Shown: positions 1-64,000 of the stretch, piece after piece
Layout of the letters: each line of letters begins with the position of its first letter
How positions within the stretch are numbered: position 1 is the stretch's first letter
Source: an uncultured Bacilli bacterium
Lineage (GTDB): Bacteria > Bacillota_I > Bacilli_A > RF39 > UBA660
Length of the DNA stretch: 64,000 nt
Assembly: GCA_947626095.1 (NCBI GenBank)
Contig: CANQQV010000005.1
Coordinates: 1-64,000, forward strand
Direction of reading: 5' to 3'
Position numbers and translations under genes: made by a program
Notes under the pieces: model-generated
Told to the model about the DNA's origin: nothing
Databases searched by the model: none
Seen by the model: only the letters and a program-made list of their open reading frames with translations

Positions 1-345
1 TGAGGTTGCTCCGACAGCAATTGTTGCTCCTGTTTCTTTTACACCATCCCATAGTTTTTCATACCAGGCTTTTTCTTTTGGTAGCTCTGCTTCTTCTATG
101 CCGAGACTTCCTTCAACACTTCCAGTTGTAAATGCCATGTTGGTAACATTATTTTCATTTTTGTCTTCAAAATCATTTAGAAATTCATTTAGATCTGCTT
201 CAACACTTTTACTTGAACTTATTTGATTATTTGAAGCATTATTATGGTTATTTTGAGTTAGATTTGAGTAATCAATAGAAAGAGTTGGGGCTTGAAGGGC
301 TTTACTCGTAATTATTTTTCCTGTATATGATCCCACTCCTGCCAT
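1..345 (-). CDS. Putative T7SS-secreted effector/polymorphic toxin, N-terminal 115 aa only (runs off the window start)
   Basis: Not in the ORF track. ATG at 345 after an AGAGG RBS, open to position 1: MAGVGSYTGKIITSKALQAPTLSIDYSNL...VEADLNEFLND...EKAWYEKLWDGVKETGATIAVGATS. N-terminus resembles the 86-aa ORF at 1375-1635. Confidence 0.7.
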   Translation of the reverse strand, partial: MAGVGSYTGKIITSKALQAPTLSIDYSNLTQNNHNNASNNQISSSKSVEADLNEFLNDFEDKNENNVTNMAFTTGSVEGSLGIEEAELPKEKAWYEKLWDGVKETGATIAVGATS

Positions 346-373
346 ATTATTACCTCTTCCTATTCTTTGATAG

Positions 374-1351
374 TTACTTATTTAGTGATTTTTCTTTTAT
401 TACTTCATTAAATTTATTGCATAATTCTTCTGCATAAGTTCGACTTTTAATTTTAGCTAGCCATTCTTTAGGAATATTTTCATAGCCATATAATAGGCCA
501 GCCATTGAACCTGTTATTGCGCCGATTGTATCAGTATCTTCACCAAGATTAACGGCTTTTAATACTGTATCTTTATAATTATTATTATTTAATACGCACC
601 AAATGCTTGCCTCTAATGAATCTACAACAAAACCTGATGATTTAATTTTTTCTTCTGGCTCATTTATTAGAGAACCATCAAGAATTCTTTGATAATATTT
701 AATAGAATCATTTGAATATTCTTTATAATAATCGATCATTTTTAAATTATTAAAAGCTTCTACTTTATTTTGGCCATCTAATATGGCTTTAATATAATCA
801 CAGTATATTCTACATCCTAATTTGCTAATTTCATGAGCATGAGTTAAAGATGAAGCATTATCAATTAGTGTACTTTCTGAATTTCGATCTAATTGTTGAT
901 AATATGAATATAGTACAAAAGGAAGAATTCTCATTAAGGAACCATTTCCATTATCACGAACATTATTTCCGCCACACTTTGTTGCAGGAAGCCCGCTTAA
1001 ATATCGACGAATAGCACTTGATGTAGATATTCCAATATCAAAAAAAACTCCTGTTGCTGTATATTTTGATTGACCAAACCATTCAGCAAATTTTATCATA
1101 ATATCATCAAAATCAACACTGTGTTTATCATTTATTGAATCCACTGCTGCTAATGTCATTGAAGTATCATCTGACCATGTGCCTTCAGGCATATTGTGAG
1201 TACCATATCCTACCATATCAGTTACAGGGTAGCGTTTTAATTGCACTCTTGATTTAAATTCAGCTGGAACACCTAATGCATCGCCAACTATAAAACCCAT
1301 GATACTATCTAGTGATCTATTTTTTGAATTAATATTTGAATATTCTTCCAT
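374..1351 (-). CDS. ADP-ribosylglycohydrolase (ARH/DraG family)
   Basis: Motifs GDALG, WSDDT, NGNGSLMR, TH and GEDTDT; AGGAG RBS. Confidence 0.93.
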   Translation of the reverse strand: MEEYSNINSKNRSLDSIMGFIVGDALGVPAEFKSRVQLKRYPVTDMVGYGTHNMPEGTWSDDTSMTLAAVDSINDKHSVDFDDIMIKFAEWFGQSKYTATGVFFDIGISTSSAIRRYLSGLPATKCGGNNVRDNGNGSLMRILPFVLYSYYQQLDRNSESTLIDNASSLTHAHEISKLGCRIYCDYIKAILDGQNKVEAFNNLKMIDYYKEYSNDSIKYYQRILDGSLINEPEEKIKSSGFVVDSLEASIWCVLNNNNYKDTVLKAVNLGEDTDTIGAITGSMAGLLYGYENIPKEWLAKIKSRTYAEELCNKFNEVIKEKSLNK

Positions 1352-1374
1352 ATGGTTACTCCTATTCTCTTTAA

Positions 1375-1635
1375 TTATTTATAATTATTTAATTGTGAAT
1401 AATCATCAAATAAAGTTTCAACTTGAGGAGCTGATGCAGATACCTGAGTTGCTTGGATAGGTTCGTCTTCTAAAAACTGACTTAAATCAAGTGTTACTTC
1501 TCGAGCTTTACTAATAACATTTTGATAATTATTTTTAACTGTTGGTTTTAGATTACTATAGTCAACTAAAACTTTAGGTGCAGTTATTTTTTCTTTAACG
1601 ATATTATCGGGATTATATGAACCTAATTCTGCCAA
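1375..1635 (-). CDS. Small T7SS-locus protein sharing an N-terminal motif with ORF 1-345
   Basis: TTG start with AGAGGTG RBS; MAELGSY...APKVLVDYSNL...LDLSQFLED. Confidence 0.7.
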   Translation of the reverse strand: MAELGSYNPDNIVKEKITAPKVLVDYSNLKPTVKNNYQNVISKAREVTLDLSQFLEDEPIQATQVSASAPQVETLFDDYSQLNNYK

Positions 1636-1651
1636 AGCTTTTCACCTCTTT

Positions 1652-1927
1652 TTATAAGTTATTTCTTAAGCCTTTATTTATTGATGATAAAGAATTACGG
1701 CAATTTGTAATACTATCTGATATATTATTTATATTGTCGCTTTCATAACATTTATCATCAAATTTAATGCCATTATTAATATTATTCTTCATGTTTCGAA
1801 CACTAACATTGGCGGCATCAAGACTGGATATAATTGAATTTATATTATTTATTAAATTGCGATAATTATTTTTTCTTCTTATTTCTTCATAATCAATTTC
1901 GGGAGTGCTATTATTAGTTGTTGTCAT
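1652..1927 (-). CDS. Small helical T7SS accessory/substrate-like protein (91 aa)
   Basis: Likely start MTTTNN at 1927 with AAGGAG RBS; Asn/Ile-rich heptad pattern; lies in the essC-linked gene run. Confidence 0.6.
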   Translation of the reverse strand: MTTTNNSTPEIDYEEIRRKNNYRNLINNINSIISSLDAANVSVRNMKNNINNGIKFDDKCYESDNINNISDSITNCRNSLSSINKGLRNNL

Positions 1928-1928
1928 T

Positions 1929-2246
1929 CTAAATATTCTCCTTTTGTGTATTAATATATTTAACTGCATTGTCAACTGACTCAGTGTATTTTTGATTTAT
2001 TGATCTAAATGTTTGACAATATGATGCACTATTACTTTTAAAGTTTTGCATATTTTGAAAAATTATACTTTCATTAATATCAATTGATTGACCATTTAAA
2101 ATAATTGATTTGCGTAATTTAGCTAAATTTTCCATAATTCTCGTCTCTATTGAATTACTCTTAGTTGTCATGTCATTAACTATGTCAATTGCCTTTGCAA
2201 TTTCTATTTTATTTATTGCATTAAATTCATTACTTATTCCACTCAT
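1929..2246 (-). CDS. Small helical WXG100-like protein (105 aa)
   Basis: About 100 aa, helix-turn-helix-hairpin pattern, AGGTG RBS, tightly packed with neighbours; no literal WxG motif. Confidence 0.55.
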   Translation of the reverse strand: MSGISNEFNAINKIEIAKAIDIVNDMTTKSNSIETRIMENLAKLRKSIILNGQSIDINESIIFQNMQNFKSNSASYCQTFRSINQKYTESVDNAVKYINTQKENI

Positions 2247-2257
2247 ATTATCACCTA

Positions 2258-2833
2258 TTATATATACTCGCTATTATCAAATAATGATATTTTATCAATT
2301 TGTAATTTTTGGAGAATATTACCGATTCGTTGCTCTAAAGAGTTTAAATTAGTAAACATTTTATCAACATTGTTTTTAGAATTTTCAAGTTTTTTTATAG
2401 TAGTATCCAAATTAAGAGCTACTCTACTTATTGACAAACGCTCTCCATAGCTACAAAAACTAGTATATAAGTTGTTTATTCTTTGCTTGATATTTTTTAA
2501 GTTGTTAATGTTATTTTTATAGTTATTTAAAATAATATCTTTATATGCTGGATTAAAGTATATATTCTTTATAGGAGATATTACTTTATTAATTTCATTA
2601 GATATATTATTATAAGATTCTTTTGTTTTATTTAAGTCAGAAATAAACCTCATTATTTCTTGACGATGAACAGTTATTTTTTCAAAGAAAGATGTAGAAT
2701 GATCATCATGCCAACTAAATTCAATATTCCTCACCTCTTGCATGATACTCATGGAATATTCCTCATATTTTTCTATTAAATAATCAAGTTCTTCTACAGA
2801 TTCTTTAATTTGATTTACATCAATTTTTAACAT
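2258..2833 (-). CDS. WXG100-like helical protein (~191 aa)
   Basis: MLKIDVNQIKES start typical of WXG100 proteins; central FSWHDDHSTSF turn at the WxG position; coiled-coil second half. Confidence 0.6.
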   Translation of the reverse strand: MLKIDVNQIKESVEELDYLIEKYEEYSMSIMQEVRNIEFSWHDDHSTSFFEKITVHRQEIMRFISDLNKTKESYNNISNEINKVISPIKNIYFNPAYKDIILNNYKNNINNLKNIKQRINNLYTSFCSYGERLSISRVALNLDTTIKKLENSKNNVDKMFTNLNSLEQRIGNILQKLQIDKISLFDNSEYI

Positions 2834-2949
2834 TAAGTTCACCTTTTTTCTTAAATATAAGCAATTTATGTAAATTGCCCATATTTAAGAAAAAACATTT
2901 TGAATAAAATGTTTTTTCTTGATAACTAAATATACTTTGAGGGTTATTA

Positions 2950-3603
2950 TTAACCACGTAATCCAGCTTCTTGGATGTTTCTTGCATAAGTAGTTGCTGA
3001 AGCAGTATTTTCATCAATACCTTGTTTTAATTGATTAAAGCAAGCAACGATTGATTCATTGATTTGTTCAATAAATGTTTCAGCAGTAGCTGCTACATTA
3101 CTTGTTCCTTCATTTGTAAATGAATCTTTACAATTATCAACAGCATTAGTTTTAAGTTTAGTTAAACGTTTATTTACGTTATCAATTAAACTTTCTTGTG
3201 CTCTAGTAACATCAGCTTGAAGTGTACTATATACACCAACGAATCCGTTGTCTAAAACATTTTGCATTTGGTTATTTAATCCACCTAATTGAGCTTTAGT
3301 TGGAGGGTTAATGCTAACTGTGTTATTAGTATCTGCTGCTTGTTTTTCAGCAGTAGTTTTAATAACTTTACCAATTTCTACTAGAGCGTTTGATACTTCT
3401 TCACCTGTTTTATTTAATGAAGTAATTAAAGTATCAGTTACCCATGTTTTTCCTTCTTCAGTTCCCCAGTTATCTGCAATTTGTTTAAGTGTTTTGTTAA
3501 ATTCATCTGTTAATGTTTCTAGAACTTTTGCTGAATCTGCATTAAATTCTCCTATTGTATTATTTACTCTAGATTCACTAAATCCTATTGTGTTATTTCC
3601 CAT
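2950..3603 (-). CDS. Tandem WXG100-like protein (217 aa), probable major T7SS substrate
   Basis: Central ADNWGTEEG turn in the first ~100 aa, second helical ~100-aa half, strong AGGAG RBS, directly downstream of yukD/essC. Confidence 0.6.
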   Translation of the reverse strand: MGNNTIGFSESRVNNTIGEFNADSAKVLETLTDEFNKTLKQIADNWGTEEGKTWVTDTLITSLNKTGEEVSNALVEIGKVIKTTAEKQAADTNNTVSINPPTKAQLGGLNNQMQNVLDNGFVGVYSTLQADVTRAQESLIDNVNKRLTKLKTNAVDNCKDSFTNEGTSNVAATAETFIEQINESIVACFNQLKQGIDENTASATTYARNIQEAGLRG

Positions 3604-3712
3604 ATTTTTTTCTCCTTCTTTTTAAGTAGTTTGTCTACTCTTTAATTTGATTTTAAGCTATATTTTTTTTCTATTCAATAATTATTACGTTTTTTGACGT
3701 TTTTTTGACAAT

Positions 3713-3982
3713 TTATTCTTTCTTTTGTGACAATATTATTAATTCAGTACCGTTTCTTATGTCTGTTTCGCGAATTATACTATTATTTGAATAAACTTCA
3801 TTAGTTACTTTATTTATTAATATAAATTCATTTTTTAAATTAATACTTATATCGCATAAATCAGATACACATTTCATTACTAATTTAGTAATTTTCCATA
3901 CTAGATAATTTGCGGGAATATAGATATCAAAAACTTTACCAAATTCAGGAGCATATAGCTTAATTAATATTTTATTCTTCAT
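3713..3982 (-). CDS. esaB: EsaB/YukD-like ubiquitin-fold T7SS protein
   Basis: 89 aa overlapping the essC stop; FDIYIP and IRETDIRNGTELII motifs. Confidence 0.8.
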   Translation of the reverse strand: MKNKILIKLYAPEFGKVFDIYIPANYLVWKITKLVMKCVSDLCDISINLKNEFILINKVTNEVYSNNSIIRETDIRNGTELIILSQKKE

Positions 3983-6900
3983 TTATATCGCTCCCATCTT
4001 CACTAACAAAATCAATTAGTTTTACTATTTTAGCAAAGCCATCTTCGATATAGAAACCGATATCGTTATTATATTCAAGAGAATACTCTTTATTATAACT
4101 GGATATTTTAAATAGTGATTGATCTGATGCACCACTACCTATCCATAGACCGTTTGTAACATTGAAAATTGATTTATACCATGAATCAAATTGATATTCT
4201 TTAATTTTGCCTGCTTCTTCTACTATAATAATCGGTATTTTTTCATGTTTTTTGCATTTATCAAAGAATTCTTCAAGACTCTTATTGTTGTCGAGTTTTT
4301 TCACAAATTTGTCTAAGCCATAAATCATTATAGCGACTGGTGTTTCATTGTTGGTAGATATTCTTTGTTCAACATATTCATCTAGTTTTTTTATTACTTC
4401 CTCAAAATTATCATTAAAGTAATTTGAAGTATTGGCTTTTTCTGTTTCTAAAGCTTTTACTCCATCTATTAGGATTGTTCCTATTTTTAATTCTTTGAAG
4501 ACGCTTATTAAACTTTTTACGTAATTAATGGTATTAGCAATTTTGTTAGATGAAACTATATTTCCAACATTGGCATGATAATCGATCGTTAAAACATCTA
4601 AGTTTTCTTTTATAATTCCTATTGGAACGCTTTCAATAGTTGTAAGTTTTTCTCTAATATCATCTATTCTTACATGATCAGGTAAAGTTGGTATTCTTTG
4701 AGCATATGGAGGTTTAGTTGCTTTAATTTGGTTAATAAATTCGATTATGTAACTATTTAGTTCACCAACATCTTCAACTATAAACGCAGTTTGGAATTCA
4801 TGAATTCCATCATTATTTAACATACCTCTTCCTGGTGTATCTTGTGGAGTTTGTTTTGTTTTACCATTTAAAGTATCTCCATATTCATAGGAATCCTTAA
4901 GTCTTAATGCATAAGTATTGGTTATATTCTGTGTTACTTTTGAAGGGGTACTACCAAGTCCATTAGCTGTTAGAATATAAATAATTCCGTATCTAGCTGA
5001 ATCACGTAATAGTTCTGGCATTTCTTCATAAATTGATTCAATACTTTCTTTAGCTGTATCATAATTATTAAAGATTATTACTTTTAGTGGTAATTTGTTG
5101 CCACTATTTTTTATATAGTTAACATAGTCACCACCAAAATCAACAAATAATTTTTTTCTTTTGGCTGTTTCTTCATTAATCATTTTAATTAAATTGGTAT
5201 ATTTTTCAGTTTCGCCATCAAATACCATACCACCAAAATGAGGTAATGCTGCAAACATTCTTAGTGACTCTGATCCATAATCTACAGTGTAGAAATTTAT
5301 CTCACTTGCTGTATGATGTTTACATGCCGAATAGATTATCGCATTTAATAATTGTTCTCTTTCAGAGCCATCAGTACCATAGATAACTGTATTTCCGTTT
5401 TCAAGGAAGTCATATAAAACGATTCCTTGCTCTTGTAATTCTGGGGCATCATATTCACCAATTACAGCAGTTACATTGTATGGTGTATGTGTAATATTGT
5501 ATTTTTGTTCTACTTGATCAACTAGGATTACTTGTGGAACATTATCTAACCATAAACGTTTAGCATATTTATTAGTTTGACCAGCTACTTTTATTATTTC
5601 TTGCATAACAGCAGCAAGTTGTTCTCCTTGAGCTTCTTTTTTGGTGTCGCCGCCTTGCTCTTTTATCGTTTTAATTACTTGACCATTATTATCAATGAAA
5701 TTGATACTACGATCTATTTGTTTTTGAATTGTATCTGATGGATAATATTTAGCACCTGCCCAACCTGATTGCCCAAGTTCAAATATCTCATCCATTCCGA
5801 CTTGAAGATAGAAACGACCACTCTGTTTTAATAAAGCGGCATCTGGTTTTTTAATCATTTCATTACTATCACTAGCATCTGCAACTTTTAAACATACTCT
5901 AAATTTAGTATTAGACCAAATTTGTTCATTAACAACACCAGTTGGTTTTTGAGTTGCTAGAATTAAGTGAACTCCTAATGAACGACCTATACGAGCTACA
6001 CTTATTAAATTATCCATAAAATCTGGTTGTTGACTTTTTAACTCAGCAAATTCATCGGCAATTAGGAATAAATGAGGAATTGGTTCTTTTAATTTACCCT
6101 CATGATAAAAATTTTGATACTTATAAATATCTATTGTACTTTCACCAAGTTGATCTCTGGCTTCATTGAATTTTGCTTGTCTTCTTTTAACTTCTGAATC
6201 AATACTTACTAAGGTTCTATTCATTTCTGATTTATCTAAGTTGGTTATAGTACCAGCCAAATGTGGTAACTTAACCCCAGTTAATTTATTTTCAAAAGCG
6301 AAAGCTAAACCTCCACCTTTATAATCGATTAAAATAAAGGCAACATCTTCAGGGCTATAATTCATAGACATTGATAAAATATAAGTAATAATAAATTCTG
6401 ATTTACCTGAACCAGTAGTACCAGCAATTAAACCGTGTGGTCCATGGAATTTTTCATGCAAATCTAAGTACATTAGATTACCTTCTTCATCAACTCCGAC
6501 CTCGGCTTTTAAAGATTTAGTTGAATCGTTACTATTCCATCTATTTAAAACATTTAATTGTTCTACTTTACCAACTTGTTCCATTTCAAGGAATTCAATT
6601 GCATCTGGTAATTTAGCAGCAGCGCCCTCTATTTCTACTGGTATATTAGATAGGTTTCTAATAATACCCATCATATTAATGTTATAATTTATTTCATCAT
6701 GAAAATTAATTATTTCAGCTTTTTCAAACGAATTTTTTAAAATACCTGATGAACCTTCATTTAAATTTATGAAATTAAAACATTTACTTGGTAGTTTATC
6801 CAATTCATTTTCAATAATAATTGTACTATAACCAACGTTATTATCTAGTTCAACTAATTCTTTAAAGAAATCTAGTTTTTTATAGGCTGGATAATTATCG

Positions 6901-8552
6901 CAAATGATTAAATAATAAGGTTTTAATTCAGTTATAGGTATATTGCCTTCACTAGCTATACTTGTTTTATAGCTAAGTTCAGGTCCTAAATATGATGATA
7001 GAATTCTTGCTTCATCTAGATTAGTAGCAAAGAATCTAACATTTTTGTCATTACTAAAACAATAATTGCTATATTTTAAGTAATCCCATCTTTTAGCTTT
7101 TTCACTATTAGTAAAAACTACTATTTTTAATTCATCATAGCAGTAAAATGTCATAAATTGTAACAATATGTTGTCCATTAAACCATAGCTTTTTCTTTCA
7201 ATTCCCATTATGGCTGTTAAAAAGTTTTCATAAAATGAATATTCCAATGGGCAATTGTTGATGTATTTATATTGATCTATCATTTGTTCAGCCATTTCTT
7301 TTAAGCTATCGTTTTCGATAGTAAATCCTTCTTCAGGCCAATCAACATTTATTTTTAAAGGTACATCCCCTATTCCAACTCTTGCTGTTAAAAAATCTGA
7401 TTGTTCTACTCTTTTGCACCAAAAGTTATTTTTTTTAGAACTTATTATTTTAATACATCCCTCTGAATCGATTAAGTTATCATCTAAAATTGTCTTTTGC
7501 ATAACAAGTTCTTTTTTTAGTTCTGCTTCTTTTTCTTCTAAATATTTATTATATAGTTTTACAACTCTTTTTCTTTCTTCTTTAGCTAAATGCTCGTTAA
7601 AAGTTTTTGTTAAATTTGGCCATATTAAACTTGAAGCTAGCATTAAGACACCAGTTACTATTTGAGGCCAACTTTTAGCAAATGTTGTTGCACCACTAGA
7701 TATCTGAATTAAGGTATTTAACATGGTTGTACCTGATGTAGCAGCCATTGTTAGCATAGGTCCTGCAGTTAATAAAAGAGGCATTTTTTCGACTTCTTTT
7801 TCAGCTGGTGGTGGATCTATTTTAAGTTCTTTTTCCTCGATTAATCTTCTAATACGCGGTGATTTTGAAAAATAATCTTTCTTGGCATATATATCTATTT
7901 CTTTAACATCTTTGTTTTCATATTTATCTGTTTTGACTTGAAAATTAGCTAATCCAGCCGATGCTAAATTTATAATTATTGAATTAAAAGGATTATTGAC
8001 AATTATTGTGTTTTTTAAAAACATTATTTTTAGGCCGAATATATTTAGTACATCGCCGATGTTTATTATTGTAGTCTGTTCATTTACTCTTTCACTATTT
8101 ATATATGATAAAATTGATAAATTACTATTCATTACAAGTTGTTCATTAATCATTTTTATTTCACATACGACACCTGTAATATAAGCGAATTGATAAGGCA
8201 TGTTACATTCTGGAGCATTACCAATTATTAAATCAAGGACTTGATTATACGAATAAATGGCAAAGTTAGTTTCTAAAGAGGATGTTGCTATTAATAAATA
8301 TGTTATATCTTCATTTTTCAAGAGATAAAAGTCATTTTCTTTTAAGATTCTTTCATTTACTGTTTTATTATCATAGATAAGTAGGGTATCTTCATGGCCT
8401 TTTATTACCCAATTATTGTCTACAGCTTCTATATTGACTAATTTTTCTTCACTATTTAAATCTTTGCCAAACATATAACTACCTGATATTTGATTAGGTA
8501 AAGTATATTCATTGGCTTTTTCTGGTGTGTATATTGTTACCTTCATAGACAT
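3972..8552 (-). CDS. essC: Type VII secretion ATPase EssC (FHA domains, two TM helices, three FtsK/SpoIIIE domains)
   Basis: 1526 aa; FSKSPRIRR, HGPHGLIAGTTGSGKSE, LIDYKGGG, IADEFAEL, RIGRSLGVHLILATQKP. Confidence 0.95.
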   Translation of the reverse strand: MSMKVTIYTPEKANEYTLPNQISGSYMFGKDLNSEEKLVNIEAVDNNWVIKGHEDTLLIYDNKTVNERILKENDFYLLKNEDITYLLIATSSLETNFAIYSYNQVLDLIIGNAPECNMPYQFAYITGVVCEIKMINEQLVMNSNLSILSYINSERVNEQTTIINIGDVLNIFGLKIMFLKNTIIVNNPFNSIIINLASAGLANFQVKTDKYENKDVKEIDIYAKKDYFSKSPRIRRLIEEKELKIDPPPAEKEVEKMPLLLTAGPMLTMAATSGTTMLNTLIQISSGATTFAKSWPQIVTGVLMLASSLIWPNLTKTFNEHLAKEERKRVVKLYNKYLEEKEAELKKELVMQKTILDDNLIDSEGCIKIISSKKNNFWCKRVEQSDFLTARVGIGDVPLKINVDWPEEGFTIENDSLKEMAEQMIDQYKYINNCPLEYSFYENFLTAIMGIERKSYGLMDNILLQFMTFYCYDELKIVVFTNSEKAKRWDYLKYSNYCFSNDKNVRFFATNLDEARILSSYLGPELSYKTSIASEGNIPITELKPYYLIICDNYPAYKKLDFFKELVELDNNVGYSTIIIENELDKLPSKCFNFINLNEGSSGILKNSFEKAEIINFHDEINYNINMMGIIRNLSNIPVEIEGAAAKLPDAIEFLEMEQVGKVEQLNVLNRWNSNDSTKSLKAEVGVDEEGNLMYLDLHEKFHGPHGLIAGTTGSGKSEFIITYILSMSMNYSPEDVAFILIDYKGGGLAFAFENKLTGVKLPHLAGTITNLDKSEMNRTLVSIDSEVKRRQAKFNEARDQLGESTIDIYKYQNFYHEGKLKEPIPHLFLIADEFAELKSQQPDFMDNLISVARIGRSLGVHLILATQKPTGVVNEQIWSNTKFRVCLKVADASDSNEMIKKPDAALLKQSGRFYLQVGMDEIFELGQSGWAGAKYYPSDTIQKQIDRSINFIDNNGQVIKTIKEQGGDTKKEAQGEQLAAVMQEIIKVAGQTNKYAKRLWLDNVPQVILVDQVEQKYNITHTPYNVTAVIGEYDAPELQEQGIVLYDFLENGNTVIYGTDGSEREQLLNAIIYSACKHHTASEINFYTVDYGSESLRMFAALPHFGGMVFDGETEKYTNLIKMINEETAKRKKLFVDFGGDYVNYIKNSGNKLPLKVIIFNNYDTAKESIESIYEEMPELLRDSARYGIIYILTANGLGSTPSKVTQNITNTYALRLKDSYEYGDTLNGKTKQTPQDTPGRGMLNNDGIHEFQTAFIVEDVGELNSYIIEFINQIKATKPPYAQRIPTLPDHVRIDDIREKLTTIESVPIGIIKENLDVLTIDYHANVGNIVSSNKIANTINYVKSLISVFKELKIGTILIDGVKALETEKANTSNYFNDNFEEVIKKLDEYVEQRISTNNETPVAIMIYGLDKFVKKLDNNKSLEEFFDKCKKHEKIPIIIVEEAGKIKEYQFDSWYKSIFNVTNGLWIGSGASDQSLFKISSYNKEYSLEYNNDIGFYIEDGFAKIVKLIDFVSEDGSDINEE

Positions 8553-8573
8553 ACCCCTCTATTATCTCTTATA

Positions 8574-8602
8574 ATAATATCACATATTGCCTACATATTC
8601 AA
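8574..8602 (-). promoter_or_regulatory. Putative sigma-A promoter of essC
   Basis: TTGAAT-17 bp-TATTAT with extended -10 TG, upstream of a GAGGGG RBS. Confidence 0.5.
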
Positions 8603-8629
8603 AACAATATTTATGAAAAAAAAGGCAAA

Positions 8630-8652
8630 AAAAATACTCATTTCTGAGTATT
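8630..8652 (-). terminator. Intrinsic terminator after rpsR
   Basis: AATACTCA/TGAGTATT inverted repeat followed by a T-tract on the minus strand. Confidence 0.7.
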
Positions 8653-8658
8653 AATTTA

Positions 8659-8874
8659 TTATTTTACGAATGGAATTAATGCCATATATCTTGCCCATTT
8701 AATTTGTTGAGCTATATGTCTTTGATGTTTAGCACATGCTCCAGTCATACGACGAGGCATGATTTTTCCTTTTTCATTAATATATTTAGAAATAATCATT
8801 ACATCTTTATAGTCAACGCTTTTTCCAGCACACATTTGGCAAATTCTTTTCTTTTTACGATAAAATTCAGCCAT
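8659..8874 (-). CDS. rpsR: 30S ribosomal protein S18 (Zn-ribbon form)
   Basis: CQMC...VDYKD...GKIMPRRMTGACAKHQR. Confidence 0.97.
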   Translation of the reverse strand: MAEFYRKKKRICQMCAGKSVDYKDVMIISKYINEKGKIMPRRMTGACAKHQRHIAQQIKWARYMALIPFVK

Positions 8875-8889
8875 TTTAAATCCTCCTTT

Positions 8890-9339
8890 TTAGAATGGTA
8901 GGTCGTCATCACTTAAAGCTACTTCACTACCGAAATCTTTGAATGGATCTTCGCTTATATCTGTTGTAGCTATATCGTTTTCAGGACCTACATAATTATT
9001 ACTAGAATCGCCAACATCTGTATTTCTTCCACCTAGGAAAGTAACATTGTCAGCAATAATCTCTGTTACATATCTTTTCGTTCCATCTTGAGCGTCATAA
9101 TTTCTAGTTTGGATTCTTCCTTCAACAGCTACTTGTGTACCTTTCTTACAATATTTAGCAACATTTTCAGCTTGCTTACGCCAAGTAACACAATTTAAGA
9201 AATCTGTATCTCTTTCACCACTTTGATTGGTGTAGTTACGTGATACAGCTACAGTAAATGTTGTGGAATTAACACCACTAGCAGTTGTACGCATTTCTGG
9301 GTCTCTAGTTAATCTACCGATAATAATCGCTTTATTCAT
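8890..9339 (-). CDS. ssb: Single-stranded DNA-binding protein
   Basis: MNKAIIIGRLTRDPE; C-terminal DDDLPF. Confidence 0.98.
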   Translation of the reverse strand: MNKAIIIGRLTRDPEMRTTASGVNSTTFTVAVSRNYTNQSGERDTDFLNCVTWRKQAENVAKYCKKGTQVAVEGRIQTRNYDAQDGTKRYVTEIIADNVTFLGGRNTDVGDSSNNYVGPENDIATTDISEDPFKDFGSEVALSDDDLPF

Positions 9340-9347
9340 AACTTATC

Positions 9348-9638
9348 TTACTCCTCATCTAATTTAACAATTAAATGTCTTAGAACGTTTTCATCAAGTC
9401 CAGCTTTACGGCTTAATTCAGCTTCAGTTTCTTTTGTTGCTTCTATTTCCATTACGAAATAGTAACCATTAAGTTCTTTTTTGATAGGATATGCTAATTT
9501 CTTTTCACCTAATTCTTTGAATTCAGTAACATTTCCTCCACAAGAACTAACAACTTTTTTCATATTTTCAGCTGTAGCTTTAACTTGGTCGCTTTCCATT
9601 GTTGCTTTAACAATGAACATCATTTCATATTTGTTCAT
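9348..9638 (-). CDS. rpsF: 30S ribosomal protein S6
   Basis: True start MNKYEMMFI at 9638 with AGGAGG RBS; GEKKLAYPIKK, VLRHLIVK. Confidence 0.97.
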   Translation of the reverse strand: MNKYEMMFIVKATMESDQVKATAENMKKVVSSCGGNVTEFKELGEKKLAYPIKKELNGYYFVMEIEATKETEAELSRKAGLDENVLRHLIVKLDEE

Positions 9639-9641
9639 ATT

Positions 9642-9692
9642 GCACCTCCTTATGGTCTTTTCGGCTTTATATCCAGTATAAAGCAAGGAGTA
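9642..9692 (-). promoter_or_regulatory. S6:S18 ribosomal protein leader RNA
   Basis: Minus strand CTCCTT-GCTTTAT...ATAAAGC-CG...AAGGAGG: anti-SD pairing, a hairpin and a CCG motif as in Firmicutes rpsF leaders; preceded by TTTACA-17-TGcTATAAT (9711-9739). Confidence 0.75.
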
Positions 9693-9742
9693 ATTTTCTT
9701 ACTCGCTCATATTATAGCATGGGCTTTTGGTATTGTAAAGTT

Positions 9743-10549
9743 TTATTTTGCTTTCTTTTTATGGGCTTTTTTCGTTGTTTTTGTTACTGGTTGGGGTTTA
9801 TCTAACTCTGCTAGTAGCGCTAATTCATTATTACGTTTTCTAATTAGTTGATATAGTAATATTGCTATTATGACACCAGTTACTTCAATAGTTATAAATG
9901 GTGGGAAGCTTTCAATAAATGGATATAATGCTCTTATATTAGCAGGTATTTCACTGGAGTAAATATAGTTCATATTAAAGATATAGTTAAATGGCATCAT
10001 AAGAAGAACTAAACAGTTGGTAAAGATGAAAGCTTTAATTATATCTTTAATTCCTATTTTGTAATTTAAAGCAAAGTAGGAAAAGAAACTAGCACAAATA
10101 AATATATGATGAGAAATAAAATATTTCCAGAAATTAAAGTCATCAAAAGTTGATGGTAAATCAGGCCATAAGATGGCAGGAATAGGACCAATAAATGATA
10201 AGAATAAGGTGTATTTTAAAATCCATTCTTTGTTAAACAAAATACCATACATAAACATGTAACCAGAAATAAAGCACAATTGAAATGGTAAATGAATTTT
10301 ATAATCAAAATAGCCAAAGACATGAGGAGCTATATTATAAATAATCATGTTGATTAACATTAGGATAGCTGAGGATTTTAAAATGATTTTTTTAGTTTTG
10401 TCATTCATAGCTGATATTCGGTTACGATTTAAATAAATTATTATTAATACTATAACAACTAAAATTATACATAAACAATGAATAAAGCCAAATTCTTTAA
10501 AAGGAATAAAAGGATTGTCATTTCTAAAAAATTCTCTAATATACTTCAT
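9743..10549 (-). CDS. YwaF/TMEM164-family integral membrane protein
   Basis: Multi-TM; HLPFQLC, FISHH and NYIY motifs. Confidence 0.8.
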   Translation of the reverse strand: MKYIREFFRNDNPFIPFKEFGFIHCLCIILVVIVLIIIYLNRNRISAMNDKTKKIILKSSAILMLINMIIYNIAPHVFGYFDYKIHLPFQLCFISGYMFMYGILFNKEWILKYTLFLSFIGPIPAILWPDLPSTFDDFNFWKYFISHHIFICASFFSYFALNYKIGIKDIIKAFIFTNCLVLLMMPFNYIFNMNYIYSSEIPANIRALYPFIESFPPFITIEVTGVIIAILLYQLIRKRNNELALLAELDKPQPVTKTTKKAHKKKAK

Positions 10550-10554
10550 ATATT

Positions 10555-11664
10555 TTATTTACTAACATTAAATCTAAAGTAACATATATCACCATCCTGC
10601 ATAACGTAGTCTTTTCCTTCTAATCTTAGTTTACCAGCTTCTTGAACAGCTTTTTCAGAACCTAATCTGGCTAAGTCGTCATATGACATTACTTCAGCTT
10701 TAATAAATCCTTTTTGGAAGTCGGTATGAATTATACCAGCACATTCAGGAGCTTTCATTCCTGTCTTAAATGTCCAAGCACGACATTCATCTTGACCTGA
10801 CGTGAAGAAAGTTTTTAAACCTAATAGTTCATATGTAGCTTTGATTAATAAATCTAAACCGGAAGCATTTAAACCTAAATCTTCCATAAAGGCTACTCTT
10901 TCTTCTTCAGTATAATCAGTTAATTCACTTTCTAACTTAGCACACATAATAATTACTTTTGAGCCTTCTTTATCGGCATAATCAGTTACTTGTTTAGTGA
11001 AATTATTACCACCTGCAATAGCATCTTCTTCATTAACATTGGCAGCATAGATAATCTTTTTTAAAGTAATAAAGTTAAAACCAGATAAACATGTTAATTC
11101 ATCATCAGTATATTCAATATTTCTTAAAGCAGTTCCACTTTCTAGAGCTTCTTTAGATTTTCTTAAAGCATTTAATTCAAGTAGCGATTGTTTATCTTTT
11201 GTGGTTTCAGCTTTCTTTTCAATTTTACTAATACGACTTTCAACTATTTCTAAATCAGCTAAAATCAACTCAGTGTTGATTATCTCAATATCTCTAATTG
11301 GATCAATTGTTCCTTCAACGTGAGTTATTTCGCCATCTTCAAAACATCTTACTACTTCAACTATGGCATCTACTTCTCTAATGTGAGATAAGAATTTGTT
11401 ACCTAGTCCTTCACCAGTTGATGCACCTTTTACTAAGCCTGCAATATCAGTAAATTCAAAAGTTGTTGGAACTAGTTTCTTAGGTTGATACATTTCGTTT
11501 AATTTATCTAATCTTGCATCAGGAACAGTTACAACACCAACATTTGGTTCAATTGTAGCAAATGGGTAATTAGCTGCTAGAGCATCTTGTTTTTTTGTTA
11601 TTGCATTAAATAATGTAGATTTACCAACGTTTGGTAATCCAACTATGCCAGCTTTTAATGACAT
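10555..11664 (-). CDS. ychF: Redox-regulated ATPase YchF
   Basis: GIVGLPNVGKST, ANYPFATIEPN, DIAGLV, TGS domain. Confidence 0.98.
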   Translation of the reverse strand: MSLKAGIVGLPNVGKSTLFNAITKKQDALAANYPFATIEPNVGVVTVPDARLDKLNEMYQPKKLVPTTFEFTDIAGLVKGASTGEGLGNKFLSHIREVDAIVEVVRCFEDGEITHVEGTIDPIRDIEIINTELILADLEIVESRISKIEKKAETTKDKQSLLELNALRKSKEALESGTALRNIEYTDDELTCLSGFNFITLKKIIYAANVNEEDAIAGGNNFTKQVTDYADKEGSKVIIMCAKLESELTDYTEEERVAFMEDLGLNASGLDLLIKATYELLGLKTFFTSGQDECRAWTFKTGMKAPECAGIIHTDFQKGFIKAEVMSYDDLARLGSEKAVQEAGKLRLEGKDYVMQDGDICYFRFNVSK

Positions 11665-11722
11665 AATTAACACCTCAATTCATTAGTTATTATATAAAAA
11701 AACAATTGATAGTTCAATTGTT

Positions 11723-13255
11723 TTATGTTGTTATAGCTCCACCGATGCCGATTGGAATACCTATTAGGTACCAACCAATTACTAAAGCTAGTAGTAAAGC
11801 ACCAACAACGATACCATATACCCATTGATATCTTAAAGTTCTAAATAAACTGATCGGATTATCTTGTTGATTGTATTTTTCTAGGTAAGCAATGTATATT
11901 GTAAAATAAGCTAGTAATGGAGTTAAACCAATAGTCATACATTCACCGAAACGCATTATTACTTGGGCAAATTCAGGACTTAAACTATTATTCATAAAGG
12001 CTGGAATAGCAGTAGTGGAAATAATCGCCCACTTACTAGTTGAGCCGGTTAGGAATAAAGTTGATAAGGCACTAACAAGGAATAAAGCAATGATAAGGGA
12101 TATTCCTGATAGTGATGAATTACCAATAAAATTAGATAAGGTAACAGCAATAACTGTACCAATATTACTCTTTTTAAAAATATTAATTAGGATTGAACCA
12201 AGTAATATTAAGATTAAGGTACGACCAGTTCCATCTAAAGAATGGGTTAAATCTTCACAGAAGTCATTATTGTTTTTAATAGTTTTAGCACCAATTCCAT
12301 AAGCTAAACCTAAGATGATAAAGAAAATAGTGACAATGAAGACGAAACCATTACTAAAGAAGGAATCGTAACTAAATAATTTATCAATATAGAATTTTTG
12401 ACTATAATCTAATAAATTACCAGAAAATGGTAAACCAGGAATTATATTATAAATAAAGATTAATAAATATATAGCTCCAGCAGTTATTGAGAATATTAAA
12501 CCACGGTATTCTCTTTTGCCTAAACGAAGTTCTTTTTTCTCATCTTTAAATTCATATTTTTCAACATTATTAACACTTATTTTTTCAGTAATAATGGTTA
12601 TAACTATAGAAACTAAGATTACTGCTACGGTCATAATAAAGATAAAACACATAGTAGATAAAGTATAGTTCATATCAATGTTTGTAGCATTAACAATAGT
12701 ATATCTAAGCATTTCGCTATCAATAGATGTTAGAAGAATACTAATACCACTACCAGCAGTTAAGGCAGCATAAACAGCGACTATTCCGAGTAATGGGTTA
12801 CGCCTTCCATAACTAAACATTAAAGCAGCAATAGGAATCATAATTACGTATCCTAAATCACCAACTATACTAGATATGATACTTAATAAAACTAACCAAA
12901 AGGTTATGGTATATCTTTTACAATACTTAGTAAGAATAGTAAATGTTGTTTTAATAAACCCACTTTTTTCCATAATACCGATACCAATAAGAACGATTAT
13001 TAACATACTTAATGGTGTAAAGGCGGTAAAGTTAGAAACAGTAGAAGTAAAGATGTATTTAATTCCACTTAAACTAAATAACGATTCAACACTTTCTGAT
13101 GTAACAGTATATTCACTAGTAACAGGGTCTATTTTATTATATGTTGCTTCAAAACCAATGAGGTTTAAGAAACCACTTAAGACAATTGTTAAGAGAATTA
13201 GGATAAGAAAAGTCATTACGGGGTTTAAAGTTATTTTTTCTTTAAATTTATTCAT
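11723..13255 (-). CDS. AbgT-family transporter (divergent)
   Basis: VSNFTAFTPL, GRRNPLLG, SKWAI, MRFGEC...TPL motifs; many TM helices. Confidence 0.8.
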   Translation of the reverse strand: MNKFKEKITLNPVMTFLILILLTIVLSGFLNLIGFEATYNKIDPVTSEYTVTSESVESLFSLSGIKYIFTSTVSNFTAFTPLSMLIIVLIGIGIMEKSGFIKTTFTILTKYCKRYTITFWLVLLSIISSIVGDLGYVIMIPIAALMFSYGRRNPLLGIVAVYAALTAGSGISILLTSIDSEMLRYTIVNATNIDMNYTLSTMCFIFIMTVAVILVSIVITIITEKISVNNVEKYEFKDEKKELRLGKREYRGLIFSITAGAIYLLIFIYNIIPGLPFSGNLLDYSQKFYIDKLFSYDSFFSNGFVFIVTIFFIILGLAYGIGAKTIKNNNDFCEDLTHSLDGTGRTLILILLGSILINIFKKSNIGTVIAVTLSNFIGNSSLSGISLIIALFLVSALSTLFLTGSTSKWAIISTTAIPAFMNNSLSPEFAQVIMRFGECMTIGLTPLLAYFTIYIAYLEKYNQQDNPISLFRTLRYQWVYGIVVGALLLALVIGWYLIGIPIGIGGAITT

Positions 13256-13442
13256 CTTGTCCTCCTAATACTTTTTTTAATTTCTTCTCGAATTCAAGAC
13301 GATCCATCATTATTTCACGGTTACAATTAACACATTTAATTTTGATATCAACGCCCATACGAGTTATTTGCCATTTATTAGTACCACAAGCGTGGTTTTT
13401 TTTCATTTCAACAAGATCATTTAATTTATAGTTATTTTTCAT
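13248..13442 (-). CDS. DUF951 (YyzM-like) protein
   Basis: VEMKKNHACGTNKW...MGVDIKIKCVNCNR. Confidence 0.88.
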   Translation of the reverse strand: MKNNYKLNDLVEMKKNHACGTNKWQITRMGVDIKIKCVNCNREIMMDRLEFEKKLKKVLGGQDE

Positions 13443-14250
13443 AATGTACCTCCAATTGAGGATATGGAATACTAATATTATGTTTACCAAATTCAATTAA
13501 GACGATTTTATTAGCGTCCCTTTTAGCTTGCCATTGTTGATCTCTTTTACAAGAAAAACTAATTAAGTATTTAACGCATGATTCAGCTAAATCATTAACA
13601 CCTAAATATTTAACAGAATCCTTGTTAACATTTTCGATATTTTTAAACTTAGGTAAAATATCCTTGTTTATTATTTTTTCAATTGTTTCAACTGGTTGTT
13701 CATATGGCAAGCAAATATTATACAATACATTTTGCTCTTTTTGGGATAAATTGTTAATTTCCATTATATTACGATTGGCAATAACCATTATTTCACCATT
13801 GGCATTTTTTAATTTAGTAGTTTTTAAACCAAATTCTAATACTTCACCAGTAAAATTATTATAAGTTACGATATCGCCAACAATAAAATAATTTTCAGCA
13901 ATAATATTAATACCATTAATGATATCTTTAAAAGTATCTTGTAATGCTAAACCTAAGATGGTTCCAGCAATTCCTAGTCCAGTTATTAGGCCTTTTACAT
14001 TAACACCATAGATACTTAATATTGTTAAAGCGGCAATTATAACAATTAAATATTTAATAACATTTTTAAATAAGTTAGTAATAGTTTTGCGTTTTTTCTT
14101 TTCATAATCTACTTTACCATAGTTAATAACTTCTTCAAAAAGAATAACTAGAGTTTTATAGATAAAGTATGAAATAGAAAGCGTTATGACAACACCATAT
14201 ACTTCTTTTTTAGTTATTATATTTAATATTGCCTTAAGAAACTCGATCAT
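13432..14250 (-). CDS. Small-conductance mechanosensitive channel (MscS family)
   Basis: GLGIAGTILGLALQD, GEVLEFGLKTT, ISIPYPQ. Confidence 0.92.
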   Translation of the reverse strand: MIEFLKAILNIITKKEVYGVVITLSISYFIYKTLVILFEEVINYGKVDYEKKKRKTITNLFKNVIKYLIVIIAALTILSIYGVNVKGLITGLGIAGTILGLALQDTFKDIINGINIIAENYFIVGDIVTYNNFTGEVLEFGLKTTKLKNANGEIMVIANRNIMEINNLSQKEQNVLYNICLPYEQPVETIEKIINKDILPKFKNIENVNKDSVKYLGVNDLAESCVKYLISFSCKRDQQWQAKRDANKIVLIEFGKHNISIPYPQLEVHYEK

Positions 14251-15140
14251 TATTCACCATCCATGTTAATACCAAGGATTTCTAATATTCGATCTAAATC
14301 ACTATCAGAATCAAAAGGTATTTCTATTTTACGATTATTTATTTTGACTCTTGTGCCAATCTTTTCGCGCATTACACCTTCATACATATTGTATTTAGGA
14401 TTATAGATAGGAGTCCTTTTTATCTTATTAGTTTTAGGCATTTCAGCAGCACTTGTTAGTTTTTCGGTTTCACGTACGCTTAATCCTTCTTCGATTATTT
14501 TATTAGCTATTTCATCAATTTGTTCAGAGTCAGATAGTTTACTTAGAACACGAGCATGACCCATAGATATTTTACCTTCTTGAACATATTTTTTAGTTGT
14601 AGATGGAAGGCGTAATAAACCTAATAAATTAGTAATGTAGCTACGACTCTTACCAAATTTTTTAGCTACTTCTTCTTGAGTAAATTTATTATCTTCAATT
14701 ATCTTGTTAAAAGCTTCAGCTTCTTCAATTGGATTTAAGTCTTCACGTTGAATATTTTCTAGTAAAGCAACTTCCATCATTTCTTGATCGGTAAAATCTC
14801 TAACGATAGCAGGAATAGTTGTTTTACCAGCCATTTTAGAAGCTCTAGTTCTTCTTTCACCAGCGATTAATTCATAACCTTTGATACTTTTTTTAACGAT
14901 AATTGGTTGAATAACACCATGTTCTTTAATACTTTCAGCAAATTCTCTTAATGATTCTTCATCAAAGTCTTTACGAGGTTGATAAGGGTTACTACGTATT
15001 TCAGTTAGAGGGATTTCGATAATATCCCCTTCTTTGGTAGCATCATTAACTATTTTCTTTTCAAAGTTATCGAAATCAATTACTTCGTTTGAAAACAGTT
15101 GTTCTAGTCCTTTACCTAGGGCTTTTCTCTTACTCTCCAT
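14250..15140 (-). CDS. parB: Chromosome partitioning protein ParB/Spo0J
   Basis: KALGKGL, NPYQPR, AGERR, ENIQREDL, HTH KSRSYITN, SMGHAR. Confidence 0.96.
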   Translation of the reverse strand: MESKRKALGKGLEQLFSNEVIDFDNFEKKIVNDATKEGDIIEIPLTEIRSNPYQPRKDFDEESLREFAESIKEHGVIQPIIVKKSIKGYELIAGERRTRASKMAGKTTIPAIVRDFTDQEMMEVALLENIQREDLNPIEEAEAFNKIIEDNKFTQEEVAKKFGKSRSYITNLLGLLRLPSTTKKYVQEGKISMGHARVLSKLSDSEQIDEIANKIIEEGLSVRETEKLTSAAEMPKTNKIKRTPIYNPKYNMYEGVMREKIGTRVKINNRKIEIPFDSDSDLDRILEILGINMDGE

Positions 15141-15915
15141 TTCGACTAATCACTTCCTTTGCTAAATTTTGATATGCTAAAGTTGCTCGACTCTCTGGTT
15201 CATAATCGCTGATTGGTTTACCATGAGATGGAGCTTCAGCTAATCTTACTAGTCTGGGAATAATTGTATTAAATACTTTATTTTTAAAATACTTTCTTAC
15301 TTCTTCAATTACTTCTAAGCCAATGTTCGTACGACCATCTAGCATCGTTAGGAGTACACCTTCAATACGAAGGTTGGGATTCATATTAGATTGAACCATA
15401 ATAATTGTATTTAGTAGTTGAGTAATTCCTTCAAGAGCATAGAATTCACATTGAACAGGAATGATAATTGAATCACTAGCTACTAGAGCATTGATTGTTG
15501 TATTACCTAAAGATGGCTGACAATCAATTATAATATAATCAAATTCTTCTTTAATTGGTTCTAATGCATTTTTTAGCTGTTCATTTAGTTTAAATGATGA
15601 ATTTTCTAACATATTTTTGATAAACTCTACATCTAAACCAGCTAATTCGATAGTTGATGGGATTATATATAAATTTTTAAATTTAGTTTTAATAACTGCT
15701 TCTTTAGCTGTACAAGCCCCCATCATTACTTCATATATATCATGATTAAAGTCACCTGTATTGTAACCTAAGCCAGTTGAAGCATTACCTTGAGAGTCTA
15801 AATCGATAAGAAGAGTTTTTTTACCTTCTTTACCTAAAGCAGCTGCTAAATTTATACTTGATGTTGTTTTACCAACCCCACCTTTTTGATTTGCTATCGA
15901 AATAATTTTTGCCAT
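15130..15915 (-). CDS. parA: ParA/Soj ATPase
   Basis: NQKGGVGKTT deviant Walker A; LAEAPSHG. Confidence 0.96.
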   Translation of the reverse strand: MAKIISIANQKGGVGKTTSSINLAAALGKEGKKTLLIDLDSQGNASTGLGYNTGDFNHDIYEVMMGACTAKEAVIKTKFKNLYIIPSTIELAGLDVEFIKNMLENSSFKLNEQLKNALEPIKEEFDYIIIDCQPSLGNTTINALVASDSIIIPVQCEFYALEGITQLLNTIIMVQSNMNPNLRIEGVLLTMLDGRTNIGLEVIEEVRKYFKNKVFNTIIPRLVRLAEAPSHGKPISDYEPESRATLAYQNLAKEVISRNGE

Positions 15916-16041
15916 CTTATGTACCACCTTTTTTATGTATCATTTCTCTAAATAATTTTATCATATATATGATGAAATGTCATAAACTTTTAATAAATTT
16001 ATGAGAAGAAAAAAGGAAAACTTTTTTTATTCGTTTCCCTT

Positions 16042-18018
16042 TTATTTTTCTTCATTTAGAGCTTCTTCAAGTTCTTCTTTAGTCATTTTGTTGTAACCTT
16101 TAATACCTTTTTCTTTGGCTTGTTCTCTTAAGTCATCGATTGATACTTCTTTTACTTCTTCTTTTTTGTCGTCGAATAGCTTTGGATCTATTTTACCATT
16201 TTCGACTAATGAATCAATTTGTTCTTTAGTTAATGTTTCATGTTCCATTAAAGCATCAGCAATTAGTAATACTAAAGTTTCATGTTTAGCTAATAACTTT
16301 TTAGCATCTTTATAACAACTTTCAAGAATTTTTCTTACTTCTTGGTCAATTTCTAAAGCTACTTGATCAGAGAAGTCTCTTGATTTAGCATAGTCTCTTC
16401 CTAAGAAGACACCTTCTTGTTTTTCTTCTAATTGAATTGGTCCTAAGTCACTCATACCATATTCAGTAACCATTGAACGAGCAATCTTAGTAGCACGTTT
16501 TAAGTCGTCAGATGCACCAGTTGTGATTTCACCCATAAAGGTTTCTTCACTAGCACGACCACCCAATAAACCAGTTATTTGACCAATTAATTCATCTTTA
16601 GTCATAATACCAATTTTTTCTTCTTTTGGAAGCATCATGGTATATCCACCAGCAACACCACGTGGAATAATGGTAATTTTATGAACTTCTTGCGCATCTT
16701 GATGTTTTAAACCGATTACAGCGTGACCAGCTTCATGGATGGCAACTAAACGTTTTTCTTTATCTGTTATTTTTCTTGAAGTTTTAGCAGGGCCTAATAA
16801 GACTCTATCCGTAGCTTCATCAATTTCTTCCATTGTTATAGCATCTTTATTTCTTCTTACAGCAAGTAAAGCTGCTTCATTAAGTAAGTTTTCTAGGTCA
16901 GCACCACTATAACCTGGAGTTCTTTTACTAACGTTCTTTAAATTAACATCGTCAGCAAATATTTTATTACGAGCATGAACTTTTAAGATATCTTCTCTTT
17001 CATTTGAATCAGGTAAACTAACAGTTACTTGTCTATCGAATCTACCTGGACGTAATAAGGCTGGATCTAGAACATCTGGACGGTTAGTAGCTGCGATAAT
17101 GATAATTCCTTCATTAGCACCAAAGCCATCCATTTCAGTAAGTAATTGGTTAAGGGTTTGTTCACGTTCATCGTGTCCACCACCTAAGCCAGTACCTCTT
17201 TGACGACCAACAGCATCGATTTCATCAATAAAGATTAAACATGGTGCAGTTTGTTTAGCTTGTTTAAACATATCTCTAACACGTGAGGCACCTACACCAA
17301 CGAATAATTCAACGAAATCAGAACCACTTATATAATAAAATGGAACGTTGGCTTCACCAGCAACAGCTTTAGCAAGTAAAGTTTTACCTGTTCCTGGAGG
17401 ACCTACTAATAAAACGCCTTTAGGAATACGTGCACCTAATTTTTGGAATTTCTTAGGATTCTTTAAGAAGTCGATTAATTCTTGAACCTCTTCTTTTTCT
17501 TCTTTTAAACCAGCAACATCTTTGAATCTAACTTCGCCACCATCATCACTTAATTTAGCACGGCTGCGACCAAAATCCATAGATTTGTTATTGCCAGCTG
17601 CTAATCTAGTAAACATGAAGTAAGCAGCTACAACGATGATTAGAATTGGTAAGAAGTTTACGATAATATAAAGTAAGTCGTTTGAACCTGGATCTTTATT
17701 AGTTTCGTATTCTTTAATCTTTTGGTCTTTAGCATACTCAGTTATCGTATTTATTTCTTCACTAATAACACGAGCTGTAAAAGATTCACCATCTTTATAA
17801 TCTTTTAATTTACCTTCAACTATATATATACTCTCACTACTTTTGGGAGTAATAGTTATCTCGGTAACATTCTTATCTTTTATTTCAGATATTAATTCGC
17901 CTGTTTTTAATTCATGTGGTTTTTGATCTCTATTCATAAAGAATAAAGCACCAACAAGAACAATAGCTATTACAATGTAAGGCATCATTGCCATTAATGC
18001 ATTATTTTTCTTTTTCAT
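16042..18018 (-). CDS. ftsH: ATP-dependent zinc metalloprotease FtsH with a Rho_N-like C-terminal tail
   Basis: Two TM helices, [13 protein letters not shown]; tail [29 protein letters not shown]. Confidence 0.97.
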
Positions 18019-18049
18019 ATTTGTCTCCTTCGTATAAATCTGCATAAAA

Positions 18050-19369
18050 TTAATTATACCATAGTATTATATCATATATTTCATTATTTGATTTAGCAAA
18101 TTTAGATTTTTTTATACCTGGTAACCAGATAATATTATTATCGCTATCAACAAGGATGGGTAAAGTGTCTCTTTTAGCTTGTGGTAGCTTGCTATCAATA
18201 AAGATATCTTTGAGTTTTTTTGGTGAGGTCATATTTTTAATGATCATTTTATCACCAGGTTCTCTTGTTCTAATATATAATGGTAAAGTTAATTCTTTAC
18301 TATTCAATTTTATGTAATAATTAGTATTTTTAGCAGTATCTTTTATTTTAGTAATATGTCGGCCATTAGGAAGTAAGTTATCTTCTTGAAGTTCAAACTT
18401 ATATTTTTCTTTATTTAATTTTTCTTTCGTAAATAATAAATTATTATAAGACTTTATAGCTAGTAAGTTATCGGGAAGATTAGTTTTAATATTGGGTTTA
18501 GGATTATTAATAATTTCCAGTAACATATTAACATGTTTATCACTTACTAAGTAGAGATTATGATAATAGTTATCATCTAGGATATATTCAATTATTTTAG
18601 TTTGAATAAGATTGTCTAACTTAGAGAAGCCTTTTAGATTTAAAGTTTTATTTTGATAACGTTTATTTATTTCTTTTTGGACTTGTTTATCAACATAAGT
18701 TACATATTTATCTAATTCATTACTATATTTAATATATTTTAAATGAATATCTTTGTTTTCTTCCTTTAAAAAAGGTAAGATGTTATGACGATATCTATTT
18801 CTAGTATGTTCATCTTCTAAATTAGTTTGGTCGATAACATAGGGAATATTATTATCTTGATTATACTTTTCTATTTCTTTTTTAGTCATAAAGATTAATG
18901 GTTTAATAACAGTTAATTCTCTTTTTTTAGACTTAACTTGAAAACCAGAATAACCTCTTAAATTAGACCCACGTGATATACGCATTAGAATAGTTTCTAC
19001 TAAATCATCACCATGATGAGCAGTAAACAAGTATTTAGCTTGATATTTGTTAATTACATCAGCAAAATAAGCATATCTTTTTTCTCGTAGTTCTTGTTCA
19101 TTATAATCTTCTTCATTGCTTTTTTTAGCAAAGGTTGTTGTTTCTAAGATAAGATTTTTATCTTGGCAATAATCAGTAATAAATTCTTGTTCTTTAAGAC
19201 TTTCTTTTCTAAGGCCATGATTAATATGAGCACATACAATTTTAAGCTTTTTATTTAAAGATAGAATAATATTAAGTAAGCACATAGAATCAGGGCCACC
19301 TGATAAACCAAGGACAATAGTATCATTATCTTGCAATAAATTATTTAGATAAGCTATTGTTTCATGCAT
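18050..19369 (-). CDS. tilS: tRNA(Ile)-lysidine synthetase
   Basis: SGGPDS PP-loop, TAHHGDD, RNRYRH, C-terminal KKLKDIFID. Confidence 0.95.
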   Translation of the reverse strand: MHETIAYLNNLLQDNDTIVLGLSGGPDSMCLLNIILSLNKKLKIVCAHINHGLRKESLKEQEFITDYCQDKNLILETTTFAKKSNEEDYNEQELREKRYAYFADVINKYQAKYLFTAHHGDDLVETILMRISRGSNLRGYSGFQVKSKKRELTVIKPLIFMTKKEIEKYNQDNNIPYVIDQTNLEDEHTRNRYRHNILPFLKEENKDIHLKYIKYSNELDKYVTYVDKQVQKEINKRYQNKTLNLKGFSKLDNLIQTKIIEYILDDNYYHNLYLVSDKHVNMLLEIINNPKPNIKTNLPDNLLAIKSYNNLLFTKEKLNKEKYKFELQEDNLLPNGRHITKIKDTAKNTNYYIKLNSKELTLPLYIRTREPGDKMIIKNMTSPKKLKDIFIDSKLPQAKRDTLPILVDSDNNIIWLPGIKKSKFAKSNNEIYDIILWYN

Positions 19370-19422
19370 AATAATCCCTCTTTTTCGAGTATTTTATATT
19401 AATAAGTTCTTTAAATCAATAG

Positions 19423-20518
19423 TTAGTTCATTTTTAGAATAGATTCGATAAATGGTTTAATATCGCCATCTAAAACTTTATCGGCTTCAGCGGTTTCATA
19501 ACCAGAACGAGTATCTTTAACCATTTTATATGGTTCTAAGACATAACTTCTTATTTGACTACCGAAATCAATTCCTGTACTTATACCTTTTAATTTAGCT
19601 AGTTCTTGTTCCTTTTTCTCTTGTTCTAAATTAAATAATTTACTTTTTAAGACTTTCATAGCTTGTTCTTTATTTTGTAGTTGACTACGTTCATTTTGAC
19701 AAGTTACAACTATTTTACTAGGAAAGTGTGTAATTCTAACAGCTGATGGCGTGGTATTAACACCTTGACCACCATGTCCACTAGCACAATAAGTATCGAT
19801 TCTGATATCTTCTTCTTTGATTTCAATATTAATACTTTGATCTATTTCAGGTATAACGGAAACAGAAGCAAAGGAAGTATGACGGCGTTTATTAGAATCA
19901 AATGGGGATATTCTAACTAAACGATGAACGCCTTTTTCACATTTAAAATAGCCATATGCATAATTACCAGTAATATGTAAAGTGACTGATTTAAGGCCTG
20001 CTTCTTCACCAGCTTGTTCTTCCATTACTTCGTATTTAAAATCATTTTTATCACAGAATCTTTCATACATACGAAGAAGCATACTCGCCCAATCACAAGA
20101 CTCGGTACCACCAGCACCAGGATGAATTTCTAAGTAACAAGCAAAATTATCATATTCGCCGTTTAATAAAGTGTTTATTTCTAATTCGTTTATTTCATTA
20201 ATTAAGGTTGGTAAACTGGCTTCTATTTCATTTTTTAATTCTTCACTATAATCTAATTCTAGTAAATCAATTATTTCTTCATTATCTTTTATTTTTTGAC
20301 TAAGATCTTTGTATGAACTAATTTCTTTTTTTAATAAGGATAGTTCTTGGTTAGTTTGATTAGCCGTATCAATATCATCCCAGAAATTAGGTTCATTCAT
20401 TTTACTTTCTAAAGAGGCAATTTGACTTTCTTTAGTAGTAATGTCAAAGTGACCTCCCAATAGTTTCTAATCTTGCACTTTGTTTATTTAATTCATTTTT
20501 TATTTCTTTTAATTCCAT
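19423..20518 (-). CDS. prfB: Peptide chain release factor 2 with programmed +1 frameshift
   Basis: ORF1 from ATG 20518 (MELKEIKNELNKQSARLETIGRSL) ends at GGGAGG-TCA-CTT-TGA-C (CTTTGAC at 20443-20449); the +1 frame has SPF and GGQ. Confidence 0.96.
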
Positions 20519-20556
20519 TTATATCACCTTTTTTATTATATCATAAAGAAATTAAG

Positions 20557-20579
20557 AAAAAAGTGACATAAGTCACTTA
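20557..20579 (-). terminator. Intrinsic terminator after the purZ-like gene
   Basis: AAGTGAC-TTAT-GTCACTT hairpin running into a T-tract on the minus strand. Confidence 0.65.
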
Positions 20580-20581
20580 TA

Positions 20582-21955
20582 TTATTTTGCAATTGGTTTT
20601 ACCAATTCTTTCTTTAAGATACGATCATTGTTTTTAGAGCCAGTTCCTAAAGCTAATATTTCTGCACCGGTTTCATTTTCAAGCCAAGACAAATATTCTC
20701 TTTGATAGCGATCAAAATACATTTTATTAAAGTCACCAACTGTTGCAAAGAAATCATAATCTAGATGCTGAAAGAAATTTAGGTATAAACCATATGGTGA
20801 ATTAATACGACAGTTGTTTTTAAGTTTTTGAATATCTAAATCAAAGATACGGCGTTCCATCTTAGTAACAGAAGTTTGTTCTGATTGATCAATAATTGTA
20901 TTAGGTGGAAAATCACTATCAACCATAGGTAATTCAATAATAGCGCTTTCATAAATGTCTTCCCCTTTAGATTTATGATATAGTCTTTCTAATTCTAAAG
21001 CTTCTAGTAATGTTATGGTAGTTAAATCTTTTTGACGAAAGTTAGGACCAAATAGTTGTTTTAAATACATAGATGGACATTTAGTAAGTAATTTTTTGAT
21101 GTAAGTATAATTAATATGATGATTGAAACACTCAACATCGCCTTCACACGGATACTGACCAAACATGGAAGATAAATTTACTTGCATCCAAGTTAGTTTA
21201 GCACCTGTACCATAATCACCAGTATAATGATATTCGCCACTAGGAGTAACATTATTGATACGAATAGGAAATGGTCTTATAACCATAATTGTTTCTAAAA
21301 GACGTTCAGCAGAAATGCCACTATCGGCTAGTAATTGAGTTGTTGAAACATTACGACTTGTAACATATGGATAGTTACCACTATGATTTAAGTCTAAATC
21401 ACATCCTTGAGCTCCCTCTAATAAGACATATTCATTAGGATTATCAAGATGACTATATAAACGATCTAACCACTCATCATTAGAACAAACAACTAGATCT
21501 TCATAGGATTTAAAAAATTGGAGGTTTTCGTCACGAATGATTTTGGCCATTGAGACAGCACCACAGCCTTTATTAGTAGAACCAGATTTAATATGAGTTT
21601 TTTCGTAGTCTTTATGAGATTGTTCAATAAGAGGTACTAGTTCATGAACATATATTTTACGACCATTTAGAAAATGGCGAACATTTTGGTATTCTTCTTT
21701 TATGACAGCCATATCAATAGCTGAGCCGGGGCCAATAAATAATTCAGTATGAGGATTAACACAAGAAACAGGAATATTTCTAAATAAAGTACGATGGCCT
21801 TGTTCATCAACAAAAGTATGACCAGCATTAGGCATACAGTTAGTAATAGCAGCACCAAGGTTTATATTTTTGTCAGTAGCTATTTCACCAACAACTTTTG
21901 CTTTACCACAACTACCGGCAGCTCCATCAATAACAGAAATGACATTCTTTAACAT
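20582..21955 (-). CDS. purZ: Adenylosuccinate-synthetase superfamily protein of the PurZ (2-aminoadenylosuccinate synthase) type
   Basis: GSCGKAK (Ser in place of the PurA catalytic Asp of GDEGKG), MPNAGHT, EGAQG, YPYVTSR, FPIRI, TSVTKMERRIF, LNFFQH; these resemble phage PurZ rather than PurA motifs. Start 21955 (ATG) or 21964. Confidence 0.8.
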   Translation of the reverse strand: MLKNVISVIDGAAGSCGKAKVVGEIATDKNINLGAAITNCMPNAGHTFVDEQGHRTLFRNIPVSCVNPHTELFIGPGSAIDMAVIKEEYQNVRHFLNGRKIYVHELVPLIEQSHKDYEKTHIKSGSTNKGCGAVSMAKIIRDENLQFFKSYEDLVVCSNDEWLDRLYSHLDNPNEYVLLEGAQGCDLDLNHSGNYPYVTSRNVSTTQLLADSGISAERLLETIMVIRPFPIRINNVTPSGEYHYTGDYGTGAKLTWMQVNLSSMFGQYPCEGDVECFNHHINYTYIKKLLTKCPSMYLKQLFGPNFRQKDLTTITLLEALELERLYHKSKGEDIYESAIIELPMVDSDFPPNTIIDQSEQTSVTKMERRIFDLDIQKLKNNCRINSPYGLYLNFFQHLDYDFFATVGDFNKMYFDRYQREYLSWLENETGAEILALGTGSKNNDRILKKELVKPIAK

Positions 21956-21987
21956 AAAAACCACTACTTTCTTAAGTAATGGTTTTT
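21956..21987 (-). terminator. Hairpin/terminator after the Ig-repeat gene, overlapping the purZ-like translation initiation region
   Basis: Minus strand AAAAACCATTACTT-AAGA-AAGTAGTGGTTTTT immediately followed by the ATG. Confidence 0.6.
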
Positions 21988-22035
21988 ATTTTAATACATT
22001 TTTAAATGTAAGTATAGACTTATTAACCTTATTAT

Positions 22036-25000
22036 TTATATTTTAAATATTTTTTCCTTATATACTTTTCTAATAATTGAAATAAGTGGTAACATAAACA
22101 TTAATATTATAATAAATCTAGCAAAATAACCAGTGATTGGATTTTGGGGTTTATCTTCTTCAGGAGGTTGAGTTTCTGAGTCATCTGGTTGTGGACCATT
22201 TAATGATTCAATAATAGTGATTTCCGTACTATCACTAATATCTGTTCCTTCGATTTCAACTGTTATAGTAACTGTTCCTAAATCATGAGCAATAATATTT
22301 CCTTTTGAATCTATAGTTGCGATTTTATCGTTATTACTTGACCATTTGATATTGGTTATTTCAAGATTTTCAGGATATACTTTATAAGTAAGTGTTAGGT
22401 TTTCATCTAATCTTAAAACATCTTGAGTTTTAACAATTTCAATTCTATCAGGAGTTTCTGAAACGGTTAATTGAACAGACGAACTAATATTATCTTCTTC
22501 GATGGTTCCGGTTATTTTTGTAGTTCCAACACTCAAAGCTGTAACAATTCCTTCTTCATTAATGATAGCGACTTGTTCATCACTACTCTGCCATTTTATA
22601 TCTTTATTGGTTACATCACTTGGCTCCATAATAAAGGTCATTTTTTGTTTGGCTCGTTTTGGTAAATTATATGTACCTGTTATTGTAAATTTATTAACAG
22701 CTTTTCTTACATAAACAAGACATTCACTCTTACTTTTATTATCTTTTGATATTGCTTTTATAATAGTTGTACCATTGTTTTTAGCTAAAATATTTCCTTC
22801 ATTATCAACTGTTGCGACTTCTTCATCACTTGAAGACCAATTGATATCTTCAAGAGTATACCCAGTTAATGTATAATCGACCTTTTGGCTTTCACCAGCT
22901 TTGATTTGGTAATTTGTTTTATTGAAGGTTATTTTTTTTGTTTCATCGTTTGTTGGTTTATTTAAGACAGATACAATAACGTTTTCTTCGATATTATTAT
23001 GTGATGTTAATTTTATTGTTGTATTACCTGGGGCGACAGCAGTAATTTGTCCTTGTTCATTTACAGTAGCGATTCTTGGTGTAGAACTTGTAAAATTGAT
23101 TACTTTATTACTAGCCGTTGTTGGTAATACTTGATATTCAATATTAGCTTGATCACCGACATATAAGACATAGTTTTTCTTTGGGATGGCTATTTTAGTA
23201 ACTTGAGTTGTAACATTTACTTTCACACTAGCTGTAACGCTTCCATCACTAGTTGATGCAGTAATTGTGGTTGTTCCATTTTGTAAAGCTCTAACTATGC
23301 CAGTGTTACTAACCGTAGCTATGTTACCATCTTGACTATGCCAAATTACATTTTTGTCAGTAGCAGTAGTTGGAGTGATTTGAACTTTTAATGTTTGAAA
23401 GTCATTAACGTTCATATTTAGTTCAGATGGGACAATTGATAATGATTTAACTTTTGTTATGACTCTTACTACACAAGTTGCTGATAAATTACCATTTTCT
23501 GTTGTTGCAGTTATAATGGCTGTACCATTATTTATGCCAGTTACTTTTCCGGTTTGATCTACTGTGGCAATTGTTGCATTATTAGTACTCCATCTAATGT
23601 TTTTATTAGTTATATTGGCTGGGGTAATTGTTGCTATTAAATTGAAAGTATTAGTTCTTTCCAAAGTATAATCAGTATAATTAAGTTTTATGCTTGTAGC
23701 ATTGTCGGTGACGTTAACTACACAATTAGCAGTCTTATTATTTGATGTACTAGCTGTAATTGTGGTTGTTCCTTTACTAAGAGCTGTTATTTTACCTGTA
23801 CTATCTACCATAGCAACACCCTGATTTGAACTAGTCCAATTAACTGTTTGGTTACTTGCTGTTGAAGGTAGGACATTAGCGGTTAAATTATAAACGTCTT
23901 CGACATTTAAAGTTAGTTGATTTTGACTTAGAGTAATACCAGTTGGTTCAGTTGTAACTGTTACAGTACACTGAGCTTCTTTACCATTAGATGATGTAGC
24001 TTTGATAACAGCAACTCCATTAGATATAGCACTAACTACTCCGTTATTATTAACAGAAGCTACTCCCGCATTTGTAGATGACCATGTAATTGTTTTATCA
24101 AGAGCTGTAGTTGGACTAACAGTGGCAACTAAAGTAAACTGACTTCCAGCATTCATATTTAAAGATGTTTGATTTAAAGTTACTGAGTTGACTATTTTGG
24201 CATATTCGGCTGCTGGTGTTTCTATATCAACTACTACATTTGTACAATTATTGTAGTAATCGCAGACTTGAACTGTAGGATTCTTAGTTGTTGGGGAGAA
24301 TGTTTTAGTTACAGTAGTTGTATTAGATTGAGTCCAACCATCTGGAGCTTTAATTTCATCTTTAGATGATAATGTAATTTTAATATTATTACCACTTAAT
24401 TCTGGTTTTTGAGTTATTTTTGGTTTAAATGTCGCTTCGGATGTAGTATAGAATTTATAACCATAAGTGTTATCTGTTTTTCTTGTGGCATAACCAAGGT
24501 ATAATTTATTGCCTTTAAAACTTAGTGATTCAATTTCACCAATTTGGTCACTTATATGAAAGACTTTAACAACTTTACCAAAATTAACGTTAGGTGTTCC
24601 ATTTTGATTTAATTTGGCATTATATACAATTACGTCTGATGTGGCATGAGGTTCATAACAATACATTGAGTATTTGTGATATCCTGCATTTCCTGGAGTA
24701 CACGAATTCGTTGATTGATAAACAATTGTATATAAATATCCATTATGATATTCAATACCACCAGTAACACCTAAGGCAATTGAATCGATAGAATATAATC
24801 TTTGTTGAAAATCTTTGGAAACAATATAATATCTTCTGGCATAACTTCCTATATATTTATCATGGAATTTATCGTATGTTATTCCAGTGTAAGCGATAGG
24901 AGTTTTAATAACTGAACTGTAACTTAAATCCGAGTCATTATTATATAGTGAAACATAGTTGTATTTATATGGACCAACTACTAAAATCTTCTTTAGTTTT

Positions 25001-26106
25001 GTATCATATGTTAAATCGTTACCATGGCCACCAACTATTTTTCGATAATTTAAACCTTTATTGCCATTAGTTACTATACCGGCAGTAACTTGTTCAGTTG
25101 AATAAGTACCTGATTTATTTAGGTTATAACTTAATAATAAACCTTGGGCTTTTTCATTTTTGTTGGAATAAAATATTAAATTATCACCAGCCCAAGTAAC
25201 TCCTTGAAGTTGAGTATATTTACCTTTTTCTTTGTTCTTATCATCTTTTAAAGCTTGACTTAATTCTTTAACTGGAGCAGTATCAATCATACCGTTTAAG
25301 ATAGATTCATTAGAATAAGTATATTCTTTATCAACATAGCCAAAATTAGCATAATTGGTTAACTTTATATTGGTTTTACTGGCTTGCTTGCTACTAAATA
25401 TTTTCTTATTCAAAGTTATAACTGGTCTAATTCCTCTAGAGCCGGTTTTTTTCGCATAATTAATATTACCAGTATAAGTAACGCATAAGGCGTAATTACT
25501 ATCGTCAGTAGCAGAATTATTCGTCCAATATCCTGGAGGACTAGCTTTTTCTTTACCATTTAAATATTGTTTATTATTTAAAAAATAGAATGAGTTAATA
25601 TAAGTAAATGATACTTTTACATCTGGGGAAATAGCTGAATAACCATCAGTTTTTTTGGCAGGTGATTTACTAGTATCAATTTTTAATATGTTATATATTT
25701 GTTTTTTAGTTATAATAGATGGAGTTAATTTTTGACCTTTTTCATCAACCCAATTTAATTTATTTAATTCGGTTTTTCTATCTGTCCAAGAAGCAAAACC
25801 AATATCGTGGTCCAACATAACTTTAACTTGAGAATTGCTTGTATCACTATCCTCTATGACAAAGAAACGGTAGCAATTGACATTATTATAAGGTGTCCAG
25901 TAATTACTACAAGTAGTACCTTTAATAGGGTTATAATATACATATTCGCCGATTCTATAAACTGGATATGTTTCAGAAGACAAAAAATCTTTGATTCTTG
26001 TAATTACAACAGATATTTGATTTCTAAATATAAAAGAAAATATTATAGCAATCATTACAATTAACAGCATTGTAAGGGAAAGAAATGTTCTTTTTTTACT
26101 TCTCAT
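22036..26106 (-). CDS. Large surface protein: signal/TM, N-terminal domain ending RGIRPVITL, propeller-like region, about eight Big_2 Ig repeats, NPITG sortase-like motif and TM
   Basis: Repeats of WxSSxxxVAxVxxxGxVxAxxxGxxxIxA; C-terminal PQNPITG, hydrophobic stretch and basic tail. Confidence 0.85.
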   Translation of the reverse strand: MRSKKRTFLSLTMLLIVMIAIIFSFIFRNQISVVITRIKDFLSSETYPVYRIGEYVYYNPIKGTTCSNYWTPYNNVNCYRFFVIEDSDTSNSQVKVMLDHDIGFASWTDRKTELNKLNWVDEKGQKLTPSIITKKQIYNILKIDTSKSPAKKTDGYSAISPDVKVSFTYINSFYFLNNKQYLNGKEKASPPGYWTNNSATDDSNYALCVTYTGNINYAKKTGSRGIRPVITLNKKIFSSKQASKTNIKLTNYANFGYVDKEYTYSNESILNGMIDTAPVKELSQALKDDKNKEKGKYTQLQGVTWAGDNLIFYSNKNEKAQGLLLSYNLNKSGTYSTEQVTAGIVTNGNKGLNYRKIVGGHGNDLTYDTKLKKILVVGPYKYNYVSLYNNDSDLSYSSVIKTPIAYTGITYDKFHDKYIGSYARRYYIVSKDFQQRLYSIDSIALGVTGGIEYHNGYLYTIVYQSTNSCTPGNAGYHKYSMYCYEPHATSDVIVYNAKLNQNGTPNVNFGKVVKVFHISDQIGEIESLSFKGNKLYLGYATRKTDNTYGYKFYTTSEATFKPKITQKPELSGNNIKITLSSKDEIKAPDGWTQSNTTTVTKTFSPTTKNPTVQVCDYYNNCTNVVVDIETPAAEYAKIVNSVTLNQTSLNMNAGSQFTLVATVSPTTALDKTITWSSTNAGVASVNNNGVVSAISNGVAVIKATSSNGKEAQCTVTVTTEPTGITLSQNQLTLNVEDVYNLTANVLPSTASNQTVNWTSSNQGVAMVDSTGKITALSKGTTTITASTSNNKTANCVVNVTDNATSIKLNYTDYTLERTNTFNLIATITPANITNKNIRWSTNNATIATVDQTGKVTGINNGTAIITATTENGNLSATCVVRVITKVKSLSIVPSELNMNVNDFQTLKVQITPTTATDKNVIWHSQDGNIATVSNTGIVRALQNGTTTITASTSDGSVTASVKVNVTTQVTKIAIPKKNYVLYVGDQANIEYQVLPTTASNKVINFTSSTPRIATVNEQGQITAVAPGNTTIKLTSHNNIEENVIVSVLNKPTNDETKKITFNKTNYQIKAGESQKVDYTLTGYTLEDINWSSSDEEVATVDNEGNILAKNNGTTIIKAISKDNKSKSECLVYVRKAVNKFTITGTYNLPKRAKQKMTFIMEPSDVTNKDIKWQSSDEQVAIINEEGIVTALSVGTTKITGTIEEDNISSSVQLTVSETPDRIEIVKTQDVLRLDENLTLTYKVYPENLEITNIKWSSNNDKIATIDSKGNIIAHDLGTVTITVEIEGTDISDSTEITIIESLNGPQPDDSETQPPEEDKPQNPITGYFARFIIILMFMLPLISIIRKVYKEKIFKI

Positions 26107-26268
26107 AACTCACACCTCTATTCTTTATAATTATACAATAAAATCATATAGCCAAATCATTATTTATATTTTATTTTACGTGCTTTAATAAAATTTATCG
26201 ATATATTATAAATTCTTAAATGAGCTATGAATAATGAATTTTGAACATTTAATTAAGTTATTAAAATT

Positions 26269-27291
26269 CTATTTAGTAAAATGACCGTAACGTGATAAAG
26301 GTTCATATTTAATTTTCTTTAAATTTAATTTTTTAATAATATTTTGTGGTTCACATAATTCATACCAACTAGATGGTACTTCATAATCACCTGAGTTAGT
26401 TTTAGCATAGATAGCTAATGGGTTTTTTAGACCAATAGCATAAGATATCTGAATTTCACACCAATTATATTTTGAATTGGTTTTAACTACTTGTTTAGCT
26501 AGTTCTCTGGCCATATAGGCACCTGATCTATCAACTTTGGTTGGATCTTTACCAGAAAAAGCACCACCACCGACTGAAGCAAATGACTGGTAAGTATCAA
26601 CAACAATTTTACGGCCAGTTAAACCGGTATCGCCTTCAAAACCACCAATTAAAAAACGACCTGTTGGATTAATAATAAATTCTTCGATTTCAACATTGTA
26701 TTTTTGGCATATTTTTAAACATAAATCCTTTATTATTTGATCAGTTTCTGCACGATTTTCTTCAGTATTTTGATAGCAGATAGTAAATGTTTTTATTTTT
26801 TGTAATTTGTTATTTTCATAAAGGCCGGTTATTTCAGCCTTACCATCAGATTTAAAACGAGAATCTTTAATTCTTAATCTATCGTATTCCTGACTTAGTT
26901 CCTGTAAGATAACCATGGCAGTTGGGAGATATTTATCTGTATCTTGACAAGCGTAACCAAACATCATGCCGTTGTCACCGGCACCTCCTACTACGTTGTT
27001 TGTTCCAAGAGCTATATCTGGGCTTTGTAATCCTAAGTTATTAATTATTTCATAATTGGTATTATATCCAACATCTTTTAAAACTCTTTTGACTACTTTT
27101 TCGATATTTATTTGGGCTTTACTAGTTACTTCACCACTAATAAATATCTTGCTTTTTCCGCCCATTACTTCAATACCACATCGGCTATCAGTATCTCCTT
27201 TAAGATAAGCATCTAATAGGGCATCGCTAATTTGGTCACATACTTTATCTGGGTGACCTCTAAAGACTATTTCATTGGTGAATAATTTCAT
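26269..27291 (-). CDS. metK: S-adenosylmethionine synthetase
   Basis: GHPDKVCDQISD, GAGDNG, GLTGRKIVVDTY, GGGAFSGKDPTKVDRS. Confidence 0.96.
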   Translation of the reverse strand: MKLFTNEIVFRGHPDKVCDQISDALLDAYLKGDTDSRCGIEVMGGKSKIFISGEVTSKAQINIEKVVKRVLKDVGYNTNYEIINNLGLQSPDIALGTNNVVGGAGDNGMMFGYACQDTDKYLPTAMVILQELSQEYDRLRIKDSRFKSDGKAEITGLYENNKLQKIKTFTICYQNTEENRAETDQIIKDLCLKICQKYNVEIEEFIINPTGRFLIGGFEGDTGLTGRKIVVDTYQSFASVGGGAFSGKDPTKVDRSGAYMARELAKQVVKTNSKYNWCEIQISYAIGLKNPLAIYAKTNSGDYEVPSSWYELCEPQNIIKKLNLKKIKYEPLSRYGHFTK

Positions 27292-27325
27292 TTTATAAAT
27301 TCCTTCTTTCTATCTTGAAATCCAT

Positions 27326-27455
27326 AAAAAAGATGTTCAAGATAACCTTGAACATCACATAGTTTAAAGTTATCTTATCGATCTAGCTTTACCACCTAAT
27401 CTAATAGGTTGGTGTGATTTCATAGGGCTAGTCCCTCCATCACTCTTTATAAGAT
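27326..27455 (-). promoter_or_regulatory. SAM-I (S-box) riboswitch lacking P4, with terminator expression platform
   Basis: ATCTTAT-AAAGAG-TGATGGAGGGACTAGCCCTATGAAATCA-CACCAACCTA...TAGGTGGT-AAAGCTAG-ATC-GATAAGAT (27372-27455); terminator GATGTTCAAG...CTTGAACATC-TTTTTT (27326-27356); upstream of metK. Confidence 0.9.
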
Positions 27456-27602
27456 TTCTAGTTAAATTATACTACGATTGATTATTAATAACAAGATATA
27501 GTAAATAAACACACTGTTGATTTGTTATATAAATTATATGTACATTATTTTCTTTAAAAATTTATTCATCATGATATAATTTTAATGAAAGTAGGTTTTA
27601 AA

Positions 27603-28415
27603 ATGAGAGAAAAAACCAAAAATTTAAAAAAGGAAAAGATAGATACTAAAATTGATAATATTCAAGTTTTACGTCCTCTTAATGATAGTAATTCTTTAAC
27701 TTCAATCATTTTAGGTATTATAACAATTATTATTGCTTTATTTTTAGGAATTATTGCTTTACCTTTAGGAATTGTTGGCATTATTTTAGGAATTATAAGT
27801 AAGGCGAAAAATAAAATAGTCGCAATTATCTTAAATATTATTGGTATGAGTATAGCTGTTTTTACAACTATATTATTGGGAACATTACTTTTTAGTTTCT
27901 TCGAAAATGTTAAAAATGATTTTACTAATATTGATTTTGATAATTCCTTATATAATACAGACAACTTTGCTTTACCACTTAATAAATCGTGGTCAAAAGT
28001 TAAAGTTGAACCAAATGATATAGAAAGTCTTATGTATAAAGACAATGAATTGTATTTAATACCAGTCGGTGTTGAAAGTCTTGAAGATGTTGAAAACAAA
28101 TTAGCATGTAACTATGAAAATGTTGATTGTCAAAAAAAATTATATGATAATTTCTATAATTACTGGAACAATAATGAAGATATAAATCAGTTACTTGATG
28201 GAGAAGAAAAATTTAATAAATTAAAATATGATGCAGATTACATAACAATTAATTATGGAGAGACACCTGATACGGTCAATGGTAAATTATATTTAATTGT
28301 ATCTGACTTTAATAATATGGTTATTTGTTTTATTTCTAAAAGCGATCATTATGATAATAGTTATGATTATGTAGTTATAGACTTATTAAAAAATATATTA
28401 ATAACTAAGAATTAG
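27603..28415 (+). CDS. DUF4190-like membrane-anchored protein
   Basis: SLTSIILGII...PLGIVGIILGII...VAIILNIIG TM hairpin followed by an extracytoplasmic domain. Confidence 0.6.
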   Translation: MREKTKNLKKEKIDTKIDNIQVLRPLNDSNSLTSIILGIITIIIALFLGIIALPLGIVGIILGIISKAKNKIVAIILNIIGMSIAVFTTILLGTLLFSFFENVKNDFTNIDFDNSLYNTDNFALPLNKSWSKVKVEPNDIESLMYKDNELYLIPVGVESLEDVENKLACNYENVDCQKKLYDNFYNYWNNNEDINQLLDGEEKFNKLKYDADYITINYGETPDTVNGKLYLIVSDFNNMVICFISKSDHYDNSYDYVVIDLLKNILITKN

Positions 28416-28438
28416 TAAAAATGATAGTAATTCGTAAT

Positions 28439-28480
28439 AAAAAAATATAGAGTTGATTTTGAACTCTATATTTTATTTTT
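28439..28480. terminator. Bidirectional terminator
   Basis: AATATAGAGTT...AACTCTATATT inverted repeat between convergent genes. Confidence 0.75.
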
Positions 28481-29195
28481 GTAACGCTTGAATTAAATCG
28501 ATACGTTCACATCTATTTGTGTTTTCGTTATATAAAAAGTTATCTCCTAAACAAGTTATAGTAGCGGCTTTCTTGCTAGTTATAAGACATTCATCATCAG
28601 TTTGGAAGCCTTCTTCGCAAACTAAAGTGTCTATTGGTTCAGATGTTTTATAGCACTTGCCTTTGTATTCAATTGTATCACTAGGACAAGTCTTGGTAAT
28701 TTTAAAATCGATGGCAATTGTTTCTTTAGTAGAATAAGCTTTTAAGGTTTCATTATAGTTTTTCCAATAAGTAAGGTAGCATGTTCCACCATCTATATAA
28801 GTTTCATTTTGCGTTGTGATAATACTGCCTGATTCTAAAACTTTAATTGTGCCTTTGGCAATATCGGATGGTATTTCACAGGCAGTCAATATATCTTTAG
28901 GGTAAGTCTCATCACTTATACATTGTTTCTTATCATTAAAATGGAAGCCTTCTTCACAAGCCTTAGCTGGCACAGCAGGAACTAATTCAACTTTAGTACA
29001 TGTTCCATCAACAAGTTTAAAGCCATCTTCACAAGTTAGAGCTGCATCTTTAGAAACCGCAATGGCACAATTATTAGCTCTAAGTTCTCCTTCTTGACAA
29101 TAATATTCACTTTTACCATTTTCTTTTTGATAGCCACATCCAGTTAAACATAAAGTTAACAAAATAACTAACAATAAGGTTATTTTCTTTTTCAT
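28473..29195 (-). CDS. Cys-rich repeat lipoprotein
   Basis: MKKKITLLLVILLTLCLTGC lipobox; repeated CxxGxxxxxxxC units (CQEGELRANNC, CEDGFKLVDGTC, CEEGFHFNDKKQC, CPSDTIEYKGKC, CEEGFQTDDEC). Confidence 0.75.
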   Translation of the reverse strand: MKKKITLLLVILLTLCLTGCGYQKENGKSEYYCQEGELRANNCAIAVSKDAALTCEDGFKLVDGTCTKVELVPAVPAKACEEGFHFNDKKQCISDETYPKDILTACEIPSDIAKGTIKVLESGSIITTQNETYIDGGTCYLTYWKNYNETLKAYSTKETIAIDFKITKTCPSDTIEYKGKCYKTSEPIDTLVCEEGFQTDDECLITSKKAATITCLGDNFLYNENTNRCERIDLIQALQK

Positions 29196-29349
29196 GTTTT
29201 CACCCCACGGATTGATATTATATGTTATATATTGAAAATATGTCAACATTTGGTTTAGAGAAATGTAAAATTTAAGACGATATTTTTCTTGTTAAATCTT
29301 TTTGTTATATAATATAGTATATTTAATTAATTGTTTGGGATGAATATAA

Positions 29350-30399
29350 ATGAAAAACAAATATAAACTAGTGATTATTGGTGCTGGTCCGGCGGGTATT
29401 AGTACAGCTTTGTACTTAAATGAACTAGGTATTAAGGACATATTAGTTGTTGAGAAATATAAGTATCCAAGGTATAAATGCTGTGCTGGGTATATTACAG
29501 ATAAAACTAAAAAGGAATATGAAAAATTAGGTCTTAGTATAGATGATTGTCATTATTCACTTATTAATGATTTTAAATTATTTTATAAGGGAAAATTAAA
29601 ACAAACGATTGTTAATAAGTTCTTATTTACTAACAGAAAAATTGATAGAGTTGAACTTGATTATGAATTTTATAAGTTATTAAAAAAGAAAAAAATTAAA
29701 ATATTAGAAAATACTTATATTAAAGATAATGATATGGAGAAAAATACTGTGTTGTTATCAGATGATAAAAAGGTTAATTATGGATACTTAGTCTTTGCTG
29801 ATGGAACTAATAGTTTTGGGAATAAATATCAAAAGGAATATAATAAACATTTAGCTATGCAAATGACGTTTCAAAGTGATAAGGAAGATGAAATACAAAT
29901 TCACTTTGGTTATTCTAAAAAAGGATACGTATGGATAAGTTCTTATCAAGGTATTACTAATGTTGGTCTTACAGATGTTTATAATAAATCAGTTAATTAT
30001 CAAGAATTATATAAAAAGATATTAGATGATAATGGATTTAATGTTGATACTAAAGAATTAAAAGGAACTTTTACGCCGATTGGAGTTAGAAAGCCTATTA
30101 TTAATGATAATATATTTTTTGTAGGGGATGCAGTTGGTGCTTGCGACCCATTAACATTATCTGGTTTGAAATATGCATTAAAGACAGGAGAATATGCTGC
30201 TTTAGCAATTAAAAATAATAGCAATAAAATATATCTTAAATATATTAAGAAATTAAGATTTAAATTTGGTTTTATGAAGATATTATTAAAAATATTTTAT
30301 CTTAAAGCTATATTGTTTTGCGTTTTTGAAATAGGCTGTCGTTTCTTTGGAAAGATTATTGAATTTGCATTTAACAATTTCTTTATTAATAAAAAGTAA
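29350..30399 (+). CDS. Geranylgeranyl-reductase-family FAD-dependent oxidoreductase
   Basis: GAGPAG, PRYKCCAG, ADG, GYVW, VGDAVGACDPLTLSGL. Confidence 0.85.
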   Translation: MKNKYKLVIIGAGPAGISTALYLNELGIKDILVVEKYKYPRYKCCAGYITDKTKKEYEKLGLSIDDCHYSLINDFKLFYKGKLKQTIVNKFLFTNRKIDRVELDYEFYKLLKKKKIKILENTYIKDNDMEKNTVLLSDDKKVNYGYLVFADGTNSFGNKYQKEYNKHLAMQMTFQSDKEDEIQIHFGYSKKGYVWISSYQGITNVGLTDVYNKSVNYQELYKKILDDNGFNVDTKELKGTFTPIGVRKPIINDNIFFVGDAVGACDPLTLSGLKYALKTGEYAALAIKNNSNKIYLKYIKKLRFKFGFMKILLKIFYLKAILFCVFEIGCRFFGKIIEFAFNNFFINKK

Positions 30400-30426
30400 A
30401 AGAAGACAAATATTTGTCTTCTTTTG
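30398..30426. terminator. Bidirectional terminator
   Basis: AAAAGAAGACAAATATTTGTCTTCTTTT palindrome between convergent genes. Confidence 0.75.
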
Positions 30427-30433
30427 TTATCTA

Positions 30434-31393
30434 TTATTTCTTTTTATGATTCTTATGGATAGTTAGAGCAAGAATAATTATTAATATAGTAAATAATACA
30501 GTCCCTACTATAATGGATATAATAATTTTTTTATTTAGTTTTATTCTATTATTTTCTGATGGTTCTTCTTTTATTGAATCTTGTGACTCGTTTTCTTTTT
30601 CTTCTTCGATTACTTTAACTTGGCGAGTTACATTTAAAATATATTCTTTTACTTCTTCATTTTCAGCTTTTACAGTAATTGTTATTTTATTTTGACCTTC
30701 TTGTAATTGATAAGTATCATTACCAGTAATAGTTGATTTTTCATCTTCGGGTATAGATGTAATAGTTAACTCTTCCACTTCGTTTGGTACTTCTATATTA
30801 TATTCTAAAGTATCTTTATTAAATTCAATTATTCCTGTGGAAAGATTTAACTCTTTTAAATAATTATTAGAAGATTTTGGCGTTTCAACTGGTTTTGGGG
30901 TAGTTTCGGTTTTATTATTAGTTGGTGTTTCTTTTTTAGGTGTTGGAACTTGATCAAGGTAAATAAAACCTACTAGAAAGCTACTCATTTCATCCATGTT
31001 TAAATAGCCACTATTAATGCCATCTTCAGTCATAGGTGATCCACCTTCAATATAATAGACAGTATCACCTTCTACTTCAACTACATATGATACATGGCCA
31101 CCCCAGCCTTCGCCATAATCCCATACCATTAAAGAATCTTTTTTAGGTTCTTTTCCTACAGAATAACCAGCTTTTTCGGCTTTACTATACCAAGTTTCAA
31201 CATAGTACCACAAAGGTAGTTCTACGCCCATTCGGTCTTTAGCTTGCTGCCATGCATACCATGTACAATTTATTATTTCACCACCAAAAATATTTTCTTC
31301 CATTTTAGGATATGGATTACTTTTAGCTGATACAAAGAAGATTGAAGTTATAAATAACAGAATAATATACAAATAATTAATTACTTTTTTCAT
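30434..31393 (-). CDS. Secreted CHAP-domain peptidoglycan hydrolase with cadherin-like beta-sandwich and C-terminal TM
   Basis: NCTWYAW and GHVSYV; KSSNNYLKEL...FNKDTLEY...YILNVTR; C-terminal hydrophobic anchor. Confidence 0.85.
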   Translation of the reverse strand: MKKVINYLYIILLFITSIFFVSAKSNPYPKMEENIFGGEIINCTWYAWQQAKDRMGVELPLWYYVETWYSKAEKAGYSVGKEPKKDSLMVWDYGEGWGGHVSYVVEVEGDTVYYIEGGSPMTEDGINSGYLNMDEMSSFLVGFIYLDQVPTPKKETPTNNKTETTPKPVETPKSSNNYLKELNLSTGIIEFNKDTLEYNIEVPNEVEELTITSIPEDEKSTITGNDTYQLQEGQNKITITVKAENEEVKEYILNVTRQVKVIEEEKENESQDSIKEEPSENNRIKLNKKIIISIIVGTVLFTILIIILALTIHKNHKKK

Positions 31394-31451
31394 AAACTAC
31401 CTCTTTTCACTTAAATTATATGTTTATTTTAAATGAAGAACAATATTAAAA

Positions 31452-32510
31452 TTATCGATGATATTTATTCATGTATTCAATAATTGTATAGTTGGGATTT
31501 GGTAATATGTTATCTTGTTCGCAACTGCCATAAAGAGCTTTTTCTAAATCCATATCCCACTGATTATTTATATCGAAATGCCAGTATTCACCTTCAAATT
31601 CAGTAAAGCTATTATTCTTTTTGACTAAATTACAAGAATTAATTAGATTGGTAGTAGGATATTTTAAAAGGTTACAAGTTATTCTTCTGATTATTAAGTA
31701 AGTTATTTCTTCGTCGGTTAATAGATGTTCTTTCTTTAATTTATTTTCAAAATAATTAAGATGAGCTATTTTATCAAATTTATCAAATTTACAACCATAG
31801 TTTAAAGCCTTACCATTACAATCACAGATAATTAAATCAATTGCTCCACCAGTATTATGAGTTGATGGTGGATTAAATGATGGGTAGGATACATAATATG
31901 GCATAATATAGGTTTCAATATGTTTAATTAATTCATCATTATTAGTAGTTTTGTTTTCTAATTTACTTTTCTCAATTAAAAGTTTTTTATTTAAGACTTC
32001 TTCATATAACTCTTTTTGACATTCATAGGTTCTATAACCATCAAAAACAATAAAACCATATTCTTCTGGTAAAAGTTTTAAATGTGTTAAAAGGCTTTCT
32101 AGAACTTGTTCTCTGACATATATTTTGGGATAAGTTCCTTTTCTTTGATCTTTAAAATAGACAGGTTCAACAAAAATTCGAGGATGAAGAGGAATAAATT
32201 CTCTTTTAGAATAATCGTATTTATTTAAAGCTACCAATGGTTCTTTTCTTATTTCAGTATTAATAATTTCTTTTTCTTGCCAGTTATCTTTTGACCTTAT
32301 TTGAATTGGTTGAAAATAATATAAATCTTTAGCAAAATAATGATAAAGTTGATTATTCTTAATTATATCCTTAATTCTAGTAAAAGTATCTGCATCTGCT
32401 TCTTTGAATAAAGTTTGTAATATTTTATCGTAATTCTTATTTATATATTCTATTTCTTCTTTTGTTTTATTAAAATTATTTAAAAGTTTTATGATGTCTT
32501 CTTCATTCAT
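31452..32510 (-). CDS. M15-family D-Ala-D-Ala dipeptidase (VanX/DdpX-like) with N-terminal extension
   Basis: FDGYR, STHNTGGAIDL, EYWHF. Confidence 0.85.
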   Translation of the reverse strand: MNEEDIIKLLNNFNKTKEEIEYINKNYDKILQTLFKEADADTFTRIKDIIKNNQLYHYFAKDLYYFQPIQIRSKDNWQEKEIINTEIRKEPLVALNKYDYSKREFIPLHPRIFVEPVYFKDQRKGTYPKIYVREQVLESLLTHLKLLPEEYGFIVFDGYRTYECQKELYEEVLNKKLLIEKSKLENKTTNNDELIKHIETYIMPYYVSYPSFNPPSTHNTGGAIDLIICDCNGKALNYGCKFDKFDKIAHLNYFENKLKKEHLLTDEEITYLIIRRITCNLLKYPTTNLINSCNLVKKNNSFTEFEGEYWHFDINNQWDMDLEKALYGSCEQDNILPNPNYTIIEYMNKYHR

Positions 32511-32670
32511 ATAGTGACCTTCTTTATTGTTTATATTATAACACAGTTCTTATAAGCTAAAGAAAAACTCGCATATATAAATGTGAGTTTTATTTACTAC
32601 ATCAGTTTTTGTATTTTTTTCACTTTCCTAAGTGGAACATACTCCTGTTCTTAATGGTAAATATGAGTTT

Positions 32671-34083
32671 TTAAAATCTAAAATAAATAAAAGGATTATA
32701 TTTGGAACTAATTAAATAAACAACACATATGAATAATAAACATAATAGAATAATATTCATTATTATTGTGTAAACGATATTATTAGAATATTTTTCTTGG
32801 AGTTTTTTAAATATTGGGAATGATAAGATAATAGCGGGGATTAAAAAGAATATAGAATTAAAATTTACCAGATTATTTGGTAATATAGTTAGCCAATCTG
32901 TTTTATGATATATAAACATAGTTCTGATAAAATATAATAACTCATTTAGATTATTGGCACGAAAAACAGTCCAACCAATCATAATAATGATAATGGTATA
33001 TAGCCAAGAAATAAATTTAGGTAATTTTTTTAATATTTTATCTAAAAATATTTTTTCACATAGTAATAATAAGCCATAAAATAACCCCCAAATAATAAAG
33101 TTCCAAGAGGCACCATGCCAAAAACCTGTTAATAACCAAACAATGAAGATATTTCTAATCCATTTTATTTTGCTTACTCTATTTCCACCTAGTGGAATAT
33201 AAATATAGTCTCTAAACCAACTTGATAGTGATATATGCCATCTTCGCCAAAACTCTGTTATTGAAGTAGATATATATGGATAATTGAAGTTTTCAAGAAA
33301 ATGAAAGCCAAAAATTTTACCAAGACCAATAGCCATATCACTATATCCAGAGAAATCAAAATATATTTGGAGTGTATAAGCTAATATACCAAGCCATATT
33401 ATCGATGTTCCATAAGCAGGTGTATGATTATTAAAAACCATATCTGCCATAATACCCATTTGATTTGCAATAATAATTTTCTTTGAAAGACCAATAATAA
33501 ATCTTTTAGTACCATTTATAATATCATCAATATTCTCCTTACGATTATCTATCTCGTCTTCAATAGTTTCATATCGAACAATCGGACCAGCAATTAATTG
33601 AGGAAATAATGACACATAAAGAGATAATGATAAAATATTTTTTTGAACTTTAATTTTTTTATTATATAAATCAATGATGTATGATAGTATTTGAAAAGTA
33701 TAAAAACTTATTCCTATAGGAAGAATTATGGATAAAATTTTAATATTAGAATTAAAAATATTATTAATATTTTCTATAAAAAAATTGGTATATTTAAAGA
33801 AAATTAGATTCCCTACTACAAGAATTATACAGATTATTAAACTTATTTTTTTAAGAAGCTTATTTTTATCTCTATCAAACTTGTCGATAAGTAAGCCAAA
33901 CACATAGACAACTATAATTGTTATAAGCATCAAGAAAATATATTTTGGTTCACCCCAAGCATAAAAAAGAATAGAGAACAAAAGTAAAATAATATTTTTT
34001 ATTTTACGAGATTCTACGATAAAATACAATGCAAGAAGAAGGGGTAAAAAGCCAAACAAAAAGGTTAAACTATTAAATAACAT
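32671..34083 (-). CDS. MBOAT O-acyltransferase (AlgI/PatA type)
   Basis: LPIGISFYTFQ, FPQLIAGPIVR, YFDFSGYSD, FWRRWHISLSSW, GFWHGASWNF. Confidence 0.93.
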   Translation of the reverse strand: MLFNSLTFLFGFLPLLLALYFIVESRKIKNIILLLFSILFYAWGEPKYIFLMLITIIVVYVFGLLIDKFDRDKNKLLKKISLIICIILVVGNLIFFKYTNFFIENINNIFNSNIKILSIILPIGISFYTFQILSYIIDLYNKKIKVQKNILSLSLYVSLFPQLIAGPIVRYETIEDEIDNRKENIDDIINGTKRFIIGLSKKIIIANQMGIMADMVFNNHTPAYGTSIIWLGILAYTLQIYFDFSGYSDMAIGLGKIFGFHFLENFNYPYISTSITEFWRRWHISLSSWFRDYIYIPLGGNRVSKIKWIRNIFIVWLLTGFWHGASWNFIIWGLFYGLLLLCEKIFLDKILKKLPKFISWLYTIIIIMIGWTVFRANNLNELLYFIRTMFIYHKTDWLTILPNNLVNFNSIFFLIPAIILSFPIFKKLQEKYSNNIVYTIIMNIILLCLLFICVVYLISSKYNPFIYFRF

Positions 34084-34084
34084 G

Positions 34085-35269
34085 TTACACCTCCATATTG
34101 AAATCATTAGATTTAAAGAAGCCATAATTTCCAATTAGTAATACAATATGGATATTATTTTCTTTAAGATATTTTGTATATTCAAACTCTTTTCCATTTT
34201 CTCTTTTATAACTACGTAAATCAACAGAATATGTTTTATTGAAATGTGAAGCTAATAATTTTAAAATTGCATTATCATAAGAATCTCCTAAAATAAGAAT
34301 ATTTGGTTTTGAATTATCGTGATTATCAATAATTATTTCTCCGAAGTCATTACCGTAATAATTAGCATATGAAATATCTGAGCTTTTTGTAGTTAAATAA
34401 TATTCTTCATTACCATAATCCGTTTCGTTTCCATTTATCATAATGGTATAATCTGGATAATTAAACTTATAAACGCAAAAACTTTCTTTATAAGAGTTTT
34501 TAACATCACTAATGGAAGCTTTGGAACCACTAAAATTATTATTAAGACATATTTCATCGACTGGTTTTAATGGATTATCATCTGTTAAAATGTTAACTAA
34601 TTCTGTATATGCTTTATACGATCCTTTATAATTCCAATGATGATCAGTTTTATAGAAATACTGAGAAAATTCAGCAAAATTATTTATCGCAAAATGATAT
34701 ATATTATTCGTATTTATATTTTTTTTGAGGTAGGAATATATATCTGTCTTTTTATTAGTAACAAAATCAATATCTGAATCTTTTTCAATATAATAAATAT
34801 AAGTATTAATATCTGTTGCTTTTAAAGTTTTGTTAATATTTTTTATTCTATTATCGATTTCTTCCTGGGCATTTTTTACATATATGCCATAATAAACTAA
34901 ATTTTTATTGCAGCCATAACTGGCTAGTGAATCATCTATCCTTATATACATTTTGTCACAGGTATTTTCAAAAATTATATTTGAAAAGATGTTTGAAGCA
35001 AAATTACGAGTTAAGTTGTACCCTTTTTTTATATTTGTACTAAATGGTAATTGATCAGAAAAAGCTAGTTCAATATTGTTTTGAAAATTTCCATTTAATA
35101 TTTCATTTAAATTAAACTGAGGTGTTTGGTAAGCTGTTCTATTTTCATAATAATTAATTTTATTAGAATTAAATACAACACATAAAAGCCCAACAATAAA
35201 TACAAAGAAAACAATTATGACAAATATAGTATCAATTTTTTGTAATTTTGTTATTTTATTGCTTTTCAT
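34085..35269 (-). CDS. DHHW-family (AlgJ/PatB-like) acetyltransferase
   Basis: N-terminal TM, ENR, KTDHHW, GDSY. Confidence 0.88.
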   Translation of the reverse strand: MKSNKITKLQKIDTIFVIIVFFVFIVGLLCVVFNSNKINYYENRTAYQTPQFNLNEILNGNFQNNIELAFSDQLPFSTNIKKGYNLTRNFASNIFSNIIFENTCDKMYIRIDDSLASYGCNKNLVYYGIYVKNAQEEIDNRIKNINKTLKATDINTYIYYIEKDSDIDFVTNKKTDIYSYLKKNINTNNIYHFAINNFAEFSQYFYKTDHHWNYKGSYKAYTELVNILTDDNPLKPVDEICLNNNFSGSKASISDVKNSYKESFCVYKFNYPDYTIMINGNETDYGNEEYYLTTKSSDISYANYYGNDFGEIIIDNHDNSKPNILILGDSYDNAILKLLASHFNKTYSVDLRSYKRENGKEFEYTKYLKENNIHIVLLIGNYGFFKSNDFNMEV

Positions 35270-35359
35270 AACTTTCACCTTTTTCTTGGCTTTTTTATAC
35301 AATTATTTAACTTAGTTTTATGGTGCTATTATATCATAAAGGGCTGTTTATATAACTAT

Positions 35360-35386
35360 AAAAAGATAGCAATTGATGCTATCTTT
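35360..35386 (-). terminator. Terminator after secA
   Basis: AAAGATAGCA...TGCTATCTTT inverted repeat. Confidence 0.7.
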
Positions 35387-35398
35387 CTAAATTATTAA

Positions 35399-37897
35399 TT
35401 ACTTTCCACAACAATTTTTGTATTTCTTACCACTGCCACATGGACATGGATCGTTTCTTCCTACTTTGTTAGTATTTTTAATAGGAGTTCCTTTTGTCTT
35501 AAGGTGAGTATCATGAACTATTTTGTTATTTCTTTGATCTTTTCTTTCAGTATTTTGTCTTACTTCGGCTTTTAATAAGAAGATAGATATACGTGATTCA
35601 ATACTACTCATTAAATCATCGAATAATTCATAACCTTCAGTAGTATAAGCTTGTAATGGATTAATTTGACCATATCCACGAAGACCAATACCTTCTCTTA
35701 AGTGTTCCATAGCTCCAATGTGATCTATCCATGCTTCATCAATAACTCTTAAAGCAATTGCTTTTTCGAATTCATTAATAACATCTTCAGGAATAGCTTT
35801 GGTTTTTTCTTTATAGTCTTCTCTAACTTTTTCAGTTAAGTAAGCTTTAACTTCTTCAGTTTCTTTCATATCTTCAATTTCAGAAACTTCTAATTTAGTT
35901 GTTTTGATTAAGTTAGTATTTAAGTATTCAATAATTTCACTTTTATCATCATCTGTTAAGTAACCTTCTGGTTCGATATGACTATCAACTAAGTTTGCGA
36001 TATTACTATCGAATGTTGCTTGTGTTCTTTCAGAAATAGATTCTTGGTCAAGAATTTCATTTCTTCTTGAATAGATGATTTCTCTTTGTTCATTCATGAC
36101 ATTATCGTAATCAAGTAATGATTTACGAGTATCATAGTTGTTTCCTTCAACTTTCTTTTGAGCTGTTTCAATACTCTTAGTAAATGTTTTAGAACGAATT
36201 GCTTGGTCATCACTAAAGCCAACTTTAATTAACATTTCTTTAATCTTATCCGTACCAAAACGACGCATTAAGTCATCATCAAATGAGACAAAGAATTGAG
36301 ACATACCTGGATCTCCTTGACGTCCTGAACGACCACGTAATTGGTTATCAATACGACGAGATTCATGTCTTTCTGTACCAATTACACAAAGACCACCAAG
36401 TTCAACAACACCTTCACCTAATTTAATATCGGTACCACGACCAGCCATGTTAGTAGCAATAGTTATTGCACCTTTTTGACCAGCTTGAGCAATGATTTCA
36501 GCTTCTCTTTCATGATTCTTAGCATTTAAGACTTCATGTTTTAAGCCTTCTTTTTTAAGCATTGCACTTAATTTTTCGTTGTTTTCAACAGATATTGTAC
36601 CAACTAGGATTGGTTGTCCTGTTTCATGTATTTCTTTAATCTTTTTAACGATAGCAGCAAATTTACCTTTTTCAGTAGCATATACTAAGTCAGGTAAGTC
36701 TTCTCTGATTACTGGTTTGTTTGTAGGTATTTGGATAACGTACATATTGTAGATATCTCTAAATTCTTCTTCTTCAGTTTTAGCAGTACCTGTCATACCA
36801 GATAATTTATTATACATTCTAAATAAGTTTTGGAATGTAATTGTAGCCATTGTTTTAGTTTCTTCATTGATCTTAACATTTTCTTTAGCTTCTAAAGCTT
36901 GATGTAAGCCATCACTAAATTGACGACCATGCATTAAACGTCCTGTAAATTGATCAACGATAATAACTGCACCATCTTCAACAACGTAGTCAACATCGAC
37001 TTTGAAACCATAATTAGCTTTTAAAGCTTGATTTAAATGATGAACTAAAACTGCGTTATCTAAATCATATAGATTATCTAAGTGGAACATTTTTTCAATC
37101 TTTTCAACTCCACTATCAGTAAGTGAAACACTCTTAGTTTTTTCATCTACGGTATAATCTTCTTCTTTTAAACTTTTAGCAGCACGATCAGCTGATGTAT
37201 ATAAATCTTTAGAATCGAATTTACCACCAGATATAATTAATGGAGTACGAGCTTCATCGATAAGGATTGAGTCAACTTCATCAACAATACAGAAGTTTAA
37301 TGGTCTTTGAACTCTATCTTGAGCTCTAACTACCATATTATCTCTTAAGTAATCGAAACCAATTTCATTATTTGTTGAATATAAAACATCGCAGTTATAT
37401 GCTTCTCTTTTTTGTTCAGGAGACATTTCACGCATATTTAAACCAACAGTTAAACCTAGGAATCTAAAAATATTTCCCATCCATTCTGAGTCACGTTTAG
37501 CTAAGAATTCGTTAACTGTTACGATGTGAACACCTTTACCTTCTAAGGCATTTAAATATGTAGGCATTGTTTCAGTTAAAGTTTTACCTTCACCTGTTTT
37601 CATTTCAGCAATATTACCATAGTGAATTGCTAAACCACCTAATATTTGAACAAAGTATGGTTTTTCACCAATAACACGGTATGCAGCTTCTCTTACAACA
37701 GCAAAAGCTGGTACGATAATATCATCTAATGTTTTACCATTAGCTAATTCTTCTTTAAATTCATCAGTCTTAGCACGAAGTTCTTCATCGCTTAAAGCTT
37801 CCATTTCTTCGCTAAGATTATCTATTTGATTAGCTATTTTTTCAAACCTTTTTAATTCTTTATATTCTGAGTCGATTAATTTTCTAAAAAATCCCAT
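35399..37897 (-). CDS. secA: Preprotein translocase SecA
   Basis: MKTGEGKT, DEVDSILIDEARTP, C-terminal CPCGSGKKYKNCC; likely start MGFFRK. Confidence 0.98.
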   Translation of the reverse strand: MGFFRKLIDSEYKELKRFEKIANQIDNLSEEMEALSDEELRAKTDEFKEELANGKTLDDIIVPAFAVVREAAYRVIGEKPYFVQILGGLAIHYGNIAEMKTGEGKTLTETMPTYLNALEGKGVHIVTVNEFLAKRDSEWMGNIFRFLGLTVGLNMREMSPEQKREAYNCDVLYSTNNEIGFDYLRDNMVVRAQDRVQRPLNFCIVDEVDSILIDEARTPLIISGGKFDSKDLYTSADRAAKSLKEEDYTVDEKTKSVSLTDSGVEKIEKMFHLDNLYDLDNAVLVHHLNQALKANYGFKVDVDYVVEDGAVIIVDQFTGRLMHGRQFSDGLHQALEAKENVKINEETKTMATITFQNLFRMYNKLSGMTGTAKTEEEEFRDIYNMYVIQIPTNKPVIREDLPDLVYATEKGKFAAIVKKIKEIHETGQPILVGTISVENNEKLSAMLKKEGLKHEVLNAKNHEREAEIIAQAGQKGAITIATNMAGRGTDIKLGEGVVELGGLCVIGTERHESRRIDNQLRGRSGRQGDPGMSQFFVSFDDDLMRRFGTDKIKEMLIKVGFSDDQAIRSKTFTKSIETAQKKVEGNNYDTRKSLLDYDNVMNEQREIIYSRRNEILDQESISERTQATFDSNIANLVDSHIEPEGYLTDDDKSEIIEYLNTNLIKTTKLEVSEIEDMKETEEVKAYLTEKVREDYKEKTKAIPEDVINEFEKAIALRVIDEAWIDHIGAMEHLREGIGLRGYGQINPLQAYTTEGYELFDDLMSSIESRISIFLLKAEVRQNTERKDQRNNKIVHDTHLKTKGTPIKNTNKVGRNDPCPCGSGKKYKNCCGK

Positions 37898-38107
37898 GAC
37901 GCATTCCTCCACTTGTCTTATTATAACAAAAATATTAAAAGCATTAAAGCTTTCTTTTTCACGCATATAATATTTTAAGATATTTTATAACTAAATTCAA
38001 CCATTTAAAGCTTTTTTTAGCACTTTTTGGCTAATTTATCCATATCGGCGTTTATATTATTATATTATTTAAGAATTTAAAGTCAATAAAAAAAGGAGCT
38101 TAGCTCC

Positions 38108-38659
38108 TTATTTCATATTAATTATACCGTAATTACCGTCTTTTCTTTTATATAGAACAGATACACATTCTTCATCAATGTTTTTGAAAACGAAGAAATC
38201 ATGGTTAAGTAATTCTATTTGAAGCATTGCTTCTTCTTCATCCATTGGTTTCATAGATATATTTTTTCTTTTAACGATTGTACTTACATTTTCTTCAGTT
38301 TCTTCGTCATCTTCTGGTTCATAGTTAAAATTAAATTCTAAATTTTCAACGTTTTTATATTTTCTATTTAAGCGATCTTTATTCTTTCTAATTTGTCTTT
38401 CTAGTTTATTAATAACTAAGTCAACTGCTGCGTAAAAGTCTTCATTAGATTCCTCAGCTCTTAGAGTAAATCTCTTAGTTAAGGCAGTTACTTCAATTAT
38501 TTGTTCTAAACCTTTTACTTTTGCAAGAACGTTAACGTTAATCTCATCTGGTTTTTCAAAATACTTATCCATTTTAGATAGTTTATCAGTTATATAATTT
38601 TTCATAGATGGAGTAACAGTTACTTTCTCACCGCGAATATTATATTTCATATTCATCAT
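38108..38659 (-). CDS. hpf: Ribosome hibernation promoting factor (long HPF)
   Basis: MKYNIRG, YAAVDLV, KPMDEEEA, YKRKDGNYG. Confidence 0.95.
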   Translation of the reverse strand: MMNMKYNIRGEKVTVTPSMKNYITDKLSKMDKYFEKPDEINVNVLAKVKGLEQIIEVTALTKRFTLRAEESNEDFYAAVDLVINKLERQIRKNKDRLNRKYKNVENLEFNFNYEPEDDEETEENVSTIVKRKNISMKPMDEEEAMLQIELLNHDFFVFKNIDEECVSVLYKRKDGNYGIINMK

Positions 38660-38705
38660 CCTCCTAAGTCCATTATATCATCAATAAATTTATTTGGCTA
38701 TAAGA

Positions 38706-39296
38706 TTATGTTAATAATTTAATAGGCATTAAATCGGGGTGTGAATAAATATAGATGTCTTTTAAAAATGTTTTACTTAAATATTTAACTAGTGGTTCAT
38801 AATCTTCGTAATTACCAAATATTTTAATTGTTTTGATGTTTTCACTAGGTATAAGTTCTTTTAAATACATCGCAAGTGTTTGTTTATATTTATTAAAGTA
38901 AACGTTAAAACTCAGGATTTGATTATTATAATAGAATTTTATACTATTTGTGGATATGTCGATTAATAATTCGTGATTAGATAGAGAGAAAATATTGATG
39001 ATATTAATAAAATTAATTTGATTAAACGATAATTCTTTAAATAAATCGATTAGATTTTCTTTTTCATAGTTAGAATATGTATCATCAATTATAATATTTA
39101 GATTATCGGTTATAATTTTCTTGTTAATATTATTTTCATTCATGATTGTGGTTATTTCTTCAATAAATATTTGTTTGTTAATAATTTTATAGTTATCAAC
39201 AGAGGACATAATAAATTTTAAGAGTTTTTGATGGGTATATACTATTAAACCATTTTGGATAAATTCAATGGTTGTAATAGTTCTTTTTTTTAACAT
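38706..39296 (-). CDS. Hypothetical protein, possibly a degenerate MreB/Mbl-like actin fold
   Basis: Pattern similarity to MreB segments (LNIIIDDTYSNYEKENLIDLF, LLIDISTNSI, IKIFGN, IYIYSHPD); position after spoIID-spoIIQ. Confidence 0.4.
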   Translation of the reverse strand: MLKKRTITTIEFIQNGLIVYTHQKLLKFIMSSVDNYKIINKQIFIEEITTIMNENNINKKIITDNLNIIIDDTYSNYEKENLIDLFKELSFNQINFINIINIFSLSNHELLIDISTNSIKFYYNNQILSFNVYFNKYKQTLAMYLKELIPSENIKTIKIFGNYEDYEPLVKYLSKTFLKDIYIYSHPDLMPIKLLT

Positions 39297-39928
39297 TAAT
39301 TATTACTACTATTTAGGAATTCCTCTGGATTAGTTAAACTACCTTCTTGATATACTTCAAAGTGAAGACAGTTTTCTTTTTCACCTTCTAATTTGTTAGA
39401 GCCACTAGTAGCGATAATAGTATCTTGAGTTACCTCATCACCAACTTTTACTTTTACATCTTTAACACTTTGATAGATAGTTACAATGTTGTTAGCATGT
39501 TCAATTTCAATAATATTACCTAAAATATCATCAGTTTTAACTTCACTTACTTTACCAGGAAGAACCGGTACTATATCAAATTGTTGGTCAGAAGAATATA
39601 GGATACCAGTATTAGGCATATAAATATTTTGATAACGAATTAAAGATTTTTGTTGTTTGTCTTCTTCATCTTCATTGTTATAGTAATATTTACTAATGGT
39701 TATATTTTCACCTTTATATGGTTTGATTATTTTTACTTCTTCTTTTTCAGTTACTTCGTTTTGAACATCGATTGTGTTATCAACTAAGGCATCTGTTACG
39801 TAAGAGTTATCGGATACTAAATTGGTATTTAAGATATTACTAATTAAATAGTAACTAAATAAGGCTCCTACTAAGATAAAGATTCCTAAAGTTGGAATAA
39901 CCCAATCTTTTAATTTCTTTCTTGTCAT
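39296..39928 (-). CDS. spoIIQ: SpoIIQ-like M23/LytM protein
   Basis: N-terminal TM, PNTGILY, LGNIIEIEH, LHFEV; follows spoIID. Confidence 0.8.
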   Translation of the reverse strand: MTRKKLKDWVIPTLGIFILVGALFSYYLISNILNTNLVSDNSYVTDALVDNTIDVQNEVTEKEEVKIIKPYKGENITISKYYYNNEDEEDKQQKSLIRYQNIYMPNTGILYSSDQQFDIVPVLPGKVSEVKTDDILGNIIEIEHANNIVTIYQSVKDVKVKVGDEVTQDTIIATSGSNKLEGEKENCLHFEVYQEGSLTNPEEFLNSSNN

Positions 39929-39979
39929 TTTATCACCTTTCTAATATTAAGTGTGGACAAGAAAAAAAGAAATATACAT

Positions 39980-40882
39980 TTAAATACTATCTATTTCAAT
40001 ATTTTGATAATAGTATTTTAATATTTCTTCATAGGTATATCCTTCTTTAGCCATAGCATTAGCACCATATTGACTCATTCCTACACCATGGCCATACCCC
40101 TTAGTAGTTATTTCAATGTCATTATTTATTTTTATTGTAAAATCAGTTGATCTTAGAGATAGTAGTTGACGGATTTCGATACCAGTAAAAATTTTATTAT
40201 TTATGGTTATCTCTGATACACGATTAGATTCGTCTTTAGATATATTTGAAATAGTTATTTGGTTACATGAGATAGATAATTTTTGGCAAAATTCTTCTTT
40301 AGGAATAGTAATAGTATTTTCGTTATCTTCGTCCCATGGAGATGGAATGATGTTTAAATAAGCCGTTTCATCATTAAAGACATTAATAGAACTTTCAGTA
40401 TAACCGTTAGACATAGAATAATAGTAAGCTTTAATAGGTTCATTTTGATAGTACATTATTAAGTTTTTCGTACCATTAACGGCATTACTTATTTTTTGAT
40501 AATATTCTGAGTATTTATCTTGCCATTTATTTTGCATCTCTTCTTTACTTAGATAAACTTGATTATCAGTAGTAGTTTTAAGAGATGGATGGTTTTTTAA
40601 GTAAGATATGGCATATGTACGGGAAGCAATGGCTTGGGCTTTTAGAGCTTCTTCTTCAAAGAGTGCGGGCATTTCGCCAGCGACAACACCAATTATATAC
40701 TCTTCTAATTCGAGATTAGTTTCTTCATTATTCTTATTAATTGTTACTTCTTGCTTGTTATCAACACTCTGTTGATTATTTTCTTCCATATTAAAATTAG
40801 TTTCTTTTAGGAAGAAACTAATTATCGTTATTGGTATTAATAAAACAATGATATAAAGTAAGTTTTTAGTCAAAAAGATCAT
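39980..40882 (-). CDS. spoIID: Stage II sporulation protein D (lytic transglycosylase)
   Basis: LEEYIIGVVAGEMP, EALKAQAIASRTY, GYGHGVGMSQYGA. Confidence 0.92.
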   Translation of the reverse strand: MIFLTKNLLYIIVLLIPITIISFFLKETNFNMEENNQQSVDNKQEVTINKNNEETNLELEEYIIGVVAGEMPALFEEEALKAQAIASRTYAISYLKNHPSLKTTTDNQVYLSKEEMQNKWQDKYSEYYQKISNAVNGTKNLIMYYQNEPIKAYYYSMSNGYTESSINVFNDETAYLNIIPSPWDEDNENTITIPKEEFCQKLSISCNQITISNISKDESNRVSEITINNKIFTGIEIRQLLSLRSTDFTIKINNDIEITTKGYGHGVGMSQYGANAMAKEGYTYEEILKYYYQNIEIDSI

Positions 40883-41082
40883 CCTTTTATGATACTGCTT
40901 ACATTTATAAAATCAGTTATAAAGTTAGTAACTAAATAACTAGTAGCAAAGCTTAATAGCATTACTAAAATACGAGCTTCAATGGCTTTATTAGTTTTAA
41001 TGAAGCCATCAAAGTTAACACCAGATAAAGCAAAGATACTTATTAATAAAGTTACAATATAGATATAAGCTTTATAGTTCAT
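40879..41082 (-). CDS. DUF1146 (YwzB-like) membrane protein
   Basis: Two TM helices, ALSGVNFD...EARIL...SYLVTNF. Confidence 0.75.
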   Translation of the reverse strand: MNYKAYIYIVTLLISIFALSGVNFDGFIKTNKAIEARILVMLLSFATSYLVTNFITDFINVSSIIKG

Positions 41083-41524
41083 TATATGTACCTTCTTCGT
41101 AGTTTATGATTTTATTTACTCTTCTTTGATGTCTTTCTTCAGTTGATGGTTCAGTAGAAATAAATTCTTTAATCATGGCAATTAATTCATTTATATCTTG
41201 TTTATAACTTAAAGCGATAATATTGGCATTATTATGTTCACGGGCTAGATGAGCTTGAGATATGTTAGAACAGTGAGCACAGCGAATACCTTTAACTTTA
41301 TTAGCAGCGATACTCATACCAATACCGGTACCACACATTAGGACACCTAGGTCAGCTTCTTTACTAATAATACTTTTACTTACACGAAAAGCAAAATCGG
41401 GATAGTCATCAGTTGGATTGTTATCAGGACTAAGATCAATTATTTCATACTCTGATAATGCTTTAATTATTTCTTTTTTTTCATTAACACCATTGTGATC
41501 AGTTGCGATTGCTATCTTCATCAT
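41072..41524 (-). CDS. rpiB: Ribose-5-phosphate isomerase B
   Basis: DH, DYPD, CGTGIGMS, AREHNNAN, RHQRR. Confidence 0.93.
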   Translation of the reverse strand: MMKIAIATDHNGVNEKKEIIKALSEYEIIDLSPDNNPTDDYPDFAFRVSKSIISKEADLGVLMCGTGIGMSIAANKVKGIRCAHCSNISQAHLAREHNNANIIALSYKQDINELIAMIKEFISTEPSTEERHQRRVNKIINYEEGTYNEL

Positions 41525-42530
41525 TATTCTCCTTTTTATTCATAGCTTCTTTAAATCTTGGTAATAAACCTTGGCCATTAGAACGATGTGGTGGTAGTTG
41601 ATATAAGTCATGGCCTGGGAATTCGTTGCCTTCTATTAAGAATGGATCTTTAGGTCCTAGGCAGACATCCCAACCAACATAACCTACTTCAGGAACTTCA
41701 TAGGATGCTTTAATAACGAAACGTTTTATACGAGGCCATTTAGGGATTTTAAACCATATTATTGATTCACCAGTTATAGGATGTTTATCGTATATATTAC
41801 CTTTTTTATCAACTGCTAGGTAATCTATAATACCTGTTTCAATGTTGATTGGGGCGACTAATCCATCATGATTAAAATTATCAACAATATTATTATTGTT
41901 ACCGATTCTTAAGTAAGCAGCGACGATTATATGGTTTAAAGTAACAATTCTAATAGTATTGACTGATGATGGATGAAGAGACGCAATTTCTGGACATTGA
42001 ACAGCTATTTCTTCAACTAAATATCTTTTAGTTTCTAATAAGTTATTATATATCTTTTTAACATTATGGGTATTAACTTTAAATATTTCAATGCCTTTAC
42101 CACAGCTTTCAGATAAAGGTTTGACTAAGATACTTGGATGTTTTTTACAGAAGGCCGTAAATTCTTGGTAACTTTCTTTAGTATCTTTTACTTCCATCCA
42201 ATCTCTTAAAAGGTATTTATGAAATTTCTGATTAAAAGTTATTTTATTACTAAAATATTTCATATATTCAGGATTATTATATTTTTTAACGATATCATTA
42301 TTAATTCCGCGAGTAATGATAGTTTCTCTTTGAGCTTTATTTAAATTATACATTTCATATAATTTATAATCCATATAGCCAGCTTGATATTTAAAACCAC
42401 AATTAACAATATCACAGAAAATAAATAATCGATTCTTATGATTCTTTTCATGAATGTAGTTAATGGTATCAAAAAGGCCACGATAGTTCATGCTTTTTAT
42501 TCTTGTAAATAAATAACCTATTTTACCCAT
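41499..42530 (-). CDS. Sugar-transfer-associated ATP-grasp protein
   Basis: VKPLSESCGKGI, SVNTIRIVT, VDNF, HP, GWDV, IEGN. Confidence 0.8.
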   Translation of the reverse strand: MGKIGYLFTRIKSMNYRGLFDTINYIHEKNHKNRLFIFCDIVNCGFKYQAGYMDYKLYEMYNLNKAQRETIITRGINNDIVKKYNNPEYMKYFSNKITFNQKFHKYLLRDWMEVKDTKESYQEFTAFCKKHPSILVKPLSESCGKGIEIFKVNTHNVKKIYNNLLETKRYLVEEIAVQCPEIASLHPSSVNTIRIVTLNHIIVAAYLRIGNNNNIVDNFNHDGLVAPINIETGIIDYLAVDKKGNIYDKHPITGESIIWFKIPKWPRIKRFVIKASYEVPEVGYVGWDVCLGPKDPFLIEGNEFPGHDLYQLPPHRSNGQGLLPRFKEAMNKKENNDEDSNRN

Positions 42531-42584
42531 AATTACCACCCTGTTTATAGTATACCACAATTTTTAAGGAATGAAAAAAAGCTA

Positions 42585-42800
42585 CTATTTAGCAGCTTCT
42601 TGATCATAACCATATCTACGGTTGAACTTTTCAACTGAACCAGTCTTTTTAGCCTTACCTTGTTTTCCTGTATAGAATGGATGACATTCACTACATACTT
42701 CAATATGGATTTCATCTTTAGTTGATTTAGTCATGAATGTAGCTCCACAAGCACAAGTTACTTTGCAATCTTTAAGTTCTGGATGGATATCTTTTTTCAT
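42585..42800 (-). CDS. rpmE: 50S ribosomal protein L31 (Zn-binding type)
   Basis: [21 protein letters not shown]. Confidence 0.97.
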
Positions 42801-42807
42801 TTTTATT

Positions 42808-42853
42808 CTCCTTCCGCCATGTCTAATATTTAAGACATAGTAATTTCTTCGTC
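42808..42853 (-). promoter_or_regulatory. L31 leader RNA (Firmicutes type)
   Basis: Minus strand ACT-ATGTCT...AGACAT-GGCGGAAGGAG hairpin next to the RBS, downstream of TGaTATAAT (42860-42868). Confidence 0.55.
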
Positions 42854-42914
42854 TAATGTATTATATCATAAGAATTGAACTTATCAAGTCTTAATCTTAT
42901 TTTTTCTTACTATT

Positions 42915-43436
42915 TTACTTCTTTTTGAAGATAGAAATAACTTTTCCTGTCATAAAAACGATAGAATCACTATTTTTAGTAGCAACATTTTTAAAAACAG
43001 CTTTGAAACCAACAGTTAAAGCAGAAATTACAGCGGTAACTAAGATAGTTGTGATAGTAGTACTAAAGTGGAAATAATTAGCAATAGATAGAGTTAGGAC
43101 AGCACCTAAACTACCACTTACAATACCACATATATCTCCAATAACATCATTACATACTGAAGATACTTTAGTTGAATTTTTTAACAAGGATATAGCTTCT
43201 TTAGCACCTTTTAATTTTTTAGTAGCTTTAGCATGAAGATTAGCTTCTTTACTAGTTAAAACAGCAACACCTATCATATCAAAGATAATACCAATTGAAA
43301 TAACAACTAAGATAATTATTGTTAAGACTATTTCATTAAAAGTATCAGATATTACAGTAGAAATACCACTAAATAAGATAGATAAAATAAAAGATAATAA
43401 AAAAACTTTATATATCCAGTTAACATTACTCTTCAT
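42915..43436 (-). CDS. oapA: OLE-associated protein A (DUF21/CNNM-like membrane protein)
   Basis: GIIFDMIGVA, GAKEAI, CNDVIGDICGIVSG, ALTVG motifs; directly downstream of an OLE-like RNA. Confidence 0.85.
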   Translation of the reverse strand: MKSNVNWIYKVFLLSFILSILFSGISTVISDTFNEIVLTIIILVVISIGIIFDMIGVAVLTSKEANLHAKATKKLKGAKEAISLLKNSTKVSSVCNDVIGDICGIVSGSLGAVLTLSIANYFHFSTTITTILVTAVISALTVGFKAVFKNVATKNSDSIVFMTGKVISIFKKK

Positions 43437-43470
43437 ATTAACTCTCCTTATAAAGTAATTTAATAAAAAC

Positions 43471-43928
43471 TTATGGTATATTATAAATTAATTTTACGGC
43501 TTTGGTCGAGTTGAATTTCTCTAGCTCCTACCATCGATTACTCTCTGGCGATTTCTCTTTAAAGGATCCAATCGAATGTTACCGGTTCGATTACTCGATT
43601 ACCACTTAGTCCGTACCTCAAACTTTATAATACATACACCCTAGAGAATTTCTCTATCATATAGGGATTATTCTTATTCGCTTTTGCAATTACAATTTCA
43701 ATTACTATCCCTTGTAATCACTCACGACATGCACTAGTTATATCTTCACGGCAGACGGGATAAAAGGAACTCTTTATATGCCATTATAATTTGTCCTTAA
43801 ATCTTAAATCATATACCCACCCGATTCTGGGCGAAACAAGCAAGTATACAAAGTGTCATATCAGCACAATTGGTAGATTTTTAGCCCCACCTTCAAATAA
43901 TTTTTATGACTAGGATAATGCACCATAA
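43471..43928 (-). ncRNA. ole: OLE RNA (compact, ~458 nt)
   Basis: GC-richer, ORF-free region; terminal helix TTATGGTGCATTAT/ATAATATACCATAA; OLE-like blocks GGTGCA..CTAGTCA, TTTGAAGGTGGGGCTAAAAATC, GCCCAG, AATGGCAT, TTGCAAAAG, CGGACTAAGTGGTAATC, GCCGTAA; upstream of oapA. Confidence 0.87.
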
Positions 43929-43936
43929 CGATTAAA

Positions 43937-43965
43937 AGTTTATCAAATCTAGGAAAAAATGTCAA
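43937..43965 (-). promoter_or_regulatory. Sigma-A promoter of ole-oapA
   Basis: TTGACA-17 bp-TAAACT with extended TG, ending about 8 nt before the OLE terminal helix. Confidence 0.75.
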
Positions 43966-43971
43966 ATCTTC

Positions 43972-45225
43972 CTATACTTCTTTAATCTTAATTTTAGCAC
44001 CAGCTTTAGTTAGTTTTTCAACGATATTTTCGTATCCTCTTAGGATATGTTCTATCTCATTAACAGTAGTTTTTCCTTTAGCTATTAAACCAGCTATAAC
44101 CATAGCTGCACCAGCTCTTAAATCAGTAGCGGTTACTTCTTCGCCTTTTAATGGAGTTTTACCAACAATAATCGCCGTACGATCATTAACGCGAATATTA
44201 GCACCCATTTTTTGTAAGTATTTAATATGGCCCATACGATTTTCATAGATGGTTTCTTCAAAGATAGACATACCATCAGCTTGCGTTAGTAAGACACTCA
44301 TCGGTTGACCTAAATCAGTGGCAAAACCGGGGAAGACTAATGTTTTAACGTTGATTGATTTATATTTTTTAGGCCTGTTGATAACTATCGAGTTATTATC
44401 AATTTTCATATCAACACCCATTTCTTTTAATTTAGATAATAAAGCATCAATATGTTCTTCGATAATACCACTTATTTTTAGGTTTTTACCAAGTAAAGCT
44501 CCCATTATAATGTAGGTTCCAGCTTCAATACGATCAGGAATAACATCGATAACGGCTTTACCTAGCTTTTGAACACCTTCAATTTTTATTTCACTAGTTC
44601 CTGCACCAGTAATTCTAGCTCCCATATTATTTAGTAAGGTCGCAATATTAACGATTTCTGGTTCTTTAGCAGCATTAGATATATAAGTAGTTCCTTCAGC
44701 TTTAACGGCAGCTAGCATAATATTAATAGTCGCACCAACTGAAGCAAAGTCTAAATAAATACGAGCTCCTTTTAATTTATCTGTTTTAAAAATATATTTA
44801 TTGCCTTCAATAGTTACTTCAGCACCTAGTTTTTGAAAGCCATTAATATGGAAATCAATTGGTCTTGAACCAATATTACATCCACCTGGGAAGTATATTT
44901 CAGCATAATGGAATTTACCAAGTAAGGCCCCCATAAAGTAGTAAGATGCTCTTAGTTTTTTACTTAGTTCTTCAGGAACTAATTTATTTTCAATATGACT
45001 GGTATCGATTTTCATTATTTCATCTTGATATTCAACTTTACCGTTTAGTAAATCAATAATATCTAGTAAAGCTCTAGTATCAGATATATCTGGGACGTTA
45101 TATAATGTAACTTCTTCATCTGATAAAATAGCAGCTGGTATTAAAGCTACAACACTATTTTTAGCACCACTGATTTTAATTTCACCAGTTAGTTCATGTC
45201 CCCCATCAATTATTAATTGTTTCAT
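43972..45225 (-). CDS. murA: UDP-N-acetylglucosamine 1-carboxyvinyltransferase
   Basis: SGAKNS, LRASYY, PGGCNIGSRP, DRIEAGT, TDLRAGA. Confidence 0.97.
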   Translation of the reverse strand: MKQLIIDGGHELTGEIKISGAKNSVVALIPAAILSDEEVTLYNVPDISDTRALLDIIDLLNGKVEYQDEIMKIDTSHIENKLVPEELSKKLRASYYFMGALLGKFHYAEIYFPGGCNIGSRPIDFHINGFQKLGAEVTIEGNKYIFKTDKLKGARIYLDFASVGATINIMLAAVKAEGTTYISNAAKEPEIVNIATLLNNMGARITGAGTSEIKIEGVQKLGKAVIDVIPDRIEAGTYIIMGALLGKNLKISGIIEEHIDALLSKLKEMGVDMKIDNNSIVINRPKKYKSINVKTLVFPGFATDLGQPMSVLLTQADGMSIFEETIYENRMGHIKYLQKMGANIRVNDRTAIIVGKTPLKGEEVTATDLRAGAAMVIAGLIAKGKTTVNEIEHILRGYENIVEKLTKAGAKIKIKEV

Positions 45226-45334
45226 TTAATCACTCTCATACTTCTATAAGTAAATTTTGATAATTATTACTTATCAAATTTACTATATAATTAACAATTA
45301 ATTTTGTCAATTGATTTAATTGTTATCTATAGCT

Positions 45335-45844
45335 TTATGAACCTAGTTTTTCTAAGATTTCTTGAATAAAGAATTTATATTCAACTTCATCATAATCTTC
45401 TTCATTAGATTCTAATAAACATAGTGGTGGATACATAACACACCACCAGTTATTACCTTGAGCTTCACCTAAAGAGATAACTAATGATTCATATTCACCT
45501 TCATTATAAGTTACACCTTTATAATTTTTGGATGGGAAATAATTAGGTCCATAATTTACTTTGTATGGTATATTATATGAATTTAAAGTATTTTTGATAA
45601 TATCTTCGTTAGCAGAAATAATTTGACGAGATTCTTCTAAGGAACTTGCATTTTCAAGTAAAGGAAAGAATTGTTGTTCTAAGTCTTTCTTTATAGCTTT
45701 TTTAGTATTTTGATCAAGATCAGAGTTACTATTAGCGATTATTCTAAATCTAATTGAATCATTAGGTATTATAGGATTATTATTGTTATATAGGAAGAAT
45801 GATAAGACAATTATAATTAAAACAATGTAGATTATTTTTTTCAT
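45335..45844 (-). CDS. spoIIR: Stage II sporulation protein R
   Basis: IRFRIIANSNSDLDQ, FPSKNY, GNNWWCVMYPPLC. Confidence 0.92.
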   Translation of the reverse strand: MKKIIYIVLIIIVLSFFLYNNNNPIIPNDSIRFRIIANSNSDLDQNTKKAIKKDLEQQFFPLLENASSLEESRQIISANEDIIKNTLNSYNIPYKVNYGPNYFPSKNYKGVTYNEGEYESLVISLGEAQGNNWWCVMYPPLCLLESNEEDYDEVEYKFFIQEILEKLGS

Positions 45845-45886
45845 TAAAATATCACCTAACATAATGTTGGGTGATATTAGTATATT

Positions 45887-46615
45887 TTATTCATTGATTA
45901 TAAAAATATAACGATTTAGATGGCGAAAATCTTGTTCTAAGATAATTTTAGCGTTAGGAAAATAAGTATTAGCGATATCTTTGATAGCACTACCCTCTTC
46001 TTCACCAATTTCAAAAGCGATTATTGATTTTGACTTTAAGTACTTAGAGGATTCTTTAATTATTTCTTTATAGAAGTATAAACCATTATCTTTCGCATAT
46101 AAAGCAAGATGAGGCTCATTATTTTTAACAATTGGCATTATTTCTTCATCTTCTTTAATATATGGGGGATTACTAATTATTAAGTCGAATTTGCCATCTA
46201 TGTTAGAAAAGATATTACTTTCTTGAAAGTTAATATTAACATTATTTAGTTTAGCGTTAGAAATAGCTACTTTTAAAGCTTGAGGTGAGATATCACAAGC
46301 TGTAATATTTGCATTTTGAAATTCTTTTTTTAAAGCAATAGGTATACATCCGCTACCAGTACCAATATCTAAGATACTTAAATTAGATGGAAAATATTCT
46401 TTGATTAATTTAACGACTTTTTCCACTAATTCTTCAGTTTCAGGGCGAGGGATTAAGACATCTTTATTAACTTTAAGTAAGCTATTATAGAAGTATGTTT
46501 CGCCGATAATATATTGGACTGGTTCACCATTTTCTAACCTTTTAATAGCTTCTTCTAAGTTTCTTTCTGGAGGAAGATATTTTTTTAAATATTCTAATTC
46601 AGTCATAGGAATCAT
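45887..46615 (-). CDS. prmC: Release factor glutamine methyltransferase
   Basis: EPVQYI, LIPRPETEEL, DIGTGSG, SNPPY. Confidence 0.95.
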   Translation of the reverse strand: MIPMTELEYLKKYLPPERNLEEAIKRLENGEPVQYIIGETYFYNSLLKVNKDVLIPRPETEELVEKVVKLIKEYFPSNLSILDIGTGSGCIPIALKKEFQNANITACDISPQALKVAISNAKLNNVNINFQESNIFSNIDGKFDLIISNPPYIKEDEEIMPIVKNNEPHLALYAKDNGLYFYKEIIKESSKYLKSKSIIAFEIGEEEGSAIKDIANTYFPNAKIILEQDFRHLNRYIFIINE

Positions 46616-46633
46616 CTTTCTAAAAAAAGGAGA

Positions 46634-47689
46634 TTATTCTCCTTTTAGTTTTCTTTGTAAGTCTTCAGTAATTAAAGCTTCGATGATGTCTTCTAAGTCA
46701 CCATCCATAACACGATCGAGATTATTAGTAGTATAACCAATACGATGATCGGTTACTCTGTTTTGAGGATAGTTATAAGTTCTAATCTTTTCGGCACGAT
46801 CACCGGTACCTATCTTACTACGTCTTTCATTACCAACTTCAGCATCTTGCTTTTCTTGTTCGGCTTGATATAAACGAGCTTTTAAAACTTCCATAGCTTG
46901 AGCTTTATTTTGTAATTGGCTTCGTTCATTTTGACAAGTTACTACTGTATTAGTTGGTAAGTGAGTAATACGTACAGCAGATGGAGTGGTATTAACACCT
47001 TGACCACCATGACCAGTTGCACAGTAAACATCGATTCTTAAATCATTAGGATTAATATCGATTTCAACATCTTCGACTTCAGGCATTATAAGAACAGTAG
47101 CGGTAGATGTTTGGATACGACCATTAGATTCAGTAACAGGAACTCTTTGAACACGATGAGAACCTGATTCATATTTTAATTTAGAATAAACACTTTCACC
47201 TTTTATTTTAGCTTCAATTTGGGAATAGCCACCAGCTGTTCCTGGTTCTGAATTGATGACATCAATCTTCCAACCTTGAGAATCGGCATAACGAGAATAC
47301 ATTCTAAACAAGTCACCAGCAAAGATATTAGCTTCATCTCCACCAGCAGCTCCTCTTATTTCCATAATTATATCTTTATCATCATTTTCATCTTTAGGAA
47401 TAAGTAATATTTCTAGTTCACTAATTAATTTTTCTTTTTTAGCTTGGCCTTCTTCTAATTCAAGAGCAGCCATCTCACCCATTTCAGGATCATTTAATAA
47501 TTCTTTAGCTTCTTTAATATTACTTTCAACTTTTTGATATTCTTTATACTTTAAGTATGTTTCTTCTAAATCTTTTTGTTCTTTAGATAATTTCCTTAAA
47601 GTATTATAATCATTTAATACTTCAGGGGTAGAAAGTTTTTCTGTTAATTCTTCGTATTTTGCTTGTATCGCTTCTAATCTTTCAAACAT
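46634..47689 (-). CDS. prfA: Peptide chain release factor 1
   Basis: HRVQRVPVTE, GGQ, RTYNYPQ. Confidence 0.97.
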   Translation of the reverse strand: MFERLEAIQAKYEELTEKLSTPEVLNDYNTLRKLSKEQKDLEETYLKYKEYQKVESNIKEAKELLNDPEMGEMAALELEEGQAKKEKLISELEILLIPKDENDDKDIIMEIRGAAGGDEANIFAGDLFRMYSRYADSQGWKIDVINSEPGTAGGYSQIEAKIKGESVYSKLKYESGSHRVQRVPVTESNGRIQTSTATVLIMPEVEDVEIDINPNDLRIDVYCATGHGGQGVNTTPSAVRITHLPTNTVVTCQNERSQLQNKAQAMEVLKARLYQAEQEKQDAEVGNERRSKIGTGDRAEKIRTYNYPQNRVTDHRIGYTTNNLDRVMDGDLEDIIEALITEDLQRKLKGE

Positions 47690-47752
47690 GATTATTTCAC
47701 GCCTTTCGTCTTGTATTATATCATATTAAAATTAAATGTAAAAAACAAATGG

Positions 47753-48202
47753 TTACATCATGCCATTTGCTTCTTCATCTTCATCGATTATGACTAAATC
47801 TTTTAAATCATCGTCATCAGTTAAATCTTCAGTTTCATCTTCTTCATCAGAATAGATATCTTTATCTTCTGTTTCATCTTCTTCGATGTCATCTAAGTCA
47901 ACATCTTCTTCGATGTCTTCATCGTCATCATCATTATCAATGATTACTTTAGTAGAATGTTTAGTTTTTAAATCCCAAAGACCATTTCCTAACATTATGA
48001 AACGGCGATCAGTTGATAAAACATCTAAGAAAGCTGGTAATTTATCTACAAATTCGTCATCAGATAAACCAACTAATTTGCAAATTTCCTTAAATAATTC
48101 GTTGATCTTCATTTGACGATTAGTTTCAGTTAGGATCATTTCTGCTATATCATCGTAGGACATAGCCTCTAATTCGGCTTGAGTTAAATCTTTTAATTTC
48201 AT
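47753..48202 (-). CDS. rpoE: RNA polymerase delta subunit
   Basis: N-terminal domain (TDRRFIMLGNGLWDLK) plus a highly acidic tail. Confidence 0.9.
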   Translation of the reverse strand: MKLKDLTQAELEAMSYDDIAEMILTETNRQMKINELFKEICKLVGLSDDEFVDKLPAFLDVLSTDRRFIMLGNGLWDLKTKHSTKVIIDNDDDDEDIEEDVDLDDIEEDETEDKDIYSDEEDETEDLTDDDDLKDLVIIDEDEEANGMM

Positions 48203-48289
48203 TTTAGTTATAACCTCCAAATATTTCACTAGACACCATTATACATATTTTTTTTAATATGACAATAGAAATTTTTAAATTTTTTTAAT

Positions 48290-50041
48290 TTACATTCTAT
48301 CTGGTACTTCGATACCTAAAATATTTAATAGCTTCATATTATTTTCATAGATAACTTTAGTAAGAATTAACCAAGATTCTTGTAAAGATTTATCTTCTTC
48401 TGTAAGTATATGATGGTTAGCATAAAAGTTGTTATATAGATTGGTTATTTTATATAAATGTTCAGTAATATCATTTAGAGATTTGACATTTATTGATTTA
48501 GTTAGAACACTTCTTAAGTTTAATAAACAGATTATAACGTCACGATCGAGATTATTATTAATTATTTTGTATTCATTATATTTTAAATTAGCTTCTTCGG
48601 CTTTTTTTAGTAATGAACGCATTCTAATTGTGGAATATAGAAGATATGGCCCTGTTTTACCTTGTAGGTCACTAAATTTAACTGGATCAAAGTTATAATC
48701 AGTTAAACGGAATGGAATTAAGTCAGCATACTTAATGGCTGCTACCGATAAGGTTTCAGCAACTTTATCACGTTCATCACCAGTTATATTTGGTAAGATT
48801 TTCTTTTCACATTCGACTTTAGCTAGATCAAGTAGGGCTTCAAGAGTCATTACGCCACCATCTCTAGTTTTAAATGGTTTACCATCGGCACCATTCATTG
48901 TACCAAAAGGAATAAATTCTAATTTAACATTATCATCAACGATATGAGATTTTTGAGCTGCTCTAAAGACTTGTTCAAAATGTAATGATTGACGAGCATC
49001 AGTTAAATACCATATTTCATCTGGATGCCATTTTTTCATTCTCTCCCAGATACAAGCTAAATCGGTTGTTTCGTATGATGCACTACCATTTGATTTAACT
49101 AATAATAAAGGAGGTATTTCATGGTCATCGTCTTCTTCTTTAACGTTAATAACACGAGCTCCTTCACTATTCTCAACAATGTGTTCGCGTTCTAAATACT
49201 CTGTCATTTCATCAATATATTTATAGCCGTCTGATTCACCTTCCCAGACTTCGAAGGTTGTATTTAATTTATCGTAAATTCTTTTAATATCAGTTTTAGA
49301 AACATTCATAATATGATGCCATAAAGCCATTAAGCCTTTTTCGCCTTCTTGGAATTTAGAAGTCATTAAACGAGCTTCTTCCATATATGTTTCATCTTCT
49401 TTGGCTTTATTACTAGCATATGGATACATTTCCATTAAATCATCATTAGTAACTGGTGATTCAGTTGGATATTCACCACTAAAATCTGGATCAAAATATG
49501 GTAATTCTGGATGACGATGCTTTAGTTCAACCATTACTAATCCGATTGGACGTCCCCAGTCACCTAAGTGAGCATCGGCAATCGTTTTATTACCTAAAGC
49601 GTTTGATAGTCTTTTTAAAGCTTCACCAATATTAGCACTTCTTAAATGGCCGACATGTAAGGCTTTAGCAACATTAGCACCACCGTAATCCATAAAAATG
49701 GTTTTAGGATGATCATTTTCGTAATTAATGTTAATATTAGTATTTAAATCATTAACATGTTTAATTAAAGATTCATTACTAAAAGTAATATTGATAAAAC
49801 CTGGTCCAGCAATATTTATATCTTGATAATGATTATCTTTTTTTATACATTCAACTATTTCAGTAGCTATATCACGTGGATTTTTACCATATTGTTTAGA
49901 CATAGCCATAGCTCCATTAAATTGATAATCACCAAATTCCGGACGTGAGGAAACATTTAAAACTACTTCATTACAATCATAACCACATTCTTTAATTTTA
50001 CTTTTTAAATAAGTTTGTTCTTCTTCGATAAAACTACTCAT
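48290..50041 (-). CDS. argS: Arginyl-tRNA synthetase
   Basis: GPGFIN, ANVAKALHVGHLRS, GKPFKTRDG, GPYLLY. Confidence 0.96.
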   Translation of the reverse strand: MSSFIEEEQTYLKSKIKECGYDCNEVVLNVSSRPEFGDYQFNGAMAMSKQYGKNPRDIATEIVECIKKDNHYQDINIAGPGFINITFSNESLIKHVNDLNTNININYENDHPKTIFMDYGGANVAKALHVGHLRSANIGEALKRLSNALGNKTIADAHLGDWGRPIGLVMVELKHRHPELPYFDPDFSGEYPTESPVTNDDLMEMYPYASNKAKEDETYMEEARLMTSKFQEGEKGLMALWHHIMNVSKTDIKRIYDKLNTTFEVWEGESDGYKYIDEMTEYLEREHIVENSEGARVINVKEEDDDHEIPPLLLVKSNGSASYETTDLACIWERMKKWHPDEIWYLTDARQSLHFEQVFRAAQKSHIVDDNVKLEFIPFGTMNGADGKPFKTRDGGVMTLEALLDLAKVECEKKILPNITGDERDKVAETLSVAAIKYADLIPFRLTDYNFDPVKFSDLQGKTGPYLLYSTIRMRSLLKKAEEANLKYNEYKIINNNLDRDVIICLLNLRSVLTKSINVKSLNDITEHLYKITNLYNNFYANHHILTEEDKSLQESWLILTKVIYENNMKLLNILGIEVPDRM

Positions 50042-50387
50042 TTACATCACCTTCAATATTAATTTCTATTTTAATAATATCTTCATCACTAGATAATCTA
50101 TACTCTAATATTATATTATTATCAGTAAATTTAGAAGATAATTTTAAGACTTCAATGTCAAATAACATATCATTTTCTTTTAATAAATATAAACCTTCTT
50201 TAGTTATTAAATCTAAGCTAAATTTAAATTCATTATTTTCTCTAGTAAACTTCTTTTTACTAATTGTTGTTTTAGTACCATCAATTTTAAAAGTATAAGT
50301 ATCATTAGTATATAAAGCTTTAATATTAAAATATTCATTTTCAATCTTTTTAGCTTTATAAAGTCTTAAATTTAATAACTTTTTCAT
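50034..50387 (-). CDS. DUF1934 (YwiB-like) protein
   Basis: Beta-rich ~117 aa directly upstream of argS, as ywiB is in Bacilli. Confidence 0.5.
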   Translation of the reverse strand: MKKLLNLRLYKAKKIENEYFNIKALYTNDTYTFKIDGTKTTISKKKFTRENNEFKFSLDLITKEGLYLLKENDMLFDIEVLKLSSKFTDNNIILEYRLSSDEDIIKIEINIEGDVNE

Positions 50388-50472
50388 AAAGGTCATTCCT
50401 TTTGCCAGTGATTATAACATAATATTATATAGTTTGCACTTATAATTTAGAAATTTTTTTTAATAATAATTA

Positions 50473-52434
50473 ATGGGTGTTTTTATGAAATTATTAAAAA
50501 AATTATTTACTTTAGTTTGTGTTTTATTTATTATGGGTATTTTTGGGATTGTTGGATTATATTTATACGCTTATTTTTCACCAAAGTTAGATATTAAAAA
50601 TACTAATCAAATATATATTTATGATGATAAAGAGGATTTAGTTTATCAAGGTTCAGGTAATAATGAATGGGTTTCTTTAGATAATATATCACCATACTTT
50701 ATTGATGCGGTATTAAGTACAGAAGATAAGAATTTTTATAAACACCATGGATTTGATATACCAAGAATTATTAAAGCTATGTATGTAAATATTAAAAGTG
50801 GCAGTATTGTCCAAGGAGCTTCAACAATTAGTCAACAATATATTAAGAATATGTATTTAGATTTTGATAAGACTTGGAAAAGAAAAATAGAAGAAGCTTT
50901 TTTAACTTTAAGATTAGAAGTTCAGTATGAGAAAAGTGAAATATTGGAAGGATATTTGAATACAATTAATTTTGGTCAAGGTAATTATGGTGTTGAAAAT
51001 GCTAGTCATTTTTATTTTAATAAGGATGCAAAAGATTTAACTTTGGAAGAAGCGATTATTTTAGCAGGTATTCCAAAATCGCCGAATAAATATAATCCAG
51101 TTAGTGATTATGAAGCTTCTTTAAAGAGAGCTAAAGTAATTAGTAAGTTAATGCTTAATAATGATTGTATTGATCAAGGTACTTATGATAACTTATTTAA
51201 AGATGATATAGCGATATATGGTAAAGCAAGTGATAATAATTTAAATATGCTAATGTATTATCAAGATGCGGTTTATGATGAATTAGAAAGTTTAGAAGCA
51301 ATACCTGATTCGTTGATTGAATCCGGAGGAATTAGAATTTATACTTCACTTAATATGGATGCGCAAAAGTTAATGGAAGAAAATATCTTAGCCGAAATGA
51401 AAGATGAAGATAGTATGCAAGTAGCAAGTATTATTGTTAATCCTAAAACTGGTGGAGTTATGGCTTTAACTGGTGGGTTTGATTATGCTAAAAGTCAGTA
51501 TAACCGAGCAATAAGTAGTAAAAGACAAGTGGGATCATCTATTAAACCGATTCTTTATTATGCGGCATTAGAAAATGGGATGGTTTCTTCTTCAACTTTC
51601 TTAAGTGAACCAACAACTTTTATGTTTTCATCTAATCAAGAATATTCACCATCTAATTATAATGATAAGTATGGAAATAAAAATATTACAATGGCCGCGG
51701 CGATTGCTTATTCAGATAATATTTATGCGGTTAAGACACATTTATTTTTAGGGGAAGATACTTTAGTTAATACAGCTCATAGGATGGGTATTAAAGCCGA
51801 TTTACAAGCTATACCTTCTCTGGCTTTAGGTACTTGTGAATTAAGTATGTTAGATTTTGCAAGAGCTTATACAACTTTAGCTAGTGGCGGCTATAAAAGA
51901 GATTTAACGTTTATTAATAGAATTGAAGATATACAAGGAAATGTATTATATGAAAAGAATGATAGTGCTGATTTAGTATTAAATGAAGCTTATGACTATA
52001 TATTAAATGAAATGATGACTTCGACTTATAATTCAGCTTTCGTAGATTATAATACACCAACGGTTATGAGTGTTGCTTCGAAGATATCAAGTAAGTATGC
52101 TATAAAGACTGGTTCATCTGGAACTGATTGTTGGATGGTTGGGTATAACCCAAATGTTTTGATGATGGTATGGAATGGTAATGATGATAATAGCGAACTT
52201 AAAGTAGCGGATGGTAAGATATCCAAAAACATTTGGGTGAATACAGTAGAAAATTTAGATATCGATAAGACTTGGTATGAAAAACCAGCTAATGTAGTTG
52301 GAGTGCCACTTAATGCAATTACTGGGGAAGAAACGAAAGATACGAAAAATTCAACAATCTTTTATTATGTAAGTGGTAGTGAATATCGTAATGCGGATAC
52401 AGAAGCAGTTTTTAAAGAAGTAACTAAAGAATAA
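50473..52434 (+). CDS. Class A penicillin-binding protein (PbpG-like)
   Basis: EDKNFYKHHG, GASTISQQ, RKIEE; SSIK, SDN, KTG. Confidence 0.92.
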   Translation: MGVFMKLLKKLFTLVCVLFIMGIFGIVGLYLYAYFSPKLDIKNTNQIYIYDDKEDLVYQGSGNNEWVSLDNISPYFIDAVLSTEDKNFYKHHGFDIPRIIKAMYVNIKSGSIVQGASTISQQYIKNMYLDFDKTWKRKIEEAFLTLRLEVQYEKSEILEGYLNTINFGQGNYGVENASHFYFNKDAKDLTLEEAIILAGIPKSPNKYNPVSDYEASLKRAKVISKLMLNNDCIDQGTYDNLFKDDIAIYGKASDNNLNMLMYYQDAVYDELESLEAIPDSLIESGGIRIYTSLNMDAQKLMEENILAEMKDEDSMQVASIIVNPKTGGVMALTGGFDYAKSQYNRAISSKRQVGSSIKPILYYAALENGMVSSSTFLSEPTTFMFSSNQEYSPSNYNDKYGNKNITMAAAIAYSDNIYAVKTHLFLGEDTLVNTAHRMGIKADLQAIPSLALGTCELSMLDFARAYTTLASGGYKRDLTFINRIEDIQGNVLYEKNDSADLVLNEAYDYILNEMMTSTYNSAFVDYNTPTVMSVASKISSKYAIKTGSSGTDCWMVGYNPNVLMMVWNGNDDNSELKVADGKISKNIWVNTVENLDIDKTWYEKPANVVGVPLNAITGEETKDTKNSTIFYYVSGSEYRNADTEAVFKEVTKE

Positions 52435-52469
52435 GAAAAGATACATAGTGTTGATTATGTATCTTTTTC
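52433..52469. terminator. Bidirectional terminator
   Basis: AAAAGATACATA...TATGTATCTTTT inverted repeat. Confidence 0.75.
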
Positions 52470-52496
52470 AAATGTATATAATAAAAAGACAACTTT

Positions 52497-54017
52497 TTAG
52501 TTGTCTTTATGTATTTGCATTGTAATTTGATAATTGTTATCAAAGTCGATTTCTTCAACATTAATGAAGAAACCTTTTTCGCCTAATCCTTCAATACAAG
52601 AACGAACTGTAGCAATTGCATCTTTTAAATCCATCTTACCTGGAGCGGCTGGTTTTTGACCATTATTCATTAGTTGATCTACAGCTTGCATTGGATCCAC
52701 TTCTTTTTCTTCTTTATTAGCTATTTCAATTTCTGGACTATTATCCATAACTGGAGTAAAGAATTTATTATTTGGATTACGATCAAAATCAGTATTTAAT
52801 GGAGCACCATTATATGGATTAATTGAACTATTAACGACTGGTTTAGGTGGTTCTGGTTTTGGCTCTTCTACTGGAGTTGGATTAGGATTATTATTCATAT
52901 TGATAAATGAATTACTTGGAGTTGGTGAATCAAATACTTCAAAAGTATTATTATTTTCAGCAACTGGAGTCATATTATTCATTGTATTATTCATTAGTTC
53001 TGTGGAATTCATAAAATTTGATTGTGGAGTTGTATTATTATCAAAAGTATTTGCCATATTAAAGTATTTATTTTGTTCTGAAGGTTGTTCAACGATACTT
53101 TCTGGTGGCATAATTGTACTTACAGAATTTGGTGTAGCAATATTAAATTCAGGAATCGTTGTTGCTTGAGTATATGGAGCTGGTTCTTCTAACGATTCTG
53201 GTTCATTTGATACTGGTTGAATATTATTTGATACTGGTGTTTCCTCTAATGTTTCTAATGTTTCTAGTTGCTCTGGAGGATTATTTTTAATTCGATTAGC
53301 TTCACTAATATCGATTGAATTAGCTTTGATATCTTCGATACTTGGAATTGATGATACTAATGGAACTTCACCAGTACCTTCATCTTCTTCATCGGCACTA
53401 ACCATTTGATTAGCTTCATTTAATTTTTTTAATTCTAAGTCTAATTGTCTAACTGTTAAACGTTCATTAATTATACGATGTAGCCATTCTCTTTGGGCAT
53501 TCTTGTCTTCTAAAGATAACAAAGTACGAGCATGACGTTCAGATATTTTTTCTTCAAGTAAGGCTTGTTGTACTTCTTCGTCTAAGTTTAATAAACGTAA
53601 TTTATTAGCAATAGATGGTTGAGATAAACCCATTCTTTTAGCTAGTTGTTCTTGAGTAAGATAACCTTTATCAAGTAAACTTTTATATGAACGAGCTTCC
53701 TCAATAGCTGTTAAATCTCTTCTTTGAACATTTTCAACTAAAGCTACTTCGGCTGATTTATTATCATCGATATTAGCTATTACTGCTGGAACTGTAGTAA
53801 GACCAGCTATTTGAGCAGCTTTATATCTTCTTTCACCAGCAATTATTTCATATTTATCGCCTAATTTTCTTAATACTAATGGTTGGATAATACCATGTTC
53901 TCTAATAGAATCAGCAAGTTCTTTTAAACCTTGTTCATCGAATGAAAGTCTTGGTTGGAATCTATTAGGTATTATATCTTCAATATGTACTTGTAGTACG
54001 CCTGATTCTAGATTCAT
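52497..54017 (-). CDS. noc: Nucleoid occlusion protein Noc-like (ParB family) with a long disordered insertion
   Basis: PNRFQPR, AGERR, HTH SQPSIANKLRLL, SERHAR; Noc-type C-terminal domain; follows rsmG. Confidence 0.85.
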   Translation of the reverse strand: MNLESGVLQVHIEDIIPNRFQPRLSFDEQGLKELADSIREHGIIQPLVLRKLGDKYEIIAGERRYKAAQIAGLTTVPAVIANIDDNKSAEVALVENVQRRDLTAIEEARSYKSLLDKGYLTQEQLAKRMGLSQPSIANKLRLLNLDEEVQQALLEEKISERHARTLLSLEDKNAQREWLHRIINERLTVRQLDLELKKLNEANQMVSADEEDEGTGEVPLVSSIPSIEDIKANSIDISEANRIKNNPPEQLETLETLEETPVSNNIQPVSNEPESLEEPAPYTQATTIPEFNIATPNSVSTIMPPESIVEQPSEQNKYFNMANTFDNNTTPQSNFMNSTELMNNTMNNMTPVAENNNTFEVFDSPTPSNSFINMNNNPNPTPVEEPKPEPPKPVVNSSINPYNGAPLNTDFDRNPNNKFFTPVMDNSPEIEIANKEEKEVDPMQAVDQLMNNGQKPAAPGKMDLKDAIATVRSCIEGLGEKGFFINVEEIDFDNNYQITMQIHKDN

Positions 54018-54074
54018 ATAATCAGCCCCTTTTATCTAGTCTTTCCTATTATTAATAATACCCTATTTTACTTT

Positions 54075-54782
54075 TTATTTCAATGGGTACTTAACTATCT
54101 TGTCATATCTTCTTGGGTATTCCTTAGGTGTATTATTTATTTTTTTTATTTTAATTATATTTCTGGTACTTTCTTCGTATGGTAAAGAAAATTTAATTAT
54201 TTCTTCAATGTTTCCACCTAGCTTTTTAATCGCATTTAATGAAGAATTTATCTCTTCTTCATTTGATCCTTTTAAAGGAATAAAATAGCCATTTAATTTA
54301 GTTAGTGGTAAACATAATTCTGATAATGTAGTCATATTACTTACAGCTCTGGCAGTAACTAGGTCGAAGATTTCACGATTTTGAAGACAGAATTCTTCGG
54401 CACGACCATGATAATAATTTATATTAGTTAGTTGTAATTTATTTCCCAATTCTTGTAGGAAGTTGATTTTTTTATTGTTAGAATCTAGCAATGTTACTTC
54501 AATGTTGGGAAATAATATTTTAATAACCATACCAGGAAATCCTGCACCTGTGCCAATATCTATTAAGTTATTTATTTTATTTAAGTCAATTGCTTTTACT
54601 AAAGTTAGAGAATCATAAAAATGTTTTAAATAGATTTGGTCTTCTTCAGTAATAGCTGTTAGGTTGGTATGAGAGTTATATTCAACTAAGAATTTAGCAT
54701 AGATATCTAACTTATTTAATTGTTCTTCTGTTAGATTAAGACCTAGTTTGCTAACTTCTTTTATAAATTCTTCTTTATTCAT
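54075..54782 (-). CDS. rsmG: 16S rRNA m7G527 methyltransferase
   Basis: NLTAI, KHFYDS, DIGTGAGFPG, TARAV. Confidence 0.96.
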   Translation of the reverse strand: MNKEEFIKEVSKLGLNLTEEQLNKLDIYAKFLVEYNSHTNLTAITEEDQIYLKHFYDSLTLVKAIDLNKINNLIDIGTGAGFPGMVIKILFPNIEVTLLDSNNKKINFLQELGNKLQLTNINYYHGRAEEFCLQNREIFDLVTARAVSNMTTLSELCLPLTKLNGYFIPLKGSNEEEINSSLNAIKKLGGNIEEIIKFSLPYEESTRNIIKIKKINNTPKEYPRRYDKIVKYPLK

Positions 54783-56643
54783 CTTTACCATATTCCTTTT
54801 TTAAATAAACTGAAAGAATTGAAATATCAGCAGGATTTACACCACTAATTCGAATTGCTTGAGCTATTGTTTTAGGTCTTACTTCTTTTAGTTTTTGACG
54901 GGCTTCAGAAGCAATATTTTTAATCTTATCATAATCAATATCTTCAGGTATTTGTTTTTTTTCAAGTTTTAACATTTTTTCAGCTTCTTTATAAGCTTTG
55001 GCAATATATCCTTCGTATTTTAAATTGATTTCGATTTGTTCTTTGATTTCGTCAGGATATGGTATTTCAACTATTTCATTTAAAAAGTTCATTGTTATTT
55101 CTGGTCTTTTGATTAATTGTTCTAGGGTAATACCATTGTTAGGTACTTGGTAGTTATTAGTAATAAATTTATTTTTGATTTCGTCAGTTAGTTTTAATTT
55201 AGTTTCTTTCATATAGTTAAGTAATTCGTTTATAGACTCTTCTTTAGTTTGTAAACGTTTTATTTGTTCTTCGTTTATTAGTCCGACCTCATAACCATAT
55301 TTTCTTAAACGTAAATCAGCATTATCACTACGTAATAATAATCTAAATTCAGCACGGGAAGTTAGTAAACGGTACGGATCTCTAATTCCTTTAGTAATTA
55401 AATCATCGATTAAAACACCGATATAAGCATCAGATCTTTTTAAGACGAATGGTTCTTTTCCTTCTAGTTTTAGAGAAGCGTTGATACCTGCCATTAAACC
55501 TTGGCAAGCAGCTTCTTCATAACCACTTGTACCATTTATTTGACCAGCAGTATATAAGTTTTCAATTATTTTAGTTTCTAATGAAGCATTAAGTTGTGTT
55601 GGATAGATAGCATCATATTCAATGGCATAACCATATTTTAAGATTTTAGCATTTTCTAAGCCTGGTAAGCTATGTACCATTAATTCTTGAATTTCAGGAG
55701 GCATAGAAGTTGAAAATCCTTGAAGATAGATATCGTCATAATAACGACTTTCTGGTTCTAAGAATAGTTGATGTCTTTCTTTATCAGCAAAACGAGTTAC
55801 TTTATCTTCAATTGATGGACAATATCTTGGACCAATACCTTTAATATCATCTAGTGCACCATACATACTTGATTTATTTAAATTATCTCTAATTATTTGA
55901 TGAGTTTTTTCTGTTGTATAAGTTAGATAGCATGGTTCTTGGTCTTCGATTTTATATGATGGTTCTAAATCAAAACTAAAGGTATGATATACACTATCAC
56001 CTGGTTCTAATTTAGTTTTAGAAAAATCAATTGTTTTACGATCGATTCTTTGTGGTGTACCAGTTTTTAATCTAATTATATTAAAGCCATATTCTTTTAA
56101 TTTATCACTTAGGAAGGTAGATGGTTTTTCACCATGAGGACCTTTTCTTGTACGAGTATTTCCCACTAAAATATCAGCTTTTAAATATGTACCAGTAGTT
56201 AGAATGACAGCTTGGGAAATAATTTTAGTACCATCTTCTAGGATAACTCCCCCTACTTTGCCATCTTCAATTATTAGGTCTTCAACCATTCCTTCTTTAA
56301 TATCTAAGTATTCTAATTTATTTAAAGTATTTAGCATTTCTTTTGGATAAGCTATTTTATCGCCTTGAGCACGTAATGATTGGACAGCTGGACCTTTAGC
56401 ACTATTTAGCATTTTGATTTGTAAATGGGTTTTATCAGCTACTTTACCCATAATGCCACCTAAGGCATCTATTTCTCTAACTACTATACCTTTAGCACTA
56501 CCACCAATATGAGGATTACAAGGCATATCAGCGATATTTTTTAAGTTACTGGTTATTAATAAAGTTTTATGTTTTTTAGTAGCGCAGGCATGAGCTGCTT
56601 CACAGCCGGCATGTCCCCCACCGACAACAATTATTTCATACAT
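54775..56643 (-). CDS. mnmG: tRNA uridine-5-carboxymethylaminomethyl modification enzyme
   Basis: GGGHAGCEAA, LKTGTP, GPRYCPSIEDK, GQINGTSGYEEAA. Confidence 0.98.
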   Translation of the reverse strand: MYEIIVVGGGHAGCEAAHACATKKHKTLLITSNLKNIADMPCNPHIGGSAKGIVVREIDALGGIMGKVADKTHLQIKMLNSAKGPAVQSLRAQGDKIAYPKEMLNTLNKLEYLDIKEGMVEDLIIEDGKVGGVILEDGTKIISQAVILTTGTYLKADILVGNTRTRKGPHGEKPSTFLSDKLKEYGFNIIRLKTGTPQRIDRKTIDFSKTKLEPGDSVYHTFSFDLEPSYKIEDQEPCYLTYTTEKTHQIIRDNLNKSSMYGALDDIKGIGPRYCPSIEDKVTRFADKERHQLFLEPESRYYDDIYLQGFSTSMPPEIQELMVHSLPGLENAKILKYGYAIEYDAIYPTQLNASLETKIIENLYTAGQINGTSGYEEAACQGLMAGINASLKLEGKEPFVLKRSDAYIGVLIDDLITKGIRDPYRLLTSRAEFRLLLRSDNADLRLRKYGYEVGLINEEQIKRLQTKEESINELLNYMKETKLKLTDEIKNKFITNNYQVPNNGITLEQLIKRPEITMNFLNEIVEIPYPDEIKEQIEINLKYEGYIAKAYKEAEKMLKLEKKQIPEDIDYDKIKNIASEARQKLKEVRPKTIAQAIRISGVNPADISILSVYLKKEYGKDE

Positions 56644-56661
56644 AGTTATTCACACCTCTTT

Positions 56662-58029
56662 TTATTTCCCAAGACAAAATCTACTAAACATTTCATCTAG
56701 TAATTCTTCTTCATAGGTAGTTCCATTAATCATACCTAGTTGTTCCCAAATATTTTTGATATCAAGTTCGATCATATCTATTGGTTGGTTATCTTTTAAA
56801 CCTTTTTCAATTTCTTCAATTGAAGTTAGACATTTTCTTAAGATACTTATACTACGACTATTACTTAGGTATGTTGGGTCAGCACTTTCTAGTTTATTTA
56901 GGTTAAATAATTCAATTATTTTGTTTTTTAATTCGTCAATTCCTTGATTATCTTTAATACTCATGTTGATAAGGCGAGATTTATCAACATTTAATTTAGT
57001 TATATCTATTTTAGAAGCTAAATCACATTTATTTAATATAACAATATATTCTTTTTCTTTAATTTTAGTTAGTAATTCTTCGATATCTGGGGTTAGTTCT
57101 TCATTATTATTTAGAACTAATAATACTAAGTCAGCTTCATCAATTGTTTTTAAGCTTTTAGAAACACCGATAGATTCTACTTTATCATCAGTTTTACGAA
57201 TACCAGCTGTATCGATTATATTTAAAATTATGCCATTAATACTTATTTGACCTTCGACTATATCTCTAGTTGTACCAGCGATATCGGTAACAATGGCTTT
57301 ATCTTCTTCTAGTAAAGCATTTAGTAAACTACTTTTACCGACGTTAGGACGACCAACGATGGATGTTTTAATGCCTTCTTTAATTATTTGACCGTTTTTA
57401 CTTTCTTCTAATATTTTATTAATTCTTTCTTTTAAGGATGTTATTTTAGGAATAAGTAAGTCGTTTGTTATTATATCGACATCATCATATTCAGGATAAT
57501 CGATATTAACGTTGATATTAGATATTATTTGAACTAAATCACTACGTAAGTTATTAATTAAATTTGAGACTTTACCAGTTACTGTATTAGTAGCTAGTTC
57601 TCTTTGAGTATCAGTTTTAGCATTGATTAAGTCCATTACACCTTCGGCTTCTAGTAAGTCGATACGGCCGTTTAGGAAAGCTCTTTTAGTAAATTCACCT
57701 GGTTCAGCTAGACGACAACCATTTGTAAGTAATAATTCTAGGACTTTATTAGTTGAGGCAATACCACCATGCGTGTTTATTTCAATAACATTTTCTCTAG
57801 TAAAAGTTTTAGGAGCTAACATAACGGATACTAAGACTTCATCAATTACTTTATTATCAGATGGATCGATTATTTTACCATAGTTAATAGTATGAGTTGC
57901 TACTTTAGTTAGGTCTTTACCTTTAAATAGTTTATTTACTATTTCAACTGACTCATCACCACTAACTCTAATGATAGCGATAGCCCCTACTCCTTGACTG
58001 GTAGCTATGGCACAGATTGTATCATTCAT
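56662..58029 (-). CDS. mnmE: tRNA modification GTPase
   Basis: DTICAIAT, GRPNVGKSS, DTAG, C-terminal FCLGK. Confidence 0.98.
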   Translation of the reverse strand: MNDTICAIATSQGVGAIAIIRVSGDESVEIVNKLFKGKDLTKVATHTINYGKIIDPSDNKVIDEVLVSVMLAPKTFTRENVIEINTHGGIASTNKVLELLLTNGCRLAEPGEFTKRAFLNGRIDLLEAEGVMDLINAKTDTQRELATNTVTGKVSNLINNLRSDLVQIISNINVNIDYPEYDDVDIITNDLLIPKITSLKERINKILEESKNGQIIKEGIKTSIVGRPNVGKSSLLNALLEEDKAIVTDIAGTTRDIVEGQISINGIILNIIDTAGIRKTDDKVESIGVSKSLKTIDEADLVLLVLNNNEELTPDIEELLTKIKEKEYIVILNKCDLASKIDITKLNVDKSRLINMSIKDNQGIDELKNKIIELFNLNKLESADPTYLSNSRSISILRKCLTSIEEIEKGLKDNQPIDMIELDIKNIWEQLGMINGTTYEEELLDEMFSRFCLGK

Positions 58030-58112
58030 ATTTTTAGCTCCTTTCGGCCTGTATTATAGCATACTTTAGGTATTTGGGAAATGATTTTTATTATATATTA
58101 ATTATAGCAAAA

Positions 58113-58130
58113 TTATTTCCCGGGAAATAA
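58113..58130. promoter_or_regulatory. Perfect Noc-binding-site palindrome overlapping the putative mnmE operon promoter
   Basis: TTATTTCCCGGGAAATAA contains ATTTCCCGGGAAAT (B. subtilis NBS consensus); TGcTATAAT at 58101-58109 on the minus strand. Confidence 0.7.
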
Positions 58131-58145
58131 AAAAGAAGAGTTACT

Positions 58146-58787
58146 TTACTCTTCTTCACCATTTTCTTCTGGCTCTTCAGTTTCGACATATCTAATAACA
58201 ATATGACGATTTGGCTCTTCACCTTCACTAGTAGTTGATAGATTTTTGTATTTAGATAAGGCATTATGAATTATTCTTCTTTCATAAGAGTTCATATTAT
58301 CTAAACTAACATCTATTTTGGTTTTTAATACTTCACGAGCAATACGTTTAGCATTTCTTTCTAAATTAGATATTTTCTTTTCTTTATAGTTTTCAACATC
58401 TAATAAGATATATGGGTATGTACCAATTTCATTAAAAGCTATTTGACGTAGAACTGTTTGGATAGCCATTAATGTTTGACCATTACGACCAATTAAAATA
58501 TTATTTTTATCAGAATACATTTTAATGTTGATTTGTTCATCTCTAACATTTGTTTCGAATTGGCATTCGATTCCCATATTTTTTAACATTTCAGCTAATT
58601 TTTCTTTTAAGAAATTAGCAACATCAGTTATTTTAACTACTTTGCAAATATAAGTTGTAGCTTTGAATAATTTACCCTTTTTTTCTTCTTCTTTAATGAA
58701 TACTTCATTTTCTGTAACATTTAATTCAGCTAAAGCTTTTTCTTTAGCTTCCTCTTTTGTTTTTCCTTCAAATACTTCAATCTTCAT
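58146..58787 (-). CDS. jag: RNA-binding protein Jag/EloR (KH + R3H)
   Basis: LIGRNGQTL, LDVENY, ERRIIH, SEGEEPNR. Confidence 0.93.
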   Translation of the reverse strand: MKIEVFEGKTKEEAKEKALAELNVTENEVFIKEEEKKGKLFKATTYICKVVKITDVANFLKEKLAEMLKNMGIECQFETNVRDEQINIKMYSDKNNILIGRNGQTLMAIQTVLRQIAFNEIGTYPYILLDVENYKEKKISNLERNAKRIAREVLKTKIDVSLDNMNSYERRIIHNALSKYKNLSTTSEGEEPNRHIVIRYVETEEPEENGEEE

Positions 58788-58788
58788 A

Positions 58789-59727
58789 CTACTTCCTCTT
58801 CTCCATTAATTTCTTTATAACAAAATTTTGAATGACAGCAAAACCATTAGTTACGATCCAATATAAAGCAATGGCAGTTGGTAAACTTAATGATGCTACT
58901 GAAACCATTAAAATCATAAAGATAAACATAAAATTAGTTTGTTGAGCTATTTCGGAGTTTTTATCTTGACTGGCCATTGATATCTTAAATGATAAGAACG
59001 TTGTTAATATAATTAAGATTATCAACAATATATATAAATAATTATGTTGCATAATACCAGTTACTGGAGTCATACCTAAGTTCATTGTTAAGAATTTCCC
59101 TTCGAATATTGCTGGTACTCTATTAATTGCTTCTAAGAAAGCAAAGAATAACGGCAACTGAATGAAGGCTAGTAAACAACCACTAACAGGATTTATTTCA
59201 TATTTTTTATATACTAACATTGTTTCTTGGCTCTTAGCCATTAATGATTCATTATCTGTTTTATTACGATATTTTCTTTCAATACGTGCTATTTCTGGTT
59301 GAGCTTTTTTCATATTTTCTGATTGTTTGACGGTTTTAATTTGAATTGGTAACATAATTAATCTTATTAATAAACCGATTATCATTACTGATATACCCAT
59401 ATTCTTAACTAAGTAACCAAATTTTAAGATGATATAAGCTAATGGTTTAATAAAGATTGATTCCCATAAACCTTGGTATTTTAATTTGCCTGGCGTAAAA
59501 TTTTTACATGTTGGTAAATCTTCTAAACTTACTTTTAAATTATCATCATATTTCTCATAAGTTTTTAATAAATCTTCATCACTTGGTTTACATAATATGT
59601 TAGAAGTAAGAGTTTGACCAGTTTTTTCATTGGTTACAGCTTCCTTACCATCTTTTAAAGTTTGGGTACATCCGGTTAATAATATTAGTAATAATGCAAT
59701 AATAAATATTTTTGTTTTCTTTTTCAC
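58789..59727 (-). CDS. yidC: Membrane protein insertase YidC (lipoprotein)
   Basis: LTGC lipobox, GCLLAFIQLP, ALYW. Confidence 0.93.
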   Translation of the reverse strand: MKKKTKIFIIALLLILLTGCTQTLKDGKEAVTNEKTGQTLTSNILCKPSDEDLLKTYEKYDDNLKVSLEDLPTCKNFTPGKLKYQGLWESIFIKPLAYIILKFGYLVKNMGISVMIIGLLIRLIMLPIQIKTVKQSENMKKAQPEIARIERKYRNKTDNESLMAKSQETMLVYKKYEINPVSGCLLAFIQLPLFFAFLEAINRVPAIFEGKFLTMNLGMTPVTGIMQHNYLYILLIILIILTTFLSFKISMASQDKNSEIAQQTNFMFIFMILMVSVASLSLPTAIALYWIVTNGFAVIQNFVIKKLMEKRK

Positions 59728-59737
59728 TGTATCACCC

Positions 59738-60058
59738 TTATTGATTTAATAAATCTATTAAAGCTTGTTCTAAGATTGCATATTTTACTTCTGAACAGCT
59801 CCTTCTTATCATTATAATATAATTATGGTTATTTTTAAATAAATTTCTGTTTTTATCAATAATAGATCTTACTTGTCTTTTTAATTTATTTCGTAAATGT
59901 GCTTTACCGACTTTATTACTAATAGCGATACCAAAATTTATTTCTGGGTCTTCTTTTTTAGAACTATATAAGACAAAATATGAATTTTTTATATATTTAC
60001 CATTCTTTATTATATTATTAAATAATTTTTGGTCTTTGATGGTTTCAGCCCTTTTCAT
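59738..60058 (-). CDS. rnpA: Ribonuclease P protein component
   Basis: FGIAISNKVGKAHLRNKLKR. Confidence 0.93.
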   Translation of the reverse strand: MKRAETIKDQKLFNNIIKNGKYIKNSYFVLYSSKKEDPEINFGIAISNKVGKAHLRNKLKRQVRSIIDKNRNLFKNNHNYIIMIRRSCSEVKYAILEQALIDLLNQ

Positions 60059-60105
60059 ATTCTTTCATCCCTTTTAATACATAAAAAACCACTTAAGATA
60101 GTGGC

Positions 60106-60231
60106 TTATTTAACTACGACTTTTTTACGTCCCTTTTTTCTTCTTGAATTTAGAATATTACTTTCTTTTCTAGCAAAGAATCCATGTTTTTTTGCTCTTT
60201 TTCTATTATTTGGTTGATAAGTTCTTTTCAT
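60106..60231 (-). CDS. rpmH: 50S ribosomal protein L34 (41 aa)
   Basis: Not in the ORF track. [51 protein letters not shown]. Confidence 0.95.
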
Positions 60232-60336
60232 GTATTACACCTCCACATCTAAATAAGCTCCCTTATTATAATATTAAGATTTAAAAATTGTCAAGAAATA
60301 TCGGGCTATAGTTCAATTTTGGCATGAATTAGACAT

Positions 60337-60514
60337 TTATCAACAGCATCCTGTGAATATGTGGATAACTTTTTGCACATGTTTATTTGAAATTTGTGGA
60401 TAATGTGGATAAATGGCTTATTCTTAGGTATTTTGTGTCGTTTTTTGTCGATAAGCTTGTTTATATATTTGTGGATGAAAAAATTTTTAAAAATATTGCT
60501 TTTATTTTTCCACA
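60337..60514. other. oriC region 1: DnaA-box cluster upstream of dnaA
   Basis: TGTGGATAA at 60360, 60395 and 60404; near matches TTATCAACA 60337, TGTGGATGA 60470, TTTTCCACA 60506. Confidence 0.9.
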
Positions 60515-60553
60515 GGTTGAGTTAAAATATTTGTACATAAATGGCAAAGTGGG

Positions 60554-61924
60554 GTGATGGGATTGAACTCAGAAGAGATCTGGGCACATTTTTTAGATAT
60601 AATTAAAGAAAAACTTAACCCAGTATCTTTTAGTACATGGTTTAGAGATACTAAATTACATGAAATTACTGATTCAAAGATAGTATTACAAGTACCAATG
60701 CCTTTACACAAAAAATTTTTATTATCAAATTATTATGATTTAATGGATGAGGCTTTTTCTAAAATTACAGGGGTAAAAAGGGATATAGAATGTTTATTGG
60801 AAGAAGAAATTGAAGCTCCAGTTACAGAATTAATTAATGAGGTTGTTAATGAACAAGTAGATATTCACAATGATGATACTCCTTTTGAAACTAATTTAAA
60901 ACCAAGTTTAAATTTTGATAATTTTGTAGTAGGGGATACGAATAAATTTGCAAGAACAGCGGCTTTTGCCGTAGCTGAGAATCCTGGAGTTCAATTCAAT
61001 CCGTTATTTATATATGGAAAAAGTGGTATTGGAAAAACTCACTTAATGCATGCAATCGGTAACTACATTACGGAACATCATAAAGAACTTAAAGTATTAT
61101 ATGCAACTAGTGATGATTTTAGAAAAGATTATACTGGTAGTGATAGTAGTGATAATAAAGAATACTTTAATAAATTTAAGAATAAATATCGTAATGTTGA
61201 TGTTTTAATTATTGATGATATTCAATATTTAGTAGATGCAAAGAAAACCCAAGAAGAATTCTTTCATACTTTTAATTATTTACATGATAATAATAAACAG
61301 ATTATTATAAGTTCTGATAGATCACCTGATGATTTAAAATTATTAGAGGATAGACTTAGAAGTAGATTTGCTTGGGGATTACCAGTTGATATTTATCCAC
61401 CTGATTTTGACTTAAGATGTCGTATTATAAAAGATAAAATTAATAGAATACCTAATTTAGCGAATAAAATTACTGATGAAGCAGTAGAATTTATAGCTAA
61501 TAATTGTGATACTGATGTAAGAAGTATTGAAGGAGTAATAAATAGGTTAGTTGCTTATACGGCAATCTTTGTACCTAATAAATTAGATTTAGAATTTACA
61601 AACGAAGCACTAAAAGATTATTTAACAAAGAATCCTTATATGACTAATGATATTGTAAGTATTCAAAAGGCGGTAGCTGATTATTATAATATTACAGTTG
61701 AAGTATTAAAAGGAAAGAAAAGAAGTAAAGATATAGCTTATGCTAGAATGTTAGCAATGTACTTATGTCGTATGATGACAGATCAATCTTTTCCAAGAAT
61801 TGGCTTAGAATTTGGTGGTAAAGATCATTCAACAGTAATACATGCTGTTAATACAATTGAAGAAGACTTAAAAAATAATAGTCAATTAAAAGAAATTATT
61901 AATGAAATTAAATCTAAATTATAA
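60554..61924 (+). CDS. dnaA: Chromosomal replication initiator DnaA
   Basis: NPLFIYGKSGIGKTHL, IIDDIQ, RLRSRF, GGKDHSTV. Confidence 0.99.
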   Translation: MMGLNSEEIWAHFLDIIKEKLNPVSFSTWFRDTKLHEITDSKIVLQVPMPLHKKFLLSNYYDLMDEAFSKITGVKRDIECLLEEEIEAPVTELINEVVNEQVDIHNDDTPFETNLKPSLNFDNFVVGDTNKFARTAAFAVAENPGVQFNPLFIYGKSGIGKTHLMHAIGNYITEHHKELKVLYATSDDFRKDYTGSDSSDNKEYFNKFKNKYRNVDVLIIDDIQYLVDAKKTQEEFFHTFNYLHDNNKQIIISSDRSPDDLKLLEDRLRSRFAWGLPVDIYPPDFDLRCRIIKDKINRIPNLANKITDEAVEFIANNCDTDVRSIEGVINRLVAYTAIFVPNKLDLEFTNEALKDYLTKNPYMTNDIVSIQKAVADYYNITVEVLKGKKRSKDIAYARMLAMYLCRMMTDQSFPRIGLEFGGKDHSTVIHAVNTIEEDLKNNSQLKEIINEIKSKL

Positions 61925-61949
61925 GTTTGTTAATTAATTGTTAGTAAAA

Positions 61950-62045
61950 GAAGAATTATTAACAGGAAAAAATGAACGTTTTTTATAGATAATTGTGAGT
62001 AAAATCGTAGTTATTCACATTATTCACGTTGTAATAATAATAAAA
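61950..62045. other. oriC region 2: DnaA boxes and DnaA-trio unwinding site
   Basis: Tandem TTATTCACA/TTATTCACG (62011-62028) followed by (TAA)4 at 62032-62043. Confidence 0.8.
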
Positions 62046-62078
62046 CTATAAAAAAATAAAAAGAAAGAAGGAAAATAA

Positions 62079-63197
62079 ATGAAATTTACGATTGAAAAAA
62101 ATATTTTATTAGAAAATTTATCAAACGTTGTTAAAGCTATTTCTACTAAAAATATTATTCCAATATTAAATGGTGTTAAATTTGAATTAAATGATGAAGG
62201 TTTATTTTTAACAGCTAGTGATAGTGAATTAACAATAAGAGCATTTATTGATAAGAAATCGATTACTAATGTAGAAAAAGAAGGATCTATAATAATTCAA
62301 AGTAAATATATATTAGATATAATAAGAAAGCTACCTTCAGATTTAATTAACTTTGAATTAATGGATGGTTTAAAAATAAAGATATCATCTGATAATAGTC
62401 AATATGATTTAAATTGTTTAGATCCTAAAGAATATCCAAGTTTAAAATTAGAAGAAGTAGAAAAACCTATAATTATTAAGGGAGATACATTTAAAACAAT
62501 TATCAGTCAAACAGCTTTTGCAATATCTACACAAGAATTAAGACCTTTACTTACAGGACTTAACTTTAAAATAGTAGGGGACTTACTTGAATGTATTGCA
62601 ACTGACTCTTACCGTCTTGCTAAAAAGAATATTACTTTAGATGTACCTAGTGAAGAAGAGATTAATATTGTTATACCTGGTAAGAATATAATGGAATTAG
62701 ATAAAATAATAAATGAAGATGAAGATGTAGAAATGCATGTCTTTACTAATAAAGTATTATTTAAATATAAAAATATAATCTTTCAAAGTAATCTTCTTTC
62801 TGGAACATATCCTAATACTTCTAATTTAATACCTAATGATTTTGCCATTATTGTTAATACTAAATTAGATAATTATTATAATGCTATTGATAGAGCAGCT
62901 TTACTTACACAAAATAAGGATAAAAATATTGTTAAAATGAGAATAAAAGGCAACCAAATGATTATTAACTCTTATGCATCAGAAATAGGTAAAGTAGAAG
63001 AAAAACTTGATATTGAAACGGCAGCTGATGCTAATATAGATATTTCATTTAGTGCTAAATATATGTTAGATGCTTTAAAAACAATGAAAGATGAAGAAAT
63101 ATTAATTTTACTTAATGGGGAAGTAAAACCAATTGTTATTAAATCAGTATCTGATGAATCTTTAATTCAATTAATTTTACCTATTAAAACATTTTAA
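62079..63197 (+). CDS. dnaN: DNA polymerase III beta clamp
   Basis: ATDSYRLA, GTYP, LILPI. Confidence 0.98.
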   Translation: MKFTIEKNILLENLSNVVKAISTKNIIPILNGVKFELNDEGLFLTASDSELTIRAFIDKKSITNVEKEGSIIIQSKYILDIIRKLPSDLINFELMDGLKIKISSDNSQYDLNCLDPKEYPSLKLEEVEKPIIIKGDTFKTIISQTAFAISTQELRPLLTGLNFKIVGDLLECIATDSYRLAKKNITLDVPSEEEINIVIPGKNIMELDKIINEDEDVEMHVFTNKVLFKYKNIIFQSNLLSGTYPNTSNLIPNDFAIIVNTKLDNYYNAIDRAALLTQNKDKNIVKMRIKGNQMIINSYASEIGKVEEKLDIETAADANIDISFSAKYMLDALKTMKDEEILILLNGEVKPIVIKSVSDESLIQLILPIKTF

Positions 63198-63211
63198 TTA
63201 AGAGAAAAATT

Positions 63212-63244
63212 AAATCACTTTCTGTAAAAGAGAGTGATTTTTTT
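63212..63244 (+). terminator. Terminator after dnaN
   Basis: AAATCACTTTCT...AGAGAGTGATTT followed by a T-tract. Confidence 0.75.
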
Positions 63245-63269
63245 GTGAAATAAAAAATTTTTGTAATTA

Positions 63270-63303
63270 ATCGACAGAATGTGACAAAATTCGACATTAT
63301 AAT
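63270..63303 (+). promoter_or_regulatory. Three phased Spo0A-like boxes abutting a TATAAT -10 of comK
   Basis: ATCGACA (63270), TGTGACA (63280) and TTCGACA (63290; exact reverse complement of TGTCGAA) at a 10-bp period; TATAAT at 63298. Confidence 0.55.
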
Positions 63304-63347
63304 AGAGTATAAGGTTGGTAAATTTTGGAAAGAGGGAGGTTTTGGAT

Positions 63348-63800
63348 ATGGATTCTTATGAAATTAATAAGAATACAGTGGCTTTAGTACCAAAAGATGA
63401 TCATCATACAGTAGTATATGAAGTTGAAGATTCTTTTACTGTTGATAAACCAGTTTTAAAGATAGTAGAAGAAAGTTGTGAATATTTTGGTAGTTCATTA
63501 GAAGGAAGACAGATAGGAACTTCTAAATTAGTTGGTTTTACTCATAAAGTACCAGTTATTATTGAAGAAACATTTAATCTAATCTTTTTTCCAACGTTAT
63601 CACCAAAGAATAAAGAATGTTCATGGTTATCTTATGAACATATTTATAAGCCAAATAAGTTTAAAGATAAAACGATTATTGAGCTTAAAAATGGGAAAAA
63701 GTTACTAGTTGATGTATCGTCAGCGATAATAGATAATCAACTTTATCGTTGTTCAAGATTAAAAGATACATTACAAATGCGAAAAATTGCGAAAAAATGA
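63348..63800 (+). CDS. comK: Competence transcription factor ComK family
   Basis: YEINKNT, SCEYFGSSLEGR, HKVP, FFPTLSP, CSWLS; GGAGG RBS before MDSYE. Confidence 0.9.
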   Translation: MDSYEINKNTVALVPKDDHHTVVYEVEDSFTVDKPVLKIVEESCEYFGSSLEGRQIGTSKLVGFTHKVPVIIEETFNLIFFPTLSPKNKECSWLSYEHIYKPNKFKDKTIIELKNGKKLLVDVSSAIIDNQLYRCSRLKDTLQMRKIAKK

Positions 63801-63803
63801 TTA

Positions 63804-63828
63804 AAAAGCTACTAAAAGGTAGCTTTTT
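63804..63828 (+). terminator. Terminator after comK
   Basis: AAAAGCTAC...GTAGCTTTT inverted repeat. Confidence 0.7.
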
Positions 63829-63905
63829 GTGTTATAATTTATTTGAGGTATGGGAGTACTCAAAAAATACTTTTGTTAATCTATGGTCGTAAAAGAGGCT
63901 AAAAA

Positions 63906-64000
63906 ATGAAGATACAACATTTGAGATTATTAAATTTTAGAAATTATGAAAAAATGGAAATTAGTTTTGATCCTAGTTATAACATAATATATGGTAATAA
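63906..64000 (+). CDS. recF: DNA replication/repair protein RecF, 5' part
   Basis: MKIQHLRLLNFRNYEKMEISFDPSYNIIYGN, truncated by the window end. Confidence 0.9.
   Translation, partial: MKIQHLRLLNFRNYEKMEISFDPSYNIIYGN

Follow-up and report, generated by a model that had tools for sequence, protein, structure and literature searches.

Phage-encoded PurZ starts the synthesis of the unusual DNA base 2-aminoadenine (Z). In phages, it works with MazZ in a module that converts dGTP to dGMP and then to dSMP. Three substrate-contacting residues of S-2L PurZ, namely the Ser at the site of PurA Asp13, T273 and Q308, are described as PurZ-specific (PMC8342488), while Asp13 is described as essential in PurA and 99% conserved (PMC12884076). 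In the text on a 2026 phylogeny of the PurZ group, all listed members are from phages apart from four archaeal sequences (PMC12884076), and the accessible text of another study (10.1101/2025.10.22.683976) contains none of the bacterial, prophage or Firmicutes terms looked for. A literature search for PurZ-like proteins, or for PurZ in metagenome-assembled genomes, returned nothing relevant as well. We found the large bacterial family presented here described nowhere in the literature searched; supplementary trees and alignments of PMC12884076 and PMC8342488 may hold bacterial sequences.

The gene in question, here called PurZL, lies in the window, the whole stretch of 64,000 nucleotides that was analysed, from the genome of an uncultured Bacilli bacterium. 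This is a metagenome-assembled genome of 1.6 Mb with 91% completeness and 7.9% contamination. The locus has the following features.

20585–21955, minus strand: PurZL ligase gene, 457 aa from the ATG at 21955, with the stop at 20582–20584 (open reading frame and translation)
20561–20578, minus strand: terminator-like hairpin and T-run, 4 nt past the PurZL stop (consensus scan; 7-bp stem, then TTTTTCTT)
21954–21989, minus strand: 16-bp hairpin, then a U-run reaching into the PurZL ATG (RNA fold)
20885–21184, minus strand: family-specific insertion, about residues 258–357 (alignments with PurZ are interrupted at query residues 258 and 357)

The minus-strand open reading frame as a whole spans 20582–21964, and an alternative GTG start at 21964 would give 460 aa. 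The hairpin at 20561–20578 bears out the gene's own terminator that the original prediction had described. The hairpin at the gene start (−21 kcal/mol, z −4.0, with 0 of 200 shuffles equally stable) takes in the probable ribosome-binding site together with two bases of the start codon, the first and the second, and is probably the terminator of the upstream gene, which encodes a 1356-aa Big_2 surface protein; metK lies farther out beyond it, while prfB, tilS, ftsH and parA/parB are found downstream. A riboswitch or leader for PurZL was rejected after Rfam scans, in which the 301 bases around the start gave chance-level matches only, with no family near its gathering score. In 12 loci, the scan at gathering score picked up two tRNAs and, ahead of metK, a SAM riboswitch, but nothing else.

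PurZL had been proposed to stand alone on a chromosome, outside any phage context and in the absence of datZ and mazZ, and each of these points held. Its neighbours are housekeeping genes, and a Pfam scan, which covered 17 neighbouring window ORFs and, from other loci, the representatives of about 15 clusters out of 785 flank ORFs, found none that is phage-like, so a prophage setting was rejected. In addition, a tblastn search of the 1.6-Mb genome with S-2L DatZ and MazZ gave nothing with E below 0.35, and the one generic MazG-family match in the genome lies elsewhere than PurZL (C18). Uncultured gut Bacilli with small genomes carry PurZL as an accessory gene on the chromosome, outside any prophage. 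Its sequence was found in six DNA sequencing runs from two studies (rabbit gut and gut), and no RNA sequencing run was among the runs found.

By sequence, predicted fold and tree, PurZL is of PurZ type rather than PurA type, as had been claimed for a gene that would be annotated automatically as purA. All diagnostic motifs quoted for it (AGSCGKAK, PNAGHT, FPIRI, TSVTKMERRIF and LNFFQH) are present in the translation, and they align with GSTGKG, PNAGHT, PIRV, TTVTK..RR and LNFAQY/LNFCNY of the solved PurZ chains. The canonical PurA of the window genome carries GDEGKG, SRVG, GATTKRPRR and LNHLD, and PurZL differs from it in all four canonical PurA motifs (GDEGKG, (S/T)xRVG, GATTGRxRR and xKxD). 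Ser15 of PurZL occupies the site of PurA Asp13 (S23 in S-2L), where AGSCGKAK aligns with GSTGKG of 7ODX and 6FM1, and Ser is present at this site in 143 of 149 aligned rows of nearest clusters and references. Moreover, T361 and Q396 of PurZL align with S-2L T273 and Q308, Gln, within an ATP-type LNFxQ motif, takes the place of the Asp that specifies guanine in the GTP site, and the catalytic-core residues G14, G17, K18, H46, T127, R141, Q183 and R368 are invariant among 60 sequences. The best NCBIfam model was PurZ NF038379, with 173.8 bits, which is below its 300-bit cut-off and covers residues 7–261 only, followed by the archaeal-type PurA model PRK04293 (141.8 bits); the purA model TIGR00184 gave 93.1 bits, short of the cut-off of 395.55 for a canonical PurA. 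PurZ was also the best PHROG match (PHROG 1211, 165.5 bits), Pfam PF00709 scored 87.9 bits, and the best PDB sequence matches were PurZ of S-2L and phiVC8.

The AlphaFold2 model of PurZL (pLDDT 94.3) found its best Foldseek match in phiVC8 PurZ (E 5e-26, TM 0.85 on target), with TM on target of 0.81 for S-2L PurZ, 0.80 for PurZ0 and 0.86–0.88 for P. horikoshii PurA, while long PurAs reached only about 0.65. The insertion, which follows the PIRI loop and precedes the TSVTK..RR loop, was modelled confidently, with helices at residues 256–264, 273–276, 283–292, 295–302 and 316–329, and is moderately conserved across 76 family members. It is present in the window protein (P0001) and in P0095, P0122 and P0127, missing or short in the remaining alignment rows, and found neither in phage PurZ nor in the short cell-borne relatives. 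The insertion adjoins the aspartate loop and could change specificity. Beside the two Arg of this loop stands Glu367, which is at least 90% conserved in the 76 members and does not occur in the phage PurZ references or in P0123, P0124 and P0126, which are short forms.

The two trees were quick searches with SH-aLRT values only, rooted on one bacterial PurA and including no archaeal PurA. The first contained 86 of 149 candidate rows, that is, core and reference rows and every second remaining row (P0157, P0158, P0172, P0206, P0222, P0236, P0249 and P0255 were left out), and fragments below 300 aa had been removed before the 149-row set was assembled; the second contained 77 hand-picked rows. 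The window clade is nested in an ATP-type, Ser-bearing clade together with the PurZ of Bacillus phage vB_BpsS-140 and IMG/VR viral proteins. This Ser-bearing, ATP-type part of the tree is marked 96*, and PurZL falls there in a sister clade to the phiVC8/S-2L clade. PurZL lies outside the clade of characterised PurZ (phiVC8 and S-2L) in both trees. In the phylogeny that had been suggested as a check on the PurZ assignment, it is also set apart from PurZ0 and the bacterial PurA outgroup, among rows from which archaeal PurA was absent. Viral and cellular branches interleave, so that domestication from a phage is only one possible direction; of the "domesticated PurZ" originally envisaged, the cellular chromosome free of a Z-cluster is supported. 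With this interleaving, the family also bears on the origin of phage PurZ. The nearest ESM Atlas clusters were PF00709 clusters, mostly viral, which is a lead only. Long homologues of 734–798 aa contain LAGLIDADG modules or inteins, a 551-aa homologue has an HNH module, and all of them were rejected as functional fusions.

PurZL is not a one-off but a member of a large cell-borne family with sister clades. Conservation, gene context and the gene content of carriers were observed directly. Relatives are encoded in 164 species genomes of uncultured gut Bacilli; 628 proteins were obtained at E≤0.001 among 8000 candidates scored, and the best 120 of these are 453–488 aa long and 67–100% identical. 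A sister cell-borne clade comprises 1443 proteins at E≤1e-20. Orthologues are under purifying selection, with a dN/dS of 0.075–0.105 (at dS 0.73–0.90) between PurZL and its nearest orthologues L019 and L020. PurZL occurs patchily within the order, in 18 of 128 genera (a count that takes in G000 and its genus) and in 21 of 300 other genomes; two copies have stops, three are fragments or partial copies, and the flanks of the loci are highly variable.

The window genome was found to carry both a canonical purA (530 bits) and a purB (341 bits), which lie on contig C1, with the PurZL window on C5 of this assembly of 7.9% contamination. It also encodes an NTP-reducing NrdD reductase, and no match to deoxynucleoside kinase families was obtained in it, so dGMP would come mainly from dGTP hydrolysis or DNA breakdown. 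With purA, purB and NrdD present, a route to dZTP is conceivable in this genome. Salvage from G to A via GMP reductase was discarded, as neither the IMPDH/GMPR family nor GMP synthase matched in the window genome, which says nothing on a Z-type product. Among the 21 carrier genomes examined, a PurB-type lyase is present in only two, the window genome and G005; neither PurB nor any other Lyase_1 family member was found in the remaining 19, of which 15 combine a completeness of 90% or more with contamination of no more than 5%. Canonical PurA is missing in 14 of the 20 carriers other than the window genome, in which PurZL is the only PF00709 gene, and these 14 lack PurB as well. Z-nucleotide synthesis, one role considered earlier for the gene, would run through host PurB and therefore cannot be the general role of the family, unless another lyase exists.

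In 38 of 81 loci, PurZL is preceded at 12–33 nt by a Ppx/GppA-family phosphatase gene of the same orientation (Pfam 32 bits, above cut-off), while the outer flanks differ. This linkage is mostly confined to one 52-row subclade of a family tree of 76 of the 81 family proteins (five shorter than 430 aa were dropped) and is thus partly inherited, not independently repeated; the window's own clade (3 rows) has no Ppx-like neighbour. In the sister clade, 38 of the best 120 clusters are fusions of Nudix and PurZL, and the fused Nudix domain matches human MTH1 (E 2.5e-32). Separate Nudix genes as neighbours of unfused PurZL were rejected, as a strict Nudix-box pattern showed no enrichment (4 matches in 785 flank ORFs, and likewise 4 in 1512 ORFs across the genome), a weak test because Pfam found Nudix genes (clusters 28 and 93) that the pattern missed; the Nudix link is drawn from the fusion only. 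The folded insertion of about 100 aa, the Ppx/GppA-type neighbour and the MTH1-type Nudix fusion in the sister clade are new here. As for the anti-phage role once suggested for PurZL, PADLOC-DB 2.0 gave 0 families at E≤0.01 for P0001 and the Ppx-like partner, and a known defence system was rejected on this ground; a match, to the candidate family PDC-S07, came only from the Nudix domain of the G016 fusion.

Several other explanations were weighed against these data. A decaying or strain-specific phage relic might be suspected from the nearest named relatives, which are phage proteins, and from the few copies in the order that have stops or are fragmentary. The low dN/dS against L019 and L020, full-length orthologues across the 164 species genomes, the invariant catalytic residues, the core-chromosome setting and an IMG/VR search in which no contig held a relative above 40% identity make it hardly conceivable, and by selection, spread and setting, it is refuted as far as sequence can show. 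Ordinary AMP synthesis, with PurZL as a divergent short PurA that turns IMP into adenylosuccinate, could account for the 14 carriers from other genera in which it is the only PF00709 gene and for a fold as near to P. horikoshii PurA as to PurZ. Nevertheless, it is very improbable, as Ser replaces the Asp13 reported as essential and 99% conserved in PurA (PMC12884076), the guanine-specifying Asp has become Gln, the 14 PurA-less carriers are also without PurB, and the window genome already possesses a canonical PurA.

The same gene content, with most carriers lacking any fumarate-lyase-family protein and 14 of 20 having PurZL as their only PurA-family gene, might also point to a PurB-independent aminase. 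With ammonia or another amine instead of aspartate, such an enzyme would make (d)ZMP from (d)GMP, or AMP from IMP, in a single step. Hydroxylamine is accepted by PurA. The conserved Glu367, which sets the family apart from phage PurZ references and P0123, P0124 and P0126, is in favour of this reading. The aspartate loop T-x-V-T-K..R-R is, however, kept as in PurZ, including T361, T364, R368 and R369, and no such activity is reported for the PurA fold in the literature searched, which leaves direct amination decidedly improbable. Unlikely, but of some weight, is a dead-end sink for guanine deoxynucleotides, in which a hydrolase would turn dGTP into dGMP and PurZL would trap it as a succinylated nucleotide that is unrecyclable without PurB. 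Such a sink might lower dGTP for an infecting phage or control the pool, an accessory, defence-like or pool-control function and not Z synthesis. The missing lyase in 19 of 21 carriers, the patchy distribution, the broken copies, the highly variable flanks and the linkage to NTP phosphohydrolases are all consistent with it, but neither PurZL nor the Ppx-like partner matched PADLOC, the annotated neighbours are housekeeping or metabolic genes, no sensor or regulator was seen at PurZL loci, and the window genome and G005 do possess PurB.

The preferred reading, to which we give about an even chance, is that PurZL is a catalytically competent, ATP- and aspartate-dependent (d)GMP ligase of PurZ type that is not prophage-borne. 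We infer its substrates, its preference for the deoxy form and the fate of its product; ribose specificity and the amine donor are not legible in the sequence. PurZL would phosphorylate O6 of a guanine mononucleotide with ATP, L-aspartate would then displace the phosphate on O6, and the likeliest substrate, dGMP, would yield N6-succino-2-amino-(deoxy)adenylate. In the relatives, a purine NTP phosphohydrolase seems to provide this substrate, either the Ppx/GppA operon gene or the fused MTH1-type Nudix domain, in a manner that might resemble the feeding of PurZ by MazZ in phages. The succinylated product could proceed to dZMP and dZTP in the window genome, because PurB is present, while in most other carriers, where no lyase was found, it might be the end product or be handled by a further enzyme. 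More speculative, and improbable, is the proposal that dZTP is made and 2-aminoadenine placed in the window bacterium's own DNA, or that the family functions without a lyase in PurB-less carriers. The former may be at least partial or conditional, from PurZL, PurB and NTP-reducing NrdD; in the latter, either the amination would be direct or the succinylated nucleotide would itself be a functional end product.

A PurZ-type enzyme is here encoded by a conserved gene on the chromosomes of uncultured gut Bacilli, with 164 species as a minimum, and two questions can now be tested, namely whether any cells make 2-aminoadenine nucleotides and what a PurZ-type ligase does in genomes without adenylosuccinate lyase. 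They might lead to a function in the nucleotide pool or a one-step chemistry of amination, either of which would be new, or to Z-DNA in cells; if the last were true, the window bacterium would be the first cellular organism with Z-DNA.

Compared with known systems, PurZL shares with PurZ of phiVC8 and S-2L (6FM1/6FKO and 7ODX) the short PurA-type fold (TM 0.81–0.85 on target), the Ser at the Asp13 site, the PIR[VI] loop followed by an extra loop, TxVTK..RR and the ATP-type LNFxQ/N motif. Identity is only 21–23% across the structure and about 32% within the N-terminal 250 residues. Unlike them, it has the folded insertion of about 100 aa, scores below the NCBIfam cut-off and falls in a different tree clade. 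It is cell-encoded among housekeeping neighbours without DatZ, MazZ or DpoZ, whereas phage PurZ belongs to a Z-cluster (DatZ, MazZ/DUF550 and usually DpoZ) and depends on PurB, which most PurZL carriers lack. The closest viral relatives are the PurZ homologue of vB_BpsS-140 (annotated PurA, 38.5%) and IMG/VR proteins of up to 40% identity, which share the ATP-type clade with PurZL; the IMG/VR proteins (AGSCGKGK) also share the Cys after Ser of the PurZL family, while the vB_BpsS-140 protein has GSEGKGK. These relatives are 373–401 aa long, have no insertion and, on contigs classed as viral, form part of phage replication modules.

PurZ0 of Gordonia phage Archimedes (7VF6) and Arthrobacter phage Wayne resembles PurZL in having a short fold (TM 0.80) and a Ser in the position of Asp13, but PurZ0 (Archimedes, Wayne and Goodman) has GSEAKG and a donor-base motif, L[ST]M.DQ, that still contains Asp, where PurZL has GSCGKAK and LNFFQH, and PurZ0 branches as a clade of its own close to the PurA outgroup, away from PurZL. 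The short PurA of P. horikoshii (5K7X/2D7U; PRK04293), solved with GTP and IMP according to the entry title, was compared by fold and profile and is like PurZL in its compact fold (TM 0.86–0.88) and in the PRK04293 score (141.8 bits). As for the phage MazZ–PurZ module, the hydrolases linked to PurZL, none of which lies beside the window gene, have ASKHA and Nudix folds unrelated to MazG, and their substrates are putative. As in that module, where mazZ overlaps purZ in S-2L, the relatives of PurZL couple the ligase to a purine NTP phosphohydrolase, by operon or by fusion.

The PurZ-like gene lies on the minus strand, and all five motifs quoted in the original prediction are present in its translation. 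The gene and its upstream neighbourhood comprise:

20582-21964, minus strand: PurZ-like ORF as called; the ATG at 21955 gives a 457-aa protein (P0001)
21954-21989, minus strand: 16-bp hairpin with a U-run, reaching the start codon; stable fold, z -4.0
22036-26106, minus strand: surface protein of 1356 aa (8 or more Big_2 repeats), flanked by metK and the PurZ-like gene

Among the NCBI curated models, P0001 scores best with PurZ NF038379 (173.8 bits, under the 300-bit cut-off), followed by archaeal-type PurA (141.8 bits), while the bacterial purA model gives 93.1 bits against a cut-off of 395.55. In Pfam, it falls in the adenylosuccinate synthetase family at only 87.9 bits. The PHROGs match is the PurZ family phrog_1211 (165.5 bits), and solved structures rank by score as S-2L PurZ (101 bits), phiVC8 PurZ (95), PurZ0 (89), Pyrococcus PurA (89) and E. 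coli PurA (37). These alignments are interrupted at query residues 258 and 357, so P0001 has some 100 additional residues separating the PIRI loop from the TSVTK..RR loop. The AlphaFold2 model built from an alignment of 60 relatives is confident (pLDDT 94.3, pTM 0.93), and in it the insertion is predicted to form a helical subdomain. Foldseek places phiVC8 PurZ at the top (E 5e-26, TM 0.85 on the target), followed by P. horikoshii PurA (TM 0.86), S-2L PurZ (0.81) and PurZ0 (0.80), while long bacterial and eukaryotic PurAs reach only about 0.65.

In S-2L PurZ, S23, T273 and Q308 are described in a section of PMC8342488 as PurZ-specific residues contacting substrates. In the alignment, their equivalents in P0001 are Ser15, Thr361 and Gln396, while the genome's own PurA has an Asp both at the Ser15 site and within its GTP-base motif. 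The catalytic core (G14, S15, G17, K18, H46, T127, R141, Q183, R368) is invariant across the 60 aligned relatives. On sequence and modelled fold, P0001 is a PurZ-type rather than a PurA-type ligase, as originally proposed, and all tests run agree, the only exceptions being the cut-off score of the curated model and the Z-cluster context. A sister of the window's clade, the 372-aa protein P0128, differs in having Asp back at the Ser site (AGDCGKGK) and in having lost the TVTK loop (EIIPHDGEVRRV), which may represent a reversion or a functional change inside the clade.

The window genome is a MAG of 1.6 Mb in 34 contigs (91% complete, 7.9% contamination), with the window on contig C5. The ORFs bear out the position of the gene between a surface-protein gene and prfB, and its surroundings comprise metK, the Big_2 surface-protein gene, prfB, tilS, ftsH, parA, parB, an MscS-type channel gene, ychF and ssb. 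The locus is part of the core chromosome, probably origin-proximal, and the gene has the same G+C as its surroundings. Its proposed own terminator is matched by a hairpin and T-run after the stop codon. The upstream hairpin at 21954-21989 probably terminates the surface-protein gene; it also takes in the beginning of the PurZ-like start codon and the stretch where ribosomes are likely to bind. On the minus strand, the 80-nt spacer before the gene showed no promoter-like site, and expression of the gene may depend on read-through. As the two nearest species (L019 and L020) have metK and the PurZ-like gene directly side by side, the surface-protein gene represents a local insertion or loss. The neighbouring prfB has a classical programmed +1 frameshift site (20440-20520, minus strand; SD-like GGGAGG, then CTT TGA C), which is why its long ORF begins at an internal TTG.

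A word-indexed search, with 8000 candidates scored, gave 628 relatives of P0001 at E<=0.001, and the 120 matches listed are 453-488 aa long, 67-100% identical and on contigs of up to 141 kb. When each species is represented by one genome, relatives are encoded in 164 genomes. The best 80 of these are without exception MAGs of uncultured Bacilli, 'Tenericutes' or 'Mollicutes', with the gut of rabbit, chicken, mouse, ruminant and human as source; one relative sits on a closed 1.5-Mb chromosome. Conservation holds in part: full-length relatives occur in many species and dN/dS against the two nearest orthologues is low (0.075 at dS 0.90 and 0.105 at dS 0.73), but the distribution is patchy, with full-length orthologues in 5 of 24 other species of the genus (plus one fused relative) and the gene in 21 of 300 other genomes of the order (18 of 128 genera, counting the window genome and its genus). 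Of the copies in the order, two are interrupted by internal stops, and three are fragmentary or partial. The gene is, then, accessory.

In IMG/VR contigs, no relative above 40% identity to P0001 was found; the 15 viral relatives there (373-411 aa) lack the insertion, and all three inspected lie in phage replication modules. Five PurZ-group homologues of 551-798 aa (P0158, P0172, P0222, P0249, P0206) contain either an intein, which holds a LAGLIDADG homing endonuclease, or an HNH module at the N-terminus. Two quick maximum-likelihood trees (86 and 77 rows; SH-aLRT support only), rooted on the window genome's PurA and with rows that include no named archaeal PurA, agree in placing PurZ0, together with other Asp-motif proteins, close to the root. 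A single clade (96, 77-row tree) unites the ATP-type proteins that bear the Ser; it includes the characterised PurZ enzymes as a branch and, separately, an 'AGSCGK' clade (98). Within the latter lie the window's clade (99-100) and a viral clade from IMG/VR, whose sister is a cell-borne clade of short, Nudix-fused and GNAT-fused proteins (100). Viral and cellular branches thus interleave, and the transfer behind the suggested domesticated PurZ may have run in either direction.

Phage PurZ depends on host PurB. The search for purA and purB that had been suggested found both in the window genome, with canonical purA at 530 bits, along with NrdD. The IMPDH/GMP reductase, GMP synthase (C-terminal) and deoxynucleoside kinase families have no match in this genome, and the usual routes between A and G nucleotides seem closed to the organism. 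The absence of datZ and mazZ extends to the whole genome, in which no relative of S-2L DatZ or MazZ was found. A second divergent PurA-like gene on contig C4 (476 aa, GDEGKG, PF00709 225 bits) shares a same-strand row (C4:306-4673) with three more genes. Of their products, one of 308 aa resembles a pyruvate-kinase barrel, one of 188 aa is of the uridine-kinase/PRK family, and the third matches Ser/Thr-kinase defence models (PD-T4-6, MkoA) in its C-terminal part. G005, G121 and G148 have PurA-like genes of a similar kind.

Among the 20 other carriers, canonical PurA was detected in no more than the five full-length carriers of the window's genus, and the 14 carriers that belong to other genera (91-96% complete) have no PF00709 gene but the PurZ-like one. 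A search for purB detected it in just one of the 20 (G005), besides the window genome; the window genome's PurB as query had no match in five of the 20, and the entire Lyase_1 family was detected in just 2 of 21 carriers. Across the 301 genomes of the order, purB turned up in 13 and PF00709 at E<=1e-50 in 18 (15 other genomes with canonical PurA), with none of the 21 carriers of the order sample among these 18. The textbook route from succinylated to Z nucleotide is therefore unavailable in most carriers. In these, either the product is converted by another enzyme, or the pathway ends at the succinylated nucleotide, or an amine donor other than aspartate is used. Canonical PurA (about 490-580 bits) occurs with no purB found in four congeners (G001, G010, G018, G023) and six other genomes of the order (G110, G116, G133, G288, G293, G296), as judged by TIGR00928 for all ten and by the Lyase_1 family for the congeners only. 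This hints at an unrecognised adenylosuccinate lyase in the lineage, while MAG incompleteness may lie behind part of the pattern.

When the ORFs of 81 loci were clustered, the flanks varied widely with a single exception, a gene for a 298-301-aa Ppx/GppA-type protein directly upstream on the same strand, 12-33 nt away, in 38 loci. The product scores 32 bits with the Ppx/GppA phosphatase family (cut-off 27) and has weak PDB matches to GppA and exopolyphosphatases. On the family tree, the pairing is concentrated in one subclade (36 of 52 rows). In the window's three-species clade this neighbour is absent and the order metK-gene-prfB is shared instead; the window genome has a Ppx/GppA paralogue elsewhere (29% identical). 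In three 65%-identity orthologous loci (L080, L085, L086), a 309-aa RibD_C-domain protein, whose C-terminal part by eye looks like nucleoside 2-deoxyribosyltransferases, is encoded near the gene, with a Nudix gene following a few genes further downstream; L070 has a Nudix gene immediately upstream.

The sister cell-borne clade is represented in the congener G016 by a 526-aa protein, encoded between nth and a penicillin-binding-protein gene, in which a Nudix domain is followed by a PurZ-like domain without the insertion. As a query it brought up 1443 proteins at E<=1e-20, and the best 120 clusters comprise 38 Nudix+PF00709 fusions, one named 'adenylosuccinate synthetase 2 [Clostridium sp. CAG:440]', 2 GNAT fusions and 80 with PF00709 alone, mostly of about 360 aa and on contigs of up to 762 kb. 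The fused Nudix domain matches human MTH1 (E 2.5e-32), a hydrolase of oxidised purine NTPs.

Most likely, P0001 would catalyse the PurZ reaction on a guanine mononucleotide, and this substrate would be dGMP, judging by the partner hydrolases and by a reductase acting on triphosphates. The PurB of the window genome makes Z nucleotides possible there, which is not so in most carriers. A literature search, with supplements and the key 2023 paper outside its scope, found no description of cell-borne PurZ-type genes. In the Nudix-fused PurZ-like protein, a putative purine NTP-to-NMP hydrolase is joined to the ligase, a design that recalls phage MazZ and PurZ, which are encoded by overlapping genes in S-2L.

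Follow-up and report, generated by a model that had tools for sequence, protein, structure and literature searches.

OLE RNAs usually measure about 600 nt and contain roughly 25 helices. Full-length representatives, such as the RNA of Halalkalibacterium halodurans and the 577-nt RNA of Clostridium acetobutylicum solved by cryo-EM (PMC12286853), follow a two-domain plan and have oapA immediately downstream. In the dimer described in the accessible passages of PMC12265935, domain 1 makes four contacts, namely the A-rich loops of P4, two P5.1/P6.1 kissing loops and, where the arch ends, the palindromic loops of P9. The contacts given in those passages do not include P7 or P8; the passages call the role of the conserved P9 nucleotides and of the arch unknown. 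Kretsch et al. 2025 (PMC12286853, likewise available in part) report a similar dimer in which, however, L7 joins L5 and L6 in bridge B2, a placement that bears on the cost of losing P7.

Shortened forms of this RNA have already been described. In a search of GTDB, Fernando and Breaker (2024, mSphere, PMC11332333) sorted OLE RNAs as full-length, as variant 1 or as variant 2. According to the portions of that paper at hand, variant 1 has shorter P7, P8 and P9, is often without the OapB site at the tip of P13 and is commonly found in TANB77. Variant 2 has lost P7 and P8 entirely, keeps most of the highly conserved OLE nucleotides and is commonly found in RF39, which the same portions describe as a clade of reduced gut symbionts. 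They also describe the variant clades as largely devoid of OapB and OapC and consider a pressure towards shrinkage of the RNA possible. From such shortened variants, the accessible text of PMC12265935 (2025) has argued that P7 and P8 are dispensable. Besides these variant papers, no further reports on shortened OLE RNAs were found in the literature searched.

Here we describe an OLE RNA encoded in a stretch of bacterial DNA of 64,000 nucleotides, which was analysed as a whole and is called the window below. At 458 nt this RNA falls short of the usual size and number of helices. It departs from OLE in size and not in family, and the published variant classes depart in the same way.

The ole-oapA locus and its surroundings

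Scanning the whole window with Rfam 15 (cmscan) returned a whole-model match to OLE (RF01071) at 43942..43457 on the minus strand, with 239.1 bits (E 2.8e-66) against a gathering score of 50. The match is untruncated and covers model positions 1-616 of 616. Together with the helix map, it places the RNA from P1 to P1 at 43471..43928 of the minus strand (458 nt), or at 43457..43942 with its flanks. The closing helix P1 is formed by UUAUGGU (43928..43922) and ACCAUAA (43477..43471) with seven of seven pairs. The blocks CUAGUCA, CUAAAAAU, GCCCA, AAUGGCAU, GCAAAAG, ACUAAGUGGUAAUC, UAAAGNGAAA and GACCNAAGCC are all found in the window RNA. An initial annotation, made from the letters of the DNA, had placed a closing terminal helix and several OLE-like conserved blocks between 43471 and 43928, and it had proposed a search with the Rfam OLE model, the absence of a hit counting against it. 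Helix and blocks are both borne out, the latter by 239.1 bits over the full model, and the search gave a significant match. The two positions named are the exact outer ends of P1, and the strand, which had been left unstated, is minus.

A candidate sigma-70-like promoter, recognised by consensus match, lies upstream of the RNA (43937..43965, minus strand). It consists of a -35 element TTGACA (43965..43960), a 17-nt spacer and a TG-extended -10 element TAAACT (43942..43937), with 10 of 12 consensus matches, and leaves 8 nt between its end and P1. The AT-rich DNA of this locus holds many promoter-like sites (16 in the surrounding 1.8 kb, compared with 9.1 +/- 3.2 in shuffles), so the promoter, which the initial annotation had also noticed, is supportive only. 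The gene oapA (42915..43436, minus strand) starts 34 nt past P1, and its ATG is preceded at 7 nt by the ribosome-binding site AAGGAG (43449..43444). No terminator was predicted in the 34-nt gap between OLE and oapA. The product is a membrane protein of 173 aa that carries the DxxxD motif as NDVIGDICG, in agreement with the earlier claim of an oapA with an intact DVIGD next to the RNA. Compared with the Pfam family CNNM (PF01595), the window OapA reaches 25.4 bits, under the cut-off of 28.4; many of its close homologues carry a precomputed PF01595 label. NCBIfam models gave no match to the window OapA.

The upstream neighbour of OLE is murA, which is intact, as is oapA. When 59 ORFs of the 64-kb window, all but two of them of at least 70 aa, were scanned with Pfam, no L7Ae-like or KOW-type small protein was found that would represent OapB or OapC. 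Directly downstream of oapA sits rpmE (42800..42585), preceded by an L31-Firmicutes leader (RF03156, 42808-42840, minus strand, 38.9 bits, above its gathering score of 33.3) and with a promoter-like site of its own. The order ole, oapA, L31 leader is also found in one of the public loci discussed below (L065).

The gene content of the window is Bacilli-like, with an RNA polymerase delta subunit of the low-GC type, ComK, SpoIID and SpoIIR. The presence of sporulation genes and ComK may be ill-suited to a highly reduced symbiont. The Rfam scan of the 64-kb window found no rRNA gene. The window includes the region of the replication origin, with rnpA, yidC, jag, mnmE, mnmG and rsmG followed by dnaA (60554) and dnaN, and with ComK at 63315. 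Two ParB-type proteins are encoded on the minus strand (52497-54017 and 14250-15140); one of them has 506 aa, of which about 300 residues past the ParB N-terminal and HTH parts are without a Pfam match at E 1e-5. A SAM riboswitch (RF00162, 27372-27455, minus strand, 64.6 bits) with one hairpin 17 positions shorter than the consensus lies upstream of metK (26269..27291). The divergent, PurA-like product of a 460-aa ORF (20582-21964, minus strand) matches adenylosuccinate synthetase (PF00709) only weakly and in part (E 7.9e-25, in two stretches, the best over residues 19-145); a second release-factor gene (19423..20460) lies next to it. Two very large ORFs occupy 3972-8552 and 22036-26106 of the minus strand; one is an FtsK/SpoIIIE-family ATPase of 1526 aa with two matched stretches, and the other a protein of 1356 aa with eight Big_2 Ig-like repeats.

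Retained helices and missing elements

Helix names were assigned by helix order and from published descriptions, and all coordinates in this section refer to the minus strand. In the helix map, each retained helix pairs in the window RNA. P2 (43637..43917), so named from helix order, joins UAUCCUAG (43917..43910) to CUAGGGUG (43644..43637) with eight of eight pairs. It covaries at column pair 30/351 (GC 2, UA 2, CG 1, AU 1) in an alignment of seven compact OLE sequences, which are the window RNA and the six relatives described below. Next to P2, P3 (43908..43903/43663..43658) and P3.1 (43901..43895/43673..43667) span 43658..43908, and 12 of their 13 predicted pairs form. The accessible text of PMC12265935 gives 12 bp as the typical sum of the two, which are proposed to be a membrane-spanning helix.

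The P4 hairpin (43872..43891) bears the A-rich loop CUAAAAAU, which is invariant in all seven compact sequences and corresponds to dimer contact 1 of the cryo-EM models in the parts available of PMC12286853 and PMC12265935. The long-range helix P4a (43730..43868) pairs UGUGC (43868..43864) with GUGCA (43734..43730) in five of five positions and covaries at column pair 79/213 (GC 3, AU 3, GU 1). It encloses P5, P6 and a linker. P5/P5.1 (43809..43851) is a long hairpin with 17 of 17 pairs and a GCCCA loop as in the consensus, and the P6/P6.1 hairpin (43759..43803) likewise keeps the consensus loop AAUGGCAU. Just 5' of the 3' strand of P2 stands a small hairpin with a GAAAU-type loop (43645..43655), which is P10 by helix order.

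The 3' domain, P12-P15, is complete (43478..43633) by both the RF01071 alignment and the helix map. It includes P13 (43591..43571, GUAA loop), P14 (43570..43563 with 43529..43522) and P14.1 (43549..43530, GUAA loop). The loop of P13 is of the GNRA type in all seven compact sequences (GUAA, GCAA, GUGA or GAAA). Binding of OapB needs a single-nucleotide bulge in P13 (PMC7936274), in place of which the P13 of the window RNA has two mismatches.

Set against the Rfam consensus, whose P1-to-P1 length is about 585 positions, the window RNA is about 125 nt shorter. The Rfam alignment and an alignment of full-length OLE RNAs show that exactly four elements are gone, at model positions 198-241, 242-277, 309-358 and 424-435. 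The initial annotation had estimated the shortening at about 140 nt, which is about right, and had located most of it between AAUGGCAU, the loop of P6, and UUGCAAAAG, on the 3' side of P9; the RF01071 alignment agrees. The hairpin at model 198-241, P7 by order, is reduced from 44 positions to 10 nt, and the segment at model 242-277, whose hairpin (about 249-277) is P8 by order, from 36 positions to 10 nt; in the alignment of full-length OLE RNAs both positions are hairpins. The 80 consensus positions of the two (model 198-277, about 20 aligned nt) are thus replaced by an unpaired, poorly conserved linker of 18 nt (43735..43752), whose columns vary among the compact sequences.

P9 is reduced to a stub (43678..43727) with 4 bp (43727..43724/43681..43678) and 10 bp (43721..43712/43695..43686), all 14 of which pair. 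Its 16-nt loop (43711..43696) retains GGAU and UGAAA of the former internal loop. The distal arm, which corresponds to model 309-358 of the hairpin at 286-372 and in full-length OLE RNA has 5 + 15 bp with a GGCC loop at the tip, is absent, 50 positions being represented by 4 nt. Finally, the small 12-nt hairpin before P12 (model 424-435) is replaced by a 3-nt joint (43634..43636) with 11 positions deleted, and it is missing from all seven compact sequences.

The conserved blocks found in the window RNA are invariant or nearly so across the seven compact sequences, with the exception of the diverged GGGCACAUCGAUGAAG. This J4a/5 block is not conserved in the compact group; its consensus takes part in the kink-turn of OapC (PMC9723947 and PMC12286853, as far as their accessible text goes). 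Where the consensus has GAUGAAG and GUGGAGA, a UGAC/GUC(A) helix can be drawn (43858..43855/43756..43753), three of whose four pairs form in the window RNA. We infer from these letters that a short Watson-Crick helix may replace the OapC kink-turn region in the compact group. Some functions of compact OLE RNAs may differ, because the kink-turn-related GGGCACAUCGAUGAAG block is not conserved. The consensus AUCGAU block is not conserved in the compact group either.

Compact OLE RNAs and OapA proteins in public genomes

To place the length of the window RNA, one genome per species was scanned for a 22-base pattern of the 3' domain, which gave at least 120 stretches, 80 of them with full 1.5-kb flanks (individual loci are given L numbers). 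The resulting set is a sample and not a census, and is biased to exact matches of these 22 conserved 3'-domain bases. Length was taken as the distance from a 5' landmark, GGUGCA..CUAGUCA, to a 3' landmark, GACCUAAGCCGCAA, and could be read in 79 of the 80 loci, L072 being cut by the end of its contig. Among the 79 loci listed, the shortest distance is 431 and the longest 655; the median is 554, and the 5th percentile lies at 459. Adding the 27-nt offset of the window RNA, the median public OLE RNA among the loci listed has about 581 nt.

The landmark distance of the window RNA is 431, tied with L048 (431) as the shortest among the 79 measured loci listed. L047 (436), L043 (437), L065 (454) and L010 (460) belong to the same size class, L059 (478) and L009 (489) are intermediate, and the other 72 measured loci are at 517 or more. 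Thus, five of the 79 measured loci listed are at most 30 nt from the window RNA, and the same helices are missing from them. A further relative, L113, has flanks of 300 nt only and equals the window RNA in length from model position 48 on (model 48-616). The initial annotation had called the RNA unusually compact, and had held that a length within the normal range of known representatives would speak against it. The description is apt in that the RNA ties for the shortest of the 79 listed, and is weakened by the five loci of the same class, all within 30 nt, and by L113 over its readable part. The compact RNA therefore stands at the short extreme but is no singleton, since loci of similar size form a group.

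Rfam spans, taken for 20 of the loci, are in line with the landmark distances. The window RNA spans 486 nt (239 bits), and the compact relatives span 486 nt (L048, 232 bits), 491 nt (L047, 222 bits), 492 nt (L043, 232 bits), 509 nt (L065, 260 bits) and 515 nt (L010, 240 bits). The intermediate loci follow with 534 nt (L059, 289 bits) and 547 nt (L009, 306 bits), and L054, L028, L008 and L067 with 585-597 nt and 328-400 bits. The seven top-scoring loci span 573-627 nt and reach 477-551 bits. In the Clostridia MAG that holds L059, an RNase P class A RNA (RF00010, 2312-2640, plus strand, 259.8 bits) lies about 650 nt downstream of OLE.

The compact alignment comprises the window RNA, L113, L048, L047, L043, L065 and L010, and has a mean column identity of 79%; P7, P8 and the small hairpin are missing from all seven. 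The relatives come from public assemblies of different organisms and share 69-80% DNA identity with the window. L113 is the closest relative of the window OLE among the loci listed, with 80% identity over 661 nt. Relative to the window RNA, the insert in the distal part of P9 measures 0 nt in L113, 2 in L048, 9-10 in L047 and L043, and about 27-33 in L065 and L010. A consensus fold of the seven sequences has 138 pairs, 49 of them with compensatory double changes.

The nearest loci are titled Bacilli or Bacillota MAGs, apart from L113 (CAZJHG010000026.1), whose assembly bears the title "uncultured Muribaculaceae bacterium" (Bacteroidota), probably through a binning or labelling error; 24 out-of-phylum OLE hits of such a kind are reported in the accessible text of PMC11332333.

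The OapA proteins were aligned for 74 public loci and the window, leaving out L030, L037, L038 and L055, which yielded no ORF, as well as L003, where the ORF is not OapA, and L077, where it is short. The motif D[VLIM][VIM]GD is present in 75 of 75 aligned OLE-adjacent ORFs, window included. In a quick maximum-likelihood tree with midpoint rooting only, the OapAs of the six compact-OLE hosts lie on one side of a branch with SH-aLRT support of 96, nested in a set of 12 that includes intermediate OLE lengths (478-541). These six OapAs have 172-174 aa and are without the N-terminal extension of about 10 aa and the lysine/arginine-rich C-terminal tail of about 16 aa found in most others, both lengths being medians. 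Over the 74 loci, OLE length and OapA length correlate with a Spearman coefficient of 0.67, a raw value uncorrected for shared ancestry and based on mechanically picked start codons.

A protein search with the window OapA returned 2484 proteins at E 1e-10 or better. Among the best 120 of these 2484 matches are 119 other 90%-identity clusters, 66-94% identical to the query and all of 171-178 aa, which indicates that this OapA lineage is abundant in public data; the pairing of a compact OLE with an OapA homologue is established for the fetched loci only.

Relation to published variants and alternative readings

With full-length OLE RNA the window RNA shares the two-domain plan and an oapA immediately downstream, as well as P1-P6, the base of P9, P12-P15, the A-rich loop of P4 and the P5.1/P6.1 loops. 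It differs from it in being about 120-150 nt shorter, in the absence of P7, P8, the P9 arch with its GGCC kissing loop and the small hairpin, in the diverged J4a/5 block and in an OapA of 173 aa without N- and C-terminal extensions. With variant 1 it has in common that P7, P8 and P9 are reduced relative to full length. However, P7 and P8 are still present, if short, in variant 1, which has often lost the OapB site of the P13 tip; the RNA described here is without any P7 or P8 and retains a GUAA loop on P13, although two mismatches stand in place of the bulge.

The likeness to variant 2 is closer. P7 and P8 are lacking in both, the host of the window RNA, like those of variant 2, appears to be an uncultured low-GC, Bacilli-type gut organism, and no OapB or OapC gene is seen in the 64 kb of the window. 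The score of 239.1 bits would fall in the variant 2 bin of the accessible text (235 to <310 bits), although it comes from Rfam's different model and is only suggestive. Unlike variant 2 as described in the text at hand, which mentions neither feature, the window RNA has a P9 reduced to a 14-bp stub and is without the hairpin at model 424-435. That the distal arm of P9 and the small hairpin are lost completely may thus go beyond what the accessible passages on the published variants describe.

We favour the reading, at a probability of about 0.88 judged from sequence, that the locus is a functional ole-oapA operon whose naturally shortened OLE RNA belongs to a published variant class and matches variant 2, an assignment that depends on a sentence in the available portion of PMC11332333 and on our own naming of helices by order. 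Transcription would begin at the candidate promoter (43965..43937) and probably run on into oapA. The covariance model and the covariation show a predicted fold into two OLE domains. Domain 1 would consist of P3/P3.1, P4, P4a, P5, P6 and the P9 stub, and domain 2 of P1, P2, the small hairpin at 43645..43655 and the intact P12-P15. By analogy with Halalkalibacterium halodurans, OapA would bind the RNA and hold it at the membrane, and the OLE-OapA particle may help with alcohol, cold, Mg2+ and poor-carbon stress. The lineage would have lost peripheral parts, with P7 and P8 giving way to the 18-nt linker, P9 to 14 bp and a 16-nt loop, and the 12-nt hairpin disappearing. Of the four RNA-RNA dimer contacts in print, three retain consensus loops (the A-rich loop of P4 and the P5.1/P6.1 loops). 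The fourth, made by the palindromic P9 loop, cannot form as in the solved structures, because the P9 arm is absent from the window RNA and L113.

Alternatively, and we regard this as possible but doubtful, the window RNA and L113 could form a distinct, smaller subtype past variant 2, with no P9 arch or kissing loop, no small hairpin and a plain helix at the site of the OapC kink-turn. Such an RNA might function in monomeric form, or its dimer might be joined in another way, and it might have fewer protein partners. The two RNAs do stand at the extreme of the P9 insert series (0 nt), but the differences from L048, L047 and L043 amount to a few nucleotides, which is a continuum and not a separate class. 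The portions of PMC11332333 at hand mention a shorter P9 for variant 1 only and the small hairpin nowhere; these features may nevertheless already appear in a published figure. Three compact relatives, at 222-232 bits with the Rfam model, score below the cut-off of 235, which, the models being different, is only a hint that such RNAs were possibly omitted. The UGAC/GUC(A) helix stands where the consensus has GAUGAAG and GUGGAGA, yet the loss of the kink-turn is read from the letters only, and an AAUU palindrome in the 16-nt P9 loop of the window RNA and L113 might still make some loop-loop contact.

A decaying relic, that is, an OLE pseudogene that has suffered deletions and lost its function, would account for the loss of about 125 nt, for the alteration of some highly conserved consensus blocks and for one of the lowest Rfam scores in the sample (239 bits compared with 477-551 bits for the seven top-scoring loci, whose spans are at least 573 nt). 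We consider it very unlikely. Identical deletions with identical boundaries occur in six other organisms whose DNA is only 69-80% identical; the conserved loops, the whole 3' domain and oapA are intact, and a good candidate promoter is present. The preservation of 49 of 138 pairs through double changes also disfavours decay. Collapsed or mis-joined reads over GC-rich hairpins could in principle yield a shortened RNA as an assembly artefact, and many of the relatives are indeed metagenome-assembled genomes. However, the same architecture recurs in seven independent assemblies, the junctions are clean, with covarying structure around them, and the flanking murA and oapA are intact, so that this explanation is hardly credible. 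Relic and artefact were both rejected on the architecture common to seven assemblies, the compensatory changes and the intact oapA.

The initial annotation had seen in this RNA a natural minimal OLE that defines an indispensable core. The idea is sound but not new, since shortened variants and the dispensability of P7 and P8 are already published (PMC11332333, and PMC12265935 in its accessible part). The compact window RNA is a useful example from the short end of a published variant class and no discovery; variant classes having been reported in 2024, it opens no new question.

For the OLE family, natural deletions reveal which parts are optional. The window RNA and its relatives confirm the possible loss of P7 and P8, and they show that the P9 arch with its loop-loop dimer contact can be reduced until none of it is left; P3/P3.1, the loops of P4, P5 and P6 and the entire 3' domain are kept throughout. 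With the core kept and the periphery lost, a smaller RNA-OapA pair for structure determination and complementation could sensibly be drawn from the compact lineage. If the RNAs of the window and L113 are functional, the core task of OLE and OapA would require neither the fourth dimer contact nor the conserved nucleotides of P9 nor the kink-turn. We suggest only tentatively that the window RNA and L113 are among the smallest natural OLE RNAs, past variant 2. Were this true, an OapA without the basic C-terminal tail may have shrunk together with its RNA, and the two would offer a minimal RNA-protein pair with which the structure of the unresolved domain 2 could be studied.
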